NCBI GenBank assembly: GCA_963764625.1
Contig: CAVXTH010000009.1
Span: 544,001-608,000 of the forward strand
Direction of reading: 5' to 3'
DNA: 64,000 nucleotides
Origin: Candidatus Krumholzibacteriota bacterium
GTDB taxonomy: Bacteria; Krumholzibacteriota; Krumholzibacteriia; JAJRXK01
In this document: positions 1 to 64,000 of the stretch, one piece after another
Numbering within the stretch: the stretch's first letter is position 1
Layout of the letters: each line of letters starts with the position of its first letter
Translations under genes and position numbers: made by a program
Notes under the pieces: model-generated
What the model was told of the DNA's origin: nothing
The model's input: only the letters and a program-made list of their open reading frames with translations
Databases searched by the model: none

Positions 1-665
1 TCCTTCACGGCGGGCACCACCTTCGGACCACGCCGCTTGGAGTGGGCCAGACGCAGCAGGGGAATTTCGAGTTCGAATTCTCTTTCCAGAGGACGTCCCC
101 AGACCACGACCCAGTAAAGTTTGTGGACGCGGTGCTCCTCCTGCGCACGGCGAAAGATCTCCAGGACCTCTGCGGTCAATCCCAGGCAAATCGCTCCCGT
201 GGTGCCCCGATCGAGACGGTGCGCCGCGGCGGGACGCACGCGGTTCGCCGAGACATCCTCCTGATAACGTTCCCGGGCCCAAGTGAGCAGACCCGGAGCG
301 CCTCCCTCACCGTGATCGCAGGTCACTCCGGCCGGTTTGTCGACCACCAGGAACCCCTGCGCCTCGTGCAGGACGGTGATCGTGGGGCCTTGGTAGGCCG
401 GTGTGGAATCGGCCTCGAGATGTGACTCCGTAGGAGTCCGCAACGCGGTCTCTGGAGCCGAGTGATGCGCCACCACTACGTCACCCGGGCGCAGAGTGAG
501 CCCTCCGCGAGCCTTGAGCCCGTTTACCTTGACGTCCCCCTTACGGAGCATTCGCTGGATCCGAGAAGAGGAGAGGCCCTCGATCTGCTCTTTGAGCCGG
601 CTGAGGAGAAACCGGTCGAGGCGCCGGTTGGCATCCGCGCCGGCCACGGTCCATTCGAAACGCAT
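1..665 (-). CDS. RluA-family RNA pseudouridine synthase with N-terminal S4 domain (RluC/RluD-like); 3' part runs off the window start
   Basis: Not in the ORF track because there is no stop in the window. Hand translation from ATG 665 (GGAG upstream): MRFEWTVAGADANRRLDRFL...IQRMLRKGDVKVNG (S4), VVDKPAG and catalytic motif HRLDRGTTG. Confidence 0.93.
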   Translation of the reverse strand, partial: MRFEWTVAGADANRRLDRFLLSRLKEQIEGLSSSRIQRMLRKGDVKVNGLKARGGLTLRPGDVVVAHHSAPETALRTPTESHLEADSTPAYQGPTITVLHEAQGFLVVDKPAGVTCDHGEGGAPGLLTWARERYQEDVSANRVRPAAAHRLDRGTTGAICLGLTAEVLEIFRRAQEEHRVHKLYWVVVWGRPLEREFELEIPLLRLAHSKRRGPKVVPAVK

Positions 666-831
666 ACTCGCTCCTTTTTGGTCCTTCAGCGCCCCGAGCC
701 GGCCTCGAAGGCCCCGCGAGGCTGCGTTCCTTGACCCATACCCTCCCAGACACCCATACTTGAACCAAGCCCTACTGCTTCGCACCGTCTTTTCTCGCGG
801 GAGACGGAACCTCGCTTCTCGGAGGCTGCTC

Positions 832-2103
832 GTGCGTTTCGACCCTAGGTCCAACCCATCCTATCTCAAGCTCGATCTCTACTGTCGGGGCGCTCGCATC
901 GACGAGAGCTGCTACCTCGAGCGAGCGGGTGGCCGTCCCATTCTACGCACGCGGGCCGGCTTGGGCAGTGGTCTCGAGCTGATCCTTCCCGGTGGCATGT
1001 GGACCAACGTCCCGGCCACCGAGAGTTTCGTGGAACGTTCACCCTACCTCATCCGGATGGAGAAGGACGAACTCGTTTTGGAAAGAGATGGGGAGTTCAT
1101 CTGTAAGCCCCAACTCTCCCCGAAACCGGGTTGGTACGAACGCACGACCACTTCGGGCCGGAAGATGCGCCAGATCGGCAGCCTTCAGGGCACCTACCTG
1201 GGGATCTATCCGGGAAAGGTGTGTGAGTACTGGACGCGGGACACCAAAGTGAACTGCCACTTCTGCAGCGTGGGGTTGAACCTGGGCCACGATGACGCGG
1301 ACGAAAAGGATGTGGAAGAAGTGATGGAAGTCGTGCGCGCCGCGGTGCTCGAGAGCGGAATCACTTACGTGGATTTCAATACCGGGCACTACCCGGGCGA
1401 GAGCTACCTCGATCTTCTCGAACCCTACATCGAGGCCATCAAAAAAGAGACGGGCTTGCTGGTGGGAGTACAGACGCCTCCTCACGCCGATCTCTCGCGT
1501 TACGATCGTCTCAAGAAAATGGGGGTCAATCGCGTCAGCTTCTGTTTCGAGCTCTTCAATCGGCAGCGCTTCATCGAGGTGTGCCCGGGAAAGCACAGCC
1601 AGTACGGTCTCGACCGGTATCTGGAGGCCATCCGTTATTGCGCTGCTTTGGGCAGCGGAGATCTGGCCAAGCTCGAACCCTGGGTCACGAATGGGGAGAT
1701 CATCGCAGGACTCGAGAGCCCGGCGGACAGTATCGAAGCCATCGACTGGATCACCGAGCAGGGCGCGATTCCCACCGTTTGCGTGTTTCGCCCGCTCAAG
1801 GGTACGGACTACGAAGCAGTGGACGTGCCCTCTACCGAGGAGATGGTTCCCGTTTTCGCGCGCCTTTACGATCGCTGCATGGAAAAGCGCCTGCCGATCG
1901 GCGTGGCGCCCAACATCCACGTGAGTCTGGTGATGCTTCCGGAGGAGTGCGCCGGATTGAGTGAGCATCGCGGCGCCAACTTGGGGCACCGCGTGAAACT
2001 CAAGGCCATGCACACCGCTTTTTCCGCCGCCTACTACGCGAAGCTCAAGAGCGCCAAGCAGAAGTTGCGCAAGAGGGTGGAGGCGGGCCAGGTCGCCGCC
2101 TAG
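832..2103 (+). CDS. Radical SAM protein (MSMEG_0568-like, non-canonical Cx10Cx2C motif)
   Basis: ORF 496..2103; GTG 832 follows GGAGG (821-825). Motif CEYWTRDTKVNCHFC, plus VSFCFELFN, CPGK, IIAGLES, IPTVCVFRPLKGT. Confidence 0.85.
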   Translation: MRFDPRSNPSYLKLDLYCRGARIDESCYLERAGGRPILRTRAGLGSGLELILPGGMWTNVPATESFVERSPYLIRMEKDELVLERDGEFICKPQLSPKPGWYERTTTSGRKMRQIGSLQGTYLGIYPGKVCEYWTRDTKVNCHFCSVGLNLGHDDADEKDVEEVMEVVRAAVLESGITYVDFNTGHYPGESYLDLLEPYIEAIKKETGLLVGVQTPPHADLSRYDRLKKMGVNRVSFCFELFNRQRFIEVCPGKHSQYGLDRYLEAIRYCAALGSGDLAKLEPWVTNGEIIAGLESPADSIEAIDWITEQGAIPTVCVFRPLKGTDYEAVDVPSTEEMVPVFARLYDRCMEKRLPIGVAPNIHVSLVMLPEECAGLSEHRGANLGHRVKLKAMHTAFSAAYYAKLKSAKQKLRKRVEAGQVAA

Positions 2104-2297
2104 CGGCGCGTGTCCTTCGTCCCGTAGATTCGCAAGAGCTCGGTCGCCGGCAGAGCCGCGTGCCTCGATTCCACCCTCAACAGCAGGATTCCATTTCCTT
2201 GGCAGCGAAAACAGGTCTCGCGGTGCGGTTCTTCGCCCGAGCAGGACGGACACGGCACTGATACGGAGACTAAGAGAGAATGCGCTTGCGAGCTCAT
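2100..2297 (-). CDS. Small zinc-finger protein (DnaJ-type CxxCxG repeats), 65 aa
   Basis: ATG 2297 with GAGGAG RBS, 38 nt downstream of the ALDH stop; CPSCSG...CFRCQGNG. Confidence 0.65.
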   Translation of the reverse strand: MSSQAHSLLVSVSVPCPSCSGEEPHRETCFRCQGNGILLLRVESRHAALPATELLRIYGTKDTRR

Positions 2298-2335
2298 CTC
2301 GCTCCTCGCCCGGCGCTAAAGCGGCTTGCCATGCG

Positions 2336-3853
2336 CTACTCGATTTCGAACTTCACGCCCTGCGCCAGAGGCATCTCACGGCTGTAATTGATGGTGCAGG
2401 TCTGCCGGCGCATGTAGAACTTCCAGCTGTCGCTGCCCGCTTCTCGCCCGCCACCGGTCTCTTTTTCACCGCCGAATGCTCCGCCGATCTCCGCTCCACT
2501 CGTGCCGATGTTGATGTTGGCGATGCCGCAGTCAGATCCCTCCGGACTCAGGAAGCTCTCCGCGGAGAGCACGTTGGTGGTGAACATCGAGGAAGACAGG
2601 CCTTGCCGCACGTCGTTCTGCATTCCGATGGCCTCCTCCACGGTGTCGAACTCGAAGAGGTACAGGATGGGCGCGAAGGTTTCCTCCTGGGCCACCTTGA
2701 GTCCGTGCTTGGCGGACACGATGGTGGGCTTGACGAAGTATCCCTTACGTTCGATGCGCTTTCCACCGGTGAGCACCTTGGCGCCGTCGGCTTGCGCCTT
2801 CTCGAGCGCCGCGGTCATGTCTTCGATGGCTGACTCGTCGATCAATGGACCCATGAGCGTGTCGGGATCGAGCGGGTCTCCGATGGGAATGCTCTCGTAG
2901 GCTTTCACCAATCGCTGGGTGAATTCTTCGGCGATGCTAGTTTGCAAGAACACCCGGCGGGTGGACGTGCAACGCTGCCCTGCGGTACCCACGGCGCCGA
3001 ACGCGATGGCGCGCAGAGCGAGGTCGAGGTCGGCGTCCTCGGTGACGATGATCGCGTTGTTGCCGCCCAGCTCCAACAGGCTGCGGCCCAGTCGTTTTCC
3101 CACCGCTTCGCCGATTCTCCGCCCCATGCGGCAGCTCCCGGTGGCGCTGATGAGCGGGATCCGGGGGTCGTTGATGAGCTTCTCACCGACCGCCGAGCCG
3201 CGTCCCACGCAGAGATTGAAGACGCCGCGCACATCGTTCTTCTTCATGACCCGGTCGCAGATTTGCTGGATCGCAATGGCGCACAAAGGGGTCTTGCTCG
3301 AGGGCTTCCAGATCATGGTATCGCCGCAAACCGCCGCGATCATCGCGTTCCAGGCCCAGACCGCCATGGGGAAGTTGAAGGCGGTCACGATGCCGATGAC
3401 TCCCAGAGGATGCCACTGCTCGTACATCCGGTGGCGTGCCCGTTCGCTGTGCATGCTCAGCCCATAGAGTTGACGGGAGAGGCCCACCGCGAAGTCCGCG
3501 ATGTCGATCGCTTCCTGTACTTCGCCTTCACCTTCGCTGAGAATTTTTCCCATTTCGAACGCGATGAGTTTGCCGAGCGGACGCTTGTATTTGCGCAGCT
3601 CCTCCCCGAGCTGACGCACGATCTCGCCGCGCTGGGGAGCGGGAACCATTCGCCAGCTGAGAAATCGTTCCTGCGCCGCCGCCACGACTGCTTCATAGTC
3701 GTTGTCATCGCCTTGAAGGACTTTACCCACCGGCTCTTCGCTGGTGGGGGAGTAGCTCGTGAGTTCGCCGCCGCCGGGATGTTCGATCCAGCCCTTTCCG
3801 TACACTCCCGAGTTCACTCCGGAAAGACCCAACTCTTTGAGAAAATCACGCAT
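2336..3853 (-). CDS. Aldehyde dehydrogenase family 7 (alpha-aminoadipate semialdehyde / piperideine-6-carboxylate dehydrogenase-like)
   Basis: AFNFP, LELGGNNA, GTAGQRCT, EETFAP, GAEIGGAFGGEKETGGGRE and C-terminal PLAQG. Start taken at ATG 3853. Confidence 0.93.
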   Translation of the reverse strand: MRDFLKELGLSGVNSGVYGKGWIEHPGGGELTSYSPTSEEPVGKVLQGDDNDYEAVVAAAQERFLSWRMVPAPQRGEIVRQLGEELRKYKRPLGKLIAFEMGKILSEGEGEVQEAIDIADFAVGLSRQLYGLSMHSERARHRMYEQWHPLGVIGIVTAFNFPMAVWAWNAMIAAVCGDTMIWKPSSKTPLCAIAIQQICDRVMKKNDVRGVFNLCVGRGSAVGEKLINDPRIPLISATGSCRMGRRIGEAVGKRLGRSLLELGGNNAIIVTEDADLDLALRAIAFGAVGTAGQRCTSTRRVFLQTSIAEEFTQRLVKAYESIPIGDPLDPDTLMGPLIDESAIEDMTAALEKAQADGAKVLTGGKRIERKGYFVKPTIVSAKHGLKVAQEETFAPILYLFEFDTVEEAIGMQNDVRQGLSSSMFTTNVLSAESFLSPEGSDCGIANINIGTSGAEIGGAFGGEKETGGGREAGSDSWKFYMRRQTCTINYSREMPLAQGVKFEIE

Positions 3854-3917
3854 CGGAGGATTCCCCTGCAATCAAGAGACAAAAAGATTCGGACCGGATC
3901 GCGAATGTCCGGCGGCC

Positions 3918-3945
3918 AAGATAGCACACGATTCGATGCTGGCAA
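3918..3945 (-). promoter_or_regulatory. Putative sigma-70 promoter of the ALDH7 gene
   Basis: Minus strand reads TTGCCA-16 nt-TATCTT with an extended -10 TG. Confidence 0.5.
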
Positions 3946-3956
3946 AAGAGTGCAGG

Positions 3957-3996
3957 AAAAGAGCGCGGCCCAACCCCGGGAGGTGGGTTGGGCCGC
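3957..3996 (-). terminator. Rho-independent terminator
   Basis: Perfect 12-bp stem GCGGCCCAACCC/GGGTTGGGCCGC with 8-nt loop, followed by GCTCTTTT on the minus strand. Confidence 0.75.
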
Positions 3997-4262
3997 AGCT
4001 TGTGCACCCGCGAGTCACGGCAGCTCACGGACGCTCGGGAGTTGAACTCGGGGCCCCCGGGCCGACGGCGGCGATTGGCGCTTAGAGCGTCGCCCCCGTT
4101 GGGAGTAAGGAGGTACCAGCCGAGTTTCACCCCAGGTTCCAGGGGCGGTTGCTCAGGCCGTTCGCCGAATCCTCCGGATCGAGGGCCCCGCACCCCACCC
4201 GCCTCGACGGAGGGGGTGAATGCGTGACGTCTTGCGCCCGACGCAGGCGCTTTCTCTCACGA
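3957..4262 (-). ncRNA. Candidate ~300-nt structured non-coding RNA, family not recognised
   Basis: Lies in a 620-nt intergenic gap with no credible ORF. Has a chain of hairpins, a 3' terminator, a near-consensus sigma-54 site at 4273-4290 and ACCTCCTTA (anti-SD) at 4114-4106. Confidence 0.45.
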
Positions 4263-4474
4263 CTTGGGTTACAGCAAGGAGCGTGCGCAAGAACGGATCC
4301 CGGTCGGCTTGGGGCAGTGGGAGGGATCAAGAGGTGTCAGATGGTGGTTCAGGTAGCCGCCGCGTCCTTTCGCGACGACTTCTATCCTCATTTTTCTCAC
4401 GCATCCTCAGGGTGGAGTGGGCGAGGGAGAGATGCTCTGCTTATTCTCTGCTCGTCTCTCCCCCATGAGAAAGC

Positions 4475-6661
4475 ATGCGAGCCCATCCGGGAACCCTGAT
4501 CATCCCCGTCCTTCTCTTGCTTGCCCCCATGGGATCCAATGGGGAAGAACGAAACCAGGCCTCGCCGCATCCGGGAGAAGTCATGCAAATTGATGGTGCG
4601 AGCCACCGGCACACCAACCACTTGATCCACGAGCAGAGTCCCTACCTCTTGCAACATGCACACAATCCAGTGGACTGGTACCCATGGTGCAAAGAGGCAT
4701 TGAGACGCGCGCGCGAGGAAAACAAGCCCATCTTTTTGTCCATCGGCTATTCCACCTGCCATTGGTGCCACGTCATGGAGCGCGAGTCCTTCGAGAACGA
4801 GGCGATCGCAGCGCTCATGAACGAATACTTCATCTGCATCAAAGTGGATCGCGAAGAGCGCCCCGATCTGGACGAAATCTACATGGCCGCGGTTCAGGGC
4901 ATGACGGGTCAGGGCGGATGGCCGATGAGCGTCTTTCTCACCCCACAGCTCAAGCCCTTCTTTGGCGGCACTTACTTTCCGCCCGAGGATCGTTTTGGCC
5001 GCCCCGGTTTCAAAAGCGTCCTTTTGCAGATTCACGAATTGTGGGGCCAGGAGCACGCACGCATCCTGAGTGCGGCGGAGCAAATCTCCAACCGCCTGGG
5101 GCAGTTGGAGCTCGTGGAGAGCGCCGCGGGTGAACTCGATGCGATGCCGGTGCAGACCCTCTACGAGCAGATCTCCACTTCCTTCGATCCTGAGAACGGA
5201 GGCTGGGGAGGTGCACCGAAATTTCCCCGCGGTGATTACGGCTCGCTCTGTCTGCGCTGGTTTCGCAAGAGCGGCGATAAGCACGCGCTCACCATGGCCT
5301 TGTCCACCCTGGAGCACATGGCCGATGGAGGCATCTACGATCAATTGGGAGGCGGTTTCGCGCGCTACAGCACGGACCCGAGTTGGTTGGTCCCCCATTT
5401 CGAGAAGATGCTCTATGATAACGCCCAGCTCGTCTTTCACTACCTGGAGGCCTACCAGCTCACCGGTGAAGAACGCTATGCGGAAATCGCGGGTGGAACG
5501 CTCGACTACGTTTTGAGAGAGATGACCGATCCCCGGGGCGGGTTCTACAGCGCCGAGGACGCAGACAGCGAGGGCGAAGAAGGGAAGTTTTACGTCTGGG
5601 ACGCCGCCGAAGTCGAGCGGGTGCTTCCCTCCAAACTCCTGGCGCCCTTCCGTCTGGCCTACGGGCTCAGCGAGCAGGGCAACTGGGAAGGCAGCAACAT
5701 TCTCCATCGCGCGATGGGCGACCCGGAGGTGGCTGCGGCACTGAAGCTCCCGGTGCTGGCGGTGCGAGAGGCACTTGAGAAGGCCAGGCAGGTCCTCCTC
5801 TCGCTTCGCGCCAAGAGAACTCGCCCCGCCCTCGACGACAAGGTATTGGCTGCCTGGAACGGACTGATGATTCAGACGATGGCGCGCGCGAGCGTGGTTC
5901 TGAAGGAGCCGCGTTACCTCGGGGCGGCCGAGAAAGCGGCGGACTTCATCCTGAACGATATGATGGCGGAGGGAAAACTCCAGCGGCGTTGGCGCGAAGG
6001 CCGGGCCGGCATCGACGCCTACGCCGAAGATTACGCCATGCTCGTCGGCGGGCTCCTGGAGTTGTACGAGTGCAGTTTTCAGCCACGCTTCTTCGCCGCC
6101 GCCGTGAACCTTCATCGAACGATGATGAAAGAGTTCGCCGACGAGAAAGATGGCGCGCTCTTCAATACCCGCGCCGGCGAGAGTGAGCTGCTGGTGCGGG
6201 TCAAGGTGGGTTACGACGGAGCGACACCCACCGCGAATAGCGTCGCTGCCTCCAACATGCTGTCGCTGTATGAACTCACCGGCGAAGACGAGTACGCCCG
6301 CCAACTCGAGCAAATTCTGCACGCCTTCTGGGGAGCTCTCTCGACTCGACCGGCGACGATGACCCGAATGGTTCTGGTTTTGGATGCGTACTTGGGTGAC
6401 CGCACCGAATTGGTATTGGCAGGCAGGCTGAAGGAAGTTCTGCCGCTGCTTCAAGAAGCTCGCGCAAGCTACAACCCGGACCTCTTCATCTCCCACGCCT
6501 CGCCCGACAGAAACAGCGAGGATCTCCTGCCGGCGCTCGCGGGGAGAGTGAGTCTAGACGGAGCAACGGCCTATGTCTGTCGCGCCTTCAGCTGCCAGCA
6601 GCCCACGCGCGATCCAGCCACCATGCTCAAGGAGTTGGGCGGCACCCGCTATTCCCCTTGA
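4475..6661 (+). CDS. Thioredoxin domain-containing protein (YyaL/SSP411, DUF255 + alpha/alpha barrel)
   Basis: [65 protein letters not shown]. Confidence 0.95.
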
Positions 6662-6747
6662 GGAATGGCGGGCTTCCCCGTTCTTGCTCGAAGCAGTCAT
6701 GGAGGTTAGGCTTGCGGCTCCACCTTCAAACTCCGAGGTGCATCTCG

Positions 6748-7857
6748 ATGAATTCACCCCTCTTGAGGACCGTTCGCGCCGTGATCCCGCTCTTCGCCGT
6801 GGCCCTCTCGTTCACGACCGGCTCGTGGGCGCAAGAGTCGCCTCGCTACGATGCTTCGCTGATGCGGGTACGCATGCTCACGCAGAATCCGGGGCCCTAT
6901 TCCACCTGGGACAACGCAGAGGCCTACTTCTCTCCGGACGGGAAGAAGCTCGTCTTCCAGTCCAGCCGGGATGGACGGGCCTGCGACGCCATCTACACCA
7001 TGGACGCGAGCGGGGCAGGGGTGAAGATGGTGACCTCAGGAGAAGGACGCTGCACCTGCGCGTTCTATTCCCCCGACATGAAGTTGATCGTGTACGCCAG
7101 CACAGTACTCACCAGCAAAGATTGTCCTCCGCGTCCCTCGATGGCGCATGGCTACACCTGGCCCATCTATCCCTCCTACGAGATCTTCCGCGTCCCGGTG
7201 GGTGGAGGCCAACGCGAGCAGCTGACCGACAGTCCCGGCTACGACGCGGAGGCGATCTACCGGCCCGACGGCAAGAAGATTCTCTTCACCAGCATGCGGG
7301 ATGGAGACCTCGACCTGTATGACATGAACCCCGACGGCAGCGGCGTGCGGCGCTTGACCTCGACTCCCGGCTACGACGGAGGGGCGTTCTATACCGCCGA
7401 CAGCCAGCACATCGTGTTTCGCGCGCGCCACCCCGAGGGTGAGGAGCTGAAGGATTACCAGGAGCTGCTGCAGAAGGGCTTGATTCGCCCCAGTCGACTC
7501 GATCTCTTCGTGATGGACAAGGATGGCGAGAATCCACGCCGTATCACCCACTCGGGCGACGACGGCGCCACGAATTGGGCGCCGTACCCGCACCCCGACG
7601 GCAAACGCATCGTTTTCGCCAGCAACCGGGATGATTTTGACCAGACCGTGCCGGGACAGTACGGCTACAATTTCGAGCTCTATCTCATCGGGATGGATGG
7701 CCAGGGGCTCCGCCGCCTCACTTTCAACCGGAACTTCGATGGCTTCCCCATGTTCTCCGCGGATGGCTCGCACCTGGTCTGGTGTGGAAACGTGATCGAC
7801 GCCCGTCCCCACGACACGGACGTCTTGATCGGCGATTGGAGCGAAAGTGGGCGATAA
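6748..7857 (+). CDS. Secreted TolB-like PD40 beta-propeller protein
   Basis: ATG 6748 after GAGGTG; signal peptide; repeated AEAYFSPDGKK, GYDAEA, GYDGGAF, FDGFPMFS blades. Confidence 0.9.
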   Translation: MNSPLLRTVRAVIPLFAVALSFTTGSWAQESPRYDASLMRVRMLTQNPGPYSTWDNAEAYFSPDGKKLVFQSSRDGRACDAIYTMDASGAGVKMVTSGEGRCTCAFYSPDMKLIVYASTVLTSKDCPPRPSMAHGYTWPIYPSYEIFRVPVGGGQREQLTDSPGYDAEAIYRPDGKKILFTSMRDGDLDLYDMNPDGSGVRRLTSTPGYDGGAFYTADSQHIVFRARHPEGEELKDYQELLQKGLIRPSRLDLFVMDKDGENPRRITHSGDDGATNWAPYPHPDGKRIVFASNRDDFDQTVPGQYGYNFELYLIGMDGQGLRRLTFNRNFDGFPMFSADGSHLVWCGNVIDARPHDTDVLIGDWSESGR

Positions 7858-7887
7858 GGCCGAGAACGAGGACTTTTAGGCAGGAAG

Positions 7888-7902
7888 CGGCACGGAGATT
7901 GC
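7888..7902 (+). promoter_or_regulatory. Sigma-54 (-24/-12) promoter upstream of the MDR pair
   Basis: CGGCAC-GGAGA-TTGC: GG-N10-GC, one mismatch to TGGCAC-N5-TTGC. Confidence 0.7.
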
Positions 7903-8012
7903 CTCTAAGCTGACGGAATCCATACCCTGACCGGCAATTACACCACCGGTCGCTCCATCTCTCAGTGCCCTACTCTCGATCGGGGAATCGCGTGGACGAG
8001 GAGCAGACTCCC

Positions 8013-9089
8013 ATGGGCTCGATCCAGCGCTCGGTCAAGAGCACGCGCCTTCGTACGATGCGGGCGCTGGTTCTGGACAAAGTGCCCCAACTGGCCACGG
8101 TGAGCCGCCCGCGCGCGGCGGAGGGAGAAGTCCTGGTCCGGGTGCGCGCGTGCGGGATTGCCAGGAGTGATCTGCAGATGGTTCGTGGCATCCGAGAGAC
8201 GGGTCGCGAGCGCGTCATTCTGGGGCACGAGTTCGTGGGGGAAGTAGTAGAGGCGACGACTCCCTCCGGTGAAGAGTGGATCGGCCGTCGCGTGGTAGCC
8301 AATCTGAACGCCGGTTGCACGCGCTGTCTGCCCTGCCGGGACGCAAAGCCCTGGTTGTGCGAACTAACCCGTGAACGTGCTCTGGGCATGGGAATCACCG
8401 ATGGAGCCCTGGCCGAGTGGGTGACGGTCTCCGAGCGGGCCCTGGTCGAAGTCCCCGAAGGGGTGGACGACGAAGAGGCAATTTTCGCTCATCCTCTGGC
8501 CAGCGCGCTGCAAGCGGCGTCGCTGTTGGAAGGTCCGCCGCCCCAGCGGGTCCTGGTGGTGGGCGACGGCAACCTGGGGCTCTTGACCACCCTGGCTCTC
8601 CACGCCGCCGGGCACACGGTGAGCGTGTTGGGACGGCACATGTCGCGCCGGGAGCTCTTGTGGCGCAGCGGAATCTCCTTCAGTGGGGTCGGAGGGGACG
8701 GCGACGAATCGAAGGATCCGGTCTCGGGCGCGAAGCTCGTTACCGAGTCGCACGGAATGGTCTACGACTGTTCGGGACACCCTTCGGGCTTCGACCTCGC
8801 GGTCGCCGCCACGCGACCCCGCGGTCGCATCGTTCTCTTGAGCCGCTTCGCGTCCAGTCAAGGCTTCGACCTCCGCTTCCTCACCGAGAAGGAGATCGAC
8901 TTGATCGGCGTGAACGGAGGGAATTTGGAGGACAGCCTGGCCTACCTGCAGCGCAAGCGCCTCGACGTTCTTCCCCTCGTCGCGGGGAGCTATCCCATGC
9001 AGGAGGCCATGGCCGCGCTCGAGAAGGCGAACACGCGCGGCTCGCTCAAGGTCCTGGTTCGCAATGCCATCGGAGGAGGCGTGGGATGA
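8013..9089 (+). CDS. Zinc-binding alcohol dehydrogenase (MDR) family protein, catalytic Cys missing
   Basis: ILGHEFVG, structural-Zn CTRCLPC-x7-C, Rossmann VVGDGNLG. GIARSD stands where GICxxD is expected. ATG 8013 follows GAGGAG; exact start uncertain. Confidence 0.85.
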   Translation: MGSIQRSVKSTRLRTMRALVLDKVPQLATVSRPRAAEGEVLVRVRACGIARSDLQMVRGIRETGRERVILGHEFVGEVVEATTPSGEEWIGRRVVANLNAGCTRCLPCRDAKPWLCELTRERALGMGITDGALAEWVTVSERALVEVPEGVDDEEAIFAHPLASALQAASLLEGPPPQRVLVVGDGNLGLLTTLALHAAGHTVSVLGRHMSRRELLWRSGISFSGVGGDGDESKDPVSGAKLVTESHGMVYDCSGHPSGFDLAVAATRPRGRIVLLSRFASSQGFDLRFLTEKEIDLIGVNGGNLEDSLAYLQRKRLDVLPLVAGSYPMQEAMAALEKANTRGSLKVLVRNAIGGGVG

Positions 9090-10096
9090 AAACTCTTCTG
9101 ATGGACAGAGAACTGCTGCTCACCGACATGACCGAACCCGGACTCACCGAGGGAAGCCTGAGGATCAAGGTTCTCATGAGCGCCATCACGGGACTAGACG
9201 TCGACGTCGCGACCGGCCGCCGTCCCTATACCGGCATTCCCGGAACCTGTTTCGTGGGAAGGGTGGAGGAAAGTCGCGGCAACGAAGGCCGCGCCCTGGT
9301 GGGATCGCGGGTGGTGGGTCGATCGATCTACGGCTGTGGAATGTGCGATGCGTGTCGCCTCGGTCACGATGAACGCTGTCGAGATCGCGTACGCCCCGGG
9401 CTCTTCGGAGCGGCTGGGGGACAGGCGGAGTACATTCACTTGCCGACGCGGGCGGTGGCGGTCGTGCCGCACGGCGTGAAGGACGAAGCCGCGGTGCTTT
9501 CTCCTCTCATTGCGGCCATCTACGAATCGCTGAGCCGCGGGCAACTTCCCCGCTGGACGAACGTGCTCGTGGTGGGGGACGGGGGCATCGGCATGCTGGC
9601 TGCGCTCTCGCTCGCCTCGGCCGGATATACGGTGACGCTTCGCGGCAAGCACGGTGACCGCTTCGATCTCATCCGCCGCCACGGTATCCATTTCAATCTG
9701 GCGACCGACGAAGATGAAATGAATGGAATCCGCCCGGGCCGCTTCGGCCCCGCGCTCGCCAGCTACCCCTTCATCTTTGAGGCCACCGGCCGCTCAGGGG
9801 GCTGGATGGCGGCCACCCACCTGGTCTGCCCCGGGGGAACCATTTTCGAGGTGAGCTCCTGCCACGACGGGGTGCCGCGCTCCCTGACTCTGGTTCTGGA
9901 CAAGAGCATTCGCGTGCTGGGTCTACGTCAGGGTCCCCTGGAACCGATTCTCAGCATTCTCGCGGCGGAACTCTTCGATCCCGTCGAGGTGGTGAGCCAC
10001 ATCTATCCCCTCGAGGAAGCGGTGCAGGCCTACTCGAAGGTCAGCGATCAGCACGAACGTCTCGCGCTGGTGAGAATCTCCTCCCGGGAGAACTAG
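9086..10096 (+). CDS. Second MDR-family paralogue, catalytic Zn site degenerate
   Basis: ATGA overlap with the previous gene; CGMCDAC-x7-C and VVGDGGIG retained; AITGLD and GTCFVG replace GICxxD and GHExxG. Confidence 0.85.
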   Translation: MKTLLMDRELLLTDMTEPGLTEGSLRIKVLMSAITGLDVDVATGRRPYTGIPGTCFVGRVEESRGNEGRALVGSRVVGRSIYGCGMCDACRLGHDERCRDRVRPGLFGAAGGQAEYIHLPTRAVAVVPHGVKDEAAVLSPLIAAIYESLSRGQLPRWTNVLVVGDGGIGMLAALSLASAGYTVTLRGKHGDRFDLIRRHGIHFNLATDEDEMNGIRPGRFGPALASYPFIFEATGRSGGWMAATHLVCPGGTIFEVSSCHDGVPRSLTLVLDKSIRVLGLRQGPLEPILSILAAELFDPVEVVSHIYPLEEAVQAYSKVSDQHERLALVRISSREN

Positions 10097-11184
10097 TGGA
10101 TGCGGATGGTGCCGCTTCCCGTATCCAGGCTATAGCGTCCTTTTCCCGCTCCCACCGTCAGCAGCGCGTAGTCTTTCGAGTGTTTCTCGATGGTCGCGCC
10201 TTCGTAGTCGATGTCGACGCCGCCGCTCCCGGTATCCGCTTCGATCCGCGCGGAGGTCTCGGGCGCCAGGACGAGTTCGATGCTACCGCTGCCCGTATCC
10301 ACCAGTAGATTCTCGCAGAGCACGTTGCGGCACAGAACCGACCCACTCCCGGTGTCGGCCTTCAGGTGCTTCGTCTTGATCGTATCGAGCGTCACTCCTC
10401 CGCTGCCGGTGTCGATGTACACGTCCTGCGCTTTGATGGAGCTGAGTTCTACCTGGCCACTGCCGGTGTCGGCATGGAGGTTACCTTTCAGGCCGTGCAC
10501 GATTACGTGGCCACTGCCGGTGTCGATGTTCACCTCGCCCTCGGCCTCACTGACCGAGACGTGGCCACTGCCGGTGTCGATGAGCAGACTACCCTTGATT
10601 CTCGCCGCCGTGACGGGACCGGAATGGACATCCAAGTTCAGGTCGGCCGTCAAGTCCTGGGCTTCGATGGTGCCGCACCCCAGGTAGAGCTTGGTGCCCT
10701 TCCCGCGGGGAACCTCGATGCGCAGATCCGCCCAGATCTCCAGGCCCTTCCCCGATCCGCGGACCTCGACCCTCTCGGAGGAACCGAAAAACTTGGCGAA
10801 CCAGCTCCGACTCTCTCCCGACCCCAGGCTCGAACGGAAGCTGGAGCGCGAATGCGCTCCCAGCGCGGGATAGACGTAGTCTCGCTCCTTGTCGGTGGGA
10901 AACTGCACGAGGACGCGCACCTTTCCGCCTTGCTCTTCACTCTTCAGTTGGATGTGGTCCTCGCTGGCATCCTTGCCGCGAACGTCGACATGGATCTTGA
11001 ATTGGTCGCCCTCGCCGCCCACCAGCTGGACCTTTCCGATCAGATTCGAGAGGGTGAGTTCGTCGCCCCGCAGGTTCAGTTCCTTCTGGAACTCGGCGTG
11101 GGCCGCCTGGGGGACGGCCACGAGGATGGCGGTGAGAAGGAGAAGCAGCGAAAGAACGCGTGGATGGGTATTCTGGTTGGACAT
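10093..11184 (-). CDS. Secreted DUF4097/adhesin-like beta-strand repeat protein
   Basis: ATG 11184 with GGAG; signal peptide ending AHA; about 8 DTGSG repeats, mostly spaced 18-22 aa apart. Confidence 0.88.
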   Translation of the reverse strand: MSNQNTHPRVLSLLLLLTAILVAVPQAAHAEFQKELNLRGDELTLSNLIGKVQLVGGEGDQFKIHVDVRGKDASEDHIQLKSEEQGGKVRVLVQFPTDKERDYVYPALGAHSRSSFRSSLGSGESRSWFAKFFGSSERVEVRGSGKGLEIWADLRIEVPRGKGTKLYLGCGTIEAQDLTADLNLDVHSGPVTAARIKGSLLIDTGSGHVSVSEAEGEVNIDTGSGHVIVHGLKGNLHADTGSGQVELSSIKAQDVYIDTGSGGVTLDTIKTKHLKADTGSGSVLCRNVLCENLLVDTGSGSIELVLAPETSARIEADTGSGGVDIDYEGATIEKHSKDYALLTVGAGKGRYSLDTGSGTIRIH

Positions 11185-11299
11185 CGGAAGTCTCCAGGAG
11201 AATGGGGGAGCGCGGAGATCGAACTCTCTCCGCTCACGGCTCTTTTGGTTGGACGCATCGAGGTCGCAAATGGTTTCACGGGCCAAGGAGCAAGAGTCG

Positions 11300-12124
11300 A
11301 TGGGGGGCAAGCGGGGCGCGAAGAAGGAAGGGGGCTCGGCCGGCGAGCGGCTGCACCGAAGCGAGAGCGGCGGGGTGGCGGTCTGGCGGCTCGGGCGCGG
11401 CCGCGGGAACGCGCTGGACGAGAGCAGTTTGCAGGCCCTGGCCTACACTTTCAAGGGGGCGAAGGACGATCCTCGACCCGTCGTCCTGGCCGGGGGGAAT
11501 CGCTCGTTCTGCACCGGTCTCGATCTCCAGGAGGCGATCGAGTTGAATCGGGCCGGGATGGCCCGGCTGATGAGAGCGTTTGAGCAGGCGTTGAAGGCCT
11601 GTTATCTTCACCCCGCTCCGGTGGTGGCGGCGGTGCGAGGGCATGCTCTCGCGGGTGGGGCCCTGCTGGCACTTTGTTGCGATCGACGCATCCTGGCCGA
11701 TCGAGGCTGTCGTTTCGGTATCCACGGCATCCACCTGGGGGTTTCGTATCCTCAGCTCCCGATCGAGGTACTGCGCGATGGCTGGCCCAGGCCACGCTGT
11801 GAGGAATTGCTCTACGAGGGACGCATCCATGAACCCGAGGACGCTCTCGCGCGAGGGCTCGTCGATCGGATCGTACCCCCCGAAGACGTGGAGCCAGAAG
11901 CCATCGCATGCGCGCTTGAGTTGGCGTCTCCCTCGCTCGCGGCGTACGCCCTCGCCAAGGCCGGCCTTCGCCGGCGAGTCCGGGAGCGGCTGGCGCGCAT
12001 CCGCCCCGCGGCGGACGAGTCCTGGCTCGACCAGTGGTTCTCGCCCCAGACGCAAGCCAATCTCTCGCGAGCGAGGGACGCTTTGGTCGACGGCGAAGGG
12101 AAGAAGCCGGGTGAGACTTCCTGA
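11300..12124 (+). CDS. Enoyl-CoA hydratase/isomerase (crotonase) family protein 1
   Basis: GNALD, FCTGLDL, PVVAAVRGHALAGGALLALCCD; ATG 11300 after AGGAG. Confidence 0.88.
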   Translation: MGGKRGAKKEGGSAGERLHRSESGGVAVWRLGRGRGNALDESSLQALAYTFKGAKDDPRPVVLAGGNRSFCTGLDLQEAIELNRAGMARLMRAFEQALKACYLHPAPVVAAVRGHALAGGALLALCCDRRILADRGCRFGIHGIHLGVSYPQLPIEVLRDGWPRPRCEELLYEGRIHEPEDALARGLVDRIVPPEDVEPEAIACALELASPSLAAYALAKAGLRRRVRERLARIRPAADESWLDQWFSPQTQANLSRARDALVDGEGKKPGETS

Positions 12125-12186
12125 GATTCACTTCCAGCCGCGGGATGGGTTCCAAGAGAATCCGCGGCCCTTCTGTCTGGAGAGAA

Positions 12187-12939
12187 ATGATTTCATGCGA
12201 AACACGCGACGGAGTTAGCATTCTCCACATGGAGCGTGGGCACGGAAACGCGCTCTCGCTCGAGTTTCTCGTGGCGATCCAGGAGCAACTCGACGCCGCC
12301 CACCGAGACCTTCCCCGCGGTTTGGTTCTCACCGGTAGCGGTTCCATTTTCTGCGCCGGACTCGACCTGGAGCAGATGATGAAACTGGATCGCGTGGAGA
12401 TCCGCCGGCTTCTGCACCAACTCTACGGAGTGTGCCGCCAACTCTTTGCGTTTCCCCGTCCCGTCGTGGCCGCGATCAATGGGCATGCGATCGCGGGAGG
12501 TGCGCTCTTGGCCTTGGCCTGCGATCTGCGGGTGATGGCCCAGGGAGAGGGAAAGTTCGGTTTGAACGAGAGCGCGATCGGTCTCGCGGTGCCACCGAGT
12601 CTGGTCGAGATGGGACGCTACACGCTCGATCGACCCCTGCTCGAAAGGCTCATGTACGGAGGCCTCGTCTACCCGGCTTTCAAGGCCTTCGACATGGGAA
12701 TCCTGGACATCCTGGTGGAAACCGAGCAACTGCTTGAGCACGCGGTTCTCTCGGTAGAACGCTGGACGAGTTCCGTCACCGCGTTCGCGGAGATCAAGGC
12801 TCGGTTGAAGGGGCCCACCCTCGACGCCATGACTGCGGCGCACCTGGAAGACGAGGCGTGGATCAGGCTGTGGTTCCGGCCGCAGACCCAGCGCAGACTC
12901 GCCGCCGCGCTCGCGACGCTGAAGAACAAAGGAAACTGA
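12187..12939 (+). CDS. Enoyl-CoA hydratase/isomerase family protein 2 (delta3,delta2-enoyl-CoA isomerase-like)
   Basis: FCAGLDL, PVVAAINGHAIAGG, KFGLNE with the catalytic Glu. Confidence 0.9.
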   Translation: MISCETRDGVSILHMERGHGNALSLEFLVAIQEQLDAAHRDLPRGLVLTGSGSIFCAGLDLEQMMKLDRVEIRRLLHQLYGVCRQLFAFPRPVVAAINGHAIAGGALLALACDLRVMAQGEGKFGLNESAIGLAVPPSLVEMGRYTLDRPLLERLMYGGLVYPAFKAFDMGILDILVETEQLLEHAVLSVERWTSSVTAFAEIKARLKGPTLDAMTAAHLEDEAWIRLWFRPQTQRRLAAALATLKNKGN

Positions 12940-12940
12940 G

Positions 12941-14035
12941 ATGAGATCGATCCGCCGCGATCATCCCCTGCTCTTTCTTCCCGGACCGACCGAAGTCCTC
13001 CCCGAGGTTGCTCACGCCGCTACGCTACCGATGATCGGACATCGCGGACCCGAGATTTCGCAACTGCTGCAGGACACGATGGGCAAAGTCGCCGCGGTGA
13101 TTCACACCACCGCCTCGGTCTTTCCTCTGTCGTCTTCCGCCACCGGCGCCATGGAAGGTGCGATCCGCAATCTGGGTGACGGGCCGGTTCTGCACCTGGT
13201 CGGCGGGGCGTTCTCCAAGCGCTGGTCGAATGTACGCGCTGCCTGCGGAAAGGATGGCGACGAGCTTGTGGTGGACTGGGGTGAGCCCATCGATCCCGAC
13301 CGCGTGCGCGGGGCCCTGCGCGAGAAGCGCTATCGGGCGGTAACTCTCGTGCACAACGAAACTTCGACCGGGGTCTTGAATCCGCTCGCGGAGATCGCCG
13401 GCGTGGTGCGCGCGGAGAGCGACGCGCTGTTCTTCGTGGACACCGTATCCTCGATGGCCGCAGTCGAACTACGCCTGGACGATTGGGGAGTCGATCTCTG
13501 TCTCGCGGGCACGCAGAAGGCGTGGGCGCTGCCGCCGGGTCTCACCCTCGTCGCGGTCTCCGCGCGAGCCCTGAAAGAGAGCGAGACCGCGTCGAACAAG
13601 GGCTACTACTTCGACTGGCTTCTCCACAAGAGCAAGATGGATTCGTGGCAGACTCCTACTACGCCCCCCATCTCCCTGCTCTTTCAACTTCAGGCTGCGC
13701 TCGAACTGATGGAGAGAGAAGGGCTGACGCGCCGTTACGCACGCCACGAAGCCATGAGAGACCACGTGCTCGCCTGGGCCGCCGGTCGTTTCGAGCCCTT
13801 CGCGCGCGAGGGCTTTCGTTCCCCCACGCTCACCGCCCTCTCCGTCGATGAAGTCGCGGTCGACGAGTGGCTGGCCGCCTGTCGCCAACGAGGGTTCGTG
13901 GTCGGCGCCGGTTACGGCGCCACCAAGGGAAGTGTGATTCGCATCGGACACATGGGGGAACTCGACCTGGAGCTCCTGGAGGAATGCCTGCGCGCCCTCG
14001 ACGAGGAGTGGGAAGCGCGACGGAGACGGTCATGA
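12941..14035 (+). CDS. Class V PLP aminotransferase (alanine-glyoxylate/serine-pyruvate type; probable phosphoserine aminotransferase)
   Basis: LPGPT, HNETSTG, VDTVSS, GTQKAW (PLP Lys), RIGHMG; coupled to serA. Confidence 0.9.
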   Translation: MRSIRRDHPLLFLPGPTEVLPEVAHAATLPMIGHRGPEISQLLQDTMGKVAAVIHTTASVFPLSSSATGAMEGAIRNLGDGPVLHLVGGAFSKRWSNVRAACGKDGDELVVDWGEPIDPDRVRGALREKRYRAVTLVHNETSTGVLNPLAEIAGVVRAESDALFFVDTVSSMAAVELRLDDWGVDLCLAGTQKAWALPPGLTLVAVSARALKESETASNKGYYFDWLLHKSKMDSWQTPTTPPISLLFQLQAALELMEREGLTRRYARHEAMRDHVLAWAAGRFEPFAREGFRSPTLTALSVDEVAVDEWLAACRQRGFVVGAGYGATKGSVIRIGHMGELDLELLEECLRALDEEWEARRRRS

Positions 14036-15036
14036 CACCAAGCGATGAGACGAAGCGCTCCACCCAAGGGCAGGCCGCGGGTGACTGGGGACCGGTGGTG
14101 GCGCTGGATACGATTGCCCCCAGGGGACTGGCGTGGCTAAAGGAGGCGAAATTCGAGGTGATCGACGCGAGCGGCGCCTCCGCCGCCGCGCGCACCGCTG
14201 CTCTCTCGAGAGCTTCTTGCATCCTGGTGCGTAGTGCGAGCCGAGTTGATGCCAAGCTCCTGGATCAGGCCCCTCACCTGAGAGTGGTCGTGCGCGCCGG
14301 CGTGGGGCTGGACAAGATCGATCTAGAGGAAGCGACACGCCGCGGCATTTTCGTCTTCAATACCCCCGGGGGAAACGCGTTGGCGGCGGCCGAACTCACT
14401 TTCGCGCTTCTCTTGGCTCTGGTTCGCCGGGTGACGTTGAGTCATGCCGCGCTCGGGCGGGGCGAATGGGAGCGGCAGCGTTACCAGGGCACGGAGTTGG
14501 CCGGCAAGAGCCTGGGAGTGATCGGAGTCGGCCGGATCGGGACTCTGGTGGCCGAGCGGGCGAAGGCCTTCCAGATGAAAGTGCTGGCCCACGATCCCTT
14601 CCTTACCCCGCCACGCGCGAGGGATGAGGGCTGGGAGAAGCTGGAGCTCGACGAAGCGCTTGGACGCGCCGACATCGTCACGCTCCATCTGCCGCTCAGC
14701 GAGGAAACCCGCGGTCTCTTGGGCGCGCGCGAAATTGCCCTCATGAAGAAAGGCGCGCTGCTGGTGAACTGCGCGCGCGGAGGACTGGTGGAGGAAGCAG
14801 CGTTGACCGACGCGCTCGTTTCCGGCCATCTGGCCGGCGCCGCTCTGGACGTCTACGAACAGGAGCCCCCCCCGGTCGACCATCCTCTTCTCTCCCTGGA
14901 GCAGGTCGTGCACACGCCCCATCTGGGAGCGTCGACGGAAGAGGCGAAGCAGAGAGTCGGCCTCATGGCGGCGCAGCTGATCGTGGAGTTCCTGCGCGAC
15001 GGGGTTACCACTGGCGCGGTCAATTCGCCGAAGTAG
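14032..15036 (+). CDS. serA: D-3-phosphoglycerate dehydrogenase (short form, no ACT domain)
   Basis: RAGVGLDKID, GVIGVGRIG, VNCARGG, AALDVY, TPHLGAST; ATGA overlap with the aminotransferase. Confidence 0.8.
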   Translation: MTPSDETKRSTQGQAAGDWGPVVALDTIAPRGLAWLKEAKFEVIDASGASAAARTAALSRASCILVRSASRVDAKLLDQAPHLRVVVRAGVGLDKIDLEEATRRGIFVFNTPGGNALAAAELTFALLLALVRRVTLSHAALGRGEWERQRYQGTELAGKSLGVIGVGRIGTLVAERAKAFQMKVLAHDPFLTPPRARDEGWEKLELDEALGRADIVTLHLPLSEETRGLLGAREIALMKKGALLVNCARGGLVEEAALTDALVSGHLAGAALDVYEQEPPPVDHPLLSLEQVVHTPHLGASTEEAKQRVGLMAAQLIVEFLRDGVTTGAVNSPK

Positions 15037-15066
15037 CGCCGCGAGTTCGCGGCACCGCGCTTTCTC

Positions 15067-17184
15067 TCACCAGCTGAAGAAATAGAGATCGGCCGGTTGC
15101 GGCTTGAGCTCGACGAGCGCGGATCCTTCGGGATAGAGGTCGGGCGCACCGTCCTTTTCGTCGTGCCAAACCAAACGGAGTTCGGACCCTGGGTCCTCCT
15201 TCAATTCGAAAGTGATCGCCACGAGCTGTCTCGCGGAGTCTTCCACCGGACCGAAGCGCAGGAAGCTGCGGTAGAGATCTCCGTGAATGGGAACGTCGAG
15301 CTCGTAGATTTCCATGAGCCGATTCCATCCTCCGTTCTCCCATTTCCAGATTCGGATGCGCAGTCCAACCGTCAGGGAGTCCGCGTCGGTGCGCCATCGC
15401 ACCGCTAAGCCCTCGAGATCGCGCGGACCCACCCGAAAGCTCTGCCCCACTTCGAATTTCGTGCGTAGGGCGGGACTCATCCCGTTGCCGACGCTCTGCT
15501 CAACGTCGGGAAGACGCTGGGGAAGAGTGAGTTCGGTGAGTGTTTCTTTGCTCTGCAGATGCTCGAGCACGCGAAACTTCAAGTTGCGGCTCACCACGTT
15601 ACCCAGCACCCGGTAGTTGTCGCGCAAGTAGTCCCAGCATCCCGGTGCGAGTTCTTCGACCTGTTCTCCGGTGTAGTTCCACGAGAGACCCAACAGCACG
15701 TGCAGTGGAGCGCTCTTCTCCAATTGCTCGGCCAGGCGTTCCCCGTGGTTCACGCGCCGCGGAAGCAGCACCGCCTGCGGCACGGCCAGGGGGGCATCGG
15801 TGAGAAAATTGAGCGCGGGCGCGTCAGGCCAAACCAGGAGAGCTTCGTCATTCCCACCGGTCTCGCGCGGGAGAATCGAGAAGAGCGAGTCGAGCTTGCT
15901 CACGCGCTCCGACTCGAGCGCGATACCAGCGCGTGGCCGTTGCCACCAGCGCAAACCCGTGCGGTGTGAGTTCGCCACGAGCCAGGAGTTCTCCAAGATG
16001 GGAAGGGACCATACCACGAGCACCAGGAAGAGCGCCGTGCCCGCGCGGAGCACGGGCCGGCGCACTTCGCTGAGGAGCAAGGGCAAGAGAATCAGCACTC
16101 CGAGCCACGCGCGATGTGAGTTCATGGCGTCGCCATGCAGAAGCGTTCCAACCAGGGGAGCGGTGGCCAGAATCATGAGCGGACGCATTCGCGCTTGCCG
16201 GAAGGCGGGCTTGGACCATGCCCAGATCACGCAGGCAAAGAGCAACAGGTTTTGCAGACGGAACGAGAGAACCCGAAGCACGGGCGCGGCGGGGAAGAGC
16301 TCGGGAAGCGTTTCGCCGGTCCTCAAGCTCTTGAAGGGGGAGAGCGCCTCGCGCGCGCTCCACATGCCGTTTCCCAAATGGACGAAGGAGAAGCTCGCGA
16401 TCTGATGGAAAGCATTTGACACCCCCGTCAGCAGAACTTGATCGAGTCCCGCGGCCAGATTGCCTTCCAAGAGCGAGAGCAGCAGGACCACCAGGCAGGG
16501 AATGGCCGCGCCCAACAGGAGCAGACGCGTCGCGTGCGCGCGCAGCGATTCCAACTCTCGGCCGAAAGCGCTTAGAGTTCCCCAGCTCAGAAGCACTGCG
16601 AGGAGGAATCCGTCCAGACCACTCACCGCGGTCAGGCCCAAGATGAGTCCGGCGCCGCCCAAGAGGAGGTAAATGCCCTTTCGCGCGCCCGCCCGCCCGG
16701 TTGGGTCCTCTCGCCCCAGCACGATCGCACTCTGCAGGAGGGCTGCCGCGAGGCCCGCCATGAGGTAGCGCGGGGGGAAGGGCGCCAGGACCACCACGCC
16801 GAGCGGCGCGATCCAGGCCAAACTTCTTTTCCCCGCGCGCCAAGCCCACGCCGCGCAGAGCCCCGCCGCCAGGGAGTCGACGATCGCCTTCAGGAGCGCG
16901 AGCGCGGCCGCCTTTTCTCCCAGAAAGAAGAACACCAGCCGCAAGAGCTCGGCATCGAGGGGTCCCTCACGCGTGACGAGGTGGCGATACAGCGCCTGCC
17001 CGCTCTGCAAGAGCGAGGCGGAGAGGAGCCAGATTCCGTCCTGGAGGAAATCGAGTCCCTGACTCCGCACGCGCAGATCGAACCCGAGAACCACGATTGA
17101 GCAGAGCAGACCGAAAACGAGCGCGCCGCGGATTCTCTTCGAATCGGCTCGTGAGGAGGGGAGATTCTGCGCGGTGGACTCCAT
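15067..17184 (-). CDS. Polytopic membrane protein (GT-C-like N-terminus) with soluble C-terminal beta domain
   Basis: 705-aa ORF with about 10 hydrophobic segments and QDGIW...LYRHL...GP in the first loop; 6 nt downstream of a GT4 gene. Confidence 0.65.
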   Translation of the reverse strand: MESTAQNLPSSRADSKRIRGALVFGLLCSIVVLGFDLRVRSQGLDFLQDGIWLLSASLLQSGQALYRHLVTREGPLDAELLRLVFFFLGEKAAALALLKAIVDSLAAGLCAAWAWRAGKRSLAWIAPLGVVVLAPFPPRYLMAGLAAALLQSAIVLGREDPTGRAGARKGIYLLLGGAGLILGLTAVSGLDGFLLAVLLSWGTLSAFGRELESLRAHATRLLLLGAAIPCLVVLLLSLLEGNLAAGLDQVLLTGVSNAFHQIASFSFVHLGNGMWSAREALSPFKSLRTGETLPELFPAAPVLRVLSFRLQNLLLFACVIWAWSKPAFRQARMRPLMILATAPLVGTLLHGDAMNSHRAWLGVLILLPLLLSEVRRPVLRAGTALFLVLVVWSLPILENSWLVANSHRTGLRWWQRPRAGIALESERVSKLDSLFSILPRETGGNDEALLVWPDAPALNFLTDAPLAVPQAVLLPRRVNHGERLAEQLEKSAPLHVLLGLSWNYTGEQVEELAPGCWDYLRDNYRVLGNVVSRNLKFRVLEHLQSKETLTELTLPQRLPDVEQSVGNGMSPALRTKFEVGQSFRVGPRDLEGLAVRWRTDADSLTVGLRIRIWKWENGGWNRLMEIYELDVPIHGDLYRSFLRFGPVEDSARQLVAITFELKEDPGSELRLVWHDEKDGAPDLYPEGSALVELKPQPADLYFFSW

Positions 17185-17190
17185 GGAGCA

Positions 17191-18336
17191 TCAATATCGA
17201 GACGGCGTGCCGGAGATGGCAACCGGGGCGCCCAGAACTTCCCGGTAAGCCGCGAGGGTGAGGGATACGGTGCGCTGGATCTCGAAGTGTTCTTCGACCC
17301 GTTTGCGTCCCGCTTCTCCGTAGCGGCGGGCGAGCGCGGGGTCTTTCAGAAGGGAGGCCATGGCGTGCGCCAGACCTTCGATGTCCTTGGGTGGCAGAAG
17401 GCGGCCGGTTTCGCGGTCCACCACCGCATCGGGAATTCCCCCGGCGGCGGTGGCGACCACCGCCTGGCGCATCGCCATCGCGTCGAGGATGGCGGTGCCC
17501 AATCCCTCCTCGACCGAGGTCAACACGAACAGATCGAAACAGGCGGCGTAGGTGAGAGGCTCTTTCACGAAACCGGGAAAAAGGACGCGTTCGGTGAGCC
17601 CGAGTTGCTCGCGAAGCTCCTCGAGCCGCGTGCGCTGGGGCCCCTCGCCCAGGATGACCAGCTGCGCGTCGACCCCCATGCGCAACAGCCGGCCGAACGC
17701 TCGCAGTAGTGTCATTTGATCCTTGTGAGGCACCAGCGCCGCGATGCTGCCCACGAGCTTTCGTCCCACCGGAAGACCCAGGCTCTCCAGCCATTCCTCA
17801 TCACGAGAGAGCTCGTGAAACCGCGTCAGATCGATCCCGCTCGCAACGCGGCGAATGTGCTCGCCGGAAACTCCCACCGACAAGAGCGCCTCCTCCACTC
17901 CGGAACTGATGGCCAGATAGAGGCGGACGCGCGCGCTTCCGTACTTCAGACGATTCAGCACGCCGTCCCTTATGGGGAAGTCCACCCGGCGAGAGACGAG
18001 CAGGGGGATCTCGCCGCGGAGGTGGCAGCACAACAGGCCCAAGGTGTGGGTGTGCGCGGTGTGAGCGTGCAGGAGGGCACCTTGCCGGCGGGCTCTCTGA
18101 GCCAGACGCCAGAGAGAGGAGAGCATTGCCACGCCACGCAGCGGGAGTTCCCAAACCGGCAAGCCCTCCCGCTGAATTCGCTGAGCCAGAGCGCTTCCTT
18201 CAGGACAGACCACGGTGGAGTCACAACCCTCGCGCAGCAGGCCACGGTGCAGATAGAGCACCTGCTGCTGGCCGCCCCGCCAGGTGCGTGCGTCGTCGAG
18301 GTGCAGAACGGAAATGGGGGGTGAGAGAGTGGGCAT
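17191..18336 (-). CDS. Glycosyltransferase family 4 (GT-B)
   Basis: WRGGQQQ, HAHT, EEGLGTAILDAMA, GGIPDAV. Confidence 0.92.
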   Translation of the reverse strand: MPTLSPPISVLHLDDARTWRGGQQQVLYLHRGLLREGCDSTVVCPEGSALAQRIQREGLPVWELPLRGVAMLSSLWRLAQRARRQGALLHAHTAHTHTLGLLCCHLRGEIPLLVSRRVDFPIRDGVLNRLKYGSARVRLYLAISSGVEEALLSVGVSGEHIRRVASGIDLTRFHELSRDEEWLESLGLPVGRKLVGSIAALVPHKDQMTLLRAFGRLLRMGVDAQLVILGEGPQRTRLEELREQLGLTERVLFPGFVKEPLTYAACFDLFVLTSVEEGLGTAILDAMAMRQAVVATAAGGIPDAVVDRETGRLLPPKDIEGLAHAMASLLKDPALARRYGEAGRKRVEEHFEIQRTVSLTLAAYREVLGAPVAISGTPSRY

Positions 18337-18471
18337 ATGGGTCCCTCGGCGCGCGGCTCGAGGGGCATACTAGCCGCCGTCACGGACCAGGGCAAGTGGA
18401 GCAGGGTCTTGCTCCTTTCCGCGCATCCGATACACTGGCACTGGTCACATACCCTCCTCTGGAAGAACGCC

Positions 18472-19410
18472 ATGGAGTGTCCTTTGCCGGTTGCCGCGCC
18501 CACCATCATCTTCAACCCCGCGGCGGGCGGAAATCTGCGACGCGTCGACGAGAACCGATTGCGCAAGGTTCTGCGCGAAGAGGGTCTGCCGGATCGGTGG
18601 CTCTGCACCCAGGTCGACTTCGATGCCGGTCGTCTCCTCGAGCAGGACGAAGGGGAGGGTCCCGTCGTTGTGATCGGCGGAGACGGGACCCTACAGCGAG
18701 CCTCACGCGTGTTGGCAAACAAGTCGCGTCCCCTGGTGATCGTTCCTTCGGGTACCGGGAACGTGATGGCGTTGCGGCTCGGGATTCCGATGGGACTGCG
18801 CGCGGCTCTTCGCCTGGTCAAAGAAGGAGTGCCGCGACGAGTCGACCTTGGCCGCAGTAAAGAAGAGCCCTTCCTTCTGGCCATTGGCGGAGGTTTCGAG
18901 GGTCATCTCATTCGCGAGGCGGGACGCGAACTGAAGAATGTCCTGGGGAAGTCCGCGTACGTCATCAGTGCCGCCAAGCACCTACCGGTGAACCATCACG
19001 CGTTCTCCATCACCGTCGATGACGCGGAACACGAAATCACCGCGGCATCGGTGATGGTCGCCAACTTCGGCACCCAGATGGGTAACTGGATCTTCCCTCC
19101 AGAATCCGACGGGCAGGACGGCATGTTGGACGTGGCGATCATCCGCGCGCAGACCTTCGAACAGGTGGTCACCCTGGCCGCCGCCTCCTTCGGAGCCCGA
19201 CCGCGTCCGCACGGAGGGCTGACTCTTCTGCGAGGCCGCCAGGTGACAGTGCGCTGCGAGCATCCCATTCCGATTCAACTCGACGGTGACGACCAGGGAG
19301 ACCAGAGGGAATTTGAAGCCCGCATCGAACCGGGAGGCCTACGTGTGCTCGTGCCACGCCGAACCCGTCCCAGCTCGGTCGTTTGGCCTCCACCTTTGGA
19401 TTGGCCCTAG
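18472..19410 (+). CDS. Diacylglycerol/lipid kinase family protein (YegS/BmrU-like)
   Basis: FNPAAG, GGDGT, PSGTGN, DGMLDV, QLDGD. Start is ATG 18472 or TTG 18484. Confidence 0.9.
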   Translation: MECPLPVAAPTIIFNPAAGGNLRRVDENRLRKVLREEGLPDRWLCTQVDFDAGRLLEQDEGEGPVVVIGGDGTLQRASRVLANKSRPLVIVPSGTGNVMALRLGIPMGLRAALRLVKEGVPRRVDLGRSKEEPFLLAIGGGFEGHLIREAGRELKNVLGKSAYVISAAKHLPVNHHAFSITVDDAEHEITAASVMVANFGTQMGNWIFPPESDGQDGMLDVAIIRAQTFEQVVTLAAASFGARPRPHGGLTLLRGRQVTVRCEHPIPIQLDGDDQGDQREFEARIEPGGLRVLVPRRTRPSSVVWPPPLDWP

Positions 19411-21194
19411 CGATTCTGTACGGCGTCCTGAGGAGAGTGCAGCGAGTCAGGCGGTTCCGTCGCCCACTTCAGTTCTTTGCCCCGCACCGCCTCGTAGAGC
19501 TGCTGAAAGAGAAGAACCAGGCGACGCGCCAACTCCTGGTCTTCCTCATGACTCAGAATGTAGTGGACGAAGGCGCTCGCATTCTCGTCGATCGCGCTTG
19601 GGGCAACCGGGAGAAGTTCGGGTTGATAGCTGAAGTCGAGCCGTGCTCCTTTGCCTCCCACCACCCAGAGATCGTGCAACGCGCGCTGATATTGCTGCGC
19701 CGCCATCGCCAAGAGAGCCGAATAGAAGCGCGCGTTCTGGGCTCTTCCCCAAAACCTGAGCCGTGATCCGCCATCATCGAAGAGGATCAGGCTGTCCTTG
19801 CGCAGGCCATCGAGATGACCGGCCCAGCGAACCGAGACTCCCTTGGGCACCATCACGCTCAGGCCCACCGGTCCGTCGATCGAAATGTACACTCGCGAAT
19901 TGAGATGCAGCGCGAGGTCGGCCGGCACTTCCTCGGGCCACTCCGTGGCGGTAGCGGCCACCACTGCCAGGGTCTCTTCCGGCTGAAGGGGAAGGCTGCC
20001 CACCAGCCCCGCGACCCCATAGGCGATCGCGCTGCGGGCGGCCAGAGGGTCGTTCAGTTCACCCCACGCGTCCCGCGACTCGAAACGGTGTGAACTCGCA
20101 GTGAATGCAACTGCCGCCGCCACCAATGCGAAGCCGAGCACCATCGCAGGCTGAAAGCGCCGCTGTAGCTGACCGTGCTGCCACAGGAGCTCGGTCGTGC
20201 GTCCCAGGATCCAGCCCAGGGCGGGAACCGCCGCCAGCAGATAGTAGGGCTGGAGGTGATGGCTCAGGGGAAGGACGGGGGCCAGGCTGAAAACGGCCCA
20301 CAGCAGCCACCATCCCTCGCGACGGCTTTGAGCGCGCGCCTGCTGAACCGCGAGCGCCGACCAGAGAATCCACACCAGGGCTCCGAGGAAGGGGAGCGTG
20401 GGAGTGGGCAGGGGAGCGAAGGACTGTGGGGAGATCAACCAGGCGCCCAACACGAGAAGATTCATGATCCATAGGCGTGGCCCGCCCATGGCGTAGGGAT
20501 CGTGGGAGTCGGAGGGGGCCATCACTCTCCACACCAATGCGGCCGCCACCAGCGCCCCGGCGAAGAGAACGAGGAGGGCCGTCCCTCGCATTCTGCGCGA
20601 CGCGCGCAGCGCGCGCGGACCCGCCGCGCCCGAGCTGGGGACGAGGGCCAGCAGGAGGGGTAACGCGAGCAGGGATTCCTTGCAGAAGAACGAGGTCAGT
20701 CCCGCGATCGTGGCCAGGACGATTCCGCTTCTCTTGGAGTGCAACCAGGCGGCGAGCGAGAGGAGCCCGAAGAACACCGCGAAGATCTCGGATGAAGCGC
20801 TGGCCCAGAAGACGGGCAAGAGCACTACCGGGGTCGCGGCCGCGACCAGCCCGGCCACGCACGCCCCGAAGGCACTCAATCCCATGGCGCGTCCGATCCT
20901 CTGCGTGAGCACGCTCGCGGTGGCCCATGCGCACAGCGCCGCCGCGTGCCAGGCGGCGGCCCGCAGCCCGAAGAGCGTGACTCCCAGCTCGAAGCCAACG
21001 ACCCGGGAGAGCGGCCTCGGACCGATGAGTCCCGCGCCCCCTTCCTTCAGGACCGCGGCGAGATGGGGCCAGTCGTCCTGGAAGAAGTAGCCTCGCAGGG
21101 CGGGAAGGTGGGCCACGATCGCGGTGAGCGCGATGAGACCCCACGACCAGCGCCAGAGCAGAGCTGAACTCTCTTCTCGCGCCGGTTGCGCCAC
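19407..21194 (-). CDS. Polytopic membrane protein, probable GT-C fold glycosyltransferase
   Basis: FFQDD after TM1, RPLS, CKES and many TM helices. Confidence 0.65.
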   Translation of the reverse strand: MAQPAREESSALLWRWSWGLIALTAIVAHLPALRGYFFQDDWPHLAAVLKEGGAGLIGPRPLSRVVGFELGVTLFGLRAAAWHAAALCAWATASVLTQRIGRAMGLSAFGACVAGLVAAATPVVLLPVFWASASSEIFAVFFGLLSLAAWLHSKRSGIVLATIAGLTSFFCKESLLALPLLLALVPSSGAAGPRALRASRRMRGTALLVLFAGALVAAALVWRVMAPSDSHDPYAMGGPRLWIMNLLVLGAWLISPQSFAPLPTPTLPFLGALVWILWSALAVQQARAQSRREGWWLLWAVFSLAPVLPLSHHLQPYYLLAAVPALGWILGRTTELLWQHGQLQRRFQPAMVLGFALVAAAVAFTASSHRFESRDAWGELNDPLAARSAIAYGVAGLVGSLPLQPEETLAVVAATATEWPEEVPADLALHLNSRVYISIDGPVGLSVMVPKGVSVRWAGHLDGLRKDSLILFDDGGSRLRFWGRAQNARFYSALLAMAAQQYQRALHDLWVVGGKGARLDFSYQPELLPVAPSAIDENASAFVHYILSHEEDQELARRLVLLFQQLYEAVRGKELKWATEPPDSLHSPQDAVQNR

Positions 21195-21305
21195 TGTAAA
21201 CCATCCTCTACGATAGGGGCGTCATACGGACGTTCGGGCCGATTACTCGTCCTCTGCGGGCGAGTTCCCCCGTGAACTCAAGAGCGACTCGATCCCGGAG
21301 GAATC

Positions 21306-22850
21306 ATGTCGAAGCTGCCTGTCGTGGCTCGGAAGATCCACTTCAATCCCACTCGTCAAGAACTCAGGAACATGGTGTCCGAAATGCAGAACGCTCGGCT
21401 CACCGAGTTCGGCAATTTCAACGTGGCCACCAAAGCGACCGCCCGCAGCAAGTCCAGCACCTTCATCGTGAGCGATCATCCCGAGCGACATTCCGATCCC
21501 TGTATCACGAGGAAAGAGGGAGCGCGTATCGCCGCTCTGCAGGCTGAGCACATCAAGAACCGCGACATGATCGTCATCGACGGCTACATCGGCAACGACG
21601 AGCAATTCCGTACCCCGGCACGACTGATCATCGACACCTTTGCTGCCAACATCGCGGTGATGCAGCAGACTCTGTACTACGATCCTCCCGCCGCGGGAAG
21701 CGAAGATTTTCAGCCCGAGCTCACCGTGATCTACACCCCCTGCCTCGCGGTGGAGGGCTACCCCAACGATCGAGTGATCGCGGTCGATCTGGACGAGAAG
21801 ATCACGCGGGTGTGCAACAGCGACTACTTCGGAGAGTCCAAGAAGGGCGGCCTGCGCATGTGGAACAACCTGGTGTACGAGCGAGGCGGACTCGCGCTGC
21901 ACGCAGGTTGCAAGGTCATTCCAGTCCAGGGTAAGAAGCGCGTGGGCCTGATCGTGGGACTCTCGGGCACCGGAAAGACCACGACGACCTTCACCTCGCA
22001 GAACGACAGTCAACCGGTGCAAGACGACTTCGTGGCTCTCATGCCGAAAGGAGTGGTCTACTCCACCGAGAACGGTTGCTTCGCCAAGACCTTTGGTCTC
22101 GACCCAAAATTTGAACCCACGATCTACGGAGCGGTCACTCAGAAGGATGCCTGGCTTGAAAACGTAAGCCAGGACGACGCGGGCAAGCTGGACTTTTTCG
22201 ACACGAGCTACACGCAGAACGGCCGCGCCGTCTTCGCGATGAGTCAGGTGAAGGACGCGGCTGACGCGCGCCATCTGGGCAAGGCCGATTTTCTCCTCAT
22301 TCTCAATCGCAACGAGCACATCATTCCCGCCGTGGCCAAGCTCTCCGTCGAGCAGAGCGCTGCTTACTTCATGCTGGGCGAGACCAAGGGCACCAGCGCG
22401 GGCGGCAAGGAAGAGGCCGGCAAGAGTCTACGTGTCCCGGGAACCAATCCCTTCTTTCCTCGTTTGCAAGCCGAGCAGGGGAATCGCTTCTACGAGCTTC
22501 TCCAGAACTGTCCCATGGAAGTCTATCTCATGAGCACGGGACGCGTGGGTGGGCCGGAGGACCAGGCGGGAAGCAAGAAGGTCAAGATTCCCCATTCCTC
22601 AGCCGTGGTGAAGGCCATCGCCGAGGGCAAGATCCAGTGGGAGGAAGACCCGGATTTCGGCTACCAGGTGGCCAAGTCCGTCCCCGGTTTCCCGGAGAAT
22701 GACGAGGACCTCTTGCAGCCTCGCCGACTCTACGAGCGCGACGGCCGCATGGAGGAGTACCGCGAGCACGTCGAGCGACTGCACAAGGAGCGGGCGGAGT
22801 ACATGGCGAAGTGGCCCGAACTCGATCCGAGAGTCGCGGGGGCGGTCTGA
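21306..22850 (+). CDS. pckA: Phosphoenolpyruvate carboxykinase (ATP)
   Basis: YFGESKKG, LHAG, GLSGTGKTT (P-loop), QDD, ENGCFAKT, NGR; GGAGG RBS. Confidence 0.92.
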   Translation: MSKLPVVARKIHFNPTRQELRNMVSEMQNARLTEFGNFNVATKATARSKSSTFIVSDHPERHSDPCITRKEGARIAALQAEHIKNRDMIVIDGYIGNDEQFRTPARLIIDTFAANIAVMQQTLYYDPPAAGSEDFQPELTVIYTPCLAVEGYPNDRVIAVDLDEKITRVCNSDYFGESKKGGLRMWNNLVYERGGLALHAGCKVIPVQGKKRVGLIVGLSGTGKTTTTFTSQNDSQPVQDDFVALMPKGVVYSTENGCFAKTFGLDPKFEPTIYGAVTQKDAWLENVSQDDAGKLDFFDTSYTQNGRAVFAMSQVKDAADARHLGKADFLLILNRNEHIIPAVAKLSVEQSAAYFMLGETKGTSAGGKEEAGKSLRVPGTNPFFPRLQAEQGNRFYELLQNCPMEVYLMSTGRVGGPEDQAGSKKVKIPHSSAVVKAIAEGKIQWEEDPDFGYQVAKSVPGFPENDEDLLQPRRLYERDGRMEEYREHVERLHKERAEYMAKWPELDPRVAGAV

Positions 22851-23018
22851 GCCCACGAGGAGCCCGCGCGGCGCTTTGGGCGCTCTGCCAGCGCGTTAGG
22901 GCTCTCACCGCCAGTTTTTTGATTCTTTTCGAGTGCACAGCACGAGAAAATGGGTAGAATATCCTCCATTCTATCTATTGTCAGCACCACTCACCCTTGA
23001 GGGTACGAGGGGGAAACC

Positions 23019-23447
23019 TTGTTGTTCTCCAGCTCTTGTGAATACGGAATTCGCGCACTCATCTATCTTGCCATCCATCGCGAAGACGGGCCCTGTCTCG
23101 TGCGAGAGATCGCCGAGGTGGAGTCGATTCCGAGGCACTACTTAGCCAAGATTCTCCAGCAGTTGGCCGGACACGGACTCGTTCGGTCGACCAAGGGTCC
23201 CGGGGGAGGTTTCGCGCTCGCGCGCGATCCACAGACCCTCACGGCCCAGGAAGTCATTGCGATTCTAGAACCCGGCCACAACAGCACGCGCTGCGTGCTG
23301 GGGCTCGACGAATGCAGCGACGATGCTCCCTGCCCCCTTCACGAGACCTGGAGCAGTCTCCGCGACAGTTTCTTTGGGCAGCTCAGCGAGATGACCCTGG
23401 GAGACATGGCGGCCGTGATCGAACGGAAACGCGCCCTGGGCGCCTGA
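23019..23447 (+). CDS. Rrf2 family transcriptional regulator (Fe-S type)
   Basis: CEYGIRAL, YLAKILQQL, STKGPGGGF, CVLGLDECSDDAPCPLH. Confidence 0.93.
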   Translation: MLFSSSCEYGIRALIYLAIHREDGPCLVREIAEVESIPRHYLAKILQQLAGHGLVRSTKGPGGGFALARDPQTLTAQEVIAILEPGHNSTRCVLGLDECSDDAPCPLHETWSSLRDSFFGQLSEMTLGDMAAVIERKRALGA

Positions 23448-23458
23448 GGGTACGTGGG

Positions 23459-24013
23459 CTAGGGAAGGGGAATTCTGCGCGCGCCGCGGAAATGGCGTGC
23501 AAACCAGCTTTCCTTCAGGCTGTCGCGCCGCACGTGGCCCTTCCCCGTGCTGGCATGGATGAAGCGGTTATTCCCCTCGTAGATCCCCACATGAGTGGGG
23601 GCGCCGCTCGCGCGCCCGAAGAACACCAAATCTCCCGCCGCCAACTGAGTGCGCTCGATCGGAGCGCCGCGATGGGCCTGCGCCGCGCAGGAGCGGGGCA
23701 GCTGCACCCCATAGCGGGCAAATATGCTCTGGACCAGACCCGAACAGTCGAAGCCTCTCGTGTTCTCCCCCCCGTAACGATAGGGAGCTCCCAGAAATGA
23801 GCGCGCCGTCTGCAGGAGCGCGTGCACCTGCGCACCGCGGGGCGAACTCCCGCGCGTCCGCAGATCCGCAGTGGGGGGCGCCACCGTCGGAGAGAAGTCG
23901 CCGGGATCGCTCTGGAGAACGGACTTGTGGGGAGGGCCGGCGCAGCCCGCCAGGAGCATCGCGGCCACAACTGGTAGAAGCGCGGAGCAGAGAAGCGAAG
24001 CTGGGACTCTCAT
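23459..24013 (-). CDS. NlpC/P60 (C40) peptidoglycan peptidase lipoprotein
   Basis: Lipobox LAGC; PYRYGG, GFDCSGL, GDLVFF, HVGIY, FIHAS. Confidence 0.94.
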   Translation of the reverse strand: MRVPASLLCSALLPVVAAMLLAGCAGPPHKSVLQSDPGDFSPTVAPPTADLRTRGSSPRGAQVHALLQTARSFLGAPYRYGGENTRGFDCSGLVQSIFARYGVQLPRSCAAQAHRGAPIERTQLAAGDLVFFGRASGAPTHVGIYEGNNRFIHASTGKGHVRRDSLKESWFARHFRGARRIPLP

Positions 24014-24275
24014 CGTGATAAACGGGGGTGAGAGGGGAATTTACCTGCGATTTCAAGCACTTACCGTACCAAGAACCCGCGAAGAATTCACCGCTTCGGT
24101 AACTTGATCCCTTGACGGGCCGCGCCGCGCGCGCGAAGCTGCGCGCGGGGACGCATCGCAGCCCACGCCATCGTCACAAAAATTAGTCCGGATCGGGATT
24201 TTTTCCGTTCCGGTGGGGAATCGTGGTACACTCGAACCCGAGTTCTCGTCCACGCCCTCATCTCGGGAGGATTCC

Positions 24276-25001
24276 GTGCGAATCCCCAAACGTATCGTAT
24301 TCTTCGCGACTCTTCTGCTCCTTTGCGGCGCGCCGATGCTCTCCTACGCGCAGATGGAGAAGGTCGCTTCCGGGGACTACGAAATGAGTACCTATCTTGA
24401 CCAGTCCGCCCCTCCCTGGACGCGCATCGGCGACGGCGCCGCGATCCTCCTGGACGACGGGAGTCTGCTCATCAACGACAACCGCTCGGACGATCAGGTG
24501 AGCTTTCAGACCCTTCTCGGCCAGATCAGGGCCGAGAATCGCCTCGTTCTCAGCGCGCGCCTGAAGGCCCTCAGCAACTTCGACGGCAAGGGGAGCGTAC
24601 TCGAGTTCTCGCGCCCACATCTGCAGGTGGCCCTACACTTCTTCGCCGATCGCATGGAACTCGTCGAGATGAATCCGGCCGGGAAGTGGTGCTGGCTCGC
24701 CACGATGCCGGCGGATTTCTTCAACGAATATCACGAGGTGAAGCTGGTCAAGGGCTCCAGCCTCGAGCCCGGGGGCGAGATGGTGGGGGTCTGGCTCGAC
24801 GGAACCCAGAGGGTCTTGGTCCAGCCCAAGGGGGGCAGCCGCCTCGAGGTGGGTCGGGTAATCATGGGCGCCACCAGCCGTCCCTCGATGGGCGCGAGCA
24901 TCTGGGACTGGGTGCGCTACGACCTGGACGGCCTTTCCAAAGGCCTCGCCTCCAGCCCCAAGACCTTCGGCGGCTTCAAAGCGGGCTTCACTTCCCGCTG
25001 A
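24276..25001 (+). CDS. Secreted hypothetical protein (beta-rich) with C-terminal TFGxxKxxF motif
   Basis: GTG 24276 after GGAGG; signal peptide ending SYA; C-terminus SSPKTFGGFKAGFTSR. Confidence 0.75.
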   Translation: MRIPKRIVFFATLLLLCGAPMLSYAQMEKVASGDYEMSTYLDQSAPPWTRIGDGAAILLDDGSLLINDNRSDDQVSFQTLLGQIRAENRLVLSARLKALSNFDGKGSVLEFSRPHLQVALHFFADRMELVEMNPAGKWCWLATMPADFFNEYHEVKLVKGSSLEPGGEMVGVWLDGTQRVLVQPKGGSRLEVGRVIMGATSRPSMGASIWDWVRYDLDGLSKGLASSPKTFGGFKAGFTSR

Positions 25002-27187
25002 CCTTGGCTTTCAATTCGGTGATCCGAGCCTGGGCCCACGCATACCACTGGTCCTGATCCGCGGCTGCCTCCGCCGCGCTCGCGCAGCGCTGGTAGCTCT
25101 GGAACGCATCCTGCCACGCGCCCAGCTTCTCCTGGGCTTTGCCCTGATAGCCCCAAACCTGCGCGGAATTGGGGTCTTTCTTCAGGTACAGCATGCTGCG
25201 CGCCAGGCTCTTCAGATAGTCCTTGCCCTGGTAGTAGGCGTAGCTCGCCTTTTCGACCAGCTCCAACCACTTCGCGCGCGACATATCCACCGAGTCGGAA
25301 ATCTGCACCAGCACGTCCAGCTCGCCCGCCGCCAGCAGCCACATCTTGGCTTCCAGCGCCCGCTGCGCCACCGCACTCGTGAATTCGGCGAACTGAGGCG
25401 CGTGCAGCCGGTCCAGAAACTCACGGTAGTCCTGGGGATCGGGGGCGCCCCGGTCGGCCACGAGACGCTCTTTGTCCTCTGGGCTGAAGCGGTAGAAGCG
25501 GATCTGGGGCCCCTTGTGGTTGGCGTCAGGCGCGAAGCGCTTGGTCAACGAGGCGTAGTGCTCCAGGTCCTGGTAGAACGCCACCTGCCGGGGAAACTGC
25601 TCGGGAGAGGCCTCGTAGCGCCCGCGCACCGAGGACGAGGTGACGATGTAGTCGTAGGGCAAAAAATGGCGCAAGTCGTAGTAGTAGGCGCTCAATTCGA
25701 CCCGCACCGAGTTCATCGGGATCGAGTCGGCCCGAAACTTGGGGCGCTCCAGGAGGCGGGTCTTTTGGACCGGAGAGAGCCGCGCGAAGAACGGGCGCCG
25801 GCTCAGCGTTTCGCTGTGGTCCGTGGGGAGATGGGGGGTGTAGGCCTCCATGGCCAGCGCGGGGTCCTGCGGCAGCAGGGTCTCCATCGCCCAGGCGCGC
25901 GCCATCTGGAGGGTGTCCAGTTGGCCCTTCTGCTGGTGGTAGCGCCAGGTGCCCCAGGCAGCAGGGACGAGCGCGACCAGCCCGATCCCGAGCAAAATCG
26001 CCCCTCGTGGGACCCTCAGACGCTCCCCCGATCCAGCGCCGCAGCAGCGGGGGCCAGGCGGCCAGCCCCAGAGAGAGCGGCAAGAGGAGGGGGAGCATGT
26101 AGCGTTCGAAGTGCGTGTTCAGGAGGGCGATTCCCAGGTAGAAGGTCCCCACGCAGATGGCCAGGCTCCTCCACGCCCCTTTCAACTTCCAGCTCGCCAG
26201 CGCGAGCCCGGTGCTGCTGAGGAGGAATCCGCCTCCCGAGAGCCCCGGCCACAGGACCGCGCGCAGGTAGTAGAGGGCCGCGGCGCCCTCGTGAGCCTGT
26301 CCAAAATGTCCCTTGCTCATGTGCAGCATCTGGAAGGCGAAGTCGCGCCGCAGGACCGAAAGGTCGGTCAGGGTGTACGGGCTGGTGAGAAGGAACGCGG
26401 CCAGGCAGCTCGCGGCGGCCCACCCGAGCGAGGGGTCGTCCAGTCCACCCCGCCGCAGACTTCGGCCCTGCGCCCAAAGACGCCGCAGATGCACGAGGTA
26501 GAGGCTGAGGGCAAAGAGAATGGGGGTGTACTTGCACGCGATGCCGAGCCCGAGGAAAAGACCGGCCCAGACGTAGTCCCGCCGCCGGCCCCGCTGCGAG
26601 ACGTCCAGGATCTTTGCCACCGCGAGGGCGGAGAACAGGGCCATCAGGATGTCCGGGGTGACGAGCTGCGCGTGGCGCACCAGCATGGGAGAGAGCGCCA
26701 ACAGTCCGCCGCTCAGCACGGCCGCCGGCCCGCCGCCGAGGCCGAAGGCCACGCACGTCCCGATCCACACCACCCCGCCCGCGCAGAGAACCCCGATCCC
26801 TCGCGCCAGAAGCAACAGGTGGCGACGGTCGAGCGCGCCATCGATGAGGTAATCGTAGCGATCGTGATAGTTCCCGCGCGCACGGCCGATCGCGTACTGG
26901 AGTTTCTGCGCACCCAGGTGGACGTAGAACGAGAGCGAAGGCCATCCCGCGGTCTGCGGATCGAGACGAAGATGACCTTCGTCCCAGCCCCACATCTCGA
27001 GCGCCTTCTTCATGGGCAGCGCTTCTTCCTCCACGTCCGGGAGGCCCCAGTCCAGATGGGGCACGCGAACCGCGACCGCCAGACAGCTCAAGAAAAGCGC
27101 GAGGAGGCACGCGCGATGCTGATGGAGGAACCGTCTCGCCAAAAGCGTAGGCGAGGGGGACGCCGGCATCTCGGGATCTGCGTTCAT
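24988..27187 (-). CDS. Glycosyltransferase family 39 (ArnT/PMT-like) with C-terminal TPR region; split by a +1 frameshift at 26025-26029
   Basis: ORF 25526..27223 (WGLPDVEE, GIACKY, ERYMLP) joins ORF 24988..25995 (TPR-like end) if one base of the C5 run is removed, giving RWIGERLRVPRGAILLG. Confidence 0.8.
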
Positions 27188-27318
27188 TCGGTGAGAGTAC
27201 GCAAGATCGCGCAGAAGAACCATTCTCTTCCCTGCGCAGGAGAATGCGCGCTTTGGATGAGCATTTCACGAATGGTAAATATTTGACCACGGTGAAACCC
27301 TTGACCTCGATTTTTGCG

Positions 27319-27347
27319 TTGACACTTTTACTCGCTGCGGTACTAAT
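27319..27347 (+). promoter_or_regulatory. Putative sigma-70 promoter of the porin gene
   Basis: Perfect TTGACA at 27319-27324 and TACTAAT 16 nt downstream. Confidence 0.45.
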
Positions 27348-27502
27348 TCCGCGATCGGTCGGACAGCTCGCCGTGCGCCCGCATGCGCCGGCAGGGAGGC
27401 TGTCCTCAACTAAGCGTCGCTAGGCTGCACTCCACACAGCACAACCTGGTGGCCTAGCAAACGTGAAAACGTGCTCTGCACGTAACGAGGAGTCGACCTG
27501 GT

Positions 27503-28705
27503 ATGAAGTCTCCTGTCTGGCGCGCATTTGCGCTTCTAACTCTGGCCCTGCTGGTCGTGGGAATGGCGTCGAACGCAAACGCCGCCCGTCGTTCAGCATT
27601 GGCTGGTAACTACTTTATCGACGACGCGGACGACATGTTCGCGTTCCCTCAGCTCTACGGGCAGTACCAGAACATGGCGATCATCGATCTTGCTCCGAGC
27701 AATTTCGGTTACAACATGAATGGGAACGCCACGTTGATCTGGGGTGGAGAGAAGAACACCTTCCGCTTCAGCACGGGCCGTCAGGACGCCACCGCGCGGA
27801 CGGCACTCTATAGCTGGGGAGGATTCGACCGTTTCCCCACTTTCGGGACTCTGCCCGGCGGACTGTTTGCAGGCGCTCCGCTGGCCCGGAATTACCAGTG
27901 GTGGGACCTGGGCTGGTCCGCCGACCTGGGCGGGAAGCCCTTCGGCTTGGCCTTCTCCTGGGTGGGGGATGCAAACAAGACGGAGGATTCCACTGCTCCG
28001 GCGCCGACCACCGACAACAGCTTCCACGATTTCGGATTCCAGGCGGGGTACAGCCCCAGCGCGAATCTGGATCTCGCGGCTGAGTTCGGGATTGGAAAGT
28101 ACAAGGACAGTACTGTGGTGGCGCCGACGCCTTCACAGGACTACAGCACGATGAACTTCGCCGCCACCGCGCGTGGCCGTCTGAACAACGTGTGGGGTCA
28201 GAACTGGCGCTATCTGGTCGGTTTCGCTTACGCGAAGATGAGCCCGGATGCAACCGGCGTGGATGACCTCAAGGAGACCGACTTCCGCGGCAGCTTCGGG
28301 CCCGTCTTCGGGACGCCCGGACAGTGGGAGGTCGCTGGTTACATGACCCTGGGCTATTCCAAGGGTACGAATGGCCAGGACTCCACCATCGCCACCGACG
28401 ATCTGGCCCTCAAGGGCCTCATGCTTCCCGGCTACAATCTGGCGGGTGAGTACTACATGAACGACTGGTTCGTGGTGCGCACCGGTGTGGTTTCGAACTA
28501 CTTCTTCGTCACCGAGGAAAACGGAACGACCACGGACAAGTATCGTACCTTCGAGTACACCTGGACCACCGGCTTCGGGATCGACAAGGACAGCTTCGGG
28601 CTGGACTTCGCTCTCGACGAGGGACACGTCCACAGCGGCTATTTCCTCAACGGCGCCACGGGTGGAAACACCTTCGCCTGGATTTCGGCCTGGTTCAACT
28701 GGTAG
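27503..28705 (+). CDS. Outer-membrane beta-barrel protein (probable major porin)
   Basis: GAGGAG RBS; signal peptide ending ANA; alternating aromatic beta strands; C-terminal FAWISAWFNW resembling a BAM signal. Confidence 0.8.
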   Translation: MKSPVWRAFALLTLALLVVGMASNANAARRSALAGNYFIDDADDMFAFPQLYGQYQNMAIIDLAPSNFGYNMNGNATLIWGGEKNTFRFSTGRQDATARTALYSWGGFDRFPTFGTLPGGLFAGAPLARNYQWWDLGWSADLGGKPFGLAFSWVGDANKTEDSTAPAPTTDNSFHDFGFQAGYSPSANLDLAAEFGIGKYKDSTVVAPTPSQDYSTMNFAATARGRLNNVWGQNWRYLVGFAYAKMSPDATGVDDLKETDFRGSFGPVFGTPGQWEVAGYMTLGYSKGTNGQDSTIATDDLALKGLMLPGYNLAGEYYMNDWFVVRTGVVSNYFFVTEENGTTTDKYRTFEYTWTTGFGIDKDSFGLDFALDEGHVHSGYFLNGATGGNTFAWISAWFNW

Positions 28706-28755
28706 CCAAGGCTATCGTCTCGTCCATGCGGCCTTGGCTGCGTGATGCGAGTTGG

Positions 28756-28783
28756 GAGGGGGGGCTTCGGCTCCCCCTTTCCT
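28756..28783 (+). terminator. Rho-independent terminator after the porin gene
   Basis: G-run stem with C(TTCG)G tetraloop: GAGGGGGGGC-TTCG-GCTCCCCC-TTTC. Confidence 0.65.
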
Positions 28784-28804
28784 CTGGGGCATAGGAGGAT
28801 TCCA

Positions 28805-29164
28805 GTGGCCACCACGCCATCCAAAGAGCTCGAGACCTTCGCCAACCCCCGCCCCGGACGGCGCTACGAGATTCGCTTCGAGGCCCCTGAATTCACCTGC
28901 CTCTGCCCCCGCACCGGACAGCCCGATTTCGCCACCCTGCGCATCCGCTACTGCCCCGATCAACTCTGCGTCGAGTTGAAGTCGCTCAAGCTGTATCTCT
29001 GGAGCTACCGCAACGAAGGCGCGTTCCACGAAGAAGTGACCAACCGCATCCTGGACGATCTGGTGGCGGCACTCGATCCGCTTTCGATCGAAGTGGAGGG
29101 TGACTTCTACGTGCGCGGGGGGATCCACACCACGGTGGTGGCGCGTCACGAGAAACCAGCCTAG
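28805..29164 (+). CDS. queF: NADPH-dependent 7-cyano-7-deazaguanine reductase (preQ1 synthase, unimodular)
   Basis: [33 protein letters not shown]; GTG after AGGAGG. Confidence 0.96.
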
Positions 29165-29288
29165 CGCCCGCTCTTCGGATTTTATTCGCCTTGCGTCCTC
29201 GACGAGCCCATCAAAAGCCGCTTGCCAGCGGATGCGGCGCCGGTTTAGGCTCGACACGGACATTCCTCTCGTAAGGAGGAGGCAAGAT

Positions 29289-29771
29289 ATGTCAGCCCTC
29301 GATCGGCCGACGCTTGCCCGTCGCGCCTTGCTGGATGCGATGCGGGTGAGCAATCTCTTCGACCGACGATGGGGCGCCCTAAGTCAGACCGCAGACATCA
29401 CCTCGGCGCAGTGGCTCACGCTCGGGTTGCTGGAGCGCGAGGAGCAGGTGGATGGATTGACGCCCACCGAGCTGTGCCGTCGCCTCTGTGTCAGCAAACA
29501 GAACATGACGGGAATGATTCTGCGTCTGGAGAAAAAAGGTCTCATTGAACGCCGCCCGGATCCTCATGATCGACGTTCGTTTCGGGTGCGGGCTACGCCC
29601 GCCGGGTCCCAGGCGATCCAGAGATTGGTGCCCTTCGAAAGTGAGTTCTTTCTGAGACAGGTGGAGAGTCTCTCCGACGAGACACTGCTCGAACTGTCCC
29701 AGGGACTCCGATTGGTTTTGCAGAAACTGCAGAGCGAAGAGTTGGACGCGAAGCGAGCAGTCTCTTCCTGA
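29289..29771 (+). CDS. MarR family transcriptional regulator
   Basis: ITSAQW, LEKKGLIER, DRRSF; AAGGAGG RBS. Confidence 0.92.
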   Translation: MSALDRPTLARRALLDAMRVSNLFDRRWGALSQTADITSAQWLTLGLLEREEQVDGLTPTELCRRLCVSKQNMTGMILRLEKKGLIERRPDPHDRRSFRVRATPAGSQAIQRLVPFESEFFLRQVESLSDETLLELSQGLRLVLQKLQSEELDAKRAVSS

Positions 29772-29854
29772 ACCGGAAGGGCTGCTCGCCTCATTCCTCA
29801 CTCAGCACAAGTCGGCGATACGTGCGGCCCGTACGGATGGCGTCGACTGCCAAC

Positions 29855-30976
29855 TCAGCTTTCGCCGCTCACCACCGCCGCGAACCGTTCCCAAGAATAG
29901 CGCCCCCGCGCTTTGACGACCTGCGCCTCGCATGCAGGACCCAGGGACTCCGCGAAGAAGCGGATCAATGCGCCGGCCAACGCCTCGGGATCGGCCGGGG
30001 GTACGAGGAAGCCGGTCCTTCCCTCGTCGATCACCTCCGCCAGACCTCCGACCCTCGTGGTGATCACGGGACGCCCCATGTGATACGCCACTGGGATGAT
30101 GCCGCTCTGGGTGGCGTGATGATAGGGAAGGACGACGACGTCGGCGGCGGAGAAATAGGGAGCGACCTCGTCGTTCGGTACGTAGCGCGAGACAAAACGC
30201 ACGCAGTCGTCCAGACCCAGCTCATGCGTGAACGCGCGCGTGCTCGCTTCAGCTCCGTAGAACTCGCCGACCACCAGAAGACGCGCGCGGGGCCGCGCGG
30301 CTCGAATCTGCGGCATGGCCCGCAGCAGAGTCTCCAAACCCTTGTAGGGACGGATGAAACCGAAGAAGAGCATGAGCTCGCTGTCAGAGGGAAGCTCGAG
30401 CTGACTCCTCGCCTGCTGCCGATCGATGACCTCGCCGAACTGTCCGTAGAGAGGATGGGGGGCGAGATCCACCCTCACGTCAGGGCGGATGCGAAGGAGA
30501 TCTTCCCGCACCGCCTTCGCCATCACCACGAAGCGGTCGACTCGCGCGAAGAACCAGCGCGTGAACAGGGTGTCCAGAGGCCGCCGTTCGTGGGGGACGA
30601 CGTTGTCGGCGATCACCACCGACTCGGGCTTTCCGTGGTGGATCGACCCCCGCAGAATCGATCCGAAACAGGGAGCGAAGAAGGGCATCCAGTAGCGGAA
30701 GACGAGCAAGTCGGGCTCGAGCTCCCGGACACGCCGAGCCGTCTTATACCAACTCCAGGGGCCGATGGAGTCGATGATCGCTTCGGCTCCCACGTCGAGG
30801 GAAGCCTCGGCGGGGTGCTTTTGGGCTTTTCCCGGAAAGAGCAACTCCGGATACTGACGCGTGAAGCTCAGGACCGAAAGTTCGTGGCTTTTGGCGAGTT
30901 CACGCGCCAAGAGATCGTTGAAATGGGCGATGCCACCGCGCCAGGGGCTGGCCGGTCCCACCAAGACGATACGCAT
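29855..30976 (-). CDS. Glycosyltransferase family 4
   Basis: GPASPWRGGIA, FFGFIRPYKG, LPYHHATQSG, VGGLAEV. Confidence 0.93.
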   Translation of the reverse strand: MRIVLVGPASPWRGGIAHFNDLLARELAKSHELSVLSFTRQYPELLFPGKAQKHPAEASLDVGAEAIIDSIGPWSWYKTARRVRELEPDLLVFRYWMPFFAPCFGSILRGSIHHGKPESVVIADNVVPHERRPLDTLFTRWFFARVDRFVVMAKAVREDLLRIRPDVRVDLAPHPLYGQFGEVIDRQQARSQLELPSDSELMLFFGFIRPYKGLETLLRAMPQIRAARPRARLLVVGEFYGAEASTRAFTHELGLDDCVRFVSRYVPNDEVAPYFSAADVVVLPYHHATQSGIIPVAYHMGRPVITTRVGGLAEVIDEGRTGFLVPPADPEALAGALIRFFAESLGPACEAQVVKARGRYSWERFAAVVSGES

Positions 30977-31041
30977 GGAGTCCTTTCGAGCGCGAAGTAG
31001 GTAGGAGCGCACGGCAAGTATTGTCTGCTATACTCGATGCG

Positions 31042-33078
31042 ATGAATAGAGCAGATCTGATTCTGGGCTCCCTGCTCGTGTATTCGCTCGCGACGGCGTT
31101 ACATTTGAGCCTCGCGGCATTGATTTTCGCACGCCGTCCACGCGGGACGGAAGTCAAGATCTTCGCGGCGGCCAATCTCGTCCTGGCCGCCTGGCACCTC
31201 CTGCAACTCTTCGAGTACTCGATGGCCTTGGCTCCCGAAGGGCTCCCGCCGGGTGGTGTCCTTTGGCTCACGCGTCTGCAGTTGATGTTGCAACTTCTGG
31301 TGCTCACGATCTTCTTCCAACTCTTCGCCAACTTTCAACGATTGTACCGCCGGCCACCTCCCAGTCTGCGCGCCGCCATCATCACGCACGTGCAACGCTG
31401 GCGACGATTCTACGTCGTGGCGGCCTGGTGGGTGTTGGTCCTCGCGTTGGCCTATTACGCGGGCGGACAGGGAAAGCTCCACGCACAAGTGGGGGAGTGG
31501 CGCGCCCTCCTGGGACCGCTCTCGGCGTATCTCTTCGCCGGTTCGCTGGTCTTCCTCATCCTCGTTCTCTTCCCCGCGCGTCCGGGGCAGGAGAGAGTGG
31601 GAATCGCGAACCTCGGACGCGGGATGATGCTGCTCGGTCTGCTTCTCTGCGTGTTTTTCGTCGCCCTCTGGCACGATTCCCATCCGGCGAGAATTCGACT
31701 CGCCGTCCTGCCGATCCTGCACATTCAAAGCGTTTCATTCGTGGTGTTCTTCGGTCTCGTGCGCTACGAATTCTCGTTCATGGACCGCTACATCCGGGAC
31801 GGAATCCGGCTGCTGCTGTGGACCGGCTTGTCTCTGATCGTCCTCTTCATCTTCAACCGAATCCACTTCGATGCGCCGAGCTGGGGACGCTACGCGACGA
31901 GTCTTTGCCGTCTGGCCGTGCTGGGACTGGCCATCGCGGTGGGCCCCGCCCTCGACCGAGCCCTCCGTCCTTGGATGGATCGCGTGCTCTTCGATCGCGA
32001 CGTCGATCTGAGACGGGGCGTGCATCGCTTCTCGCAGAGATTGAGTCGCTCGCGTTCTCTGGCCGAGCTGGAGCGCGGCGCTCTCCTGGATATTCAGGAA
32101 GGGGTCCATCCCAAGTCTCTTCGCCTTCTCCTGGGAGACACCCCGCGGAACCGGCAATGGGCGGAGAGCCTCAAGGACGAAGAGCATTCCTATCGTCTGC
32201 GGATTCCCCTGGTGGCCGCGGGGCGTTCCCTCGGCTGGTTGCTGCTGGGAGAGCGGCGGAACTGCTACCCGTGGTTCGACGCCGAGCGGCGCTATCTCGA
32301 AGTCGTGTCCGAACTGTTGGGGAGCGCACTGGATGCGATGGGAGCCGGTGAATTCGATTCCAAGAGCGGCGCGGCGGTGCGGGCCAGGGCACACGACATC
32401 GCCAGTGAAGCGGAAGAACTACGCGGAGAGCTGGCGGTGGTCCGTCGCGAACTCTCCGCCGCGCGCCGCGAACTCGTCGCGATGCGGGAGCGTCTCGATC
32501 CGGAACTGGTGGAGTCGATCCTGAGAATCTGCGCCGAAGTCGGCGAGCGGGATCCGGGGGCGGCGATCGGAATCCTCAAATCATTGCGGCGGGTCTATGC
32601 CTACATTTTGGAGCAGGATGGGAGTGGAGTTCGGCTGAGCGAAGAGATCGCATTTGCCCAGGATCTTCTCGCCCTGGAAAAGTTGCGCCTGCGCAATCGA
32701 CTCGAGGTGGGACTCAGCCTCGACCCCGCGTTGAACGAGCAGTTGGTTCCACGCCGGGTTCTGCAACCGCTCATCGACAACGCGCTCATCCATGGGCTCT
32801 CGCGCGAGTTGCACACGGGAAGGATCCGGGTGAACGCGGCGGCACAGGGCGGGCGCTGTTCGCTTACCGTCGAAGACAACGGCCGCGGATTCCTGGGTGA
32901 TCTGCACCAGGATGCTCTACGCGGGGAGGGAGGCCTGTCGCGGGTTCTCAGGGCCGCGCAAGAGCTCTACGGGGACGAGGTCATTCTTCGCCTCGACAAA
33001 CCGGAGGAAGCGGGCACACGAGTGTGCTTGAGCCTCCCCCGACGGGCAAAGGAACACCGCCGCGACCCGGATGCCTGA
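31042..33078 (+). CDS. Membrane LytS-type sensor kinase-like protein (multi-TM, GAF-like, HATPase) lacking the phospho-His
   Basis: VRLSEEI, LEKLRL, LQPLIDNALIHG and VEDNGRG are LytS-type motifs; the H-box reads LDPELV instead of INPHFL. Confidence 0.8.
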   Translation: MNRADLILGSLLVYSLATALHLSLAALIFARRPRGTEVKIFAAANLVLAAWHLLQLFEYSMALAPEGLPPGGVLWLTRLQLMLQLLVLTIFFQLFANFQRLYRRPPPSLRAAIITHVQRWRRFYVVAAWWVLVLALAYYAGGQGKLHAQVGEWRALLGPLSAYLFAGSLVFLILVLFPARPGQERVGIANLGRGMMLLGLLLCVFFVALWHDSHPARIRLAVLPILHIQSVSFVVFFGLVRYEFSFMDRYIRDGIRLLLWTGLSLIVLFIFNRIHFDAPSWGRYATSLCRLAVLGLAIAVGPALDRALRPWMDRVLFDRDVDLRRGVHRFSQRLSRSRSLAELERGALLDIQEGVHPKSLRLLLGDTPRNRQWAESLKDEEHSYRLRIPLVAAGRSLGWLLLGERRNCYPWFDAERRYLEVVSELLGSALDAMGAGEFDSKSGAAVRARAHDIASEAEELRGELAVVRRELSAARRELVAMRERLDPELVESILRICAEVGERDPGAAIGILKSLRRVYAYILEQDGSGVRLSEEIAFAQDLLALEKLRLRNRLEVGLSLDPALNEQLVPRRVLQPLIDNALIHGLSRELHTGRIRVNAAAQGGRCSLTVEDNGRGFLGDLHQDALRGEGGLSRVLRAAQELYGDEVILRLDKPEEAGTRVCLSLPRRAKEHRRDPDA

Positions 33079-33080
33079 GT

Positions 33081-33788
33081 TCACTGGTGGAGGTACTTGT
33101 AGCCGCGCTCGCCCGCCCGAATCGCGGCCTTCAAGCGATTGCTCTGCGGTGTGATGGGGCAGGACCAATCCCCTCCGTAGGCGCAGTAGGGGTTGTAGGC
33201 CAGGTTGAAGTCGAGGCGGTAGCGCTCCTGTCCCAGATCCTGGAGCTCGAGATAACGGCCGGCCGGATAGGTCTCCTCGCCGCTGGTGGCGTCGAGGAAA
33301 GGTAGGAAGAGCGAGTCACTCTGCAGCATGTGGAAGACCGTGAGCTTCTCCGGACCCGCCCCGAGATCGACGAGAAAATAGCCGATCTCCTCGGCCTCGC
33401 GCGTTTCGCCTCCGGTGTCGGGGATCTTGAGGGGGATGGGTTTCAGACGGCGGACGAGGCGTCCCTCGAGCACGTAGCTCGGTTTGACCGGATAGAACTC
33501 GAGCCCCTTCCAGCCGGGAAGGTCTTCCTTGGCCACCGGGCTCGTCTTGGGATCGTGGTAGAGCGAGTCACGCTCGCTGCGAGCATTTTCGACCGCTTTC
33601 GTGTAGGCGATCGGGTCTTTCAGATGTGCGGCTTGGCAGAGACGCTGATCCCGCCCCTTTCCGCAGGCGAGCCCTCCTGAGAGAATCGCCGCGGCCGTGC
33701 CCGCGGCCAGGACGAGCCCGCGGACGAGAATCGCTCGCGCCGCCGATCGGTGCCGGACCTCGCTCACATCTTGCCTGAATTGCATCAT
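33081..33788 (-). CDS. DUF1684 domain-containing protein
   Basis: LFLPFLDATSGEETYPAGRYL, LDFNLAYNPYCAY, SCP, IRAGE. Confidence 0.92.
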   Translation of the reverse strand: MMQFRQDVSEVRHRSAARAILVRGLVLAAGTAAAILSGGLACGKGRDQRLCQAAHLKDPIAYTKAVENARSERDSLYHDPKTSPVAKEDLPGWKGLEFYPVKPSYVLEGRLVRRLKPIPLKIPDTGGETREAEEIGYFLVDLGAGPEKLTVFHMLQSDSLFLPFLDATSGEETYPAGRYLELQDLGQERYRLDFNLAYNPYCAYGGDWSCPITPQSNRLKAAIRAGERGYKYLHQ

Positions 33789-33839
33789 GTCTCTAGCCTA
33801 GCCAAGGCCTTGGAATTCGTCCATCTCTCGAGGTGTCAG

Positions 33840-36263
33840 GTGTCGCCACCAGAAACCGTCATCGTCGTGCTCAACTGGAACGGCCTCCAGGATACCCTCG
33901 CCTGCCTGAAGAGCTTGAGCGCGCTTCAGGGAGAGGAACACGAAATCCTCGTGGTCGACAACGGCAGCACCGACGGCAGTGAGGAGGCGATCCGGGCCGC
34001 GTATCCCGATCTCGCCTTCGTTCAGACCGGAGCCAATTTGGGATTCGCCGGGGGCAACAACGCCGGGATGCGCTGGGCCCTGAAGCGCGGCGCGCGCTTC
34101 GTTCTGCTCTTGAACAACGATACCGTTGTGGAGCCGGATTTCCTGCGGCACATGATCGCGAGGGCGAAGGGCGACTCCAAGGTGGGAATCGTGGGGGCCA
34201 GTATCGCGTACTTCGACACCCCGACTCGGCTGTGGGCCTTCGGAGGAGGGCGCTTCGACATTTCCAGCGCGTGGGTGCGGCACGTTCAGACGGCCCTGTC
34301 CGAGGACGAACTGAAGACACGCGGGAATCTCCATTTCTACGTCACTGGTTGCGCGATGCTGCTTTCCCGCGCGCTCCTTCAGGAAGTCGGTGAACTCGAA
34401 TCCTCCTACTTTCATTTTTGTGAGGACGTCGATTTCTGTCTTCGCGCTGAGAGGGCTGGTTACCGCATCGTGGTGGCAAGGGAGGCACGGTTGCTCCACA
34501 AGGTATCCGCCACCACTCGCGTTTCTTCACCGTTGTTTCTGTACTACAACCTCAGAAGCCGACTGACTCTGGTGCGTCGTTTCGGTCCCGTGGGGGCACC
34601 CAGCTTCAGGGCCGTATGCACCTTGTGGCTGCGTCTTTGGCGGCCCGCGATTCTAAGCGGCATGGCCTGGTCCGGCTTCAAGGCGCTGCTTCGCGCCTAT
34701 CGCGATTATCGGGAGGGACGCGTCGGCCCCGCCCCCACCGAACTTCTGACGCGCCGCAGCCATGGCTCGGCCACGGCGCTCCTGCTCGCGGTTCTCGTTC
34801 TGAGCGGCCTCACGCTCGCGCCATCGGGGTCCACCGTCGTCAGCGCGGCGGAGAGCGCCGCACCGAAACCGCTCGAGAGCGAGAGCAAGGTGCTCTCCTC
34901 TCTGAGTGCGGGAATCAGCTCCGATCCCGCACGGGGTTTGCCCGGATTGCTCTACGACATGGCCGCTGATTCGAGCGTCTCACGCGCGGTGCTCGCCCAG
35001 GCAGATCGTCGCCACTGCCGTCTCACGCATCAGCTCATCACCCTCTTGAACGAAAGCGACGCGCAAGCCCGCAAGCGGATTCGCGGGCTCTACGAAGTCC
35101 ACGATCACGGGCCTCGCCCCTCAGAACGGCCTCCCGCCTGGAGCGACCTTCGCCGACAGGGCGTCGAAGTTCTCGCGAAGATTGCTCTCAGCCCCGAGGT
35201 GGGGCGCGACGCGCGGATGAGACGCGAGATTGCTCACGACGAACTCTCGCAGAGCCCGGGATTCGCGCGCGCCGCGGTCGTGGCGGCGCGGGTGCTGCTC
35301 TGGGATGAGTGGTGGGCCGACCGCGGTCTCCAAGAGGAGTTCTGGTTTCATCCGCAGGAGCGTCCCGATCCCACGGACTGGCTGCATGCGCTCCGGAGTC
35401 CCCCGGGAGAGGACGTGCACCCGGTTGGGGAGCTTCTGGAGAGGCTCGCCGATGACCCACTCGCCTTCCACGCGCTTCTGGCCGCCCTCGATCCCGGTCG
35501 CGACGGTCTATTGGTGCGCGAGTGCGTGAACCTCCTCATGCTGTACCAGAGCGATTTCGAAGAGCGGGGTTTGCCGCACCGTCACTGGGACGCGGACCAG
35601 GGAAAGATGGTGGGCCACCGCGCGGAAGAACTTCGTGCCATTCCCTTGGCCATTCTTGGCCGCGTGTGTTCCTTCACGCCGAGCGGAGCCACCGAAGACG
35701 AGGTCATCAAAAGCTACGCCTACTTCTGGAGGTCGGCGCGGTTTCAGGCCCGCTACTGGCGGGATCCCCTGGCCGCTCCCAGTCTTGCGCCGTGGTTGGG
35801 TGGACTCGATCGCCCGGTCGACGAGGGGGGGCAGCCCCTGGCTCAGTTTCTCAAGCAGCTCTACGTCGCCGAGGGATTCCGCGACCTACTCCTCGACCAG
35901 ATCGGACCCGGTCAATCCAAGCTGGTGGCGGAATTGATCGAGTGGCTGGCGATCGACCGGAAGGAAGCCATCGCCAGAGGATTCGCGCCCGGCTATCGGC
36001 GGCTCCCGCTCCGGCCTCTCCCCGGGGACAAGGGTGCGTTCGTGGCGATTCCCTGGGAACCCATGCAGGCTCTCATTCGCGAGGTCCTTCGCCACATCAC
36101 GGGCCAGGCTGGCTTGGGGGAGGAAGATGCCACCAGCGTTGCCAAGAACGCCTATTGGACGGATTGGTGGCAGCTCCACTCTAGCCAATCGCGTTGGTAC
36201 CGGTCCGCCCCACCAAAAGAGAAGCCACCCACCTTTCAGATGGAAAGTGGGCGCCGAAAGTGA
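33840..36263 (+). CDS. Glycosyltransferase family 2 (to ~34749) read in frame with a secreted/TM three-repeat protein (from ~34746); probably two genes
   Basis: VLNWNG, VVDNGSTD, NLGFAGGNN, LLNND, EDVD, then a signal-peptide-like segment and a repetitive helical domain. Confidence 0.8.
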   Translation: MSPPETVIVVLNWNGLQDTLACLKSLSALQGEEHEILVVDNGSTDGSEEAIRAAYPDLAFVQTGANLGFAGGNNAGMRWALKRGARFVLLLNNDTVVEPDFLRHMIARAKGDSKVGIVGASIAYFDTPTRLWAFGGGRFDISSAWVRHVQTALSEDELKTRGNLHFYVTGCAMLLSRALLQEVGELESSYFHFCEDVDFCLRAERAGYRIVVAREARLLHKVSATTRVSSPLFLYYNLRSRLTLVRRFGPVGAPSFRAVCTLWLRLWRPAILSGMAWSGFKALLRAYRDYREGRVGPAPTELLTRRSHGSATALLLAVLVLSGLTLAPSGSTVVSAAESAAPKPLESESKVLSSLSAGISSDPARGLPGLLYDMAADSSVSRAVLAQADRRHCRLTHQLITLLNESDAQARKRIRGLYEVHDHGPRPSERPPAWSDLRRQGVEVLAKIALSPEVGRDARMRREIAHDELSQSPGFARAAVVAARVLLWDEWWADRGLQEEFWFHPQERPDPTDWLHALRSPPGEDVHPVGELLERLADDPLAFHALLAALDPGRDGLLVRECVNLLMLYQSDFEERGLPHRHWDADQGKMVGHRAEELRAIPLAILGRVCSFTPSGATEDEVIKSYAYFWRSARFQARYWRDPLAAPSLAPWLGGLDRPVDEGGQPLAQFLKQLYVAEGFRDLLLDQIGPGQSKLVAELIEWLAIDRKEAIARGFAPGYRRLPLRPLPGDKGAFVAIPWEPMQALIREVLRHITGQAGLGEEDATSVAKNAYWTDWWQLHSSQSRWYRSAPPKEKPPTFQMESGRRK

Positions 36264-36273
36264 AGCTGAGCCG

Positions 36274-38395
36274 GTGAAGCCCACGGGACGAGACCTCACG
36301 CGGCGCGCGCTATCGCTGCTGCTCGTGCTGGGCGGTTTCTCGGGCTGCATGGGCCCCACTGGTCTTTTGTCCACCCCCCGCGCTCCTTCGCGCAAGATTT
36401 TGCAATCGCCGCAGATCGAAAGTGCAGCCGAGCAGATCTTCCACGCAGAACACGAGGCGGTCGTCGCCCGTACGGCGCCGGATGCGAGACAGCAGTGGCT
36501 GATTCCCCCCGCGGTGAGCGGCAACGGAAACTGGGAGGCCTCGGCGCTCTGTTTCGCTCTCGCTTCACGCAACGGTCGACTGCGTCCGTTGGAGCCTCCC
36601 GGACAGGTCGACACGGTTGCGGCCATCCAGGCGTGGCTCCGCGCGACTTCGTCTGAGGCAGTGGTATGGATGGTGGAGAGCAGCTGGGATGTATCGGCCC
36701 GAACTCGATCTGGTGGTCTGCTCCGCCAGCCGGAGTTGGCGGAGCGAGAGTTTCACGATCGAGGTGGCGAAGGAACTCCGTTTCGCATGGCCGCTGGATC
36801 CCCACGAGAATCCGCCCCTGGCCACTCTGAGCGTGGGCGCCGCGCGGTCGCTGCTCCAGGATGGAAGCGAAGTCTATCTTCGCGATCGCGAAGGATCCCG
36901 GCGGGTCGAGTGGAATCGCCGCTCGTCACAACTGAAGCTGGGAAAGCTAAGGCCTTCCGGTACGCCGAGAGAAAACCGCTTTCCCTCCGCTCGCAGTCCG
37001 GCGCAGGACTCCACGCCACCGCTTCTGATCATGCGGCGTGACCTCCGCTTAGTTCTCAGTGACGTCGATCTTCCCGAGGGCGAGGGAGAATTCGAGCAAT
37101 GGTCTCTGAGTCGTGGAGGCGAAGGCATGGAATTGCCTCTCTCGCGCGCGAGTGAAACGCAGATCGTGAGCATCATGGCCTCGCCCGATTCCTGGAACGA
37201 ATCCAATACCTGGTTGGTGCTGCGCCGGAACCCTACCGGCGGTTCTGAATTGCAACTCTTCGCCGCCACGCTGCGAGAGCTTCCCGAGCCGCCTCCTCGA
37301 GGTCCCGCCCAACCGGAAGAGACCTTGCGCATCGCCTCCGATCTCACCTGGCCCTTGCTCCTGGATGGACTCGGCGAGGAGTTGTCGGTTACCCACGAGC
37401 TGCGCTGGAATCGAGCTTATCACGCGCCCAACTGGGAGGAGTTCGCGGAGTTCACGCCGCGCTTCGCGGGCCGCGCTACCCTTTCCTTCTGGACGCTCGA
37501 CTGGCGCTCGCTGGGAGATCTGCGGCTGCGTCATCTCGATCCCCCGATGCATGTCGTTCGCTTCAGCCCGCTGGCGAGGGAATTTCCCGTCTGGTCTGCT
37601 GCGGTCGCGAAGAAGCCGATGGTACTGGGGGACACCGCGCGATGGAGGATGGTGCCGGCGGCTGAGGTGTGGGGGATTGCCCGCCTGAGTCCCAGCATGC
37701 CCGAGGGTGAGCGGCGTGCCGCGGCCACCTGGTTGGGATCCCTGGGACCCTTCGAACTCTTCGGACTCGACCGGAACGACTTAGCGCCGAGGCTTCCCCT
37801 CAGCGGCAGAGAGCGGCCTCGCTTGGACGCCGAGGGCGGCTCGCTATCCGGGCTTGCGCTTGCATTCACTTTCACGGGCTGCCCCGGGATCGTCGACCGG
37901 CTTCCGGACGCCCTGCGCGGGGAATTGCAAGGGCGTCTGGGCTTCTTGGCTCGAGACCAGGGGGCCACTCTTTTGGCCGCGCGCGCAACTGCTCCCCAGA
38001 ACGCTCCCGGTTCGGGAACCGCACCGGCTCGGAATTGCGTGCTGGCCGGAGAGCATCGCATCGACTTCGGGAGGTTGGTGCTACCCAAGGGGACGAAGAG
38101 AGAGCGGGCCACCGCTCTTCTGCGGGCCTGCGGGCTGCTCGAAGAATGGCAGGCGGAAGCAGCTCGGCACGCACCGAACCCCGCGAGCCTGAGCGACGAC
38201 GCGTTGGCGGTGGAAATCGAGAATTGGCTGCTCCGGCAGAGTATTTTCGTGCCCCTGTGGAGCGAGGAAGGCCGGGTCTTCGTGGATCGCCGGGTGGCCG
38301 GTCTGCGCGTCGACTCGCAGGGAATCCTTCCCGATCTGAGCGAAGCCCATCTACTCCCTCAGGAGCAGGTGGAGCGCTTCGGCCTTCAGCCATGA
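36274..38395 (+). CDS. Lipoprotein with degenerate family-5 solute-binding protein features; +1 frameshift near 36685
   Basis: GTG 36274 and lipobox FSGC in ORF 36034..37041; continues in ORF 36617..38395, whose end (IFVPLW...VDRRVAGL...DLSEAHL) resembles SBP_bac_5 C-termini. ATGA-coupled to the kinase. Confidence 0.6.
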
Positions 38396-40053
38396 GTTTG
38401 CGCTGGCGCTGGACGCTGACGCTCGTGCTGACGGCGGTGCTGATTCTGGGCGGTGTTCTGGTCACCCTGGATCATTCCCTTCGCGAGTTGAAGAGCGAAC
38501 GCGCGCAACAGTGGCGTGGAAGGCAGGCGGAGGAGATTCGTCTCCATCTCGATCGCGTCGCCTCGTTGGCCGTCGCCTCGGTGGAAGACCTCGCCGCCTC
38601 GTCAGCGCTGCGACGCTTTCTCGACGAAGCAGAAGAGCAGGGAGGGAGTGAGAGTCGCGAGCTGCGAATGTGGGCGAACGAAGTCGCGCCCCGATTCGAG
38701 CTGGACCATGTGCTGGTTCTCTCCCCCGACGGCCGGGTTCTCAGTCAGGTGCCCGCGCCCGAAGCGCAGGGGGTGGCACATCCGCAGACCTCGCTCCTGC
38801 GAGACGCGACGCGCTCGCGGATTTTGGTATGGAAAGCCTGGGCCCCCCAAGACAGCACGGGCGCTCTTTGGTGGGTTGGAGCAGTGCGAGAACTCGAGTA
38901 TCGCAATGCGCGCTATCTGATCGCCGGAGGGAGCGCTCTCTCCCCCCAGCTTCTTTCGGATATCGCGCAACGGTGCGGCGTTCGTCGTCTCGCTCTCGGG
39001 CTCGCGCTGGACTCATTCATCAAGGCTCCACTGCCGGAGAAGTGGAGAGTCGAAGGACAACTCCCGCTGGTTTTCGATCCCGGGGACCCTCCCTCTTTGC
39101 CCGTGTTGCAATCGATGCGGCGTCGCCTCTTGCGTTTGAGTCTCTTGAGTTTCCTGTTCGTGCTCGTGCTCACGCCGCTGCTCGCTCGAGGTTTGGTGCG
39201 TCCTCTCGACGAGCTGCGTCGCGCGGTACGCCGCATGGAGTCTGGCGAACGAAAAATCGAATTCGCGACGCGAGGACCGGCCGAAGTGCAAGAACTGGCC
39301 GGCGCTCTCCGGGCGCTCTCTCAGAGCTTGGATCTCAGCGAAACGCGAATGCGTTCCGCCGAACGCCGGGCCGCGTGGCGCGAGATGGCCCGTCGCGTGG
39401 CGCACGAAATCAAGAACGCGCTCAGTCCATTGACTCTCGCCATGGACAACGTGGAGACCGCCGCGCAACGGAGTGACCCCGCCGCGCGCCAGGCGCTCGC
39501 TTTCAGTCTAAAGACTGCGAGAGAACAACTCGACAGTCTCGACCGCCTGGTGAGTGAGTTTCGCGATTTTGCGCGCACGCCGCGTCTCAAGTTCGAAGCG
39601 ACTCCCGCACTTTCTTTGGCCGAGCTCGCTCTCGCCGGCGTGCGTGAGCAGTTTCCTCGCGTCGAGTTCCGCATCGTGGAGAGTGCTTCGGTGGGAGTCG
39701 TCGGTCTCGATCCGGAACAGATGCGGCGCGTTCTGCAAAACCTTCTGGCCAATGCGGCGCAGGCCGCGCCGGGAGCTCCAGTCGAACTGGCTTTGGGGAC
39801 GGGGCCCGGAAGCGAGCGGTGGTGGTTCTCGGTGCGGGATCGAGGTCCCGGTCTCCCCGAGGAGATCGCTTCTCACTGGGGAGAGCCGTATCATACGACG
39901 AAAGAGGGCGGAACCGGCTTGGGATTGAACATCGCGCGCCAGGTGGTGGAGGGTCACCGAGGAGTTCTCTCGGCGAGAGAGCGCCGCGGCGGCGGATTGG
40001 AGATCCATGCCGATCTCCCCCGCGTCGCTACGCCCACGGAGGAGGAATCGTGA
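38392..40053 (+). CDS. HAMP-domain sensor histidine kinase (NtrY-like)
   Basis: Two TMs, HAMP, AWREMARRVAHEIKNALSP, NLLANA, DRGPG, GTGLGL. Confidence 0.92.
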   Translation: MSLRWRWTLTLVLTAVLILGGVLVTLDHSLRELKSERAQQWRGRQAEEIRLHLDRVASLAVASVEDLAASSALRRFLDEAEEQGGSESRELRMWANEVAPRFELDHVLVLSPDGRVLSQVPAPEAQGVAHPQTSLLRDATRSRILVWKAWAPQDSTGALWWVGAVRELEYRNARYLIAGGSALSPQLLSDIAQRCGVRRLALGLALDSFIKAPLPEKWRVEGQLPLVFDPGDPPSLPVLQSMRRRLLRLSLLSFLFVLVLTPLLARGLVRPLDELRRAVRRMESGERKIEFATRGPAEVQELAGALRALSQSLDLSETRMRSAERRAAWREMARRVAHEIKNALSPLTLAMDNVETAAQRSDPAARQALAFSLKTAREQLDSLDRLVSEFRDFARTPRLKFEATPALSLAELALAGVREQFPRVEFRIVESASVGVVGLDPEQMRRVLQNLLANAAQAAPGAPVELALGTGPGSERWWFSVRDRGPGLPEEIASHWGEPYHTTKEGGTGLGLNIARQVVEGHRGVLSARERRGGGLEIHADLPRVATPTEEES

Positions 40054-41393
40054 GCCAGCGAGTCTTGGTGGTGGACGACGAGCGGAACATCCGGATCATG
40101 CTCGAGCAGATGCTGGTTCTCGCCGGCTACGAAGTCGAATGCGTGGAGAGCGGGGAGGCGGCGGTCGAGCGCTGTCACAACGGCGAGGTGGATGCGGTGC
40201 TCCTGGACGTTCGACTCTCGGGCATGGATGGTCTCCTTACTCTCGAAAAGCTCAAGGAGGGTGCGCCCGCTCTGAGCGTGGTGATGATGAGCGGTCACGC
40301 CACGATCGAGACCGCGGTGAAAGCGGTGCGCGCGGGAGCGAGTGACTTTCTCGAGAAGCCACTCACCCGGGACAAAACCCTGCTCACTCTCGACAACGCC
40401 ATGCGCAAGTCCGAGTTGCAACGCGAAAACGCCCGCCTTCGCGCGCAGGCGTTCAGCGAGACCATTCTGGGCGACGCGCCGGTGATCGTGAGTTTGAGGG
40501 AACGCATCGCCCAGGTCGCTCCCACCCAGGCCAGAGTTCTCATCCAGGGAGAGAGCGGAACCGGCAAGGAGCTCATCGCGAAGGCTCTTCACCAGGGAAG
40601 TCCGCGTCGCGAGCGCCCCTTTCTCGCCCTGAACTGCGCGGCGATCCCCACCGAGCTGATCGAAAGCGAACTCTTCGGCCACGTGCGCGGCGCCTTCACC
40701 GGCGCGACCGTGATGCGCGCCGGCGCCTTCGAATCCGCCGACGGCGGGACGCTCTTCCTGGACGAGATCGGCGACATGCCCCTGGGGATGCAGGCCAAAC
40801 TCCTGCGCGTGCTCGAGAGCGGAGAAGTCTCGCGGGTGGGAAGCTCCCGGACCAAGACCCTCGACGTGCGCGTGCTTGCGGCAACCCATCGCGAACTCTC
40901 GCTCGAGGTTCAAGAGGGCGGCTTTCGCCAGGATCTCTACCACCGGATCAAAGTCGTCCCCTTGTTCGCGCCGCCCTTGAGAGATCACATGGAAGATCTG
41001 CCTCTGCTCGCCGAGCACTTCCTCGCCTTGGAAGTCGCGCGCCAGAAACTTCCCCCGCGCCGCCTCTCGGCCGCGGCCCTGCGCGCGCTGGGCCGCTACG
41101 ACTGGCCGGGCAACATCCGGGAACTGCGCAACATGGTCGAGCGCCTCGCCATTCTCTCCACCCAGGAGAGTATCCAACAGAGCGCGGTCTCCGCCGCGCT
41201 GGGGGGCGATGTTCCCCTTCAGGCCGGCCAGAGCCTGCGCGCGATCGTCGAGGAAGCCGAGCGCAAGGCCATCACCCAGGCCCTGCGCGGCGCCCGGGGC
41301 AACGTGAGCGAAGCCGCCCGCCGTCTGGGCCTGGAGCGTAGTCACCTCTACAAGAAGGCCAAGGCCCTGGGTCTGTCGCTGGGGAATGCCTGA
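40050..41393 (+). CDS. Sigma-54-dependent response regulator (NtrX/NtrC-like)
   Basis: REC (VVDDE, LLDV, MSGH, KP), GESGTGKE, ESELFGH, GAFTGA, LFLDEIGD, WPGNIREL, Fis-type HTH. Confidence 0.96.
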   Translation: MSQRVLVVDDERNIRIMLEQMLVLAGYEVECVESGEAAVERCHNGEVDAVLLDVRLSGMDGLLTLEKLKEGAPALSVVMMSGHATIETAVKAVRAGASDFLEKPLTRDKTLLTLDNAMRKSELQRENARLRAQAFSETILGDAPVIVSLRERIAQVAPTQARVLIQGESGTGKELIAKALHQGSPRRERPFLALNCAAIPTELIESELFGHVRGAFTGATVMRAGAFESADGGTLFLDEIGDMPLGMQAKLLRVLESGEVSRVGSSRTKTLDVRVLAATHRELSLEVQEGGFRQDLYHRIKVVPLFAPPLRDHMEDLPLLAEHFLALEVARQKLPPRRLSAAALRALGRYDWPGNIRELRNMVERLAILSTQESIQQSAVSAALGGDVPLQAGQSLRAIVEEAERKAITQALRGARGNVSEAARRLGLERSHLYKKAKALGLSLGNA

Positions 41394-41408
41394 GCCGGGT
41401 CGCGCGAT

Positions 41409-41495
41409 TGTGTCAAAATTGACACATAGACCAAACGGGTGTCAGAGCACCACTTGGCCGCTTTTCCCCGAGCCCCCGTGTCTGATCGGACACGG
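41409..41495. promoter_or_regulatory. Two GTGTC-N6-GACAC palindromes (probable activator binding sites)
   Basis: TGTGTCAA-AA-TTGACACA (41409-41426) and CCGTGTC-TGATCG-GACACGG (41476-41495). The second is followed by TTTTT and could also terminate transcription. Confidence 0.6.
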
Positions 41496-41637
41496 TTTTT
41501 GCTGGGCTCCGTTCCGGAGCAATCTTTCTAATATATTGTAATATAATAAGTTAACGAAGTGCGTTGGCCCGGTCCACAAGCTGCGAGGAGGGGGGACAGA
41601 ACCCCGTCCCCCTTGCCTTCAGCGAAAGGACACCGCG

Positions 41638-42627
41638 ATGAAATGGACTCTTTTTCCCCTGCTCGGCTCCGCTCTGATCGTCTACGCCCTGATTTTTCTG
41701 GTGCAGTCCGGTCCCAAGGAGCCCTCTGTGGCCACTGAACCCTCACTCTCCTCCACGGCCGGCACCACTGAGGCGGCCGCGGCCAGCGTGCCGCGCGCCC
41801 CCGTGCCTAGCCCGGCGCCGCCGTCTCTTAGCGTGACGCAGGCGCAGGACAAAAGCGCGTCCGAGCTCGTGCGAAGCGACGAGGCCTCGCAAGTCGACGA
41901 CCCTGAGGCCTGGGCGAAGGGCTGCGGGCTTTACGAACAGAAGGATTTCGCCGCGGCACGCGCCGCCCTCGAGCAGGCCGTGCGCGACGAGGAAAGCCGG
42001 GCCGGCCGGCACTACCTCCTGGGCCTGTGCTACCTGAAGCTCGACGAAAGCGATCTGGCTCTGAGCGAATTGGAGCGCGCCGTCGAGTTGAAGCCGGATT
42101 CCGCCCGATACCAGGTCAACCTCGCGCGGGCCTACCTCGCGGTCGACGACTCCGAGACCGCGCGCGAAGTGGTGGATTCCGCTCTGGAGACCCAGCTCGA
42201 CTTCGCCGACGCCTGGGAGGTTCTGGGGCGCGTCGAGCTCGCGCAGGGAAACCGCGACCAGGCGGCGGCGGCGTTCACCAAGGCAGTCCAGCTCGATCCC
42301 CAGCACGCCTGGGCCTGGAACAACCAGGCGTATCTGCGAATCCTCCAGGCCCGCTTCGACGAGGCGGTTGAGCCGCTCCAGAACGCGATCCGTCTCCGGC
42401 CCGAAGTGGCCAGCTTCCAGAACAACATGGGAGTGGTGGAGGAACGCCTGGGCCGGTTTCCCGAAGCGCTCGCCTGCTATGCAAAAGCGTCGGACCTGGG
42501 TCACCCGGATGCCGGCGACAGCGCCGAGCGGGTGAGGGAAATCGTGGCCGCGACGACCCACGAGACCGAGGAAGGCGAGACGCAACTGGCCACGACCCGC
42601 GCCGACTCGCTTGGCCGCGGCTGGTGA
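41638..42627 (+). CDS. Membrane-anchored tetratricopeptide repeat protein
   Basis: N-terminal TM, Pro/Ala/Ser linker, about 6 TPRs (HYLLGLCY, YQVNLARAY, AWEVLGRV, AWNNQAY, FQNNMGVV). Confidence 0.9.
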   Translation: MKWTLFPLLGSALIVYALIFLVQSGPKEPSVATEPSLSSTAGTTEAAAASVPRAPVPSPAPPSLSVTQAQDKSASELVRSDEASQVDDPEAWAKGCGLYEQKDFAAARAALEQAVRDEESRAGRHYLLGLCYLKLDESDLALSELERAVELKPDSARYQVNLARAYLAVDDSETAREVVDSALETQLDFADAWEVLGRVELAQGNRDQAAAAFTKAVQLDPQHAWAWNNQAYLRILQARFDEAVEPLQNAIRLRPEVASFQNNMGVVEERLGRFPEALACYAKASDLGHPDAGDSAERVREIVAATTHETEEGETQLATTRADSLGRGW

Positions 42628-42854
42628 GCCGGATCCTCCCCTGGGGAGCCGCGCCGGCGGGGTCGGCTTCCCTCGGCGCCGCGGGAAACTCATCCCGCGG
42701 CGCCGTTCGCGCGTTCGGCCCTCCATCGGGGAATAGGTCTTGCAATCGTGAATCCCAGAGCGGGGTTTCGAGCCAAAAGGGCCCCGTATGCGGCGTAATA
42801 GACACCCTTTTCCCCGGTGCCGGCGGCCAAAAAGTGTCCGCTGGGCCAGTGGTC

Positions 42855-43604
42855 ATGCTCCTACTTGAATCCTTCGACGAGGCTCAACGCTCCGCATCCT
42901 TCCTTGCGCTTACCGGGAATACCCTGCGCGTGCGGGAGGATTTCGCCCGACTCGCGGAAGTCGCCCTGGACCTGGGTTTTTCGGGGATGCTGCTCCATTT
43001 CGCCAGTTCGCAGGGCGGAATCACCCAACTCGAAGCCTACCTGGGGCCTGAGCGCAGGGGAAAGTGCCGGGCGTGCCTGGGGAATCTGCCCTTTTCTTTG
43101 GGCCAGGGAAACGTGGCCCCGCAGAGCTCCGCTTCCATGCAGTTGCGGGGGTGCATGCAGGAGGGAAAGCCCTTCTACGAGATGAGTTTGGCCGCGCAGG
43201 GCGCGAGCGGCTCCGTTCTCGACGCCGGTCTGGTCATGATTCTGGCCACCTGGGGTGGCGAGGATCCCATCCTCTTCGAGCTGAGGACCGCGCTCTTCGA
43301 AATCGGCTCCCAGTTTCTGGATCATGCCGACTCTCTGCGGGCCGAGAATTCGTCCGAAGCGGCACGGGTCCTCGATCTCTCCCTACGATTTCGAGATGAG
43401 GGCATCGAGGGCTGGCTGAGTGACGACGGGCCTCCGTTCGATCCTTCGTCCCGCGCCGGCGCACACCTCAACCCCGAGTCGGTCAAGCGCTGCGGACGTT
43501 CTTCCACCGAAGCAGGTTGGTTCTGCCGACTGCTCGACGAATACGAACATCGTTTCGACGGGTCGGGCAATCGAGTGGGCTTTTTCAAGAAGGTGGAACG
43601 ATGA
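42855..43604 (+). CDS. Hypothetical protein with C-terminal degenerate RsbW-like (HATPase_c_2) domain
   Basis: LRTALFEIGSQFLDHA, SDDGPPFDP, RLLDEYEH, GNRVGFFK; ATGA-coupled to the kinase. Start uncertain. Confidence 0.6.
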   Translation: MLLLESFDEAQRSASFLALTGNTLRVREDFARLAEVALDLGFSGMLLHFASSQGGITQLEAYLGPERRGKCRACLGNLPFSLGQGNVAPQSSASMQLRGCMQEGKPFYEMSLAAQGASGSVLDAGLVMILATWGGEDPILFELRTALFEIGSQFLDHADSLRAENSSEAARVLDLSLRFRDEGIEGWLSDDGPPFDPSSRAGAHLNPESVKRCGRSSTEAGWFCRLLDEYEHRFDGSGNRVGFFKKVER

Positions 43605-45002
43605 CCGATCTACACGCCAGAGACGAATTGTCGGTACGTCTCCAACTTCAGAGCCGTTCGTTCGAAGCTCTGTTCGAGCTCATCAAGTCGCTGGGTAACA
43701 CCCTGGAACTCGAACAGGTCGCGAGGCTCTCTCTTCTGACCGTCGTCGGCCAGTTCCGCGTTCAACAGGTCGCTCTCTATCTGCCCTCCGGAGGTCGCAC
43801 CCGCTTCCGCATCTGCCAGGCGGTGGGAGTGGATGTGGCTTCTCTGCCGGAGTCGATCCCCAACACCGAATCGATGGAATCGGTTCTCTCTTCGAATCCC
43901 TGCACCGTCGACATCGACTCGTGGTGGGGCATGCCCCCGGAAATTCTGCAGAAATTCCAGTACGCCGCTTATTTGCGCGACTCAAAGCGTCCGGTGGCTC
44001 TCTTGCTTTTGGGCGGTAGAATTCCGGGACGGCGTCTCGATGACGCGGAGGAGAGCGTCTTGGCCGCGATGGGCCTGGTCATCGGAACGATGGTGCAGCG
44101 CGCTCTGACCTACGAACACATGCTGCGCGCAAAACTGAAAATGGAGGAGGCCGAGCGCCTACGCAGAGTGATCCTCGATCACGTGAGTCACGAATTCAAT
44201 ACCCCGCTCATGGTGGCCAAGAGCGCGGTGGAACTCGCGCGCGATGCCGATCCCGAAAAGCAAGTCGAGCTCTTCGACATGCATCAAGAGGCCGTCGAGC
44301 GACTCAACGAACTGGTGCAGTCGCTCCTGCGCGTGGCGGATTCGAGTGAGGATGACGGACTGCATCCTCCCTCGGAACTGCTCTCGATGACCCAGCCCCA
44401 GTTCATTTCCGACGTCCTGAGTCCCTTGCTCTACAAGCAGGACCTCTCTGGATTCCACGTGGCCGAAGGTCATCTCCTCGAGCCCGAAGCCAACGTGCGA
44501 ATGGACCCCGCGAAGGTGAAGGCGGTGCTCCAGGGGCTGCTGCAGAACGCCCAGAGTTATGCTCGCCAGGACTTTCCGTGGGCCGCGGTGCATTGCTATG
44601 CGACCTCGCGCGAGTGGTGGAGTCTCCCGGCCGCAGGTCGATCGCCTCGCCCTCTACTGCGAGATTTTGGACGGCTGTCGCGATCGCCAACTGCTTCCCA
44701 TCTTCCTCCCCGGGGACAGTCCTCCGCCGGGGCCCCATCCGGCCCGCGACATGTGCGTGATCCTGGAGATCATCGATTCGGGCATCGGGATTCCCGAGGA
44801 TGAGCTTGCTTCGATTTTCGAGCCCTTCGCGCAGGCGAGCAACTCGCCCTTGCGGGGAGTCCGAGGCGCGGGGATGGGCCTGGCGAGCTGCCGACGGCTG
44901 GTGAAAGAGATCAACGGAGAATTGTTGGTGAAGAGCCGCGAGGGCGAGGGAAGCATCTTCGCTCTCCTGTTGCCGGCGCAGTGGGGTCGTCCCTGGTCCT
45001 AG
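43601..45002 (+). CDS. Cytoplasmic GAF-like/HisKA/HATPase histidine kinase; +1 frameshift near 44626
   Basis: VSHEFNTPL and LLQNA in ORF 43517..44803; IIDSGIGI, FEPF, GAGMGL, GEGSIF in ORF 44559..45002. Confidence 0.85.
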
Positions 45003-45044
45003 GCGCTTGTCAAAGCCGCAACCAGTGGGCATGATCCCTCGACC

Positions 45045-46295
45045 ATGACCCTTCGCCCTTTCTGGCCCAAGAAGCTGCACAACCAGGTCTTTCTGGCAAT
45101 GCTGGTGGGCGCCGCCCTGGGGGTATTCTTCGGGGACGGCGCGGTCCGCTGGACGGGCTTTCTGGGCACGATCTTCGTGCGACTTCTGCGCATGGTCATC
45201 GTCCCCTTGATCTTCACCAGCATCATCTCGGGAGTCGTCTCGGCCGGCGGAGGCGCCAAGCTCGGGCGCCTGTCGGTCAAAACCCTCGTCTACTACATCT
45301 CGACCAGCCTCATTGCCGTCCTCACCGGCTTGTTCCTGGTAAACCTCATCCGTCCCGGGGTGGGCGCCGAGCTTGGCGAAGCGGCCTCCCGCGCGCTTCC
45401 CACCCTCCAGACTCCCGAGAGCCTGGGCGAGATCTTCTACCGCATGATTCCGACCAACCCGGTGGCGGCCATGGCGAATGGAGACATGCTGGCCCTCATC
45501 TTCTTTTCGATCGTGTGCGGAGCCGGAATCCTGGCTCTGAAGACCCGCGAGCGCGAAGCCCTCGGTCATTTGGTGGATGCATCCTTCGAGCTCATGATGA
45601 CAATCACCGCCGGGATCGTCCGTCTGGCCCCCCTGGGCGTGCTTGGGCTCATCGCGAAGGCGGTGGCGCAATCGGGGGTTGGCGTCCTGAGCTCCCTCGG
45701 CCTCTACATGATCACGATCATGGCGGGGCTCATCATCCACCTCTTTCTCACCCTGCCCCTCTTGCTGAAATTCGTGGGAAGGGTGAGCCCCCAGATCCAC
45801 TACCGAAACATGTCCGAGGCCATGCTCATGGCTTTCTCGACCTCTTCCTCTTCGGCCACTCTTCCCGTTACGCTTCGCTGCGCCGAGGAGAAAGTCGGCG
45901 TCAGTAATCGCATTTCGTCTTTCGTCTTGCCCATGGGCTCCACCATAAACATGGACGGAACCGCCCTCTACGAGTGCGTGGGGGTCATCTTCATCGCCCA
46001 GGTGATGGGGATTCCTCTCGGCCTGCACGCTCAAATCGTGGTGGTGGTCACCGCGCTTTTGGCCAGCATCGGAGCGGCGGGGATTCCCTCCGCCGGTCTG
46101 GTGATGATCTTCATCATCACCGACGCCATTCACCTCCAGGGTCCGCAGGTGGGTCTCATCGTGGGCGCCATGCTGGCTGTCGACCGTCCCCTGGACATGT
46201 TTCGCACCATGGTCAACGTGACCAGCGACTCCTGCGGCGCGGCGATCATCGCCAAGTCGGAGGGGGAGGAAGAGGTGGACGCTGGAATCCGCTGA
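45045..46295 (+). CDS. Dicarboxylate/amino acid:cation symporter (DAACS, GltP-like)
   Basis: AFSTSSSSATLP, INMDGT, IGAAGIP, DRPLDMFRTMVNVTSD. Confidence 0.95.
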   Translation: MTLRPFWPKKLHNQVFLAMLVGAALGVFFGDGAVRWTGFLGTIFVRLLRMVIVPLIFTSIISGVVSAGGGAKLGRLSVKTLVYYISTSLIAVLTGLFLVNLIRPGVGAELGEAASRALPTLQTPESLGEIFYRMIPTNPVAAMANGDMLALIFFSIVCGAGILALKTREREALGHLVDASFELMMTITAGIVRLAPLGVLGLIAKAVAQSGVGVLSSLGLYMITIMAGLIIHLFLTLPLLLKFVGRVSPQIHYRNMSEAMLMAFSTSSSSATLPVTLRCAEEKVGVSNRISSFVLPMGSTINMDGTALYECVGVIFIAQVMGIPLGLHAQIVVVVTALLASIGAAGIPSAGLVMIFIITDAIHLQGPQVGLIVGAMLAVDRPLDMFRTMVNVTSDSCGAAIIAKSEGEEEVDAGIR

Positions 46296-46466
46296 GGTCG
46301 AATTGGCCTTCCAGGGGCCCTCAGAGGGCATCTTGAAAAAAAAGGACCCCAAAGACGAAAAACTCGTGCGGCGGGCTCGCTTAATTCTATAATTTGTGCC
46401 GTTCTCGCACGGGCGTCCCAGACTGGGGGAAGCACTCCGTGGGGAGCGTTTGGGCGCCGACTGGAC

Positions 46467-46859
46467 TTGAAGATCTCGAGGAGTTCCCGAGTGCACAAAG
46501 GAAGGCATTTGCTCGTCGACTGCCGCGGTGTCGCGGAGTCGGTCTGTCTTGACGACAAATCGTTTCTCGAGGCAATGGCCCGCTCGGCGGACCGGGCGGG
46601 GGCGAACGTCATTTCTCAACTTCGCTATCGATTCGGCCAGGATTCTCCCCCGGGATTCGCCGCGATCTGCATGCTCGACGAGAGCCACGTCTCCGCGCAC
46701 AGCTACGCGAATCTGGGACTCATCGCGTTGGACATCTTCACCTGTGGAGATGTCGACCCGAACCGAGTTCTTCAGTATCTGGGACAGGAAGTGGGCCTGG
46801 GTGAAATCGAAGTTCGCGAGGTCGAGCGCTTCACCCTGGCCGTCGAGCAGACCAGCTAG
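46467..46859 (+). CDS. speD: S-adenosylmethionine decarboxylase proenzyme (class 1b, pyruvoyl)
   Basis: GRHLLVD, LDESHVSAHSY (E/S cleavage site), DIFTCG. Start uncertain. Confidence 0.85.
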   Translation: MKISRSSRVHKGRHLLVDCRGVAESVCLDDKSFLEAMARSADRAGANVISQLRYRFGQDSPPGFAAICMLDESHVSAHSYANLGLIALDIFTCGDVDPNRVLQYLGQEVGLGEIEVREVERFTLAVEQTS

Positions 46860-47701
46860 AGCTTCGCTGTGAGCTGCTTCCGTCTGATTTCACCATTGCG
46901 ACTTCCGTGCCTCCTCTGGAGCAAGTACAGAAAGTAACTGCCGTCGAAATCCTTCAGGGGTTCCCCCTCATCACCCGTCACTTCGAGAATCTCCAACGCT
47001 GATTTGCGAATCAGGGCGCGCCACTGCCTCTTGTCGTAGCAGCGCAGCCCATATCGGTCGTTGCGGTGCTGAGTGCCCGAGGGCCGTTGGATCGTGAGGT
47101 GGGACAAAACCTGTTCCACCCGAGACTGAGGTCCGCGGGTGACCGGGGGCAAGTACTGGACGAGCTGTTGCACGCGGCAGCGCCCTCGTCGTCCCTCCCA
47201 GGCGTCCTCGCTCGGCTCTTCCTCGCCGTAAGCACTAAGGCTCATGCCGACCACGTAGACTCCGCCCGGGATGAGGACGCGGGAGATTCCGGCGAAGTGC
47301 CGCAAAAAGGCCTCGTCTGTCTCCAGGTGCCGGATCGTGTTGATGGTGTTGAACGCGAAGGCGACGCTGGAGGGCTTCATTCGCGCAGAGAAGGACTCCA
47401 TCGAGGCAGCGAAAACGCGCGCGCGCCGGTTCAGTCCCAGTCTCGCCAGCCGCCGTCGCGCGTAGGTGACCATCTCCTGGCTCTGGTCGAATCCGACGAT
47501 GCGGCGCCCGCGGGTGGCACAGGCGCGCAGGAAGCGTCCCGATCCACAGGCGGGTTCGAGCCACGAGCCCTCTCTCTGCCTCTTGCTCAGGTGGCCTTCG
47601 AAGAGTTTCTCCAGGACTCGATAGTCCTCGCCCGTGTCAGGAGAGTGCAGGATGTCGTAGACGACGGGATCCTCGTAGAATCCAGACTCACGCTTGGGCA
47701 T
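46856..47701 (-). CDS. Class I SAM-dependent methyltransferase
   Basis: WLEPACGSGR, GFD, INTIRHL, LIPGGVY. Confidence 0.9.
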   Translation of the reverse strand: MPKRESGFYEDPVVYDILHSPDTGEDYRVLEKLFEGHLSKRQREGSWLEPACGSGRFLRACATRGRRIVGFDQSQEMVTYARRRLARLGLNRRARVFAASMESFSARMKPSSVAFAFNTINTIRHLETDEAFLRHFAGISRVLIPGGVYVVGMSLSAYGEEEPSEDAWEGRRGRCRVQQLVQYLPPVTRGPQSRVEQVLSHLTIQRPSGTQHRNDRYGLRCYDKRQWRALIRKSALEILEVTGDEGEPLKDFDGSYFLYLLQRRHGSRNGEIRRKQLTAKL

Positions 47702-47823
47702 GGGGTTGCTTTCTCGTCCCCCGCGGCAAGTTCGTCACGCTCTCATACGACGACGGGGCACGCGGTGCAAGCGTACCCCGTCTGGGGGATTGAGAACACC
47801 CCGCACACTGCAAAGGGGTGAAC

Positions 47824-48081
47824 TCAGGGTCGTTGAAGCGATCCGTGCAGAGTGTCCAGAAGCTCGGTGACCTTCAGACACTCCTCGCAATCGGCATCCA
47901 CCGCGCCGCAGGGGACTCCGTCAGCCTGAACTTGCGAGCAGCGCGGCTCCTGCACGAGGGCGACGAGTTCCTCGAGGAGATTCAGAAGTCTGTCGCGGAG
48001 CGGTCCCTCCGGGACCTCGCGCATCCGCGAGAGAATTCGCCATTCCCAGGCGGAAAGGACATGGTTCTCGAGCTTCTCCAT
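47824..48081 (-). CDS. Small Cys-rich hypothetical protein (85 aa)
   Basis: ATG 48081 after GAGGAGG; C-x9-C-x6-C-x2-C (RCSQVQADGVPCGAVDADCEEC). Confidence 0.7.
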   Translation of the reverse strand: MEKLENHVLSAWEWRILSRMREVPEGPLRDRLLNLLEELVALVQEPRCSQVQADGVPCGAVDADCEECLKVTELLDTLHGSLQRP

Positions 48082-48125
48082 GGGTACCGTTCCTCCTCGT
48101 CGGGGAGCAGTTTCGCCTAGCTCGC

Positions 48126-48308
48126 TCAGTCTTCCTCGATCATCGAGATCGCGTCGGTGGGACAGGGATCGATGCAGGCCTGGCATTCCGTGCACTCGTC
48201 GCCATCGACCTGAGCTTTACCGTCCGTTACCGTGATTGCCTCGACCGGGCAAGTATCCACGCAATCCTCGCAACCCTCACACAGGTCCTGTTCTACTGTC
48301 GCAGGCAT
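48126..48308 (-). CDS. 2x[4Fe-4S] ferredoxin
   Basis: CEGCEDCVDTCP and CTECQACIDPCP; very acidic 60 aa; GGAGGAG RBS. Confidence 0.95.
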   Translation of the reverse strand: MPATVEQDLCEGCEDCVDTCPVEAITVTDGKAQVDGDECTECQACIDPCPTDAISMIEED

Positions 48309-48440
48309 TTGATCTCCTCCAATTACGACCTCGACCCAAGGGGAAATTCTGGCCTGAAAGAAGGTCGCGGAGCGGCCAAAGGCAAGTTTTTTTCGCGGGT
48401 CTCGCGCAGTGGCAAAAGGGGGCGGAAAGCCAGCCTAACT

Positions 48441-49790
48441 CTAAATTCCCAGATCCACCCCACCTTCGGCCAGCACCTTCCTTATCTTCCCGTCGATCCA
48501 CTTCCCGTCCCACCACTGCAGGGGGTTTACCGGCGTTCCGTGCACGAGCACTTCGTAGTGCAGGTGGTCTCCCACCGCGAGACCCGTCGTGCCGGTGCGG
48601 CCGATCTGATCGCCCCTCTTGAGGTCTTGGCCCGGTGCGACACTCATCTCCGAGAGGTGGCTGTACACCGACATCAGCCCGAGCCCGTGGTCGACCACGA
48701 TGGTATTGCCGTAGATGCCGAGGTCCGCGGCATACACGACGCGTCCCGAAGCGGCGGCGGGGACCGGCGCACGTTGCACCGAGGCGAGGTCGAAGCCGGC
48801 GTGCACTTTGGTGTCGAGCGCGACCCCCTCGTAGGAGTAATCGCGGGTTTCGTCGAAGTTGGAAAACACGCGCGTATTCGGCGGCTGCAGAAACGCGCCC
48901 TTCCACAGCGGGTGCGGCGCGGACTGCTCGGAGAGCTGGCGCATCGTGGCTTCCGCCTTCGCACGCAGGACGGTGCTGACGTAGCGGAAAGCCTCTCCGT
49001 AGTCTTTAGGAGGAATCTCCCCTCGCTCCGGCAAGAGTTCGGGTAGCTTGGTGGCCAGGAAATCGCGTTCGAGTTTGACGCTCCCGTGTTTGAATTCTCT
49101 CTTGGCGATCGTGGTCGACAGAACTCTCGTGGTGCGATTTCCCGCCTGGTCCTCGCTCACCGCCATCGGGTTTTGGTCCGTGGGATAGTCGAAGGGAATG
49201 GCAAACAGCGAGACGTAGAGCCCCTTGGACGGATCCCCCTGGGGGCTCGCGGAGTAGAATCGTCCGCCGACTTCAACTCCGAGCGTTTCGGCGTCGTGGC
49301 TGCTCAAGACCGCGACCGCAGCGCCCCCCTGCGAGGGATAGCGGGTGAAGGAAAGCACTTCGAGTTGGGGAGGCGTCAGGTCCACCATCACCGGCACCGT
49401 GAGGGCCGGCTTCTTGTCGACCGCCTTGAGCCGCCAGAAGCCATCGCTCGCGTAGACTTCCAGGCGGCTGTCTCCCTCGCGGGCCTTCTGTAGGCCCGGC
49501 TCCACCTTGAAGGTGAGCTCGCGCTCATCGATCCCCGAGGAATCGAAGCTGGCCGCAAATAAAGGAAGGTTCCGGTCGGACTGGACGAGCTGGACGCGCA
49601 CGGATCGGACTCCGCCCCGCGCTGCCGTCAGCTTCAGGGTGAGCTCTTGCGAATTGCCCAGCGCGACCGGAAGCGGATCGAATCGAGCCGTCACCGGGGG
49701 AACCCTCTGCCGGAGAATGAGAAAGCCGATCCCCGCGAAAATTGCCACCAGGACCATCACGATTTGTAGAAGTGCCTTTTTCGGGTCCAT
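48441..49790 (-). CDS. M23 family metallopeptidase (N-terminal anchor, beta domains)
   Basis: HAGFD, YGN, YSHLS, GDHLHY; ATG 49790 precedes a TM segment. Confidence 0.93.
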   Translation of the reverse strand: MDPKKALLQIVMVLVAIFAGIGFLILRQRVPPVTARFDPLPVALGNSQELTLKLTAARGGVRSVRVQLVQSDRNLPLFAASFDSSGIDERELTFKVEPGLQKAREGDSRLEVYASDGFWRLKAVDKKPALTVPVMVDLTPPQLEVLSFTRYPSQGGAAVAVLSSHDAETLGVEVGGRFYSASPQGDPSKGLYVSLFAIPFDYPTDQNPMAVSEDQAGNRTTRVLSTTIAKREFKHGSVKLERDFLATKLPELLPERGEIPPKDYGEAFRYVSTVLRAKAEATMRQLSEQSAPHPLWKGAFLQPPNTRVFSNFDETRDYSYEGVALDTKVHAGFDLASVQRAPVPAAASGRVVYAADLGIYGNTIVVDHGLGLMSVYSHLSEMSVAPGQDLKRGDQIGRTGTTGLAVGDHLHYEVLVHGTPVNPLQWWDGKWIDGKIRKVLAEGGVDLGI

Positions 49791-49922
49791 GATTCTCCCG
49801 TTGGTTTCAGGGCTCGAATCCGAGTCGAAGGCCGACCTTCGCGCATCATGGTCCCTGGATCTGCTATGGTCAATGCGTTCCCGGAGAAGCTGCGCTTCCA
49901 CCATATTCGAGGGAATTTCACG

Positions 49923-50591
49923 ATGTCCTACGATGCTGCCTATCGCGCTGATGACCGCTATTTCGGCGAAGAACCCGAGAAACTCCTCCGAGAACATCTC
50001 GGCGCTCTCGATCCCTCGCGAGAAATCCTGGATCTGGGGATGGGGCAGGGTCGCAACGCACTCTGGCTCGCACGCAGGGGATTTCAGGTCGCGGGTCTGG
50101 AACCCTCGGCGGTGGCGCGGGAGAGGACGCGAAAGCTGGCGGCCGGAGAAGGTCTGCCCCTGCGCATCCACTCGGACACGTTTCAACGCTTCGATGCGGC
50201 CGCGTCCAGTTTTGGGACCCTCCTCGTCCTGGGACTCATTCCCATTCTCTCCCGCGAGGAGCTGGATACGCTGCGCGCGAAAGTCGAGCGGTGGCTCGGC
50301 CCCTCAGGGCTTTTGCTGGCCACCGCCTTCACCACGAAAGACCCTTCCTTCGCCCGCATCTCGAGGGAATGGAAGCCCGCGGGAGAGGGGAGTTTCCTCG
50401 GGCCGGGCGGCGATCGGCGAACTTTTCTGAAACCGGGAGAGATCGTACGCCTCTTTTCGCCCTACGAGGTGGTTCATCACGAGGAAGTTCTGGGGGAGGA
50501 GCATCGCCATGGGGAGGGCCCGCTGCATCGGCACGCTTGGGCCGGTGCGGTGCTGCGAAGACCCAAGGCGGGGCCCGTTCTGCAAGCGTGA
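49923..50591 (+). CDS. Class I SAM-dependent methyltransferase (TehB-like)
   Basis: ILDLGMGQGRNALWLARRG; His-rich C-terminus. Confidence 0.88.
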   Translation: MSYDAAYRADDRYFGEEPEKLLREHLGALDPSREILDLGMGQGRNALWLARRGFQVAGLEPSAVARERTRKLAAGEGLPLRIHSDTFQRFDAAASSFGTLLVLGLIPILSREELDTLRAKVERWLGPSGLLLATAFTTKDPSFARISREWKPAGEGSFLGPGGDRRTFLKPGEIVRLFSPYEVVHHEEVLGEEHRHGEGPLHRHAWAGAVLRRPKAGPVLQA

Positions 50592-50661
50592 GCCCCGTGC
50601 GGCGAGACTCGATTGTCGAAAGCACGGGAATTCCAAAGGAACGGGCGGATCGAAGCGGTAC

Positions 50662-50698
50662 TGGTATGCTCTCTGCGGCGATGTGGCATGGAACCTGC
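50662..50698 (+). promoter_or_regulatory. Two tandem sigma-54 promoter motifs upstream of the pilin
   Basis: TGGTAT-GCTCT-CTGC (50662-50676) and TGGCAT-GGAAC-CTGC (50684-50698), both GG-N10-GC. Confidence 0.65.
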
Positions 50699-50751
50699 CC
50701 TACAAGAGGAGCGCGAATGCCTTTCACCTCGTTTGCCCGGAGGATTCAGCC

Positions 50752-51198
50752 ATGCGAAAGGCCACTGCTCGCGACAATCAATCTGGTTTTACCCTCATCG
50801 AACTGATGATCGTCGTCGTCATCATCGGCATTCTCGCCGCCATCGCAGTTCCCGCATTCACGCACTTCCGCGATAAGGCCCGCGAGGCCCAGGTCAAGAG
50901 CAACTGTCACACGGTGCAGCTTCTGACTGAGGATTTCGCGGCCCAAAACGACGGGGTGTACCCCATCGGACTTGCTGATCCATTGCCGGATTCCCGAACC
51001 CTGACCAACTTTCTCCCGGGATCGCATCTGCTCCTGAATCCCTGGAGCAACGCGCGGAGCGAGCCTCGTGATGGCGCTCCGGCGCTGCCGGGCGAAGTGG
51101 GTTTTCTTCCCCATTTGACCAACGGTATTCCCGACGGCTACTCGATCCAAGGGTACGGAAGCGATGGAATCGTGTTGACCGTCTCGAACGGCCAGTGA
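50752..51198 (+). CDS. Type IV pilin / prepilin-type N-terminal methylation protein
   Basis: MRKATARDNQSG/FTLIELMIVVVIIGILAAIAVP with Glu5; GGAGG RBS. Confidence 0.93.
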   Translation: MRKATARDNQSGFTLIELMIVVVIIGILAAIAVPAFTHFRDKAREAQVKSNCHTVQLLTEDFAAQNDGVYPIGLADPLPDSRTLTNFLPGSHLLLNPWSNARSEPRDGAPALPGEVGFLPHLTNGIPDGYSIQGYGSDGIVLTVSNGQ

Positions 51199-51230
51199 GC
51201 CGGCTTTCTTCATCTCCCTGTCACCGGCAC

Positions 51231-51440
51231 GCCTGACCCTGTAACTGCACGACGCGCAGGGCGCGTCTCTCCAGAGCTTTCCCGGTTCGGCGAGCACCCT
51301 CGACGAGGCCAACTCTTGGCTCGAGTTCGAGCTCGCGAAGCGTCAGAACCACTCGGTGACTTTGCTTCCGCCGAGCCCCGGGTATGGCCGCATCACTTCG
51401 ACATGGGCATGCTCATCCACTTGCCGAAGGCGAACTACCG
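51231..51440 (+). pseudogene. Decayed fragment of a hypothetical WPHHFD-motif gene
   Basis: LTL*LHDAQGASLQSF...TLDEANSWL in one frame with an internal stop, then PRVWPHHFDMGMLI in another frame; no credible start or RBS. Confidence 0.45.
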
Positions 51441-51574
51441 GGACCGGCGCTGGCACTCTGCCGCCGAGTGCTCTCGGGTGAATCCTGAAGGATTCTGGTG
51501 TGCCTATCGCTCGCTACCTGTGCTAGATTAGACAATACACCCCAGAGATCGAGTTCTCGAGTTTGGAGGCGTCT

Positions 51575-53020
51575 ATGTCAGCGCAGCGGCTGCGAAACTA
51601 CATTGGTGGAAAATGGGTGGAGGCGGATGCCTCCGAGTATCTGACAATCCACAATCCGGCCACCGAAGACGTGCTGGCGGAAGTGCCTCTATCGAAGGCC
51701 TCGGACGTGGATCGCGCGGTGACGGCCGCCAAGAATGCGTTCGGCGACTGGCGGATGACGCCTCCCGCGCAGCGGACACAGTACCTCTTCCGGTTCAAAC
51801 AACTTCTCGAGGATCGCTTCGAGGAGATCGCGCGCGTTCTCACCCAGGAGAACGGAAAGACTCTTCCCGAAGCCCGCGGCAGCGTGCGCCGGGGGATCGA
51901 GTGCGTGGACGTGGCCACCGGAGCTCCCTCGCTCTTGATGGGCCAGAGTCTGGAGGACGTGGCTTCGGGGATCGACTGTGAAGCGGTTCGCCAACCTCTC
52001 GGAGTGTTCGCCTGTATCGCCCCCTTCAATTTTCCCGCTATGGTTCCCCTCTGGTTCTACCCCTTCGCGGTCGCCTGCGGAAACACCTTCGTCTGCAAGC
52101 CGAGCGAGCAGGTCCCTTTGAGCCAGAAGCTTCTGTTCGAAATGATCGACGAGGCCGGATTTCCCCCCGGAGTCTTGAACCTGGTCAACGGCGCCAAGGA
52201 CGTCGTGAAGCGCATCGTCTCCCATCCCGACGTGGCCGGGGTCTCCTTCGTGGGCAGCAGTCCGGTGGCGCAGTACGTGTACCGTGAGGCGGCAACGAAC
52301 GGGAAACGCGTGCAGGCACTTGGCGGCGCGAAGAACTTCCTGGTCGTCATGCCCGACGCCAAGCAAAAGGAGACCATCGCCCAGATCATCGGCTCGGCCT
52401 ACGGTTGTGCCGGAGAGCGCTGTCTGGCGGCGAGCGTCCTCCTCAACGTGGGCGAGGCGCAAGAGTGGGTGAAGGACGGGCTCCTTCAAGCCATCTCGAA
52501 GCTGCGGATGGGCGACGGGCTGAAGGAAGATACCAGCCTGGGCCCCGTGATCTCGGCCGCTCATCGCGAGCGGGTTTTGGGCTACATCGAGAAGGGGATC
52601 GAGGAGGGAGCCGAACTTCTGGCCGACGGCCGAAAGGACCTTCCCGCCAAGGGATATTTCGTGGGAGCCACTCTCTTCGACAATGTCCGGCGCGACATGG
52701 TGATCGCACAGGAAGAGATCTTCGGTCCGGTCCTCGGCATGATTCGGGTCAAGACTCTCGCGGAAGCCATCGAGATCGCGACCGCGCATCCGCTCGCCAA
52801 CGCGACCAGCATCTTCACCCAGGACGGAAAGTCGGCCCGCGAATTCAAGTATCGGGTGAACGCGAGCATGACGGGAGTGAACATCGGGGTCGCGGCGCCG
52901 ATGTCCTACTTCAGTTTTGGCGGCGCTAAGGGTAGTTTCTTCGGAGATCTCAAGGGCCACGGCCGGGATTCCTTCGATTTCTACACCGACAAGAAAGTCG
53001 TCATCTCCCGCTGGTTCTAG
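51575..53020 (+). CDS. mmsA: CoA-acylating (methyl)malonate-semialdehyde dehydrogenase
   Basis: PFNFPAMVPLW, KPSE, SFVGS, RVQALGGAKN, GCAGERCLA, EEIFGP. Confidence 0.93.
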   Translation: MSAQRLRNYIGGKWVEADASEYLTIHNPATEDVLAEVPLSKASDVDRAVTAAKNAFGDWRMTPPAQRTQYLFRFKQLLEDRFEEIARVLTQENGKTLPEARGSVRRGIECVDVATGAPSLLMGQSLEDVASGIDCEAVRQPLGVFACIAPFNFPAMVPLWFYPFAVACGNTFVCKPSEQVPLSQKLLFEMIDEAGFPPGVLNLVNGAKDVVKRIVSHPDVAGVSFVGSSPVAQYVYREAATNGKRVQALGGAKNFLVVMPDAKQKETIAQIIGSAYGCAGERCLAASVLLNVGEAQEWVKDGLLQAISKLRMGDGLKEDTSLGPVISAAHRERVLGYIEKGIEEGAELLADGRKDLPAKGYFVGATLFDNVRRDMVIAQEEIFGPVLGMIRVKTLAEAIEIATAHPLANATSIFTQDGKSAREFKYRVNASMTGVNIGVAAPMSYFSFGGAKGSFFGDLKGHGRDSFDFYTDKKVVISRWF

Positions 53021-53059
53021 GCTTTCATCGATCGTGGAGCGCATAAGAGGAGGAAACAA

Positions 53060-53932
53060 GTGTCCAGAATCGTTCGTGGTGGACTCATCCAGTGTTCCAA
53101 TCCCATCAACGATGAATCTCGCGAGGTGGCGGAAATCCAAGCAGCCGCGCTCGAGAGACATCTGCCTTTCGTGGAACAGGCGGGGAAGGAGGGGGTCGAG
53201 ATTCTCTGTCTGCAGGAGATCTTCAACGGGCCGTATTTCTGTCCCTCGCAGGACAAGCGATGGTACGCGGCCGCTGAACCCGTCCCGGGCCCGACAGTGG
53301 AAGTCTTGACGCCTTACGCCAAGAAGCACGAAATGGTCATGGTGGTTCCTGTCTACGAACGCGAGCAGGCTGGCGTGTACTACAACACCGCGGCGGTGAT
53401 CGATGCCGACGGCAAGTACCTGGGGAAGTACCGCAAGAACCACATCCCCCACACTTCGGGATTCTGGGAGAAGTACTTCTTCAAGCCGGGCAATCTGGGT
53501 TATCCCGTGTTCCAAACCGCCTACGCGAAAGTGGGAGTGTACATCTGCTACGACCGGCATTTCCCCGAAGGTGCCCGCCTTCTGGGCCTCAACGGAGCGG
53601 AAATCGTCTTCAACCCCTCCGCCACCGTCGCCGGTCTCTCTCAATACCTGTGGAAGTTGGAACAGCCGGCGCATGCCGTCGCCAACGGCTACTTCATGGG
53701 CTGCATCAACCGGGTGGGTACCGAGCAGCCGTGGGGCATCGGACGCTTCTACGGTGACAGCTACTTCGTCGATCCCCGGGGCAGTTTTCTCGTCGAAGCG
53801 AGTGAGGACAAGGACGAGCTCGTGCACGCCGATCTCGACCTCGAGATGATCGAGGAAGTGCGTCAGGTCTGGCAGTTCTATCGCGACCGGAGGCCGGAGA
53901 CTTACGGAGACATGACGAATCTTCTTCCCTGA
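53060..53932 (+). CDS. Beta-ureidopropionase (nitrilase family)
   Basis: CLQE, YRKNHIP, FWEKYFF, ICYDRHFPE (E-K-C triad), INRVG, FYRDRRP; operon context. Confidence 0.9.
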   Translation: MSRIVRGGLIQCSNPINDESREVAEIQAAALERHLPFVEQAGKEGVEILCLQEIFNGPYFCPSQDKRWYAAAEPVPGPTVEVLTPYAKKHEMVMVVPVYEREQAGVYYNTAAVIDADGKYLGKYRKNHIPHTSGFWEKYFFKPGNLGYPVFQTAYAKVGVYICYDRHFPEGARLLGLNGAEIVFNPSATVAGLSQYLWKLEQPAHAVANGYFMGCINRVGTEQPWGIGRFYGDSYFVDPRGSFLVEASEDKDELVHADLDLEMIEEVRQVWQFYRDRRPETYGDMTNLLP

Positions 53933-53951
53933 TCGGAGAATTTCGAAAGGA

Positions 53952-55346
53952 GTGGCCATGGGCGTACTCATCAAAAATGGAACCATCGTGACGGCGATCG
54001 ACCGCTATGTCGGCGACATTCGTTGCGAAGACGGGAAAATCGTGGCTCTGGGAGCGAAGATTCAGGCGAATTCCGGCGACGAGATCATCGATGCCTCGGG
54101 GCAATATGTCTTCCCCGGTGGGCTCGACCCGCACGTGCATATGGAGCTGCCCTTCATGGGCACGGTCTCGGCGGACGATTTCGAGACGGGAACCGCGGCC
54201 GGAGTGGCGGGTGGAACCACCAGCATCATCGATTTCGTCATTCCCGGACGCGGCGACTCCTACGAGGAAACTCTGAAATGGTGGTACGAGAAGGCGGAGA
54301 AGTCAGTGGCCGACTACGCCTTCCACATGGCGATCACCTGGTGGGGAGAGAATACGGCGGACATCATGCGACGGTGCGTCCAGGAGGAGGGAATTCCCTC
54401 CTTCAAGACCTTCATGGCCTACCGTGGCGCCATCGGGGTGGAAGATCCTGAGCTCATCGAAGTCATGAAGTGCGCGCACGATCTGAATGCGCTGGTGACG
54501 GTACACGCCGAACACGGCGACATGGTCGTCGAGTTGCAGAACAAGTTGTTCAACGCGAATCTACGGCAGCCCAAGTACCACGCCCTGTCACGCCCGGCTT
54601 CAGTCGAGGGTGAGGCGACCGCGCGCGCTATCATGCTGTCCCGCATGAACGAGAGCGCGCTCTACGTGGTTCACGTCACCTGCGAGCCGTCGGTGCGCGC
54701 CATCGCGCAAAGCAGAGAGAAAGGGCAGACCGTCTACGGCGAGACCTGCACCCAGTATCTCATGTTGGATGACAGTGTGTATGAGAAGCCCGACTTCGAG
54801 GGCGCCGCGTACGTCATGTCTCCCCCAATTCGCCCCAAAGGTCATCAGGACGTGCTCTGGGCCGCACTCAAAGCGGGGATTCTCCAGACCGTCGCCACCG
54901 ACCACTGCCCCTTCAACCAGAAAGGGCAGAAGGAAATGGGCAAGGACGACTTCAGGCTCATTCCCAACGGAGCAGCGGGTATCGAACACCGTTTGGCCCT
55001 GCTCTACACCTACGGGGTTTTGGAAGGGCGTATCGACTTGCACCAGTTCGTCGACCTCAGCTCCACCCGCGCGGCGAAAATCTTCGGCCTGTATCCGCGC
55101 AAGGGCAGCATCACGCTGGGGGCCGATGCCGATCTGGTCGTGTGGGATCCCGAGGCCGAAGCGACCATTTCAGCCAAGACGCATCATCACCACGTCGACC
55201 GCAGCATTTATGAGGGCTTCAAACTGAAGGGCGTTCCCTCGACGGTCGTGGTCAACGGTCGCATCCAGTACAAAGACGGTGACCTGAAAGTGGAGCGGGG
55301 AGCCGGCCGCTATCTGAAACGAACTCTGGACGGAGGGTTGCGATGA
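53952..55346 (+). CDS. hydA: Dihydropyrimidinase
   Basis: PGGLDPHVH, GGTT, SFKTFMAY, VHAE, VMSPP, TDHCPF, IPNG. Confidence 0.95.
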   Translation: MAMGVLIKNGTIVTAIDRYVGDIRCEDGKIVALGAKIQANSGDEIIDASGQYVFPGGLDPHVHMELPFMGTVSADDFETGTAAGVAGGTTSIIDFVIPGRGDSYEETLKWWYEKAEKSVADYAFHMAITWWGENTADIMRRCVQEEGIPSFKTFMAYRGAIGVEDPELIEVMKCAHDLNALVTVHAEHGDMVVELQNKLFNANLRQPKYHALSRPASVEGEATARAIMLSRMNESALYVVHVTCEPSVRAIAQSREKGQTVYGETCTQYLMLDDSVYEKPDFEGAAYVMSPPIRPKGHQDVLWAALKAGILQTVATDHCPFNQKGQKEMGKDDFRLIPNGAAGIEHRLALLYTYGVLEGRIDLHQFVDLSSTRAAKIFGLYPRKGSITLGADADLVVWDPEAEATISAKTHHHHVDRSIYEGFKLKGVPSTVVVNGRIQYKDGDLKVERGAGRYLKRTLDGGLR

Positions 55347-56662
55347 GCGGGACCAAAGCCGGATCGAAAGCGGAGGAAATTCGCTCGAAGCACGCGCGGT
55401 ATCTGTGGCCGTGCGTGGCGAACTACTATCAAGAACCGATCGCCCTTGAGAGCGGCAGAGGGCTCCGCCTCAAGGACTACGACGGCAAGGAGTACCTGGA
55501 TTTCTTCGGCGGCATCCTCACCGTGTCCATCGGACACTGCGACGAGAGAGTGACCGGGCCGCTGAAGGCGCAGATCGACCGGCTCGGTCACGTGTCGACT
55601 CTCTTCCCCACGCTCCCCATCGTCGAATTGGCGGAGCGCCTGGCGAAACTGGCGCCCGGAGATCTCAGTAAGAGTTTCTTCACCGCTTCGGGAACCGAAG
55701 CCGACGAGACGGCGGTTGCCCTGGCTCAGGTGTATACCGGTGCGCAGGAGATCATCGCACTGCGCCATGGGTATTCCGGTCGTTCGATGCTCGCGCAGTC
55801 ACTGACCGCGCATTCCTCGTGGCGAGCGGTCAGCACGCAGATCGCGGGAGTCAAGCACGCTCTGGCGCCGTACTGCTATCGCTGCCCGCTCGGGCTGAAG
55901 TATCCCTCGTGCGAGATCAAGTGCGCTCAGGACATCGAGGAGCTCATCCAGACCACCACCACCGGTCACATCGCTGGATTCCTCGCCGAGCCGATCCAGG
56001 GCGTGGGCGGATTCGTGGTGCCGCCGCCTGAGTACTTCCAGAAAGCGGTGGAGATCGTCCGCCGCTACGGAGGGGTCTTCATCTGCGACGAAGTACAGAC
56101 TGGCTTCGGCCGCACCGGCTCGAAGTACTTCGGAATCGAGCACTGGGGAGTGAAGCCGGAGATCATGACCATGGCGAAGGGAGTGGCGAACGGGATGCCC
56201 CTGGGTGTCACCATGGCGACTCCGGAGGTCGCGGACAGCTTCAAGAAGCTGACCATCTCGACCTTCGGCGGCAACCCGATGTCCTGCGCCGCGGCCAATG
56301 CCACGCTGAAGGTCATGGAGGACGAGAATATTCCGCAGAACTCAGAGAAAATGGGTGCTCGCCTGCGCGCGGGTCTGGAAGAGATCCAACGCCGCCATCC
56401 CGAGATTCTGGGCGACGTGAGGGGCATGGGGCTCATGCAGGGTCTGGAACTGGTGGTGGACGAACCGGGTGGCGATCGAAGCCCGAACACTCAGGCGGTG
56501 GCTCGTATCTTCGAGGAAACCAAGAGTCGCGGTCTTCTCATCGGCAAGGGCGGTTTGCACGGAAGCGTCATCAGGATTTCGCCCCCCATGACGGTGGGTG
56601 AGAGTGAGGTCGACGAAGCTTTGGCCATCCTGGAGGAATCGTTCGCAGCGATCGGAGGATAG
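55343..56662 (+). CDS. Class III aminotransferase (AGXT2-like; probable beta-alanine aminotransferase)
   Basis: YLDFFGG, EPIQGVGG, DEVQTGFGRTG, MAKG, TFGGNP; operon context. Confidence 0.9.
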   Translation: MSGTKAGSKAEEIRSKHARYLWPCVANYYQEPIALESGRGLRLKDYDGKEYLDFFGGILTVSIGHCDERVTGPLKAQIDRLGHVSTLFPTLPIVELAERLAKLAPGDLSKSFFTASGTEADETAVALAQVYTGAQEIIALRHGYSGRSMLAQSLTAHSSWRAVSTQIAGVKHALAPYCYRCPLGLKYPSCEIKCAQDIEELIQTTTTGHIAGFLAEPIQGVGGFVVPPPEYFQKAVEIVRRYGGVFICDEVQTGFGRTGSKYFGIEHWGVKPEIMTMAKGVANGMPLGVTMATPEVADSFKKLTISTFGGNPMSCAAANATLKVMEDENIPQNSEKMGARLRAGLEEIQRRHPEILGDVRGMGLMQGLELVVDEPGGDRSPNTQAVARIFEETKSRGLLIGKGGLHGSVIRISPPMTVGESEVDEALAILEESFAAIGG

Positions 56663-56663
56663 A

Positions 56664-57986
56664 ATGCGCGACTCTGGAGCATGGTCTGTTCCCCCCGACC
56701 GCTTGGAGCTTCAATTCACGGACAAGAAACCGGCGTTCTCCCCCGCGGAGGCGTACGCCGAGGCCAGCCGTTGCCTCTACTGTCACGACGCGCCCTGCAC
56801 GAAAGCGTGCCCCACGAGCATCGACATCGCGAGCTTCATCCACAAGATCGCCACCGGCAATTTCCGAGGCTCCGCGCGCACCATTCTTCAGTCCAATCTT
56901 CTCGGCGCCAGCTGCGCCCGGGTGTGTCCCGTCGAAGTGCTCTGCGAGGGCGCGTGTGTCTATACCGGTTGGGGGCGGCACCCCATCGAAATCGGGCGCC
57001 TGCAGCGCTACGCAATGGAGAAAGGCCGCTCGGCCGATCTCCTGCCTCACCGGGAGCAGACGGGCGAGTCGATCGGACTGGTGGGCGCGGGACCCGCCTC
57101 TCTGGCCTGCGCGGGAACGCTTGCTCTTCTGGGCTACAAGCCGGTGATCTACGAGAAAGGCAAGTTCCCCGGCGGCCTGAACCTCAGTGGGGTGGCTCCG
57201 TACAAGATCCAGGCCGAGGACGTTCTGGACGAGGTCGCGTTCATCCAGTCCTTCGGAGTGGAGATTGAGACCGGCCGCGAACTCGGTCGGGACTTCTCGG
57301 GAGAGGAACTTCTGGCTCGGCACGCGGCCGTTTTCTTCGCGCCGGGCCTCGGAGCGGATTCTCTGCGCGGAATTCCCGGCGCGACCGGATCTGGCATCAT
57401 TGGCGCGGTCGACTGGATCGCGAAGATGAAACTCGAGCCGGAGACCGCTCTTTCTGGAATCTCCTCCGCCGTGGTGATCGGTGGCGGAAATACTGCGCTA
57501 GACGTGGTGCAAGAACTGGCCGCGCTGCAGGCTCCCGAGGTCACGCTCGTGTACCGGCGCGCGGAAAGCCAGATGCCCGGGTACACGCACGAGTGGGAAC
57601 GGGCCAAGAAGCAGCGAGTACGGCTTCTGGACGGGGTGGCGGTGAGCGAGATCCATCGCGACACCAAGGGAAGGATGCGTTCCATCTCTCTGGTGAAGAC
57701 GCAGAATGGCAGACCCACCGAACGCAGCGCCGGCGAGCTGCCCTGCAACCTCATCGTGGTGGCGACTGGACAGAAGCGGCTCTCGGAGTTGGCCGGGCTC
57801 TTTCCCCAAGTGAGCTGCGACGAGAGAGGCCGGGTCATCGCCGATCCTGAAACTCTGGTCACGGGAAATCCGAGGGTATTTACCGGCGGTGATTGCTACA
57901 ACGGTGGCAAGGAAGTGGTAAACGCGGTCGACGATGGCCAACGCGCGGCCCACGCGATCGATCGGCTTCTCAAAGGGGTGAGTTGA
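56664..57986 (+). CDS. preT: Dihydropyrimidine dehydrogenase subunit PreT (GltD-like)
   Basis: RCLYCHDAPCTKACPT, CARVCPVEVLCEGAC, VGAGPA, IGGGNTA, GGD. Confidence 0.92.
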   Translation: MRDSGAWSVPPDRLELQFTDKKPAFSPAEAYAEASRCLYCHDAPCTKACPTSIDIASFIHKIATGNFRGSARTILQSNLLGASCARVCPVEVLCEGACVYTGWGRHPIEIGRLQRYAMEKGRSADLLPHREQTGESIGLVGAGPASLACAGTLALLGYKPVIYEKGKFPGGLNLSGVAPYKIQAEDVLDEVAFIQSFGVEIETGRELGRDFSGEELLARHAAVFFAPGLGADSLRGIPGATGSGIIGAVDWIAKMKLEPETALSGISSAVVIGGGNTALDVVQELAALQAPEVTLVYRRAESQMPGYTHEWERAKKQRVRLLDGVAVSEIHRDTKGRMRSISLVKTQNGRPTERSAGELPCNLIVVATGQKRLSELAGLFPQVSCDERGRVIADPETLVTGNPRVFTGGDCYNGGKEVVNAVDDGQRAAHAIDRLLKGVS

Positions 57987-57988
57987 GC

Positions 57989-59362
57989 ATGGCGGATCTC
58001 TCCATCGATTTTGCCGGGATCAAGAGTCCCAACCCGTTCTGGCTCGCCTCGGCCCCGCCCACGAACTCCGGCGAACAGGTCATGCGCGCCTTCGACGCGG
58101 GTTGGGGAGGGGCAGTCTGGAAGACCCTCGGCCAGCCGATCGTGAACGTCTCGAGCCGACTGGGTTCGGTGGACTTGGCCGATCGAAGAATGATGGGGCT
58201 CAACAACATCGAGCTCATCACCGATCGCTCCCTGGCGGTGAATCTAAAGGAGATCGCCGAGGTCAAGAAGCGCTATCCCGAGCACGCCGTCATCGTGTCG
58301 CTCATGTTCGATTCGCGCGAGGAGTGGCGGGATATCCTCAAGCGCTGCGAAGACACCGGCTGCGACGGCGTGGAGCTGAATTTCGGGTGTCCTCATGGAA
58401 TGTGCGAACGGGGAATGGGCTCCGCGGTCGGCCAGGAGCCGAAAGTACTCGAGCGACTCGTATCGTGGGTGAGGGAGGACACTCAGCTTCCCGTGATCGT
58501 GAAACTCACCCCGAACGTCTCGGAGATTCTGGAGCCCGGTTTGGCCGCCGAGAAGGGAGGGGCCACCGCGGTTTCCCTCATCAATACCATCAAGAGCATC
58601 GTGGGAGTTGATCTTCAGACCCTCTCACCCCTGCCCAGTGTGGCCGGCTCTTCCTCGCATGGCGGGTACTGCGGTCCGGCGGTGAAGCCCATCGCGCTGC
58701 GCATGGTGGCCGAGCTCGCGCGGAGCCAAGAGTTCGGCTTGCCCATCTCGGGCATCGGTGGCATCGGCAATTGGCGCGACGCGGCCGAGTTTCTCGCTCT
58801 GGGTGCAGGTAGCGTTCAGGTGTGCACCGCGGTCATGCACTACGGATACCGCATCGTCGAGGACATGATCGAAGGGCTGAGCGAATTTCTCGACTCCAAG
58901 GGCATGAAGTCGGTGAACGAGCTCGTGGGCCTGGCAGTCCCCCGCTTCAAGGAGTGGGGTGAGCTCGATCTCAACTACCACGTGGTGGCGAAGATCGACA
59001 CCGAGAGCTGTATCGGATGTCTCCGCTGCCACGTCTCCTGCTGGGACGGAGCGCATCAGTGCATTCACCTTCCCGGTCAGGATCCGATCGAGGGACACCG
59101 GGCGCCGATGGCACGAGAAGCCAAGCGGGTCGCGGCCCAGCGGCAGGGCAAGATCGACGCGGGGGATGCCTCCGTCGAGCCCTATCGCGTGCCCTGGGTG
59201 GATGAGACGGAATGCGTGGGCTGCAACCTCTGCTATCTGGTCTGTCCGGTCGAAGGCTGCATCACCATGGAAGAGCAGCGGCGGGCTCCGGAAGTGGATA
59301 CTTGGGACATGAGGGTGCGCGATGGACGCGATTTCGTTCCCGGCGGGCTGAAAGAGCTGTAG
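57989..59362 (+). CDS. preA: Dihydropyrimidine dehydrogenase subunit PreA
   Basis: NPFWLASAPPT, ELNFGCPHGM, KLTPN, INT, GGYCGPAVKPIA and two C-terminal 4Fe-4S motifs. Confidence 0.96.
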   Translation: MADLSIDFAGIKSPNPFWLASAPPTNSGEQVMRAFDAGWGGAVWKTLGQPIVNVSSRLGSVDLADRRMMGLNNIELITDRSLAVNLKEIAEVKKRYPEHAVIVSLMFDSREEWRDILKRCEDTGCDGVELNFGCPHGMCERGMGSAVGQEPKVLERLVSWVREDTQLPVIVKLTPNVSEILEPGLAAEKGGATAVSLINTIKSIVGVDLQTLSPLPSVAGSSSHGGYCGPAVKPIALRMVAELARSQEFGLPISGIGGIGNWRDAAEFLALGAGSVQVCTAVMHYGYRIVEDMIEGLSEFLDSKGMKSVNELVGLAVPRFKEWGELDLNYHVVAKIDTESCIGCLRCHVSCWDGAHQCIHLPGQDPIEGHRAPMAREAKRVAAQRQGKIDAGDASVEPYRVPWVDETECVGCNLCYLVCPVEGCITMEEQRRAPEVDTWDMRVRDGRDFVPGGLKEL

Positions 59363-59365
59363 TTG

Positions 59366-60745
59366 ATGAAGCACAAACTCATCTACGCCATCGACGACAT
59401 TCCTCCCCTGCGCGAAGCCATCCCTTTAGGTTTCCAGCACTACCTGACCATGTTCGGGTCGACAGTGGCCATCCCCCTGCTGCTGAGCAAGCCGCTGGGT
59501 CTGGCGGACAAGCCGGTTCAATTGGGGTGGCTCATCTCCACCATGTTCTTCGTGAGTGGAATCACCACTTTTCTACAGACCACCTGGGGCAACCGTCTGC
59601 CCCTGGTGCAGGGAGGCACCTTTTCCTTTCTCTCTCCCGCCATCGCGATCTGCGGTATGGCCGCGCTTTCGAATGCGGGTTGGCAAGTGCGACTGCAGCA
59701 CGTGCAAGGGGCGGTGATCGCGGGCTCCATCGTGGAGATCGCGGTGGGCTATTCGGGTCTCATGGGCCGTCTGCTGCGTTTCGTCGGTCCCATCACGATC
59801 GCCCCCACCATCGCTCTCATCGGTCTTTCGCTCTTCCGATTCGGCGCCCCCATCGCGGGAGAGAATTGGGGGATCGGCGGGCTCACCATCGTCCTCATCA
59901 TCGTCTTCAGTCAGTACATGCGTCGTACCCACCGGGCGTTCGAGCTCTTTCCCATCATGATGGGAATCCTGCTCGCCTGGGGAGTGGCGGCTCTGCTCAC
60001 CGTGTTGGGGGTCTTCGGCATCGGACATCCCGCGAGAGTTTCCCTGGCAAACGTCGGGGCGGCGCCTTGGATACGCCTACCGTATCCGATGCAATGGGGC
60101 TGGCCGGTGTTCGGGGTGGCGGGGACCGTGGGGATGCTCGCGGGCTATCTCGCCTCCATGGTGGAATCGGTGGGCGATTACTACGCCTGCGCTCGACTGG
60201 CGGGCGCGCCGGTGCCACGGGCCAAGGAGATCAACCGGGGAATCGGCATGGAGGGAGTGGGCTGTCTGGTCGCCGGAATCATGGGTACCGGCAACGGAAC
60301 GACCTCCTACAGCGAGAACATCGGGGCCATCGGCCTGACCAGGGTGGGCAGCCGGAGGGTGGTGCAAGTCGGCGCGGTGATCATGCTCTTTTTCGGCGCC
60401 TTCGGAAAGTTCGGCGCCCTGTTCACCACCATCCCTCAACCGATCGTGGGCGGGATGTACTGCGCGATGTTCGGCATGATCGCGGCCGTGGGTCTGTCGA
60501 ATCTCCAATTCGTCGACCTGAATTCGGCGCGGAATCTGTTCATTCTCGGCTTCTCGTTCTTCATGGGGCTCTCGGTGCCGGAGTACTTCACCCAGAACCC
60601 CACGCACTTCGACCCCACGTGGCTGGCGAATGTCATCAACACCCTGGGACAAACCGGAATGGCGGTCGGCGCGGTGAGCGCGCTGATTCTGGACAACACC
60701 ATTCCCGGCACCGCCGAGGAACGGGGACTTACGGCCTGGCGCTGA
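59366..60745 (+). CDS. Nucleobase:cation symporter-2 (NAT/SLC23-like), probable uracil permease
   Basis: QH in TM1, ESVGDY, NAT signature ENIGAIGLTRVGSRR, ILDNTIPG. Confidence 0.93.
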   Translation: MKHKLIYAIDDIPPLREAIPLGFQHYLTMFGSTVAIPLLLSKPLGLADKPVQLGWLISTMFFVSGITTFLQTTWGNRLPLVQGGTFSFLSPAIAICGMAALSNAGWQVRLQHVQGAVIAGSIVEIAVGYSGLMGRLLRFVGPITIAPTIALIGLSLFRFGAPIAGENWGIGGLTIVLIIVFSQYMRRTHRAFELFPIMMGILLAWGVAALLTVLGVFGIGHPARVSLANVGAAPWIRLPYPMQWGWPVFGVAGTVGMLAGYLASMVESVGDYYACARLAGAPVPRAKEINRGIGMEGVGCLVAGIMGTGNGTTSYSENIGAIGLTRVGSRRVVQVGAVIMLFFGAFGKFGALFTTIPQPIVGGMYCAMFGMIAAVGLSNLQFVDLNSARNLFILGFSFFMGLSVPEYFTQNPTHFDPTWLANVINTLGQTGMAVGAVSALILDNTIPGTAEERGLTAWR

Positions 60746-60783
60746 GAGAGTCGATCGAGCGCTTCGGTGACGAAGGCCTGCGA

Positions 60784-63147
60784 TCAACCCTTGGCCTGGC
60801 TCAGGCCCTTGGCGAGCCGGGCCAGACGCTGGTCGCGGTCCTTCACGAATCGCTCGATTCCCGCCACGATGCTCTCGGGATCCAGGTGCGCCTCCTGGAT
60901 GACCTCATCCAGGGTACCCCCCGTGCGCCAGCGGTCGTCGTGGTCGCTGCTCAGAGCGTAGTCCGCGGCCAGAGGGTTGTAGATCCAGTCATAGAACAGA
61001 CGTCGTGAGCGATTGGTGATGAAAGTCGAATCCCACTTGTCCGCCTCGCTGATGACCCGGTCCTGATAGTCCCGCGGCTGAACCGCGAAGAGCTGTGGAC
61101 TCACGGTCGCCACGATCTTCACGTTGAGCCCCCGTTTGTCCAGCTCGGGGAGAATGGTGATGGTGTTGGCGGTGGACATGGTTCCCTGCACGAAAATGCA
61201 CCCACCCCTGGGCTGGTTCTCCTTGTAGTCGCGCAGAATGTAGGCTCCCTTCGCGGCTTCGAAGTAGTGGGCCATGCCGAGCTTCTCGCGATCGGGAATC
61301 TCGATGGGGGGGCGGGTGAGGTGGAGGGCCACGATCGGCCACGGACCCCGCAGCGCCACTGCGAGCATCACCGGCACTTCGTTGTACTCGAAAGGATGTA
61401 GATCGCAAACATGACCGTCGGGGAAGAGCTGGGTGACGCCCGGCCCGAAGATCCCGAAGTGGGTACGGCTGTCATCGGCGGTTTCGGGTCCACTGTGTCC
61501 CGCCACCCAGATGACCTTGCCCAGCTTCAGTTCGCAGTCCTGCGACATCTGGCTGAACAAGCGCAGTGGGCCGTACTTCAAGTAGGAGAAGGAGCCGTAG
61601 GTCGAACACGCGCTGTAGAATCCCAGGAACTCCTTGGTGGGGTTCTTCGACATGTTCACCGCGCTGATGCCAGCGCTGATTCCGGCGTTGGAAAACTCCG
61701 TGATCTCCATGGGAAGCAGGCAGCCATCGGGATTCTGCTTGCGCTCGTAGCGTCCGAAATTCTTCGTGTCGCCAAAATCGTGGCAGAATCCGCTGATGTT
61801 CGTGCTGTCGGCCAAATCGGCGCTCATCGCCAACACAAGCGGTTGATCGTAGTGCTGCTTGCAGTAGGAGTTGATCCACGCCCCAAAGGTGGCCAAACCC
61901 GCGCGGTTCGGTGCCTGCTCTCCCGGCTTCTTCCACATCTCGGCCGGATAGCTCTCGAAATCGAAGAGTCTCTCGTCATCCAGGGGGTTGCCCTTGCGCC
62001 CCAGCTTGAACCCTGGAATCTCCTCGGGCACGCTCTCACCCAACTCGACGAGTCGATCGGCGAGATACTTCATCGTGTCCTCCTTCTGATGGAGGACCCC
62101 GATCACTTTCTTGTAGTTCGCGATCACCTGCCCACGGAATGCCTCGGGATCCTTTGGCGCCGCTTCGCCGAAGCCCTCGAACTCCACTCCATATTTCTCC
62201 GCGAAGACCCGCTTGGTATCCCAGTATTCGGGACTGTTCGTCTTGTGGGGTGAACCGTGGCTGGCGTTGTCGTACTTGCCGTAGCCGCGTCCCTTTCGAG
62301 TCTGGAACCAGGTGAGACCGGGACGGTCGTCCTTGCCCTCTTCGTGTACCATTTCCAGGATCGCGGGCGTCAGCTGCGACCATTCGCTTCCATTCTCGGC
62401 TCCGTGGATGCGCCAGCCGTAGGAGGCGAACCAATCGGCGGGGGTCCCGTGCACGACACTGGAGTGTGAGAAGGAGTCGATCCCGTAGTCATTCCAATCG
62501 AGCAGGAAACAGAGGTTGGAGAGTCCCAGTCCCCAGGCGGCGTTCTTCGTCTCGTGGTTCGCGCCCGCGCTGTGTCCGCCTTCCCCTTCCAGGGCGAACA
62601 CTTTCACATCGGAGAGTCCAGCGCGTCTCAAGGCCATCGCTTCGCCCGCTGCGGGGGGGGTGCCGTGGCCGCTGGGGCCGGTGTTGAACTTGAAGAAGAG
62701 TGTCTTGCCCTCGAACTCAGCGTGTCCCGCCAGGCCACCTTTGTGGCGGAAGCCCATCAGATCTTCCCAGACCAGAGCGCGGTGCTCGGCGTCATCCACC
62801 AGGTAGCGTTTGTCCTTGGTCCGCTTGTACATCTCGCGCAAGGCCTCGTGGTAGATGGGCAGCGTCGCATAAACCAGAGGCGCGCAGTGTCCGGCTACCA
62901 AGATGAAACGATCGGCAAAGGGATGATCGGGCCGGCGGATGTCCCACCGCATCGCTCCGCCCAGAGTCGTGGCCACCAGCGCGTGCACCTTCGAGCGGCT
63001 TCCTCCTGGATGCCCGCTCTGACGATAGTTGAGCATCATGTCGATGAGCTGGTCGATGCAGTCCTTGATGATTTCCCAATGGGCGTAGTTCGCCGTCTGT
63101 GCTCCCACGAGCTCTTCAACCGATGATTGGGAGTGGGTGGTGGCCAC
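60784..63147 (-). CDS. tkt: Transketolase (divergent single-chain form)
   Basis: SGHPGGS, DRFILVAGH, LAGHAE, TGPSGHG, TRKGRG, SADLADS, DDSRTH. Confidence 0.88.
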   Translation of the reverse strand: MATTHSQSSVEELVGAQTANYAHWEIIKDCIDQLIDMMLNYRQSGHPGGSRSKVHALVATTLGGAMRWDIRRPDHPFADRFILVAGHCAPLVYATLPIYHEALREMYKRTKDKRYLVDDAEHRALVWEDLMGFRHKGGLAGHAEFEGKTLFFKFNTGPSGHGTPPAAGEAMALRRAGLSDVKVFALEGEGGHSAGANHETKNAAWGLGLSNLCFLLDWNDYGIDSFSHSSVVHGTPADWFASYGWRIHGAENGSEWSQLTPAILEMVHEEGKDDRPGLTWFQTRKGRGYGKYDNASHGSPHKTNSPEYWDTKRVFAEKYGVEFEGFGEAAPKDPEAFRGQVIANYKKVIGVLHQKEDTMKYLADRLVELGESVPEEIPGFKLGRKGNPLDDERLFDFESYPAEMWKKPGEQAPNRAGLATFGAWINSYCKQHYDQPLVLAMSADLADSTNISGFCHDFGDTKNFGRYERKQNPDGCLLPMEITEFSNAGISAGISAVNMSKNPTKEFLGFYSACSTYGSFSYLKYGPLRLFSQMSQDCELKLGKVIWVAGHSGPETADDSRTHFGIFGPGVTQLFPDGHVCDLHPFEYNEVPVMLAVALRGPWPIVALHLTRPPIEIPDREKLGMAHYFEAAKGAYILRDYKENQPRGGCIFVQGTMSTANTITILPELDKRGLNVKIVATVSPQLFAVQPRDYQDRVISEADKWDSTFITNRSRRLFYDWIYNPLAADYALSSDHDDRWRTGGTLDEVIQEAHLDPESIVAGIERFVKDRDQRLARLAKGLSQAKG

Positions 63148-63368
63148 GGTGATACCTCTGACTTGAAGGAGAGTTCGTCTGCATGATGAGGGCGGCAGAA
63201 ATCGCTGAACTGCTGAATACTGCCACAGCGCGAGTTGGGCTTCAACCGCTGACGGCGATCCCGATTCGTTTCAATGATCGGCTCTCAGAATGGGCGCGCA
63301 AGGGAATTTCAGCGTCGAGCCGGGACCCTTCGTGCGGGCGGATTGAAAGATCAAACGCGCGATCGCAT

Positions 63369-64000
63369 TCAGCGCAAGACCTCGATGCGGTCGTGGCGCA
63401 ACAGCCAGAGTTCGAAGCGGAGGGAGGTTTCGGCTCCGAGTGCCGGTGCGAGGGCACGACAGTAGACCTCCCCTTGCTGGCGGTAGTGCCGCACCCGCTG
63501 CCGCAGTTCTTCCTCGCTCTTCAGCAGGTCGGTCTTGTAGTCCGCCACCACCAGTTCGCCCGAATCCGGGTCGCGGTAGAGCAGATCCACCACCCCGGGG
63601 CAGAACCCCACGGGGCCCGCAGAGTCTCCGACCGGGAATGAAGTCAAGATAGGAACCTCACGTCCCACGACCGCGCCTTCCAGCGCGCGAAGCCGTTGCA
63701 TCAGGCGTGATTCGCGCATGGCCTCCAGGATCGTCTCACAGCTCTGGCTGGCTGCCTCCAACAGCTCGGGCGCAAGCAGACGCCGCAAAGTGGACTGTGC
63801 CGTGGCTCGGAGATCGTGGAAGGCCTCGTGCTTCGGCTTTGCGAAGGGGTAGTTCTGCAAGCCGGCATGAATCGCGGTTCCCACGGCCTGGGCCGTCTCG
63901 CGCCGTGAGCTCTGGAGAGGAGCATCAAGCGCGCCCGGGCCGTGCCGCCATGAGGGTTCCGACTCCTCGAGGCTCGAGGCGGCGCGATGGAACGGAAGGG
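63369..64000 (-). CDS. C-terminal PD-(D/E)xK nuclease domain of an AddA/RecB-like helicase-nuclease; 5' part lies beyond the window
   Basis: Frame is open to the window end; GTAIH, REVP, GVVDLL, VADYKTD, HYRQQGEVY. Confidence 0.85.
   Translation of the reverse strand, partial: LPFHRAASSLEESEPSWRHGPGALDAPLQSSRRETAQAVGTAIHAGLQNYPFAKPKHEAFHDLRATAQSTLRRLLAPELLEAASQSCETILEAMRESRLMQRLRALEGAVVGREVPILTSFPVGDSAGPVGFCPGVVDLLYRDPDSGELVVADYKTDLLKSEEELRQRVRHYRQQGEVYCRALAPALGAETSLRFELWLLRHDRIEVLR

Follow-up and report, generated by a model that had tools for sequence, protein, structure and literature searches.

A candidate gene for a conserved, structured small RNA between divergent YyaL-like and ALDH7 genes in two genera of Krumholzibacteriia

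The 621 nt between the start codons of a YyaL-like gene (ATG at 4475) and of ALDH7 (ATG at 3853), whose product is a piperideine-6-carboxylate dehydrogenase, raise the question of whether they carry a gene of their own. The original prediction for this part of a Krumholzibacteriota genome had placed on the minus strand of the window (the whole 64-kb stretch of DNA analysed) a stand-alone structured small RNA, preceded by a sigma-54-like promoter and carrying an exact anti-Shine-Dalgarno (anti-SD) 9-mer. The sequence features quoted for this RNA are all present on the minus strand where they had been located, including TTGCGCACGCTCCTTGCT at 4290–4273 and ACCTCCTTA at 4114–4106, and the GGAGG of the plus strand is indeed followed by no ATG, GTG or TTG at a usable distance. 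The features relevant to the argument are:

4272..4288, minus strand: bipartite promoter-like motif GCGCAC-N5-TTGCTG with sigma-54-like spacing and -12 element
3957..4262, minus strand: candidate non-coding RNA of ~305 nt, its ends inferred from the sequence
4234..4250, minus strand: hairpin P1 (GCGCC...GGCGC, helix 2), one pair changed on both sides
4191..4218, minus strand: hairpin P2 (CACCCCCUCCG-UCGA-GGCGGGUGGGGUG, helix 4) of 11 pairs, all cells paired
4049..4190, minus strand: central domain of several helices, with the highest conservation in the element
4106..4114, minus strand: anti-SD 9-mer ACCUCCUUA, part of CGGCUGGUACCUCCUUACU (4121–4103)
4004..4034, minus strand: hairpin (helix 11) with the invariant loop UGCCGUGA (4022–4015), 11 pairs over seven sequences
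3964..3997, minus strand: terminal terminator-like hairpin (helix 12) of 13 pairs, 10 of them G-C, followed by CTCTTTTCC
3918..3945, minus strand: ALDH7's own promoter TTGCCA-16-TATCTT with TG extension, a sigma-70-like consensus match
3854..3863, minus strand: ALDH7 initiation spacer GAAUCCUCCG, immediately preceding the AUG at 3853

Judged from sequence comparison, the element is a real, conserved and highly folded non-coding RNA gene of ~300 bases. Unlike the flanking intergenic sequence, which does not align among the relatives of the genus, it is 80–90% identical over ~290 nt in three other species (G002 with two copies, G004 and G001), and a shorter version of ~225 nt with the same topology exists in a second genus (G005 and L060), so that the conservation expected for a functional RNA was found. 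The homologue set thus comprises seven sequences from six species, four species of one genus plus two sequences of another; the covariance model R1 scored 342 bits for 3955–4271(-) and 288–341 bits in the relatives. The minimum free energy of 3950–4265(-) is -166.7 kcal/mol against -144.5 ± 6 kcal/mol for shuffled sequences (z = -3.69), none of 100 shuffles being as good. In the consensus fold of 94 pairs, 95.7% of the cells are paired compared with 39–48% when the partners are slid against each other, and 16 pairs show changes on both sides versus 7.9 ± 1.8 in shuffles, a number reached by none of 500. Read on the minus strand the pairs include 35 G-U cells and 20 non-pairs, read on the plus strand 3 and 52. 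Fold and covariation therefore gave the outcome anticipated for an RNA, and conservation, fold and the strand bias of the G-U pairs together bear out that the minus strand carries a discrete, structured non-coding element. The compensatory changes are seen in the peripheral hairpins; the central helices are invariant within the genus and thus without covariation support, the central fold being backed solely by folding one or two sequences from the second genus.

The individual hairpins differ in how widely they are shared. P1 belongs to the version of the first genus and is missing in that of the second, and P2, with a compensatory change from C-G to U-A in G004 and G001, is likewise found in the first genus only. 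The central domain is closed by a helix between 4190–4180 and 4060–4049 and contains helix 6, formed by GGAGGA (4175–4170) and UACCUCC (4115–4109), as well as helix 7, a variable apical hairpin whose loop differs between species and a right arm beginning with CGGGGGCGA. The second-genus version shares the promoter motif, the closing helix, the right arm and the two 3' hairpins; its closing-helix and helix-6 sequences differ from those of the first genus at equal topology, the SD-like/anti-SD-like helix being built from GAUGAGG/CCUCAUC. A long-range pairing AACTCGG/CCGAGTT that had been proposed is present in the sequence but not kept in G002 (CCGAACA), and the consensus fold pairs CUCGGCUG with CGGCCUGAG in its place. 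Helix 11 has two pairs changed on both sides and four changed on one side around a loop, UGCCGUGA, that is identical in all seven sequences. The predicted terminator-like hairpin was confirmed at 3997–3964; its stem covaries (seven pairs changed on both sides), its C-rich, unpaired loop CCUCCCG (3983–3977) is kept in 7/7 sequences, and CUCUUUUCC (3963–3955) follows 3' of the stem. These two loops on covarying stems are the motifs conserved in every sequence. A U-rich tail after the terminal hairpin is found in four of the six species (G000, the genome of the window, G002, G005 and L060) and not in G004 or G001, where read-through towards ALDH7 is therefore possible.

According to the searches made, the element is restricted to two genera of uncultured Krumholzibacteriia: among 151 genomes of this class from 72 genera, it was detected in five genomes and two genera. 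Pattern scans of metagenomes and genomes added one new sequence, L060, since L063 duplicates G002 and L064 duplicates G001, and seven further matches share only the hairpin imposed by the pattern and look like chance. G008 and G009 were rejected as carriers because they match the terminal hairpin only (~20 bits), and a filter-free scan of 1500 bp on each side of their ALDH7 genes revealed no element. In G003, a genome 93% complete, neither ALDH7 nor a YyaL-like gene was found with the queries used; the whole locus is either missing or unassembled, and the absence of the element there is uninformative. Wherever it occurs, the element (4262–3957(-) in the window) is located between the YyaL-like gene and ALDH7, the order YyaL-element-ALDH7 being kept at every locus. 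It is single-copy in its own genome and has no terminal repeats beyond its internal helices, on which grounds a repeat or mobile element was rejected. No match at or above a family's gathering score was obtained with Rfam in the 64-kb window, in agreement with the prediction of an unrecognized family, and ARAGORN found no tRNA or tmRNA; an identity as 6S RNA, RNase P RNA, tmRNA or SRP RNA was discarded, as all four are encoded elsewhere in the genome with scores above the cut-offs. By these comparisons the element matches no described RNA family.

The exact anti-SD 9-mer, regarded originally as the seed of the RNA, fared less well. It is present at 4114–4106 and occurs once in the window versus 0.10 copies expected from shuffles, at least one copy being found in 10 of 100 shuffled sequences. 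However, the exact ACCUCCUUA is restricted to one of the seven sequences (G000), ACCUCCU being found in five and UUCCUCAUC in the second genus, and the core is paired in the consensus fold with the internal GGAGG of helix 6, so that a freely accessible seed is not evident here. As a candidate C-rich seed, the loop CCUCCCG in the terminal hairpin appears more convincing. The surrounding CGGCUGGUACCUCCUUACU matches the 3' end of the genome's own 16S rRNA at 18 of 21 aligned positions. Descent from an rRNA operon was considered and dismissed, as a short-word blastn search against both 16S-ITS loci gave only scattered 8–11-mers, with nothing collinear extending past the 21-nt tail.

Upstream of the element, the motif GYGCAC-N5-(C)TTGC(T/A) is present in all six species of both genera with a variable N5 spacer. 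Its -12 part, TTGCT or TTGCA, lies in each of them at the fixed sigma-54 distance, defined by the G of TTGC being 10 bases past the second G of the -24 GG. The GG of the -24 element is near-invariant in sigma-54 promoters; here, C or T replaces its first G, such that CGCAC or TGCAC is found instead of TGGCAC in 6/6 species. A sequencing error as the origin of the extra base at 4285–4288 did not hold, because contigs from DNA runs cover the site without a gap and the spacing is equal in all six species. The genome encodes rpoN (C9:980674) and contains 23 canonical GGCAC-N5-TTGC sites, six of which fall between genes according to a crude ORF map. A protein with a Sigma54_activat domain was not found among the nine neighbouring ORFs scanned, up to window position ~13,000 (within 12 kb), nor was a conserved upstream repeat that could serve as activator site seen across the genus; sigma-54 activators may be encoded elsewhere in the genome. 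A sigma-70 -10 element is not evident at the motif. The proposed sigma-54 promoter is thus upheld with respect to a conserved motif, its spacing and the -12 element, but not with respect to the GG doublet.

ALDH7 has, as predicted, its own putative sigma-70-like promoter 3' of the terminal hairpin (3945–3918), conserved across the family. An extended -10 element, TGTGCTATC(T/G)T or a close variant (TGTGGTATCTT in G005, TATGCTATCCT in G006), lies ~65–100 nt upstream of the ALDH start at 10/10 loci of the nine genomes with the gene, four of which have no such RNA. As the promoter is kept with and without the RNA, the latter can be considered to have been inserted upstream of the promoter. A possible target of the RNA is the mRNA of the adjacent ALDH7 gene, as suggested by sequence complementarity of mixed significance: the spacer GAAUCCUCCG has a perfect complement in the RNA, CGGAGGAUUC (4176–4167), and perfect complementarity of at least 10 nt to the own ALDH7 start region is found in three of six species (G000, G002 and L060), a length reached by ~2–3% of 2581 background start regions, by 2.7% of ALDH7 coding-sequence windows and by 0/150, 0/150 and 1/150 matched-composition shuffles, respectively. 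The complementary part of the RNA differs from species to species, and G004 and G005 lack such a match (longest 7 nt). Duplex energies did not single out the ALDH7 start as an outstanding target (-24.9 kcal/mol versus a background mean of -28.9 kcal/mol, 85% of 400 background start regions being as good); the corresponding shuffle fractions for the six species are 0.27, 0.05, 0.49, 0.14, 0.06 and 0.12.

The RNA element is probably expressed. Metatranscriptomic contigs from two libraries of two studies cover the central domain at 4039–4234 (196 nt, 2 differences) and 4046–4198 (aligned over 152 nt, 11 differences and 1 gap), although such contigs show neither strand nor ends and DNA can occur in RNA libraries. 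Near-identical contigs on the flanks (2300–3900 and 4320–5500) were not present in the RNA libraries X10 and X20; as the element itself had served to find these runs and an uncovered part proves nothing, no conclusion is drawn from the bare flanks.

Taken together, we consider it about an even bet (probability ca. 0.5) that a lineage-restricted, structured small RNA with exposed C-rich loops is encoded in the gap by a gene of its own. In this scenario transcription would proceed on the minus strand from the GYGCAC-N5-TTGCW motif with a start near 4262 and stop near 3957 at the conserved terminal hairpin, shortly before the promoter of ALDH7 itself. The RNA might act as a base-pairing regulator, presumably of translation, its most constrained single-stranded parts being the loops UGCCGUGA and CCUCCCG. 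In analogy to the C-rich-loop sRNAs 6C and CcsR, the CCUCCCG loop could pair with G-rich SD regions, whereas the central ACCUCC strand would be held by the internal GGAGG and perhaps become exposed conditionally. CCUCC-type loops match most SD sequences and hence do not define the targets.

The same arrangement might be read as a domain of ALDH7 that acts in cis, be it a leader, an attenuator or a riboswitch-like structure. A distal regulated promoter would generate a long structured 5' region, and the terminal hairpin would stop transcription or pass it into ALDH7, or strands of the element would pair in cis with the ALDH7 start region; lysine breakdown could supply the metabolite that serves as signal. 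The strict co-orientation with and adjacency to ALDH7 in 6/6 species, the invariant, aptamer-like multi-helix core, the enriched complementarity to the ALDH7 start region and the lack of a U tract in G004 and G001 are in line with such a function, as is a 15-nt word that belongs to the 5' part of the RNA in G000 and to the ALDH7 5' UTR in G005 and links the two regions by descent. However, while a leader or riboswitch should have no promoter between itself and the ATG, a separate extended -10 promoter matching the consensus intervenes here, which also serves the four genomes without element. Moreover, the terminal hairpin has a conserved loop sequence, as expression platforms usually do not, a stable hairpin of its own stands between core and terminator, no alternative anti-terminator pairing was seen and no riboswitch family matches; we therefore regard a leader as rather unlikely. 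Quite improbable in our view is an RNA directed at a protein or at the ribosome that imitates the 16S rRNA 3' end or serves as its decoy: the SD/anti-SD-like helix and 16S-like tail would bind or titrate a factor recognizing this end, or the 30S platform, rather than pair with mRNAs. The invariant core would fit, as would the agreement of CGGCUGG-U-ACCUCCUUACU with the own 16S 3' end at the 18 positions mentioned; its CGGCUG part forms the 3' strand of the helix right before the tail, as in 16S rRNA, and chance produced a shared 7-mer anchored beside the anti-SD in 1314 of 200000 trials. Yet this resemblance was noticed after the fact, and the second genus shows less of it (CGGCU-UCCUCAUCC); the 16S tail's GAUCA is lacking, the apical loop is not constant among species and the gene neighbourhood indicates no partner protein.

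That the region contains no functional RNA at all, its conservation reflecting DNA-level signals of the divergent YyaL/ALDH7 promoters or a short protein-coding gene, appears highly improbable. The location between two divergent genes would be suitable, and plus-strand frames of 105–106 codons are open in three of five sequences, as long open frames occur in a GC-rich genome. But the core carries indels of 1, 1, 1 and 2 nt among the genus relatives, which break any frame and rule out a conserved ORF; together with the lack of a Pfam family for the three ORFs tested in the region, this led to the rejection of the protein-coding reading, including the conserved peptide that had been named as a possible refutation. 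The compensatory changes and strand-specific G-U pairs likewise speak against this reading, and in the related genera ~130–200 nt between YyaL and ALDH7 suffice, without the element. A more far-reaching variant, which we would hardly expect to hold, is a dedicated riboregulator of lysine catabolism operating as an SD/anti-SD mimicry switch around a copy of the ribosome's mRNA-binding tail. The internal GGAGG strand would then toggle between three partners, namely the 16S-like ACCUCCUU strand, the CCUCCCG loop and the CCUCC spacer between the ALDH7 SD and AUG, thereby coupling the regulated sigma-54-like promoter to the unmasking or masking of ALDH7 translation. If true, a switch of this kind has not been described before.

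With regard to the preferred reading of an independent small RNA gene, a conserved RNA of ~300 nt with two invariant loops provides an entry point into post-transcriptional control in Krumholzibacteriota and a candidate for a new Rfam family. Among the titles and abstracts listed for a full-text search by the phylum name, none deals with non-coding RNA; to this extent, regulatory RNAs of this uncultured phylum are not known from the literature. Should the link to ALDH7 hold, an RNA regulator would be connected with the catabolism of lysine or pipecolate. The narrow distribution limits the general importance of the RNA.

In a permissive Rfam scan the sub-threshold matches were confined to the terminal hairpin, the best scores being 23.1 bits for Pxr (gathering score 80), 25.3 bits for 6C (47) and 14 bits for CcsR1 (65.3). 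RNAs of the CcsR type are short, consist of repeated hairpins and share a transcript with a small protein gene. CcsR1-4 (RF02791), the CCUCCUCCC-motif sRNAs of Alphaproteobacteria, resemble the element in a C/U-rich anti-SD-like motif in a hairpin loop beside the terminator, but score far below the gathering threshold against an element that is single-copy here. According to PMC6486639, 6C sRNA uses its C-rich loops to bind ribosome binding sites that are G-rich. Like 6C (RF01066, Actinobacteria), the element is an sRNA candidate of a GC-rich organism with a conserved C-rich loop, here CCUCCCG on a covarying stem; 6C is, however, much shorter, lacks a large central domain, stems from another phylum and matches the terminal hairpin only. 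Pxr of Myxococcus is described in PMC5568312 as an intergenic multi-stem-loop sRNA of 108 nt with a predicted sigma-54 promoter, adjoining the gene of its enhancer-binding regulator nla19. Pxr (RF01812) and the element are alike in being intergenic and composed of several stem-loops, and they differ in that the latter scores well below the family threshold and has neither such a regulator within 12 kb nor the -24 GG. Qrr, GlmY and CrcZ are sigma-54-dependent sRNAs; the element deviates from these by the absent GG doublet in 6/6 species and by no adjacent activator gene having been found, and resembles them in its bipartite motif with sigma-54 spacing, its TTGCW -12 element and the presence of rpoN in the genome.

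The element at about 4262-3957, on the minus strand between two divergent genes of a metagenome-assembled genome (3.57 Mb, 62% G+C), is a real, new and lineage-restricted structured RNA, and very probably a functional one. The window comprises 544001-608000 of contig C9 of this genome. The motifs from which the RNA was originally predicted are each present at the coordinates assigned to them.

Annotated features around the element (window positions)
Start 3853, minus strand: L-piperidine-6-carboxylate dehydrogenase gene, ALDH7-type (NF050084, 775 bits, cut-off 730)
3918-3928, minus strand: extended -10 box of ALDH7, kept as such or as a close variant across four genera
Start 4475, plus strand: YyaL-like gene with a DUF255/YyaL thioredoxin domain (PF03190, E 2e-79)

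A blastn search of 60 relatives recovered the element from G002 (two copies), G004 and G001, three of the genus's four other species, with identities of 80-89%, and, as a weak match, from G005 in one other genus of the same family. All matched genomes share the order YyaL-like gene, element, ALDH7, with the element co-oriented with ALDH7, and the alignable conserved part of their intergenic regions is confined to ~4254-3965, the remainder being unalignable. The core carries indels of 1, 1, 1 and 2 nt between species, which excludes a conserved reading frame; the element is conserved and non-coding. Pfam contained no family for the three ORFs tested in the YyaL-ALDH7 gap. The covariance model built from the element alignment detected the full element in the source genus only and the two 3′ hairpins alone in G005 (51.6 bits). 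Class-wide it matched 5 of 151 genomes, which fall in 2 of 72 genera; one more second-genus sequence, L060 (55.6 bits), came from scanning metagenome contigs for a pattern. In G002 the whole YyaL-RNA-ALDH7 locus is present twice, on contigs C8 (L021) and C9 (L022), the ALDH7 copy on C9 having 51% identity overall and five in-frame TGA codons. The second locus may represent a second strain or an assembly chimera and not a true duplication, since the contamination of this assembly is 7%.

The element is structured. The single-sequence fold is better than those of 100 out of 100 shuffles (z -3.69), the RNAalifold consensus of five sequences comprises 94 pairs, and in the seven-sequence model alignment 95.7% of the cells are paired, compared with 39-48% after shifting the partners 1-3 columns. 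Changes on both sides affect 16 pairs, versus 7.9 +/- 1.8 in column shuffles, none of 500 reaching this value. The covariation is located in the peripheral hairpins, namely helices 1-4 and above all the 3′ helices 11 and 12, while the central helices 5, 6, 7, 9 and 10 are invariant within the genus, so that covariation is silent on them. The loops UGCCGUGA and CCUCCCG, both on covarying stems, are common to all seven sequences. The RNA lies on the minus strand, as reflected in 35 G-U cells (3 on the plus strand) and 20 non-pairs (52 on the plus strand), a comparison somewhat biased toward minus by a structure derived on that strand.

Read directly from G005 and L060, the second-genus element is shorter (~225 nt) and devoid of the 5′ hairpins P1 and P2, and is preceded by the same promoter-like motif as in the first genus. 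Its closing helix is long and of quite different sequence (GAGAUCCC.GGAC/GUCCGGGAUCUC), a helix GAUGAGG/CCUCAUC replaces GGAGGU/ACCUCC, the right arm starts with CGGGGGCGA, and both 3′ hairpins are present. One single-sequence and one two-sequence fold, both without statistics, suggest a topology common to the two genera.

The 21 matched sequencing runs include two RNA libraries from different studies. One contains a 196-nt contig that falls entirely within 4039-4234 and has 2 differences; in the other, 152 nt of a 163-nt contig match 4046-4198, with one gap and 11 differences. These contigs carry neither strand nor ends, and DNA may occur in RNA libraries; they are supportive of expression but not proof.

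The best single explanation, with a probability of about one half, is a stand-alone base-pairing sRNA. By the likeness we propose, it would act most like the C-rich-loop sRNAs, among which the loops of 6C are described as binding G-rich ribosome binding sites (PMC6486639); its layout is like that of Pxr, reported as an sRNA of several hairpins for which a sigma-54 promoter is predicted (PMC5568312). Membership in 6C or Pxr was rejected on Rfam scores far under threshold; the element exceeds both in size, and neither contains anything corresponding to its invariant multi-helix core. The element matches no known Rfam family at threshold, nor did any family reach the gathering score over the entire 64-kb window (1-64000). 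Of 68 papers naming Krumholzibacteriota, none of the 10 surveyed by title or abstract deals with non-coding RNA, and 12 of 32 titles on anti-SD mimic sRNAs contain nothing equivalent.

That the element is instead a cis-acting leader of ALDH7 appears unlikely. In the four family members lacking it (G006-G009), the divergent YyaL-ALDH7 pair is retained with no more than ~130-200 nt between the two genes, and so is the extended -10 box (TGTGCTATC(G/T)T, or close variants of it), ~65-100 nt upstream of the ALDH7 ATG (L053-L056). Sequence comparison thus indicates an insertion upstream of an older ALDH7 promoter, supporting the separate promoter originally predicted, and a conserved promoter independent of the element argues against a simple leader. 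The leader reading gains from the terminal hairpin, which is followed by a U-rich tail in only four of six species and so allows for read-through. Promoter elements as clearly conserved as this -10 box are rare in this uncultured family.

The exact anti-SD seed and the near-perfect sigma-54 promoter were the two headline details of the original prediction, and it is on these that the finding is weakest. All six species keep the motif GYGCAC-N5-(C)TTGC(T/A), 15-25 nt upstream of the first helix in both genera, with a variable spacer sequence. Its spacing is that of sigma-54 promoters, its -12 element is sigma-54-like, and rpoN is present in the genome; however, the GG doublet, near-invariant in sigma-54 promoters, is broken in every species by C or T in place of its first G. 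The suspected extra base is real, DNA contigs spanning the site without gaps. No enhancer-binding protein gene was found among nine neighbour genes scanned, and sigma-54 dependence is conceivable but rather doubtful. The genome carries 23 canonical GGCAC-N5-TTGC(T/A) sites; a crude ORF map puts six of them between genes, the majority of the six being well positioned ahead of a gene. A canonical sigma-54-type site (GGCACGGAGATTGC, 7889-7902, plus strand) occupies an apparently intergenic stretch after a PD40-repeat gene (6658-7857) and before genes at 7970-8398 (minus) and 8417-10096 (plus).

As to the seed, the 9-mer ACCUCCUUA is exact in the source genome but only there, its position being taken by ACCUCCUUG in G002, ACCUCCUCA in G004 and G001 and UUCCUCAUC in the second genus. 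In the consensus fold, ACCUCC is predicted to pair with an internal GGAGG (helix 6), a helix kept at this position in the second genus with other letters; the C-rich strand could alternatively pair with the following GGGGG run. The tract CGGCUGG-U-ACCUCCUUACU (CGGCUGGUACCUCCUUACU, 4103-4121, minus strand) equals the 3′ end of the genome's own 16S rRNA (GGCUGGAUCACCUCCUUUCU, L076 3040-3059) at 18 of 21 aligned positions, and CGGCUG forms the 3′ strand of the helix just ahead of the tail in both RNAs. A shared 7-mer adjacent to a given anti-SD arose in 1314 of 200000 random trials, in a test chosen post hoc, and a mimic or decoy of the 16S tail is a quite improbable reading.

The ALDH7 mRNA is a possible, still doubtful target of the putative sRNA. 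The RNA segment CGGAGGAUUC (4176-4167) is the perfect complement of GAAUCCUCCG, directly 5′ of the ALDH7 AUG. Perfect complements to the cognate ALDH7 start region are at least 10 nt long in three of six species, and a fourth has one of 9 nt (background ~2-3% for at least 10 nt, ~7-10% for at least 9 nt); in those species, shuffles of matched composition seldom or never attain the observed lengths. The complementary segment differs from species to species, the longest complement in G004 and G005 is only 7 nt, energy-based tests of the pairing are weak, and non-cognate pairs sometimes equal the cognate score. Moreover, a 15-mer of the RNA 5′ part (GCGCAAGACGTCACG, 4223-4237, minus strand), unique in the source genome, recurs identically in the ALDH7 5′ UTR of G005 (L025:2735-2749, plus strand), where it follows a hairpin whose loop is CACCUCC and lies just 5′ of the Shine-Dalgarno sequence; it is absent from G002, G004 and G001, closer relatives than G005. 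The shared 15-mer points to a common ancestry of the RNA 5′ part and the ALDH7 5′ UTR, which could by itself generate complementarity. The spacers between the ALDH7 SD and AUG are unrelated in four genomes without the RNA; in the RNA-bearing genus (window 3853-3880, minus strand; L021-L024) they are anti-SD-like (CCUCCG, CUUCCG, CCUUCG) and could pair with the ALDH7 SD in a 4-bp hairpin.
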